From: an uncultured archaeon
GTDB taxonomy: Archaea > Asgardarchaeota > Thorarchaeia > Thorarchaeales > CAZPUN01
DNA length: 17,860 nucleotides
Assembly (NCBI GenBank): GCA_964589775.1
Contig: CAZPUN010000034.1
Span: 1 to 17,860 of the forward strand
Reading direction: 5' to 3'
This document shows, piece after piece, positions 1 to 17,860 of this stretch (the stretch's first letter is position 1; each line of letters begins with the position of its first letter). The notes below the pieces were generated by a model. The model ran no database searches. It saw only the letters and a list, made by a program, of their open reading frames with translations, and had not been told where the DNA came from. Made by a program: the position numbers and the translations under genes.

Positions 1-651
1 AATGATTTTGAAAAAAGTGAAGCCAAAGTAGCAATAATTACAGGAGAAGGCGAAAAAGCCTTTGCTGCAGGTGCTGACCTTAACGAATTTTATAAGAAAA
101 ATGAATCCGAAATTATGAATATTCTCGAAGATGGCAAAAAAGCTTTGATGAAAATTGAAAGCATTGACAAGCCTGTAATAGCTGCCGTAAATGGTTTAGC
201 ACTTGGTGGTGGTTGCGAATTAGCTCTTGCTTGTGATATTCGTGTGGCCTCCGAAAATGCCAAATTTGGTCTTCCTGAAATGAATCTCGGGATCTTTCCC
301 GGTTGGGGCGGTATCCAACGCTTGGTGTGGGCAATTAGTATAAATCATGCAAAAGAACTAGTTTTTACAGGTGATATGATCGATGCTAAAACAGCTGAGA
401 AATGGGGGCTTGTAAATAAGGTTGTTGCTCCTGAAGAACTTATGGATACTGTTATGAAATTGGCTGAAAAAATCGCATCTAAGAGCTCTGCCGCATTAGC
501 TGCTGCAAAATCGTCTTTCAGAAGAGCTATCCTGAATATGGAAGATGCAATAAATGAGGATCAGAAAGAATTCGCAAAATTGTTTAATGGTCCAGACCCT
601 GAAGAAGGAATTGCTGCTTTCTTCGAAAAGCGAAAGCCTAATTTCAAATAA
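1..651 (+). CDS. Enoyl-CoA hydratase/isomerase (crotonase family), 5'-truncated by the window edge
   Basis: Frame is open from base 1 (NDFEKSEAKVAIITGEGEKAFAAGADLNE), so the track start at 115 is internal. Crotonase motifs present: AFAAGADL, KPVIAAVNGLALGGGCELALACDIR, FGLPEMNLGIFPGWGG, and C-terminal EGIAAFFEKRKPNF. Confidence 0.96.
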   Translation, partial: NDFEKSEAKVAIITGEGEKAFAAGADLNEFYKKNESEIMNILEDGKKALMKIESIDKPVIAAVNGLALGGGCELALACDIRVASENAKFGLPEMNLGIFPGWGGIQRLVWAISINHAKELVFTGDMIDAKTAEKWGLVNKVVAPEELMDTVMKLAEKIASKSSAALAAAKSSFRRAILNMEDAINEDQKEFAKLFNGPDPEEGIAAFFEKRKPNFK

Positions 652-672
652 TACAAAAAGAGGGCTTTGCCC

Positions 673-1269
673 TCAATATACTCCTGTTTCTCTGAAAACA
701 CGACGGATGGGGTCAAGTAAAATCGTTGTTATTATGGATGTCGTTGCTTCTGTAATTGGTCCTACTAACCAAAGATAACCTCCATATAATGGTATGAATA
801 ATCCTACAATTCCGTAGAAAATCGCATCGTTAAGTGTCAAACCCCACAATAGATATCCTACAATTGATGTGATAGCATCATAAATGAACATTAGTATATA
901 CAGTTTTACAATTAGAATTACCTTTTCAAAGAACAACATCTCATCTTCATAACTTATTGTAAGCCCTGATATAAAGCCAATGGCTGCCATTGTGCCACCC
1001 ATAAGGATTGTATATGGCGAAACGCCCCATGGACTAATTACGTCGCTTAGTAAGAAACCCGTAAAACCAATAAATATTCCTGCAACTGGACCCAAGAAAA
1101 TTGCTCCAATAAAAGTAAACACGCCAATTATATTTGTCCATTGTACTATAACTGAAAGTCCCGTCATTATAAATGCAATTCTGATCCCTACAGGTATTGC
1201 CGCAAATAGTGCTATGAGTACAATATATATGCTTGGTCTAATCTTCCTATTCATTAATTCCATTTTCAT
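673..1269 (-). CDS. ECF transporter S component (substrate unknown)
   Basis: About 6 hydrophobic helices with the S-component pattern IALFAAI...GAIFLGPVAGIFIGFTGFLLSD...SPYTIL. Start moved from 1383 to ATG 1269 (alternatives GTG 1272, ATG 1263, ATG 1254) because a minus-strand TTTATATA box lies at 1298-1305. Confidence 0.8.
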   Translation of the reverse strand: MKMELMNRKIRPSIYIVLIALFAAIPVGIRIAFIMTGLSVIVQWTNIIGVFTFIGAIFLGPVAGIFIGFTGFLLSDVISPWGVSPYTILMGGTMAAIGFISGLTISYEDEMLFFEKVILIVKLYILMFIYDAITSIVGYLLWGLTLNDAIFYGIVGLFIPLYGGYLWLVGPITEATTSIITTILLDPIRRVFRETGVY

Positions 1270-1441
1270 CACTAGGATAAAATATCCTACATATCCGATA
1301 TATAAATCCGCTGATTTATGACTTTTTGTATTCATTTCAATTGTGGTCCAAAAAATTAGACTACAAAAAATAAAATCCTGCAAGTTTAAATTAGTATGAT
1401 AAAAAATTAGAATTTCATCTATATTTTTCTACAGATATTTT

Positions 1442-1600
1442 TTATTCCATTGGTTCAAAATCTTCTTTGCTTGCACCACATACGGGGCAGACCCAATCAT
1501 CTGGGATTTCTTCGAATGGCGTTCCAGGCTCAATGCCACCATCTGGATCTCCTTCATCAGGATCGTATACCCAACCACATATCTTGCATATATATTTCAT
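1442..1600 (-). CDS. Rubredoxin (52 aa), absent from the ORF track
   Basis: Hand translation gives [52 protein letters not shown]. Two CxxCG motifs and [15 protein letters not shown] are the rubredoxin signature. SD GGTGA lies just upstream. Confidence 0.98.
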
Positions 1601-1746
1601 AAAATCACCACTCTTAATTTTGATTTTCTCATTAAAAAGTTCTTCTATTTAATTGATTTAAATAAATGTCATAAAATTAAAAATATAGTCTGTATCCATA
1701 AACTAGTTTTTTATATGTAAATATCATACATATTAATATAAATAAG

Positions 1747-3762
1747 ATGAAACCATTGGTGCGCGCTATGAATAAAAGAGCAATGCAAGAATGTGCATGT
1801 ATATTAAATGAACGGGATAAATCTTTAGTATTATCGATAATAGACAAATCGAAAACATATGTGGAATTTTTAGAATCTCTCGAAAAAGCGCTTGATAATG
1901 AGCAATTTATAAACTTGGATTCTTATCATATAGTTTCGTTTATGGTTCTGATGGCTGGTCGTAGAAGTTCTCTAATGAAATTGCTTAATAAATTAATTCC
2001 GCGTTATCCATCTTTGAAAATAGAGCTTCTATCCATGGCGTCGTATGTGCAGGAAAAAGACTTAAAATATGAAATGTGGATTGATCAAATCGAGCTTCTT
2101 ATTCGTAGACTGAAGGACAATCCTGTATCCTTAATGGTAGCAAGAGTTTTGAAAATTGTTGGGTCGATTTTGATCTGGCATAAATTTGATAAAATTGAAC
2201 AAGAACACGATATATTTGGAGTTATTGACGATCTAATGAATAAATGCGAATGTTTTTCGATTTTCAAATCAATCTTATACTCATTTTATGCTTTTGCATA
2301 TCATCAATTAGGTTCCACAGATATATCGTTAGAGATGCTGACGCAAGCCGAAAAATTACTGAGAGATTGTATAATTGAAACATCACAAGTTATGAATATG
2401 AAAGGAATTATTTTAGGCGAAATTGGTCGTGCTGAAGAGAGTATAAATGCATGCCAAGTAGCTTATAAAGCAAGGTATGAACTTGGAAATATCGTGGGAG
2501 CCGCTGCGGCATTAAACAACATGGCGATGCAATATTGGAGTATTGGCGATACTGAAAAAGCGTCTGCACAAATCATGAAAGCAATTGAAATGTTTCGGGA
2601 GTACAATTTTCCAACTGTAGTTCCAATGTTAAATCTCGCCCTGATTTATATTGGTGATGGAGATTACGAAAAAGCGTTGACAATTGCGCTTCAAGCAAAA
2701 AGTCAGGCAAAGGCATTTGGAATGAGCTATATTGGTCTTCCAATGGTTTTATCACAGGCATACATTTATCTAAAACGATTTGATGAAGCTGAAAAATATA
2801 TAGCTGAATACAAAAATATGATGGAAAAATCCAGTTCTAAAAGAGATACCTTTGCGTATCATTTCTTGGTTGGGTTGTTGGAAAAAACTCGTTTGAATCT
2901 ATATAATTCTACCAATGAATTTTTGAAGGCTATTGAAATTGCAGAAGATTTTAACATGATTTCAGAGATCATAGAGACAAAGATAAAGTTTGCTGAAACT
3001 ATGCTTCATAAGTATCTTATTGTGAAGGATATGTCATTCATACAAATTGCTGAAGCTCACATTGAGGATGCAAGATTAATCTGTGAGGAGCAAGAACTGG
3101 ACCGCCAACTGTATTATACTGTTAAATTATCTGTTTATATCGAAACCATTCTCGGTAATAAAAAGAAAGCAAAAGATATTGTAAATGAAGCAATTGCAAA
3201 GTTTGACAGTAATCCTCCATTGCAAAAGAAATTGGTTAAATTACGTGAAGAAGTTAAGAAATCAGGTTCGAAGCGTGATGTTGAATCGCTTATTCGCAGC
3301 TTTACGGACAGTGCTCAAAAATTACTTCGAATTCACATATTTAAGAGACCAAAAAAGATATCATTCAAATTATTGGGTTATATCATTATGATGAAACAGA
3401 GCGGTCTTGCAATAATTTCCAAAATATACGACCAAAAAATCTCTACAGATAGTAATCTTGTGGCCGGATTGATTTCCGCAGTAAGTACATTTCTGCAGCA
3501 AATATCTAACAATAAGAATGAGGGAAACTTAAAGTCCATTTTGCACGAGAACATATCCATTCTTATTGAAACTGATGAGCAGTTTAGCTATCTCTTACTT
3601 GTAGATCATGAAACCTATGAGGCGCGAAAGTTACTACGTAAAATTTCACAAACCTTCCGAAAGAATTATCCTGCAAATACTGATTGGGATGGAAATCTCG
3701 GAGTATTCAAGAATGCTGAAAAAGTAATAACGCCAATTGTTCAAAGTTTTATTGAGCAATAA
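1747..3762 (+). CDS. TPR-repeat protein with C-terminal longin-like domain
   Basis: TPR-like repeats (AAALNNMAMQYWSIGDTEKA, MLNLALIYIGDGDYEKAL, LSQAYIYLKRFDEAEKY). The last ~130 aa have a longin pattern (YIIMMKQSGLAIISK...LVAGLISAVSTFLQQI...LKSILHENISILIE...WDGNLGVF) typical of Asgard proteins. Confidence 0.8.
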   Translation: MKPLVRAMNKRAMQECACILNERDKSLVLSIIDKSKTYVEFLESLEKALDNEQFINLDSYHIVSFMVLMAGRRSSLMKLLNKLIPRYPSLKIELLSMASYVQEKDLKYEMWIDQIELLIRRLKDNPVSLMVARVLKIVGSILIWHKFDKIEQEHDIFGVIDDLMNKCECFSIFKSILYSFYAFAYHQLGSTDISLEMLTQAEKLLRDCIIETSQVMNMKGIILGEIGRAEESINACQVAYKARYELGNIVGAAAALNNMAMQYWSIGDTEKASAQIMKAIEMFREYNFPTVVPMLNLALIYIGDGDYEKALTIALQAKSQAKAFGMSYIGLPMVLSQAYIYLKRFDEAEKYIAEYKNMMEKSSSKRDTFAYHFLVGLLEKTRLNLYNSTNEFLKAIEIAEDFNMISEIIETKIKFAETMLHKYLIVKDMSFIQIAEAHIEDARLICEEQELDRQLYYTVKLSVYIETILGNKKKAKDIVNEAIAKFDSNPPLQKKLVKLREEVKKSGSKRDVESLIRSFTDSAQKLLRIHIFKRPKKISFKLLGYIIMMKQSGLAIISKIYDQKISTDSNLVAGLISAVSTFLQQISNNKNEGNLKSILHENISILIETDEQFSYLLLVDHETYEARKLLRKISQTFRKNYPANTDWDGNLGVFKNAEKVITPIVQSFIEQ

Positions 3763-3853
3763 GTTTCATTACTTTTTTAGTTACATTTTAATACGTAACA
3801 AGAAAGTTTTTTATTGATTTTATTTATTTATTCAACATTGTTCGCTTTTATGG

Positions 3854-4972
3854 ATGGAGAGGAATACAATGTTAGATGTAAAACTTACAAAACTGCCTAT
3901 GCATCTTAAAATTGCTGTTAATGGTGCTTTTAAGGCTCGCCAAGCTATGTCTGTAGTTGGAGATATTTTAAAAGCTCAGATTAGAAATGGAGGAGACTAT
4001 GATGAAGCCGTAAGTGTGCTATCTGAGATAAAAAGTATCAAAGATTTTCCTCGAGTTTTTGAAAGTCTTGGCATGAAATGGGAAGAAGTTGCTCTTATGA
4101 CTCCGGATTCAGAAAAGGCTCGTGAATTATACTTAAGATCTGCTATATATTATGCGATTGCTGCGGAGTTTCCATTTATCGAATCTATGGAAGAACGCAA
4201 GAAATTATACGAGCGATACATGACATGTTATTTGGATGCTTTACGAGCTTATTCAGATTGGGATTGGGAACGTATTGAGATTCCTTTTGGTGAACACATA
4301 ATTCCAGCGATACTTACGAAAAAGAAAGATATTGAAAAGCCACCTGTTGTAATCTTATTGCATGGTCTGTGGGGCTCAAAAGAAAGTAATCATTGGATCG
4401 CTGAATTGCTTGTTAATAATGGGTTTGCTGTTCTTCGAATTGACTTACCGGGTCATGGCGAATCTAAATATCCTTTCACCCCCGATGTAGAAAATACAAT
4501 TAAAGCGACGATCGACTATATTTATTCACGTAATGATTTAAATTCTGAGCGTATTTGTGTAGCCGGAATAAGTCTTGGTGGTCATACGGCACTTAAGAGT
4601 GGTGACGATGAACGTATTTCTACTATAATTGATATTGCTGGGTTTTATGGTATTTCTTCTGAAGAAGCAAAGAAGATAAATGCTATTCTGAAACGAATGA
4701 TGTTAGCAGTCACTGGTATGTCTGAGAAAGAATTCATGAAATCTTCCGAGAAAATGACGTTATCTGGTGTAATAAAGAAAATAAAATGTCCTGTGTTAAT
4801 AATACATGGTGAAAAAGATAACACCGTACCTGTAATTCAAGCTCAAAAAATCTACGACGAATTAGAGTGTGAAAAGCAAATCCATATAATTCCTGATGCA
4901 GGCCATACATTTATCGGTAAGATGGATGAGGTTGCTAAATTGGCTATCGATTGGTTAAAAGAAAAATTATAG
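3854..4972 (+). CDS. Alpha/beta-fold serine hydrolase (FrsA/2,6-dihydroxypseudooxynicotine hydrolase-like)
   Basis: Motifs PPVVILLHGL, IDLPGHGES, nucleophile elbow GISLGG, HGEKDNTVP and AGH. Helical N-terminal region with ARELYLRSAIYY. Confidence 0.88.
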   Translation: MERNTMLDVKLTKLPMHLKIAVNGAFKARQAMSVVGDILKAQIRNGGDYDEAVSVLSEIKSIKDFPRVFESLGMKWEEVALMTPDSEKARELYLRSAIYYAIAAEFPFIESMEERKKLYERYMTCYLDALRAYSDWDWERIEIPFGEHIIPAILTKKKDIEKPPVVILLHGLWGSKESNHWIAELLVNNGFAVLRIDLPGHGESKYPFTPDVENTIKATIDYIYSRNDLNSERICVAGISLGGHTALKSGDDERISTIIDIAGFYGISSEEAKKINAILKRMMLAVTGMSEKEFMKSSEKMTLSGVIKKIKCPVLIIHGEKDNTVPVIQAQKIYDELECEKQIHIIPDAGHTFIGKMDEVAKLAIDWLKEKL

Positions 4973-4990
4973 GAAGAGAATTATTCCGAC

Positions 4991-5812
4991 CTAGTGAGCA
5001 TTAATCCACTCCAAAATATCTGCCAGTACATTTTCTCTTCCTATTTCATTCATTATTTCATGATAAAAGCCATCATATTTCTTGAATGCTTTGTCTTTTA
5101 TTGTAAGTCTATGATAGAAATCTTCTACACTTTCTGGATCTGCTAGCTTATCTTCCGAGCCAATTAATAGGAAAATAGGAACTGTAATCTTGTTAGCAAA
5201 TTTCTTCTTAGTTTCATCAGCTGCTCTGAATAATTCAGCCCCTAATTTTACAGTTGTTTCCTTAAAGACTAATGGATCCTTTGCATACGCTTCTGAAATG
5301 TCCTTGTCATGGGTCAAAATCGAAGGATCTATTGTTTGTTTGATTGTTTTCTTTGGCGAGATCTTTGATAATATCTTTGCACCTATTACTACTCCTTTTG
5401 ATACATCTGCATTTATGCCGATAGCAGGTCCAGTGGCTATTATTCCTTTCAATTTTTCTGGATGATATGCTGCATACCTTACAGATATTAGACCGCCCAT
5501 ACTGTGTCCAAGCATAAATACTTTATCTATCGATTCTTCTTTTAGCACATGTTCTACGAAACTATCAACATCTTTTATGAAGGTATCAAAATTATCTACA
5601 TACGCTTTTAGTCCTCCACTCTTGCCATGCCCTCTTAGATCCATCATATAAAATGAATATCCATTCTTTGCGAAAAATTCTCCTACATGATCATATCTGC
5701 CAGAATGTTCTGCAAAGCCATGCACACCTATGATAATTCCTTTTGGTGTTTCTGTGGTCCATTTTCTATATGTAAAGTTCAGACCATTGATATTTAGATT
5801 TAATTCTTCCAT
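4991..5812 (-). CDS. Monoacylglycerol lipase/lysophospholipase (Hydrolase_4 family)
   Basis: Motifs VHGFAEHSGRY, DLRGHGKSGG, GHSMGG, GSEDKLAD and YDGFYHEIMNE. Confidence 0.93.
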   Translation of the reverse strand: MEELNLNINGLNFTYRKWTTETPKGIIIGVHGFAEHSGRYDHVGEFFAKNGYSFYMMDLRGHGKSGGLKAYVDNFDTFIKDVDSFVEHVLKEESIDKVFMLGHSMGGLISVRYAAYHPEKLKGIIATGPAIGINADVSKGVVIGAKILSKISPKKTIKQTIDPSILTHDKDISEAYAKDPLVFKETTVKLGAELFRAADETKKKFANKITVPIFLLIGSEDKLADPESVEDFYHRLTIKDKAFKKYDGFYHEIMNEIGRENVLADILEWINAH

Positions 5813-6056
5813 TTTAATCGCCCAGTTTACTAAGAATTTTGAAAATTTAAGTTATGTGCTATTAATTGTTTATTATTTTTCTAGAAAACGCATACTTGTC
5901 TTTTTTGAAAATTCAATCAATAATCCTCACAAAAAATAATAAATACGAACTTTTTATTCAAAAAATAAAAAAAAAGTGTTTATTTTTATGATTATATATA
6001 TATCTTTATATATAGCTTTGAAGAAATGAAAATACGCATGATGGAGGTAATGCCCC

Positions 6057-6518
6057 TTGGAATATAGAGAACTAATTGCATATATGAATTCTCTACTCGG
6101 ATCTCTTGTATTTGCAAGTGATTATTTAGGTATTGATACACAGCTATTATCAAGAATTACAGGAAATGAAATGAATAACCTATTCAAGGATGTTACCCTA
6201 GCAATTGGTGGCATTGAAAACATAGGTGGTTCATTTTCAGAGGTTATAAATCAATTTGGCGAGCATGTTACGGAACGAAAAATTACTTCAGAATTCAAAG
6301 TAATTTCTGATAGTGATTCTGAAATCACTTTTACAGTAAAAGATTGTATATTTTCAATGACACGCCAAAAGCTTAGAGAATCAAAAATACCGTTTTGTTT
6401 CTTTTTGACTAATTTATCTGGAGTCATAGAAGACAAAACTGGCAAGATATTAACAATAAAATCACAAAGTTATGATCTAGACAGTAATACCTGTACAATA
6501 TGTGCAAAAATTGAGTAG
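6057..6518 (+). CDS. Stand-alone V4R-like (methanogen output domain-like) small-ligand-binding protein
   Basis: TTG start with SD GGAGGT. Pattern ITFTVKDCIF...PFCFFLTNLSGVIE...TCTI gives the three-Cys arrangement of V4R-type domains. TTTATATA box near 6004-6011. Confidence 0.6.
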   Translation: MEYRELIAYMNSLLGSLVFASDYLGIDTQLLSRITGNEMNNLFKDVTLAIGGIENIGGSFSEVINQFGEHVTERKITSEFKVISDSDSEITFTVKDCIFSMTRQKLRESKIPFCFFLTNLSGVIEDKTGKILTIKSQSYDLDSNTCTICAKIE

Positions 6519-6532
6519 GACCGGTGGAAATC

Positions 6533-6655
6533 ATGGCTGAGACCTGTAAAACTTGCAAATATGCAGAAAAGGGTACTGGTTCCATGATATGGTGTAATAA
6601 GAAAGAGGTTTATGTTCCTGCTGAAGGTAAATGTGAATTTTACGAAGCAGCATAA
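6533..6655 (+). CDS. Small four-cysteine metal-binding protein (40 aa; HiPIP-like spacing), absent from the ORF track
   Basis: Hand translation gives MAETCKTCKYAEKGTGSMIWCNKKEVYVPAEGKCEFYEAA*. It has C-x2-C-x12-C-x12-C, SD GGTGG, starts 14 nt after the upstream stop and is followed by a T-tract. Confidence 0.8.
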   Translation: MAETCKTCKYAEKGTGSMIWCNKKEVYVPAEGKCEFYEAA

Positions 6656-6764
6656 ACCTTACTATTAAACTTTTTTATATTATCGAATTAACTAGGAATA
6701 TTTTTTAATCTTTTAATTTTATTATTATTAATTGAGTATTGTGAGTAAAATTGAGGGGAATGAG

Positions 6765-8075
6765 ATGAGTGTTCTTTCCGCAGTAAAAGATATAGCACGC
6801 AATCTGGAATTGGAAATTCCGATTGAGAAATGTCCGCAACGTAGAAAATTAATTGCACAGGTTGAAGATATAAACTATTTTTGCAAACGTGTAAGCACTG
6901 ATCTAGAGTCTGAGGAATATTTGGAGTATGCTCGCGATTTTGAGAGGTTAATTTCTCTAGTTAATGGTATGAAGGACATTGTACTGGAAATTGAAAATAC
7001 TGAATATCGTGATAAGATTGTTGATATTCTATGGAAATTTGCAACAAAAATTAATCGTATAGGTGAACTTATGGATAAACTGTTTGAAGTGAATGGGATT
7101 TCTGAAGATGATCTACACAGTGGAGTGCCATTAAAAATAGAAAAAGATTTAGAGCTGTCTTCTCTTAATATTGATGAAGAGGAGGTCATACCATCCGTTA
7201 AGACCGAAAAGCCCCAGAAGGAAGAGATTAAAGTGCCCGAAAAGGAACGCGAGGAGAAGAGTGTATCCCCCGAGATGCCCTCAATATCTTTACCGACATC
7301 CTCAAAATATGTTGCAAAACCAAAACCATACAAAATTGAGGATGTTGAAAAAGTTGTGCCTAAGAAGATAGTTCCATTAAAGCCTTGGGAATCTGCATCT
7401 GAGCTTGTAAGAATTGTTCCCAAAAATCTTGTACGCTCTTTTGAGTATGCATGTGAACTTGATCAGCTGCGTGAATACTCCAAGGCGATTGAAGAATATG
7501 CAAATATAGGTTCAGAGCTTCGTCACATTTTAAACGAAGAATCTGATGATCGCAAAAAGAAAATTTTACAAGATGCAATTGATGTCATATTGAAGAGGAT
7601 CGATACTCTAAAGGGACTTATGGAAGAACGAAAGACTATTGAAACAGAAGCACGTAAGGTATTTGCTGAGCCAACTACTGTGTCTGCAGAAGATATTGGC
7701 AAGTTCTCAAATATTCCTCAAGAAATTCGATATCTTCGTCTTAACAATCCATGGATCACTGGAGCTGCTGTCATCACGCGGAATGGAATTCTAGTATGGC
7801 AGACGCCCAATTGGGACGTTGCACAAGATGTGTCGCAAATAATCAAAAGCATTCAGTCTGGAATTAATATTCTTATGTTTCGTGATGTGAACTATCGTGT
7901 TAATTACAAGACGCCTGAAGGAATTATTGCTTCTAATGATGCTGGAAAGGGTCATCTAATTCTTGGCGCAAGTCCAGAATTTGGTTGGCTGCTTGTTCAT
8001 GTGATTTCAGATATTGATCCATTTCCAATATTTGGAAAAACCGTTTTAACTGCAAAATCGTTGCATCTCACATAA
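6765..8075 (+). CDS. Multidomain protein: helical N-terminus, charged/Pro linker, MIT-like domain, C-terminal Asgard profilin-like domain
   Basis: MIT pattern FEYACELDQLREYSKAIEEY...LNEESDDRKKKILQDAIDVILKRIDTLK (about 7425-7619). Profilin pattern GAAVITRNGILVWQTPNWDV...FRDVNYRV...IIASNDAGKGHLI (about 7707-8075). ATG 6765 with SD GAGGGG preferred over the track start 6732. Confidence 0.8.
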   Translation: MSVLSAVKDIARNLELEIPIEKCPQRRKLIAQVEDINYFCKRVSTDLESEEYLEYARDFERLISLVNGMKDIVLEIENTEYRDKIVDILWKFATKINRIGELMDKLFEVNGISEDDLHSGVPLKIEKDLELSSLNIDEEEVIPSVKTEKPQKEEIKVPEKEREEKSVSPEMPSISLPTSSKYVAKPKPYKIEDVEKVVPKKIVPLKPWESASELVRIVPKNLVRSFEYACELDQLREYSKAIEEYANIGSELRHILNEESDDRKKKILQDAIDVILKRIDTLKGLMEERKTIETEARKVFAEPTTVSAEDIGKFSNIPQEIRYLRLNNPWITGAAVITRNGILVWQTPNWDVAQDVSQIIKSIQSGINILMFRDVNYRVNYKTPEGIIASNDAGKGHLILGASPEFGWLLVHVISDIDPFPIFGKTVLTAKSLHLT

Positions 8076-8160
8076 TTTTTCTTTTTTTGATAATACTAAT
8101 ACCTATATATTCACTAAATTAATATTGACTTTCAGATATTAACTCCTATGAGGCATAACT

Positions 8161-8673
8161 ATGCAAGATGACAGACCCCCAAAAGATGAATATTATATGG
8201 GTATCGCAAAAGCAGTTTCTATACGTTCTCCGTGTTTAAGAAGAAAATTCGGTGCTATTATTGTACTAAACGATGCAATTGTGAGCACTGGCTATAATGG
8301 TCCTGCACGTGGTGTAATTAACTGTGCTGAGGTCGGATGTTTAAAAGATTTAAAAAATGCGCCATCTTATGCGGCTTATGATTTATGTCCTGCAGTTCAT
8401 GCTGAAGAAAATGCATTGATCAATGCTGCAAGAAATGGCTCTGCAGTCAAAGATGGAGTACTTTACATTTATGGTGAGAATGCCAAAACTGGAGAGCCAG
8501 CAGAATCAATTCCATGTGACCGATGCAAACGTGCCATTATTAATTCTGGTATAAAGAAAGTAGTAACTTCATCTCCAACTGGAAAATTAATTGAGTATAA
8601 TGTTCAAGATTGGGTACAATATGATACTGAGCGATATTTGAAATTGATTGAAGAGGCTAAGAAGAACCTTTAA
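8161..8673 (+). CDS. dCMP deaminase family protein (ComEB-like, zinc-dependent)
   Basis: Motifs DEYYMGIA...RSPCLRRKFGAIIV, STGYNG, AVHAEENALINAA and PCDRCKRAIINSGI. Confidence 0.93.
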   Translation: MQDDRPPKDEYYMGIAKAVSIRSPCLRRKFGAIIVLNDAIVSTGYNGPARGVINCAEVGCLKDLKNAPSYAAYDLCPAVHAEENALINAARNGSAVKDGVLYIYGENAKTGEPAESIPCDRCKRAIINSGIKKVVTSSPTGKLIEYNVQDWVQYDTERYLKLIEEAKKNL

Positions 8674-8832
8674 TCATTAATTTTTACAAGAAAATCATAT
8701 ATTTTCGAATATTGAATTCATGTTGTATCGTATATTTTTATTTTTAATACTTTTTATGAAAATCTTTTCTACTATGAAGTGAAAAAGTTCATAAGCAATT
8801 GTTTTGTAATTTTATATCTGGAGGATGTCAAA

Positions 8833-10176
8833 ATGAGAGATCTAACACGCATATCTATTGCTGTGTTCTTAATCGTCCTTATGCTAGCTCCTGGTGTATC
8901 TGCATGGCCTCCAACAACGTGGACTCCAGGGGAAGAGGTGAAAATTACTGGACACAGCTTCTCTGAAGAATATTGGACTAACTCTTCAATTCCTGTTAGC
9001 ATAACTGAAGGTAATGCTTCATTTACTGCTTCCTATGTTAACCTAAGCGGAGCTGAGGTCCTTCTTCTAGCTTTCAATCGCTTAGAAAGAAATAATATTA
9101 ATGCTACTTTGCCATACCAGTTGCTTTGTATTCATTATGTAACTCCTGATGGAAATGAAGTTTTCATAGGCTCTGTGTTTGCATTCTTGCTCGCGTATAA
9201 TGATACCTATGGCAATAATGGAATTCCAGACCCCGGTCATGAAAATATCTATTACATATTTCCTGTTGGTTTAGGAAATAACAATACGCCACTTGAAGAA
9301 CAACCTACCGTAGAGGCAATTCCAGTACAAAAGACTCTTGATGGTCATTACAAGTTTGGTATGCGCTATAAGAACTTGTATGCGAAAATCATTGGTGCAA
9401 ATAGTTGGGCTGAATTTCTAATTTCCTTAATATCTCCTGCATACATTGCTCAATTCTCAGAATTGACAATTATGTATGATGTATGGCTTGATTCATCTAC
9501 CGGAAAATTACATGTGGAATCTTACTATACTATTGGTCAAATCCAACATATTTGGGTATTTGGACACGAACAAGACCTATCAAACTTTCCACCAACATTT
9601 GGTGTTACTGCTGTTCATTATGTAGGCGTATTTACGTCCAAATATAATATGACTTATTCAAATACCGGTGAAATTGTAAGTCCCACTCAAAATACACCAC
9701 TTAATGACAATATTACAATTCGTGTTGGAAACAATGAACGTGCATTTGATATTGGCTTAGGCAGAAGCTATGAACTAATAAATGAAACATCTGGTGCAAC
9801 TGTCGCTACTGGACAAGCTAAAAACTTACTCGTTGCTGCCAATCCATTGGATCTTGCATTAATTGCATGGCAAGCGCCATTAAGCCTCGGCTTGTTTGCC
9901 ACATTTGCATATGCATTATCTGGATACCTACAAAGCCACTATTCCGGTCCAGCAGACCTGTTATTGCATGGAACAAGTGCGTTCAAGGGCAATACACTCT
10001 GGTACGGTGTTGCTTTCTCAGACTGGCGCGGTCTTAGAATTTATCAAGATCCTGCATATGTTGCATATACGAATCTAAGCACTCCATCAGTTACCAGCTC
10101 AGGCTCTATGGGTCTCTTAGTAATTGGTGGTGTTGTTCTTCTAGCAGTAGTAGTCATATTGAAGAAGAGGCATTAA
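8833..10176 (+). CDS. Secreted, C-terminally membrane-anchored surface glycoprotein of unknown family
   Basis: ATG 8833 with SD GGAGG. Signal peptide MRDLTRISIAVFLIVLMLAPGVSA. Many N-x-S/T sequons, a Ser/Thr linker, a C-terminal TM helix and basic tail KKRH. Confidence 0.8.
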   Translation: MRDLTRISIAVFLIVLMLAPGVSAWPPTTWTPGEEVKITGHSFSEEYWTNSSIPVSITEGNASFTASYVNLSGAEVLLLAFNRLERNNINATLPYQLLCIHYVTPDGNEVFIGSVFAFLLAYNDTYGNNGIPDPGHENIYYIFPVGLGNNNTPLEEQPTVEAIPVQKTLDGHYKFGMRYKNLYAKIIGANSWAEFLISLISPAYIAQFSELTIMYDVWLDSSTGKLHVESYYTIGQIQHIWVFGHEQDLSNFPPTFGVTAVHYVGVFTSKYNMTYSNTGEIVSPTQNTPLNDNITIRVGNNERAFDIGLGRSYELINETSGATVATGQAKNLLVAANPLDLALIAWQAPLSLGLFATFAYALSGYLQSHYSGPADLLLHGTSAFKGNTLWYGVAFSDWRGLRIYQDPAYVAYTNLSTPSVTSSGSMGLLVIGGVVLLAVVVILKKRH

Positions 10177-10200
10177 TCTCTTTTTCTTTCTTTTTTCTTT
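10177..10200 (+). terminator. Archaeal oligo-T terminator
   Basis: TCTCTTTTTCTTTCTTTTTTCTTT immediately follows the stop codon at 10176. Confidence 0.65.
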
Positions 10201-10324
10201 ATTAGTGGTATGATATTCATATCTTACATTAATGTTTTCTCAAAAAACTATGTGTTGTTTGATGTTTATGTTGTTTTGATATATAATTTACGATTAAAAT
10301 TGTTAAACAATTCAAAAGAAGTTT

Positions 10325-10508
10325 GATGGGTGGAAATGTGGCGGACCTGTGGGAAAAGTAGTAATTTATTTTTTTTGTAGGGGACCTTCAAAGTTTTTGA
10401 CGAACGCACGCACGTCCGCATATTGGGAGGGATGTCAACTTTTTTTCGTGTTGACTCTTGGGAGAGGGATAACATATACCACAGGTCTTTCGCCTTTCCA
10501 TCCCGACT
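10325..10508 (-). ncRNA. Candidate structured ncRNA closed by a canonical bulge-helix-bulge (BHB) motif
   Basis: GC-enriched island in AT-rich intergenic DNA. Minus-strand arms UGGAAA-GGCG-[AAA]-GACCUGUGG and CCACAGGUC-CGCC-[ACA]-UUUCCA form a 6-bp helix, a 4-bp central helix with a 3-nt bulge 3' of it on each strand, and a 9-bp helix. It has its own TATA and a downstream T-tract. Confidence 0.75.
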
Positions 10509-10531
10509 ACACTTTCTATTCCACAAACAAA

Positions 10532-10545
10532 TATTTAAGTTTTAC
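10532..10545 (-). promoter_or_regulatory. BRE/TATA promoter for the BHB RNA
   Basis: Minus strand GTAAAACTTAAATA, with TTAAATA at 10538-10532. Standard archaeal spacing puts the start at about 10507-10510, a few nt before the outer helix. Confidence 0.55.
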
Positions 10546-10923
10546 TAAATATATTACGCGTAATTTGTAATATCTCTATTTTTTGATTATATTATTAAGA
10601 ACTGTACAAGAGTAATTGAGAATCTATTGCTAATTATATGAATATATTGCGAAATTCTAAAGTTGATTTTATGTATTTTGGGAAGTTTTCAAAATTTATT
10701 GTAGATCATAATGTTTTAAATTATCAAAAGCCATCAGAAAATTTAATTAATAGTAATACAAATGAATCATTAAGAAAATTTGAATAGAAAATTGTATGGT
10801 TATCTCCCATAATATTTGATAAATTAGGCATAAAAAATATAAAGAAAATCTAAACATTAAAAAGGTAGGAATACATACAAAGAAAATATAAATATGTGAA
10901 TACACGAAAATGGGGAAATTTAT

Positions 10924-12063
10924 ATGCCAGCAGCATTGTTATTCATTGCATGGGATAGTAAGATTGGTGCAATCTTACAGGCAAAGGTTCCGGTGGATTT
11001 TGCGGATGCCTATACTGAGGATCTAAATACTGAAATCATGAGAATTTTTACTGCTCATGCGTTAGGCGAAGCTGATGCAGGCTTTTCAAGTCTGACAGTC
11101 AAAATCGGTGGCGAAGAGTATAAAGTTGCTAGTTACTATACTGGAATTGTTCGCGAAGAAGAGCAATACTGTGTAAGCTTACTGTTGCAGGGGTCTGAAG
11201 ATCCAAAGGCCTATGAAGGCGCACTAACTTCAATTGTTCCAGGTCTTGTGAATGCTGTTGCACATATGACTGCAGATGAGTTCCAGCATGAATTGGAATT
11301 ATCATTCCGTAAAATTATAAGACTTGCTGGCATGACAGATGAATCGCGTCTTGCACGACTATTCACTGATGAGGTAGCACGTGCTGTCTGGCCTAAGCTA
11401 TGGCGTGGAGGAATATCGAAAGAAGATATGACTGAATGGCTAAAGATGGTAACGGGGCTCGCGTCGATTTCTATAGATTCTGTAATTGCTCCTTTTGAAG
11501 TTCTTGGTTTAGTAAAAGAGGAATGGGTGGATGAAGTCGGGCGAACCTGTCTCTTTCTAGTTAGTGATATTGATGTGTTAAGAGCGCCCCCATTAACCTC
11601 AATTGAAAATGCAAATACTGTTCTTGATCCTGATGAAGTTGCAGATTATAAGAAGATGACTAAGGAATTCTTAGAAGAATGGCAAAAGACTCCTGAAGAC
11701 ACTATCGCGATCGCTGAAATTTTATCAGATCCCGATACTTATGATATTTTGACCATTTTACGTGAGAGACCACATAGTTTAAGTGAAATTGAGGCAAGAG
11801 TGGATATGCCTGCAAGAGACCTAAAAGCCGCCATTCAGAAAATGCTCAAATACAGAGTTATTACTGAGATTAGAAAGCGAAATATGGGCGGCGAATATGA
11901 AAAGTGGTATCTGCTTTTAACAGATATACGAATTCGAAGGTTCTGGCCAGAATATTTCATTTCATCATTAATTCAAGAACTTGAAAAGAATCCTGAAGAT
12001 AAAAAAGCAATTCAAATGGCAAATCAGCATTTACGACTTTTGCGAGAATCATATCCCAGATAA
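10924..12063 (+). CDS. uDENN/longin-domain protein with two tandem winged-helix repeats (NPRL2-like architecture)
   Basis: N-terminal LLFIAWDSKIGAILQAKVP resembles the uDENN/NPRL2 F-[DH]-x3-G-P...P start. Internal duplication: LARLFTDEVARAVWPKL...LFLVSDIDVLRAPP vs IAEILSDPDTYDILTIL...YLLLTDIRIRRFWP. The second copy is clearly wHTH-like (PHSLSEIEARVDMPARDLKAAIQKMLKYRVI). Confidence 0.65.
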   Translation: MPAALLFIAWDSKIGAILQAKVPVDFADAYTEDLNTEIMRIFTAHALGEADAGFSSLTVKIGGEEYKVASYYTGIVREEEQYCVSLLLQGSEDPKAYEGALTSIVPGLVNAVAHMTADEFQHELELSFRKIIRLAGMTDESRLARLFTDEVARAVWPKLWRGGISKEDMTEWLKMVTGLASISIDSVIAPFEVLGLVKEEWVDEVGRTCLFLVSDIDVLRAPPLTSIENANTVLDPDEVADYKKMTKEFLEEWQKTPEDTIAIAEILSDPDTYDILTILRERPHSLSEIEARVDMPARDLKAAIQKMLKYRVITEIRKRNMGGEYEKWYLLLTDIRIRRFWPEYFISSLIQELEKNPEDKKAIQMANQHLRLLRESYPR

Positions 12064-12186
12064 ATATGTAATATTGTAATATTTCCTGGGATATTATATT
12101 TTCTTTATCCAAAGCATCATTTATATATACTATTTGAAAACTTATATATATTAGAGATTATCTAAAATTAAACCGGTGGGACTTAA

Positions 12187-13131
12187 TTGATTCATAATGT
12201 ATACGTTCTAAACAAAAAAACAGGTGAAATACTATTTCACAAGTCATTTTGGTTTACCGAAATTACAGAACGTATGTTAAAAGACGTAATCGACACGATT
12301 GACAAGCTAGAGGAATCTGAAGATAGCATAGAGACTGAATTTGGAATTGATCGTTTAGTCATACATCTACTTAATCCTCGTGATATTGAGATTGCATTTG
12401 CATATGAGACATTTGGAGATTTAGTTTTTCTTGTTTGTGGCGACCCATCGGAAAACGAAAAAGAGCTTCTTAAGAAAGCGACAAAAATTAAGGATCACTG
12501 GATCAAAACATTTGGTTTAGATAGAACTACACCTTTAAATGAAGATGAGCAAAGGGAATTCTTGGTTAAGGTAAATGAGACTGTAGTTAGCCTACTAAAA
12601 ATCGCTTTGATTGGTCCTGGTGGTGTAGGAAAAACATCTATTGTAAAACTTGTTACAACAGGCGAACCAACTTCAGAATATGTTCCCACTATGGCACCAG
12701 ATATGCGTCCTATGGGATCATTGGTTGAACAAATTATGAAAGGCAAAGAAATCAGTGAAAAATATGAATGGATTGTATTAGGCAATAAAATAATTATAGC
12801 ATGGGACCTTCCTGGTCAGGAAATGTTTAGGACGTTTTGGAAAGTGTATCTAAAAGATGCGGACGGCGTTCTATTAGTAATGAAATCAACATTACAAGGA
12901 GTAATAACTGCGAAAAAAATTTTGGATTTGATTAAGGAATATTCTCCAAACACTCCTGTATGGGCTATTGCGAACTTTCAGGACCTTCCCAATGCTTTGA
13001 AACCGGATATGATCGAGCGAATAATTGGAATTCCGACATTTCCAATGGTTGCAATTGATCCTAATAGGCGTACTGAAATGATACGAATTATACGTGCAAT
13101 TGCATTGGAAAAAGAAGCTGCATACCTATGA
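12187..13131 (+). CDS. Longin domain fused to an Arf-related small GTPase
   Basis: TTG start with SD GGTGGG. N-terminal MIHNVYVLNKKTGEILFHKSF is AP sigma/mu-type longin-like. G1 GPGGVGKTS, G2 YVPT, G3 WDLPGQ followed by Arf-like FRTFWKVY, G4 variant NFQD. Confidence 0.85.
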   Translation: MIHNVYVLNKKTGEILFHKSFWFTEITERMLKDVIDTIDKLEESEDSIETEFGIDRLVIHLLNPRDIEIAFAYETFGDLVFLVCGDPSENEKELLKKATKIKDHWIKTFGLDRTTPLNEDEQREFLVKVNETVVSLLKIALIGPGGVGKTSIVKLVTTGEPTSEYVPTMAPDMRPMGSLVEQIMKGKEISEKYEWIVLGNKIIIAWDLPGQEMFRTFWKVYLKDADGVLLVMKSTLQGVITAKKILDLIKEYSPNTPVWAIANFQDLPNALKPDMIERIIGIPTFPMVAIDPNRRTEMIRIIRAIALEKEAAYL

Positions 13132-13308
13132 TGAATCATTTTCATCTATTAATTTCATCAATGCATTATCGTTCCACAATTCTTTTTTTAACAGGTCTCT
13201 TATTGCGACTCTAATCGCTTCACTTACGTTTGGAAACACTCCATTTTTCACAAGAATTTTCAGTCCTTTTAGGTATAAATCTTCAATTTTAAGTGAAATC
13301 GTTTTCAT
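13126..13308 (-). CDS. Ribbon-helix-helix (CopG/Arc/MetJ, CdrS-like) DNA-binding protein
   Basis: MKTISLKI beta strand followed by LVKNGVFPNVSEAIRVAIRDLL, matching the G-x-F-P-N-x-SEAIR pattern of archaeal RHH proteins. SD-like GTGA upstream. Confidence 0.85.
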   Translation of the reverse strand: MKTISLKIEDLYLKGLKILVKNGVFPNVSEAIRVAIRDLLKKELWNDNALMKLIDENDSS

Positions 13309-13457
13309 GGCAAATCACTTTATTAAGGAGTTACGCTCTAATAATAAATTGAAAGAAACATTAATATGTACCTCGACTACACTAAGAGATAATATTTTAT
13401 AGGTGCTGCTCCAAATAATCATTATTATTAATGCATTAAATAATTAATGTGGTGGCA

Positions 13458-14003
13458 ATGGCTGACTCACAAAATTACGATTTTATCAGGAAGATACTCC
13501 TCTTGGGAGAAGGCGGAGTTGGAAAAACTTCTATTATTAATAGATATATTCACATGACTTTCTCAGACCAGTACTTTATGACCATTGGGGCTCAGTTTGC
13601 AGTAAGCATAGTGCATGTCAAAAAGTACGATAAGCGAGTAAAACTAAGCATTTGGGATCTTGCAGGAGAGCAGAGGTTCAACTTTGTTCAAGCATCGTAC
13701 TTTAAAGGTCTTAAAGGAAGCTTTGTTGTATTTGATGTCACTAATAAGCGCTCCTTTAAAATGGTACCAAATTGGCTTAATTCAATAAAAGAGAATAGTA
13801 CTGAAGATCCAATTATTTTTCTCGTAGGTAATAAAATAGATCTTGAAGACCGAGTTATCTCAAGAGAGGAAGCCGAAGCCTTCGCGAAAGAGCATAATTT
13901 GGAATATTATGAAACAAGTGCGAAAGAAGGTATTGGAATAAACGAAATTTTTGAAAATATGGCTGCCAAATTAGTTGAAAAATGGATGAATGAATCCATG
14001 TAA
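13458..14003 (+). CDS. Rab-like small GTPase without a C-terminal prenylation motif
   Basis: G1 GEGGVGKTS, G2/RabF1 TIGAQF, RabF2/G3 KLSIWDLAGEQRF, RabF4 SYFKG, RabF5 VVFDVT, G4 GNKID, G5 ETSAK. No cysteine at the C-terminus. ATG 13458 follows SD GGTGG. Confidence 0.93.
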   Translation: MADSQNYDFIRKILLLGEGGVGKTSIINRYIHMTFSDQYFMTIGAQFAVSIVHVKKYDKRVKLSIWDLAGEQRFNFVQASYFKGLKGSFVVFDVTNKRSFKMVPNWLNSIKENSTEDPIIFLVGNKIDLEDRVISREEAEAFAKEHNLEYYETSAKEGIGINEIFENMAAKLVEKWMNESM

Positions 14004-14011
14004 TCTTTTAA

Positions 14012-14096
14012 TTTTCCCTTTTGCTTCAGCTACCCTAGGGTACGCACATCTTGTTCATTTCACGTGAGACAGGTTCATCATCAGCATAGGGGAAAA
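14012..14096 (-). ncRNA. Box C/D sRNA (2'-O-methylation guide) with two guides against LSU rRNA domain V
   Basis: Minus strand: terminal stem UUUUCCC..UGCU/AGCA..GGGAAAA, box C AUGAUGA (14081-14075), guide ACCUGUCUCAC, D' GUGA (14063-14060), degenerate C', guide CCCUAGGGUAG, box D CUGA (14029-14026). The guides complement the conserved LSU rRNA motifs GUGAGACAGGU and CUACCCUAGGG(AUAAC), as recalled from known sequences. Confidence 0.88.
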
Positions 14097-14120
14097 TACT
14101 ATTTCTGAATTTATATTGAA

Positions 14121-14137
14121 AATATAAATGCTTTTTG
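14121..14137 (-). promoter_or_regulatory. BRE/TATA promoter for the C/D sRNA
   Basis: Minus strand CAAAAAGCATTTATATT; the TATA ends about 24 nt before the 5' end of the terminal stem. Confidence 0.55.
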
Positions 14138-14181
14138 AATATAGAAAAAAGAGAAGAAAACGGAATTTTTGTTTTTGTCTT

Positions 14182-15918
14182 TTAGTGTATGAATAGGTCT
14201 ATGAAATCAAATTTACTCACTTGAACTAATCCTTTGTCTGTCAATTTTAATTCTGGAATTACTGGTAGTGAAAGGAATGACATTGCTAAGAATGGATCTT
14301 CTAATTTTGTTCCCATATCATGTGCATGCTCTTTGAGGCTTAGAATTTTATCTCTAACGAATTCGTATTTCTGGTCGGACATCAAACCTGCTATTGGTAA
14401 AGGTAATGAATCGACAATCTCTCCACCTCGAGAAATCGCAATTCCACCTTGCATCTTTACGATTTTTACGGCGGCATTCATCATATCATCATCATTAGTT
14501 CCAACAACTACAATATTATGAGAGTCATGTGCAATTGATGATGCCATTGCACCATCCTGAATTCCGATTCCTTTGACAAATCCTCTTCCTATGTTTCCTG
14601 ATGCATTATGGCGTTCAATAACAATTATTTTTAGGATGTCATTATCTATGTCCGCAATTGCATTACCATTTTCTGATGGAATTGGTTCCACTAAATGTTT
14701 AGTTACTATCTCATTCGGAATGACGCCTATTACATTTGCTTGTTTTCCTTTTGCTTTGATTTTGAAATCCTCTATTTCGATCCATTTCACGTTAATTGCC
14801 CTTCGGATCGGTGGAGAGGTAATTCCCTGTGAGATTTCCAATAGCTTTCCTGATTTTGCTACCAGTCGACCTGCTTTGAATACTTTTTCAACTCTTATGT
14901 TTTCCAGATCTGACAAAATAAGCAAGTCTGCAATATATCCTGGAGCTATAGCGCCTTTCTTCTTTAGCCCATAGTGTTCTGCAGCACTTCTACTTGCAGC
15001 TCTAATTGCTGTAACTGGATCTACACCTTGTTCAATCGCCCTTTTGACAAGATAGTTTATGTGCCCTTCTCGTGTTATATCAAGTAAGTTTCTATCATCA
15101 GTGGCAAACATGCATTGTGATACTGTATACTGATTTAGTATTGGTATTAGCGTATCTAGATTTTTTGCTGTTGAGCCTTCACGAATCTGTATCTTCATGC
15201 CTTTTCTTAGTTTCTCTTGGGCTTCATCAAGCTGGAAGCATTCGTGATCTGTGCTTATGCCTGCTGAAATATATGCATTTAGCTGATTTCCACGTAGTCC
15301 GGGAGCATGCCCATCGATTTTTTTACCTTGTGCATATTTAATTTTATCAAGGACTTCTTGTACGCCATTAATTACGCCGGGAAAGTTCATCATTTCTGCG
15401 AGACCCAGTATCCAATCCTCATTCAGAAACGGCTGTAGGTCTAGTGCATCAAGATTTGCTCCATTTGTTTCTAGATGAGTAGCTGGAACACACGATGGAA
15501 ACATAAGATATATGTCAAGGGGTAATGTTCGAGAACTTTTCATAATATATGTGATACCTTCAAGACCAAGAACATTAGCAATTTCATGAGGATCTATTAT
15601 AACTGATGTTGTACCAAGTGGCACTACAGCCCTACTAAATTCAAAAGGGGTTACCATTGAAGATTCAATGTGTACATGTGCATCGATGAATCCAGGTACA
15701 ACATATTTATTTTTCAGATTGTATGTTTTTTCTCCTTTATATTTTCCAATCCCTACAATGAGTCCTGATTGTATGGCAACATCGCCATTTTCAATTTCAC
15801 CACTGAAGACGTTTACAATGTTTGCGTTTTTCAACACTATTTCTGCAGGTTTATTACCTAGTGCAACGTCTATTATTTCTTTCAAGTCATAGATTTTCCA
15901 TGCGTGCTTTTCTTCCAT
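14182..15918 (-). CDS. ade: Adenine deaminase (amidohydrolase superfamily)
   Basis: Motifs PGFIDAHVHIESSM, DPHEIANVLG, PSCVPAT, GLAEMMNFPGV, DGHAP, TDHEC, IREGS, TDDR, AHDSHN and LSLPVIPELKLTDKGL. Confidence 0.97.
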   Translation of the reverse strand: MEEKHAWKIYDLKEIIDVALGNKPAEIVLKNANIVNVFSGEIENGDVAIQSGLIVGIGKYKGEKTYNLKNKYVVPGFIDAHVHIESSMVTPFEFSRAVVPLGTTSVIIDPHEIANVLGLEGITYIMKSSRTLPLDIYLMFPSCVPATHLETNGANLDALDLQPFLNEDWILGLAEMMNFPGVINGVQEVLDKIKYAQGKKIDGHAPGLRGNQLNAYISAGISTDHECFQLDEAQEKLRKGMKIQIREGSTAKNLDTLIPILNQYTVSQCMFATDDRNLLDITREGHINYLVKRAIEQGVDPVTAIRAASRSAAEHYGLKKKGAIAPGYIADLLILSDLENIRVEKVFKAGRLVAKSGKLLEISQGITSPPIRRAINVKWIEIEDFKIKAKGKQANVIGVIPNEIVTKHLVEPIPSENGNAIADIDNDILKIIVIERHNASGNIGRGFVKGIGIQDGAMASSIAHDSHNIVVVGTNDDDMMNAAVKIVKMQGGIAISRGGEIVDSLPLPIAGLMSDQKYEFVRDKILSLKEHAHDMGTKLEDPFLAMSFLSLPVIPELKLTDKGLVQVSKFDFIDLFIH

Positions 15919-16288
15919 TACTTATTCCCCAAAAATTTTGATATTCTATTTTATATGGTTATTTTGCGATATAAGAGTTTTCAAATCATATATCTAAAAT
16001 TAAAATAAGTAATTGATATTCGACTTTCCTTTACATTTTTTCATAGACCCATTAACTTATAAAATAATTAGCGTGCGGCATAAAATAACATTTGGGTTTA
16101 TATATAGATGTTCCGATAACATCACTTTGGAAATTGTGATATCCCCTAAAAATTAATAAAAGTGTAGGCACATATCGTATGTTAAAACAATTTAAAGATT
16201 TGGTTGAAATAGTCCGCAAGGATCGTGAATTGAAAGAATAAAGTAAAAAATGATATAAAAGTGCCCCTTAAGAGGTGTAGTCCCTATA

Positions 16289-16588
16289 TTGAATAAATCA
16301 GAGATGAAATTAGAATTGAATGATCCATTTGATGTAATGCTATTAGTCTCCCCCAATTGTAAATGGTGCAAGTTAACAGAGCACGTATTGTTAGATGCTG
16401 CAAGTAAGAATGGTATTTCACTGAATTTGCAAAAAGTTGATATTACAAAAAATCCGGAATTTGCCGAACGATACAATATATTGTCCACACCTTCTTTGAT
16501 ACTATATGATAAAACGACTATTGTTGGTGCTCTTCCTGAAGATGCTGCAAAAGAAGTTATTGAACGATTAAAAATCTACAAAAATTAA
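16289..16588 (+). CDS. Thioredoxin/glutaredoxin-like protein
   Basis: SPNCKWCK (CxxC) and VDITKNPEFAERYNILSTPSL (cis-Pro motif). SD GAGGTG upstream. Start may instead be ATG 16304. Confidence 0.88.
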   Translation: MNKSEMKLELNDPFDVMLLVSPNCKWCKLTEHVLLDAASKNGISLNLQKVDITKNPEFAERYNILSTPSLILYDKTTIVGALPEDAAKEVIERLKIYKN

Positions 16589-16633
16589 TAATGTTTTTAT
16601 GCTTTTTTTCCTATTTCAATTGGGGTATAGTAT

Positions 16634-17677
16634 ATGAGTGCCATAAAGTTAAAGCTAATGCCGTATGATATGGGCTTAAAAATTGGTAGTACGTTTAAAA
16701 ATGAAATTACCTATTTAGCTTCATTATCTAAACCGTCAGTTGTCCATAGACTTATTAATAGATTCAAATCAATATCCAAGGAAGGCGAATATCTGAAATT
16801 CATATCCCGACTCGATGGTGATTTGTTTTCTTTTCTCAAGGGTATGGCGGTTGGTTCTAATGTTGCTGTGGAATCTATAATCCGATTAAATTTATCAGGC
16901 ACTCAATTCTTAAATGCCACCGGACTGGGTATTATTATACCCAATGAATTCTCTAATTCAGATGGTCCATTAATTGGACAAAATCTTGATGTTTCTTCAG
17001 ATCTTCCGAAGCCCATTGCTCCTGTCAGATATTATTTTATGAACAATCGTGAAGCTGCTGGGGCTCAAGTAAGTTTCTATCCCGGACTGTGTTCTGCAAT
17101 CTTCATTGAAAAGTTTGCAATTGCTTTAATTCCATTTCCAACACGGATAAAGTTTCATGGTTTAGATCCTTTTCATCTAACTCTTAGAGTCGTATTACAT
17201 GCTAAAAGCTTAGAGCAGGCAATAAAAATCATTCAAGAAACGCCAAAGGCAGGCGCTCAAATTCATATGCTTGTAGATATGGAAAATAATGCAAAAATTA
17301 TTGAATCATCTCCTGATTCTATTAAAATAAAAGACGTTTCCAAGATGACTGTTGTTGGTGCATATCCCGAATCTCCTGAAATCAAGAAATGGTATGTAGG
17401 CGATATCGAACAGTTAGAACTTGAGAAGCAAAAAGTCTCAGCTGTTCAAGCGATAATCGATAGTAATGAACTGCTTGGACCCGGAGGCCTTTATGATATT
17501 TTAACCCTTACAAAATCGTTGGGAAATGAGGGAAAAGTAGATCTCGGTGCAATATGTAAAGCTGGAGGCGAAAAAACTACCGTATTCTCTTCTGTTTTTG
17601 AAGTTGCTGAAAAAATGTGGCTGTTTAACAAAGCTCCGTGTTCTTCAGATTATGAGCGTATATGGCTTGAATTATAA
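16634..17677 (+). CDS. Peptidase C45/AAT-like Ntn-hydrolase homolog lacking the catalytic Cys
   Basis: Pro-region YDMGLKIG...LKGMAVGSNV...IIRLN. Core ATGLGII...DGPLIGQNLD, LRVVLHAKSLEQAI, HMLVD...IIE and TTVFSSVFE. Confidence 0.7.
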   Translation: MSAIKLKLMPYDMGLKIGSTFKNEITYLASLSKPSVVHRLINRFKSISKEGEYLKFISRLDGDLFSFLKGMAVGSNVAVESIIRLNLSGTQFLNATGLGIIIPNEFSNSDGPLIGQNLDVSSDLPKPIAPVRYYFMNNREAAGAQVSFYPGLCSAIFIEKFAIALIPFPTRIKFHGLDPFHLTLRVVLHAKSLEQAIKIIQETPKAGAQIHMLVDMENNAKIIESSPDSIKIKDVSKMTVVGAYPESPEIKKWYVGDIEQLELEKQKVSAVQAIIDSNELLGPGGLYDILTLTKSLGNEGKVDLGAICKAGGEKTTVFSSVFEVAEKMWLFNKAPCSSDYERIWLEL

Positions 17678-17788
17678 CTTCAATTTTTTTACTATTTGCT
17701 TCTTTATTGAATTTTGTAAACGATTTACAAAATTGCTATGGCATAGTCACGTATTGCAAAACGTTATGTTTTATGTGTGAGGCATATT

Positions 17789-17860
17789 TTAACCACCACT
17801 TACAAAAGGCATCAATGATACAACGTCCCCATCAGACAATTTGATCTTGTTGAGCGCTTT
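17789..17860 (-). CDS. 3' end of a MoaD/ThiS/SAMP ubiquitin-like protein (5'-truncated by the window edge)
   Basis: Hand translation gives ...KALNKIKLSDGDVVSLMPFVSGG*, matching the L-x-DGD-x-V-x3-P-x-V-S-GG C-terminal signature. Confidence 0.9.
   Translation of the reverse strand, partial: KALNKIKLSDGDVVSLMPFVSGG

Follow-up and report, generated by a model that had tools for sequence, protein, structure and literature searches.

A protein joining an MIT domain to a divergent profilin in one Thorarchaeia family, and its candidate role as an adaptor

Profilins, which share a roadblock-like fold, are usually binders of actin monomers, and MIT domains are modules that usually dock on the ESCRT-III membrane-cutting machinery; spastin and katanin, which act on microtubules, are cytoskeletal effectors joined to an MIT. 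We know of no MIT-profilin fusion in eukaryotes. Characterised Asgard profilins (Odin 5ZZA; Loki profilin-1/-2, 5YED/5YEE/5ZZB; Thor 7PBH; Heimdall 6YRR; Akil and Robinson 2018; Survery et al. 2021, PMC8410842) are stand-alone proteins of about 125-145 aa that regulate actin (PMC7444086, PMC8410842), and among 256 surveyed the longest N-terminal extension was 25 aa, such extensions modulating the activity of the Heimdall and Thor profilins (PMC8410842). Most human MIT domains bind ESCRT-III tails, but those of NRBF2, VPS9D1 and ULK1 do not, and the eukaryotic ESCRT-III cofactors spastin, MITD1 and calpain-7 combine an MIT targeting module with an effector (PMC9477494). In the numbering of the primers of PMC11218997, V13 is the MIM2 hot spot of VPS4A and L64 its MIM1 hot spot. 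The archaeal protein discussed here follows the same logic of a targeting module plus an effector.

Its gene lies at 6765..8075 (+) of the window, i.e., the whole 17,860-nt stretch of DNA that was analysed, and consists of one uninterrupted ORF of 436 aa (ATG at 6765, TAA at 8073-8075) with a Shine-Dalgarno-like GAGGGG (6753..6758, +) located 6 nt 5' of the ATG and identical in the orthologue locus. The earlier note had read the encoded protein (P0001) as an MIT domain followed by a profilin; both domains are borne out, and this two-domain picture left out an N-terminal bundle that is folded (residues 3-117) and, after it, a disordered linker (137-205), so that the order is bundle, linker, MIT and profilin. 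The AlphaFold2 model of the whole protein (mean pLDDT 70, pTM 0.36) is consistent with independent domains. The N-terminal bundle (residues 1-117; 6765..7115, +) comprises a short helix (3-12) and long helices at 26-48, 52-74 and 79-109, and residues 3-117 are predicted with pLDDT 88 and pTM 0.81. Its fold matches are generic 4-helix bundles, with the calpain-7 MIT at Z 8.1; against MITs, TM values normalised by target reach 0.6-0.7 with E above 1, and hhalign against the protein's own MIT gives a probability of 24%. No Pfam MIT match falls in residues 26-109, nothing significant came from a PDB sequence profile search, and the atlas fold search returned generic bundles only; the bundle is possibly a degenerate second MIT. 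The linker (residues 126-205; 7140..7379, +), rich in Glu, Lys, Pro and Ser and with pLDDT under 50 for 137-205, is the least conserved part of the protein and holds a conserved PSISLP island at about 172-177. A flexible connector (residues 299-313; 7659..7703, +; pLDDT under 50 for 293-312) separates the MIT from the profilin, and a Vps4-type AAA domain after the MIT is absent, the Vps4 of this genome being encoded on another contig.

The MIT domain occupies residues 220-298 (core to 285; 7422..7658, +). Pfam PF04212 matches residues 228-283 (nt 7446-7613) with E 7e-6 and 26.5 bits on the whole protein, and with 30.1-30.2 bits on the isolated segment, the family cut-off being 30. This match and the AlphaFold2 helices at 220-234, 238-258 and 262-298, preceded by a short extra helix at 212-217, coincide with the three-helix MIT segment placed by the earlier note at 7425-7619. 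A four-sequence MIT profile searched against the PDB retrieved MITD1 (E 6e-4) and then the VPS4A/B, Vps4 and katanin MITs, and across 400 Asgard genomes 19 of its 21 outside matches were N-termini of AAA ATPases of about 390-410 aa (Vps4). By fold, the MITs of katanin, NRBF2, MITD1, ULK3 and Vps4 were matched at Z 9-10.8 (katanin 5LB7: Z 10.8, rmsd 1.8 over 78; VPS4A 2JQ9: Z 9.0, rmsd 1.8 over 70); because such values are modest for helical bundles, the sequence profile matches carry the weight of the call. Note that no MIT was returned from the PDB when this segment was searched as a single sequence with phmmer, and that an HMM of Thor Vps4 MITs only, which is narrow and contains two wrong rows, missed the fusion. 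By profile and predicted fold, the middle bundle is homologous to MIT rather than some other kind of bundle. Indeed, it shares with the PF04212 MITs of Vps4/VPS4A/B, MITD1, katanin p60, ULK3 and NRBF2 the three-helix bundle, the A-x-E-L-D...Y...A...Y...E-x-D pattern and hydrophobic residues at the V13 and L64 positions. It differs from these relatives in being internal instead of N-terminal, in the extra helix before it, in its net acidic character with polar residues in the MIM1 groove, and in having no ATPase, protease or PLD partner domain, unlike the known MIT proteins (Vps4, MITD1, katanin p60 and others).

The C-terminal domain (residues 314-436; 7704..8072, +; an alpha/beta domain at 317-432 in AlphaFold2) is, from sequence and predicted fold, homologous to Asgard profilin, as the earlier note had proposed for about 7707-8075 on the basis of QTxNW, Y and GKGH. 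These core motifs are intact (QTPNW at 346-350, Y377, N391...GKGH397), phmmer against the PDB returned Asgard profilins only (7PBH, E 1.6e-10; 5YED, 5ZZB, 5ZZA), and within the genome the domain was found by a stand-alone profilin HMM with E 7e-25; Pfam PF00235 gave no match to the protein. Foldseek ranks 1-12 are all profilins, and the two profilin Z values in VIA-align are 17.9 (Odin 5ZZA, rmsd 1.9 A over 118 residues) and 17.0. A roadblock identity was considered and rejected, the best roadblock reaching Z 12.5 versus 17.9 for Odin profilin. Of the fold-level outcomes that, according to the earlier note, would count against it (a roadblock or other C-terminal fold, a middle domain that is no MIT bundle), neither was obtained. 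The fold, QTxNW, the Y before the strand and GxH are common to this domain and the Asgard profilins, at 24-26% identity; in contrast to these stand-alone proteins, it is preceded by 313 aa, and their K58/K71 lysine and last-helix residues are replaced.

A full-length orthologue with 75% identity (P0003) was identified by sequence search, and its locus, with the gene order of the window, is present in two NCBI assemblies and two Logan runs. Since a full-length, 75%-identical orthologue with the same synteny exists in separate assemblies, the fusion reflects neither chance nor misassembly. Between the two proteins, identity is 85% in the profilin, 76% in the MIT, 75% in the N-terminal bundle and 59% in the linker, and every domain is under purifying selection, the profilin being the most constrained (dN 0.097, dS 1.5, dN/dS about 0.06, which are rough NG86 values with synonymous sites near saturation). 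Judged from this comparison, the protein is functional and constrained. Neither the window nor the orthologue loci contain ESCRT or actin genes. Directly 5' of the gene, a 40-aa Cys-rich ORF (CxxCxY...C...C; 6533-6655, +), itself preceded by a 153-aa gene at 6057-6518, is kept at the orthologue locus and was overlooked by gene callers. Elsewhere the window encodes a TPR-longin-like protein (1747-3762), a protein with a C-terminal HTH match and an N-terminus that is longin-like by eye (10924-12063), a longin-like plus Arf/Roc GTPase (12187-13131) and a Rab-like GTPase (13449-14003); these are typical Asgard signalling genes. A promoter/terminator scan gave chance-level results with a sigma-70 model, which is unsuited to archaea. 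No RNA run was among the sequencing runs listed as carrying the gene, and the best-matching DNA run, which may be its source, is labelled hydrothermal vent metagenome.

The same genome encodes two further members of the family. The first (P0024; 417 aa, contig C8, L001:3675-4946, -) is a full-length paralogue with the order bundle-linker-MIT-profilin, including the N-terminal bundle in common, and is 21% identical to P0001 over residues 13-400; P0005 is its orthologue. The second (P0025; 255 aa, C8:24457-25224, i.e., L219:5458-6225, +), with orthologues at 79% and 61%, consists of an MIT-like part (profile E 6e-5 within the genome) and a degenerate profilin (hhalign probability 89%, E 2e-6), without the N-terminal bundle. 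This third member has lost QTxNW altogether, and the family therefore tolerates decay of profilin features. In addition, the genome encodes a canonical stand-alone profilin (C23), Vps4 and one actin, which is 86-90% identical to actins of Thorarchaeota and no more than 78% to those of other Asgard archaea. It has three ESCRT-III genes (L077-L079; C23, C20), compared to two in each of the 12 Thorarchaeaceae genomes checked. It is the sole member of its family among the species compared, in the same order as 86 other genomes, and we read it as a deep Thorarchaeia lineage.

Surveying the architecture across Asgard genomes, as the earlier note had suggested, located it in this one Thorarchaeia family and in none of 399 other Asgard genomes, using profiles of MIT plus profilin, of the N-terminal bundle and of the MIT alone. 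The MIT plus profilin search covered the best 150 of about 740 matches, and the absence rests also on the bundle, MIT-alone and third-member searches, the last of which found no such fusion in 86 genomes. Two protein collections, of 5.8 billion and 1.8 billion entries, yielded no relatives beyond these few, ESM Atlas feature searches gave no usable match, and pattern scans of genome and metagenome contigs added no member except a near-copy of the paralogue. Other combinations were seen: a 738-aa protein with a WD40 propeller, a weak MIT-like segment (E 9e-4) and a long helical region (L071:451-2667, +; C9), a 209-aa MIT plus zinc-ribbon protein without AAA domain from another Asgard family (L240:1456-2082, +; G187), and Asgard profilins of about 220-320 aa in which a low-complexity linker leads to a conserved helical domain at the C-terminus (P0006, P0008 and P0010; L059).

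For the actin face of the fused profilin, we assumed the human profilin register, with the reference lysine taken to lie at the K69 position. Sixteen presumed positions of this face were hand-mapped onto the alignment from the human profilin-1 contact list (PMC1964790), anchored on Odin K58 / Loki K71 (PMC8410842); no residue list for the Asgard profilin-actin interface was found in the literature searched. Scored at these positions, the fused domain falls below all 102 stand-alone Asgard profilins, and its hand-mapped face is more divergent than the remainder of the domain (permutation p 0.003), with p 0.02 for the orthologue, 0.04 and 0.17 for the paralogues and 0.93 for the genome's own stand-alone profilin, in a test that is imperfect in that face positions are surface positions. 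As an example, N376 (Pro in a paralogue) stands at the Odin K58 / Loki K71 / human K69 lysine, changes are seen in strand 4 and in the last helix (R378, N380, I417, F420, P421, G424, K425, L428), and this helix has lost an Asp and an Arg that Asgard profilins typically possess (K425 and L428 here). The central strand (I388, S390, H397, I399) and F423 are kept as in stand-alone profilins. Because 13 of the 16 positions are the same in the orthologue, the surface seems to have been changed rather than abandoned. It is possible that this domain binds actin, although from its sequence we lean slightly against it.

In the tree, very long branches (2.5 and 2.8 changes per site) lead to the fused domains, which group with a non-canonical third Thor profilin family (support 91/89; 98/94 with a mixture model), a grouping that may be a long-branch artefact; they are also the four lowest scorers against the stand-alone profilin HMM. 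The third family (L247-L255), whose description was not found in the literature, is a conserved stand-alone profilin-like family of Thorarchaeaceae that lacks the W of QTxNW and GxH, ends in S-I-F-D/S-x and stands in fixed synteny with three Pfam-less genes, homologues of which are present in the genome studied here too. G333, G401 and I422 of the fused domain are shared with it and the K69-position lysine is missing in both; however, the third family has lost W350, Y377 and G396-H397, all kept in the fusion. No MIT match was found in the roughly 1.3 kb flanks of its loci.

Concerning ESCRT-III docking, F226 and L276 are the equivalents of VPS4A V13 (MIM2, helix 1/3) and L64 (MIM1, helix 2/3), and both are hydrophobic. 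In contrast, the net charge of the MIT is -2 versus a median of about +5 in Thor Vps4 MITs, and its helix 2/3 groove contains G249, R253, D273 and D280, the latter at the position of E68, which we take to face the MIM1 arginine. Thor Vps4 MITs have Arg or Lys there, and the genome's three ESCRT-III tails, in which MIM1-like helices and MIM2-like Pro motifs can be recognised, are acidic, so that the MIM1 groove of the fusion complements them less than that of Vps4 does. Acidic residues at the MIM1 Arg position of the tails and Arg/Lys at the E68 position of Thor Vps4 MITs suggest a charge swap in their own right. The MIT of the C8 paralogue P0024 (net +4, with Lys where E68 would be and a MIM1 groove that is basic like that of Vps4) may, on these residues, be a better MIM1 reader and ESCRT-III binder than that of P0001. 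A complex prediction of the MIT with one ESCRT-III tail (score 0.01, mark 0.32) counts neither for nor against. Overall, we give even chances that the MIT of P0001 binds ESCRT-III.

From the observed anatomy, homologies, conservation and distribution we infer every binding step that follows. The reading we favour, at a little under even chances, is that of a lineage-specific, MIT-docked adaptor carrying a specialised profilin. The MIT would recognise a short motif, helical or extended and most probably provided by an ESCRT-III tail of this genome, and would thereby place the protein on ESCRT-III polymers at the membrane; the fused profilin would be a specialised paralogue, bulk actin-monomer buffering being left to the canonical stand-alone protein, and its remodelled face would bind actin weakly or differently, or another partner. 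Owing to the linker, the N-terminal bundle could make contacts of its own as a third module, and the partners probably differ among the three paralogues. Docking is favoured by the MIT homology seen in sequence and fold (closest Asgard matches: Vps4 MITs), by the ESCRT-III binding of most human MITs (PMC9477494), by the hydrophobic residues kept at both hot spots (PMC11218997) and by a genome with Vps4 and three tailed ESCRT-III subunits instead of two; the strongest constraint falling on a profilin with a very long branch, its face scores, its grouping with a non-canonical family and the retained canonical profilin favour specialisation. Against this adaptor stand the MIT charge, the polar groove facing acidic tails, the MITs that do not bind ESCRT-III (PMC9477494), the lack of ESCRT genes in the window and the orthologue loci, the long branches behind the profilin grouping and the hand mapping of the face from human profilin.

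A rather unlikely alternative is that the protein serves as a scaffold for other proteins and binds neither canonical partner, e.g., in small-GTPase or longin/roadblock signalling. Both predicted binding surfaces drift selectively under strong purifying selection, which would fit such a switch, and poxviral profilin, which lost actin-binding residues, gained other partners and switched to tropomyosin, provides a precedent (PMC1964790). The longin, longin-GTPase and Rab-like genes of a window devoid of ESCRT and actin genes point in the same direction; however, they lie 3-7 kb off, form no operon with the fusion and are common in Asgard genomes. Moreover, neither the hot-spot residues of the MIT nor any part of the profilin core has been lost, and the fold is far nearer to profilin than to roadblock.

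The favoured adaptor includes, as a special and unlikely case, a two-way coupling in which the MIT holds ESCRT-III tails and the profilin holds G-actin, monomers being delivered to or sequestered at ESCRT-III necks. The earlier note had suggested such a link, with actin recruited to or regulated at ESCRT-III sites. The folds of both domains are intact, the unchanged residues of the central strand and F423 match stand-alone profilins, the MIT-profilin order is kept in three paralogues, and the genome supplies the partners needed (actin, Vps4 and the products of three ESCRT-III genes, whose tails are MIM-like); Asgard profilins regulate actin (PMC7444086, PMC8410842). In contrast, Asn (Pro in a paralogue) has replaced the lysine at the K58/K71/K69 position, substitutions affect strand 4 and the last helix, the charge of the MIT suits the acidic tails badly, and QTxNW is absent from the third paralogue. 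The suggested link is partly supported, its domains and partners being present; recruitment of actin fits less well with a canonical profilin kept elsewhere, no ESCRT or actin gene nearby and a distribution in one family only.

Improbable, in turn, is a protein that regulates actin while its MIT and N-terminal bundles bind a non-ESCRT partner or, in autoinhibition, MIM2-like motifs of its own linker. Here conservation is highest in the profilin, the activity of Heimdall and Thor profilins is modulated by N-terminal extensions (PMC8410842), and one MIM2-like hydrophobic-Pro-x-hydrophobic motif precedes the MIT in 4/4 long proteins (background 0.07 per 100 aa); however, this motif was defined post hoc, its positions are non-equivalent between the two families, and the actin face is altered. 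Finally, we dismiss an artefact, be it that an MIT gene and a profilin gene were joined by misassembly or read-through or that the helices resemble an MIT by chance, since the whole-protein Pfam score below the gathering cut-off and the empty single-sequence search are outweighed by unbroken orthologues in independent assemblies, which already refute it, by paralogues with the same domain order, by purifying selection on each domain and by profile searches that return MIT domains nearly exclusively.

The earlier note knew of no characterised example of this architecture, and no MIT-profilin fusion was found in the literature searched. The architecture is new, but assembled from two known domains, and is confined to one Thorarchaeia family. 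Unlike the eukaryotic MIT cofactors, it represents an independent, lineage-restricted archaeal invention; being lineage-specific, it is not ancestral to eukaryotes, and it illustrates independent tinkering with eukaryote-like modules rather than the ancestor of a eukaryotic protein. It also indicates that Asgard profilins, which published work depicts as small and stand-alone, can be built into large proteins and can give rise to specialised paralogues. Asgard actin regulators and ESCRT have been studied separately, and the MIT-profilin family offers a small, soluble and testable candidate for their coupling in protrusions or division. Should the two-way coupling, unlikely as we consider it, be true, this would be the first physical link between ESCRT-III and actin within a single polypeptide in any prokaryote, and the lineage would have expanded the fusion into three paralogues alongside an extra ESCRT-III subunit.

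Follow-up and report, generated by a model that had tools for sequence, protein, structure and literature searches.

We identified a stand-alone gene for a 151-nt circular RNA in an Asgard archaeon. The ring is real, conserved and expressed and is of an uncatalogued family; its route of synthesis is known and the RNA itself is new. The gene lies in a 17,860-nt stretch of DNA, here called the window, from the genome of a basal member of Thorarchaeia. This host is the only member of its family among the genomes compared, and the family is sister to Thorarchaeaceae, a family of 16 genera. The element occurs once in the genome, in the intergenic space that follows the end of one plus-strand gene (10176) and precedes the start of another (10924). 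Its parts and the divergent neighbour gene are as follows.

10532–10545, minus strand: BRE-like purine run and TATA box, the putative promoter of the RNA gene, as judged from sequence.
10489–10512, minus strand: 5′ leader or exon of about 22–24 nt, with its likely start at 10510–10512.
10479–10500, minus strand: 5′ arm of the bulge-helix-bulge (BHB) motif, with outer helix (10500–10495), central helix (10494–10491), bulge (10490–10488) and inner helix (10487–10479).
10338–10488, minus strand: 151-nt circular RNA, the excised product; RNA run X8 has its back-splice junction, the DNA runs X2 and X5 are linear there, and the sister species is 98% identical.
10331–10352, minus strand: 3′ arm of the BHB, with inner helix (10352–10344), central helix (10343–10340), bulge (10339–10337) and outer helix (10336–10331).
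10313–10337, minus strand: 3′ exon or trailer of 16–25 nt, ending in a U-tract terminator (10320–10314).
10924–12063, plus strand: divergent neighbour gene encoding a 379-aa protein with a C-terminal winged helix, the synteny anchor for the RNA across Thorarchaeales.

The two arms form a perfect BHB on the minus strand around 10488–10338, with a 6-3-4-3-9 bp pattern. The preliminary description had claimed that the three helices pair perfectly with exactly 3 nt left on each arm, that the bulge geometry is canonical on the minus strand, and that this strand carries a TATA box and a UUCUUUU tract; each of these points stands. Read on the minus strand, the bulges AAA (10490–10488) and ACA (10339–10337) are placed 3′ of the 4-bp helix. 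The BHB is present in the minimum-energy fold of that strand (z = -4.6, with none of 200 shuffles as stable), where it closes a four-way multiloop. The TATA box (10539–10532) and the U-tract are both kept in the sister species. The element therefore has the features of a BHB splicing substrate, namely the 4-bp helix, two 3-nt bulges 3′ of it and flanking helices.

We scanned the 2.16-Mb genome for all 3-4-3 motifs and this BHB ranked second, after a tRNA T-loop intron. Five block-shuffled genomes served as the control for BHB frequency; together they yielded a single motif whose pairing score was as high, and A-rich bulges were missing even from motifs that scored far lower. The scan also returned other motifs in this genome. 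The third-best genome-wide, on contig C30 (607, minus strand, 144 nt), is a perfect BHB with AAA bulges. The third base of its 3′ bulge opens the ATG of a downstream frame, and it may be a 5′UTR intron or a second stand-alone circle. A further BHB on C30 (5995, minus strand, 217 nt) has similar arms, AAA bulges and an A-rich, repetitive intergenic loop. T-loop tRNA introns with canonical BHBs were found at C13:50210, C21:51797 and C17:13916, and it is because of these introns that the ARAGORN anticodon calls for the tRNAs were misled.

The archaeal BHB route consists of EndA cleavage and RtcB ligation (PMC4731332, PMC7714728), and both enzymes are encoded in the genome (two PF01974 matches and one PF01139 match). 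We infer that transcription from the TATA promoter would give a precursor of about 200 nt ending at the U-tract, the ends of which would fold to the canonical BHB. From established archaeal splicing, EndA would cut after the second nucleotide of each bulge. RtcB would then join the inner ends to give the 151-nt circle, a joined product that is present in one RNA contig. We regard biogenesis by this route as highly probable.

That 10488–10338 is excised and circularised had been predicted from the DNA alone, and public sequencing data agree with it. Ten public runs contain part of the region and one of them, metatranscriptome X8, is RNA; runs X3–X10, which hold small word shares, were left out as habitat evidence. 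The sole RNA contig in 9900–11000 is 178 nt long at a depth of 5.3, and covers 10337–10488 and nothing outside. Its loose ends match window positions 10471–10487 in front and 10338–10345 behind. Since these ends repeat the opposite ends of the circle, the contig goes round the ring and spans the joint two times. Read on the minus strand, the joint is CGCCAC/AGACCUG, as predicted, which places it after the second bulge nucleotides; with an A as the last base of both bulges, its position is ambiguous by 1 nt. The genome does not contain the joined word, and DNA contigs from runs X2 and X5 continue linearly across both splice sites. This junction evidence consists of one low-depth contig from one study and an MDA-amplified library, and the RNA is that of the sister species, variants of the contig matching the sister-species loci L192/L193. 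Of the two junctions proposed earlier as a check, the circle junction was found in X8 and the ligated exon-exon junction was not found in the contigs of that run. The outcomes that the preliminary description had named as damaging, such as a missing junction, dispersed copies or an Rfam match, did not occur; the strand of transcription is unreadable from the RNA contigs.

Comparison with three sister-species contigs indicates which part of the transcript is maintained. Identity is 98% in the circle, 95.5% in the 5′ exon and 82.5% in the promoter, compared to 77–82% in the flanking genes, 43–68% in the spacers and 56% in the 3′ exon. The BRE/TATA region is invariant across these contigs and the spacer farther upstream diverges. 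The 3′ exon is shortened, rewritten and runs straight into the U-tract. The outermost U-A pair of the outer helix becomes U-G with the helix retained, and five of five differences in the RNA-run variant fall at unpaired positions. Between the splice sites, the insert is 151–152 nt in both the sister contigs and the RNA. Thus, with a circle 98% identical beside genes at 77–82% and a rewritten 3′ exon, the circle itself is indicated as the product, as had been proposed; the confinement of RNA cover to the circle also supports this. Its status as the functional product is shown indirectly, by conservation.

We compared the element to known RNA classes. The earlier remark that no tRNA, rRNA or SRP hallmark is visible was upheld: Rfam gave no match at the element, in scans of the linear sequence of the window and of 20 loci of relatives, ARAGORN made no call, and the SRP motif is absent. 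A tRNA intron, or a permuted or split tRNA, was rejected on the missing ARAGORN call, the 47-nt hairpin formed by the ligated exons and the unconserved 3′ exon. Permuted SRP RNA was rejected on the absence of the helix 8 SRP54 motif and the presence of a normal SRP gene at C13:49681, and permuted 5S rRNA on a full-length 5S at C13:58354 with no other RF00001 match to E 10. A pre-rRNA processing stem is at odds with the location of the 16S and 23S genes, on contig C23, and with the constant insert in the sister contigs and RNA. Neither box C (RUGAUGA) nor box D (CUGA) is present, which removes box C/D sRNAs. For box H/ACA, ACA triplets are present, rRNA complementarity is not above chance, there is no Rfam match, and a kink-turn is absent as judged by eye only. 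A cobalamin riboswitch was set aside on the lack of an Rfam match and a position that is not that of a 5′ leader of a regulated operon; a MITE or omega RNA on the single copy and the lack of transposase or TnpB among the neighbour genes examined; a Y RNA on the lack of a PF05731 (Ro60/TROVE) match in a genome that is 96.8% complete; and a replication origin (ORB) on the lack of a skew inflection or cdc6 neighbour and on the existence of the RNA junction.

Next to the sister species, relatives were found by position. The BLASTN comparison with related genomes that had been suggested gave no match for the element among 60 genomes of the same order, and the single copy leaves no dispersed MITE copies. 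An exact 20-mer search returned four unrelated chance matches from metagenome contigs and none from viral contigs. In six of the 16 Thorarchaeaceae genera only (26–27 of 86 genomes), a single-copy RNA of 107–170 nt, RNA1, matches the ring gene in position and orientation with respect to the neighbour gene, with a tmk-like gene between. Its closing stem covaries, with two-sided changes in 11 of 25 pairs against 0 of 500 shuffles and 0–3 in slid controls. A full BHB is seen in 10 of the 18 RNA1 copies examined, with 5–15 outer pairs; these copies come from three genera and differ in their outer-helix sequences. The remaining copies, from two genera plus one further copy, lack most of the outer helix (0–3 outer pairs) and keep the 4-bp helix and the 3-nt first bulge. 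Three motifs are colinear in RNA1 and the circle, and this pattern, chosen after both had been seen, occurs in the host genome at this element only. A search with nhmmer and a Thorarchaeaceae-only HMM gave no match to the circle, and a Thorarchaeaceae-only covariance model scored 8.1 bits (E 1.3) over the motif region, which is not significant. Given the same position and strand, the BHB closure and the three colinear motifs, the ring is probably homologous to RNA1.

Thorarchaeaceae have a second RNA downstream of the same neighbour gene, in 21 of the 23 loci examined.

RNA2: loci L006, L008–L015, L017, L020–L022, L024–L026, L028, L029 and L031–L034, within 500 nt after the anchor gene, for example L014:2760–3047, plus strand.

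RNA2, nearly universal in the family, is a structured RNA with a separate promoter and a 3′ hairpin. A long stem closes it, with no consistent BHB, and GGUCCC is repeated, often in hairpin loops. It has an exact 12-mer in common with RNA1 and is a related, linear RNA. No Rfam match was found for RNA2 in the scanned loci, and the RNA2 HMM found nothing in the host genome.

Two RNA1 copies show rearrangements. The copy at L026:3627–3824 (+, the same as L048) holds a 32-nt nested insert with its own BHB inside the circle. Removing this insert restores the sequence of close kin, so by comparison of sequences a small RNA other than a tRNA has gained a tRNA-type intron. The copy at L056 (around 1498–1750, minus strand) has its 5′ half replaced by an opposite-strand frame that is transposase-like by eye, and reads like a copy broken by an insertion sequence. 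A joint model run over 151 Asgard genomes gave matches in Thorarchaeales only, and 20 loci from other Asgard families that surround a homologue of the neighbour gene yielded no such RNA. One match carries the label Hermodarchaeota (MAG contig L161), but it is near-identical to Thorarchaeaceae copies, with RNA1 and anchor gene like those of genus g13, and the label is probably a naming error.

The evidence for a circle that is itself the product has to be weighed against other origins. The RNA could be linear and the junction contig an artefact, made by MDA chimerism or by a reverse transcriptase that switched template across the terminal stem; there is a single contig, from an MDA library, and the stem brings the RNA ends close in space. 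However, the joint coincides exactly with the predicted EndA sites, where the two sides have just 1 nt in common, it occurs at both contig ends, the exon sequence is uncovered and the genome lacks the joined word; we consider such an artefact very improbable. The circle might instead be a by-product, with the short ligated exon RNA as the product or the whole a selfish BHB intron or MITE-like repeat. The conservation of the 5′ exon, whose G-rich motif is retained in relatives, and the patchy distribution of RNA1 would fit, yet the element is single-copy at a fixed syntenic position, RNA cover is limited to the circle, and between sister species it is the 3′ exon that changes and the circle that does not, all of which makes a by-product decidedly unlikely. 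About equally improbable is a housekeeping RNA, circularly permuted or much diverged, that circularisation would restore as it does the Thermoproteus SRP RNA. The gene layout is that of the permuted SRP gene (PMC4731332), and in one relative the circle has acquired a nested BHB intron, as happens in stable Asgard RNAs. Against this, the linear sequence has no partial Rfam match and the element was not found outside Thorarchaeia in the genomes searched. Ordinary full-length SRP, RNase P, 5S, 16S and 23S genes are found elsewhere in the host genome, and therefore the element is no permuted stand-in for these.

The predicted circular fold of the 151-nt product contains the following features within the multiloop.

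10459–10470, minus strand: C-rich single-stranded motif 1 (AUCCC...UCCCA), predicted unpaired.
10434–10455, minus strand: hairpin A, 6 bp with an A-rich loop.
10424–10433, minus strand: C-rich single-stranded motif 2 in the predicted fold, common to Thorarchaeaceae RNA1.
10400–10419, minus strand: hairpin B, 8 bp, the 3′ arm of which is the shared GCGUUCGU motif.
10374–10392, minus strand: weak hairpin C, containing the family motif GGUCCCCU (10386–10379).

Sister-species changes within hairpin A are located in the loop, and hairpin B depends on G-U pairs available on the minus strand only. Long unpaired linkers of the four-way multiloop would expose three C-rich motifs, two AUCCC and one GGUCCCC, the last of which is just half unpaired in predicted folds. 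The element is the sole non-coding cluster of these motifs in the host genome. Conservation is seen in short C-rich motifs that recur along one molecule, in its loops and linkers. Rolling-circle translation of the ring would meet stops in every round.

CsrB/RsmZ-type bacterial RNAs are stand-alone small RNAs that titrate a protein through a short motif recurring in their loops and single-stranded linkers. A multivalent protein-binding RNA fits the ring best because one exposed motif is repeated. We propose that the C-rich motifs would act as repeated sites for one RNA-binding protein, with the ring serving as an exonuclease-proof sponge or scaffold in the CsrB manner. However, the Asgard motif is C-rich and not GGA, and the RNA is circular; the analogy is functional only. 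KH proteins, which are universal, are encoded in the host genome. Besides supplying the 5′ strand of the outer and central helices, the 5′ leader contains a GGGA stretch that can base-pair with the circle's GUCCCC. The leader-circle duplex has -11.4 kcal/mol (p about 0.05 versus shuffled leaders), and pairing reaches p <= 0.05 in 11 of 19 sequences. Pairing of a G-rich leader that is removed by splicing suggests a mask on the precursor, in which GGGA/GGGGAC would cover the site until the leader is spliced away. A stable ring that displays C-rich single-stranded motifs to a protein is a tentative assignment, somewhat short of an even chance, and the whole explanation, biogenesis and protein-binding role together, is offered just as tentatively.

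Other functions are compatible with the same biogenesis. As an antisense or guide RNA, the ring would use its C-rich loops to pair with G-rich targets such as ribosome-binding sites, a stable RNA or its own ligated exons. Its motifs are conserved in sequence and not in pairing, the leader pairs with GUCCCC, and CCUCC is the anti-Shine-Dalgarno core at the 3′ end of the host 16S. However, complementarity to 16S, 23S, 5S, SRP and RNase P RNA is not beyond that of shuffled circles, near-matches to the invariant 12-mer in five genomes are in unrelated genes with no common target, and C/D boxes are absent; we judge an antisense role unlikely. Less likely still, the RNA would sense a ligand or have a regulatory role connected with the neighbouring cobalamin-type ECF/DUF4430 uptake operon. 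Thorarchaeaceae RNA1 is found just upstream of this operon on the same strand, and the window has the palindromic operator of the operon before an ECF S-component gene, also on the same strand, with the 11-nt operator core recurring within the circle. But the operon comes with a TATA and operator of its own, even in genomes without RNA1, and in the window 9 kb separate the RNA from the ECF gene, with a convergent gene facing the end of the RNA. Moreover, Rfam gave no cobalamin riboswitch match, and an excised circle cannot act in cis. Binding of a protein remains our preferred role for the ring.

The cbf5 mRNA intron is another BHB circle outside tRNA and rRNA, and it interrupts an mRNA. Published BHB circles in the cited literature are tRNA introns, pre-rRNA, one permuted SRP RNA and one 5′UTR intron (PMC4731332, PMC7714728, PMC12558985). 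The permuted SRP RNA of Thermoproteus tenax and T. uzoniensis (Plagens et al. 2015, PMC4731332) resembles the Asgard gene in its own TATA promoter, a leader of about 23 nt, a leader and trailer that pair into a BHB, the EndA/RtcB route and a circle that is the product. However, the Thermoproteus circle restores a known RNA (PMC4731332), whereas the Asgard ring has no SRP features and its host has a normal SRP gene. BHB introns of tRNAs, including the C/D guide intron of tRNA-Trp, are likewise excised and circularised, and the intron circle can be functional (PMC7714728, PMC12558985). The Asgard ring differs in having no tRNA host and exons of about 22 and 16–25 nt that are not tRNA-like, and it lacks the C or D boxes of the tRNA-Trp intron. 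The Haloferax HVO_1309 5′UTR intron (Schwarz et al. 2020, PMC7714728) is also a BHB circle outside tRNA and rRNA, but it interrupts an mRNA; in the Asgard gene no ORF follows, the transcript ends at the U-tract and the circle is the conserved part. Our literature search, with subscription journals outside its scope, found no description of the Asgard ring RNA. Together with the lack of an Rfam family, this supports the earlier suggestion of an undescribed archaeal circRNA gene.

The ring RNA lies in the archaeal group closest to eukaryotes. It may be the first member of a class in which Asgard genes serve to make a small regulatory ring other than a permuted housekeeping RNA. Made by tRNA splicing, such a ring would be a sponge or scaffold that offers C-rich sites to a protein, would be switched on when its masking leader is removed, and would have a linear paralogue in Thorarchaeaceae; this generalisation is slightly more speculative than the protein-binding role alone. 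If true, the tRNA-splicing machinery makes purpose-built circular RNAs, and a natural circular and linear pair of related RNAs would be available for comparison. More such genes can be sought by a simple search for an intergenic BHB together with back-splice contigs.

Finally, we noted other features of the window. At 10924–14003 it encodes the winged-helix-tailed protein, whose relatives are named Thorarchaeota and have 62–69% identity, an Arf/Roc-like GTPase extended at its N-terminus, and a GTPase of the Ras family; in the sister contigs a 57-aa ribbon-helix-helix gene sits between the two GTPase genes. The palindromic operator that precedes the ECF S-component gene is located at 1273–1289, with the same palindrome found before the DUF4430/ECF operon in Thorarchaeaceae, and its 11-nt core recurs at about 10467–10477. 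On the minus strand at 1442–1600, a 52-aa ORF with two CxxC motifs, too short for the ORF length threshold applied, encodes what we take to be a rubredoxin-like protein.
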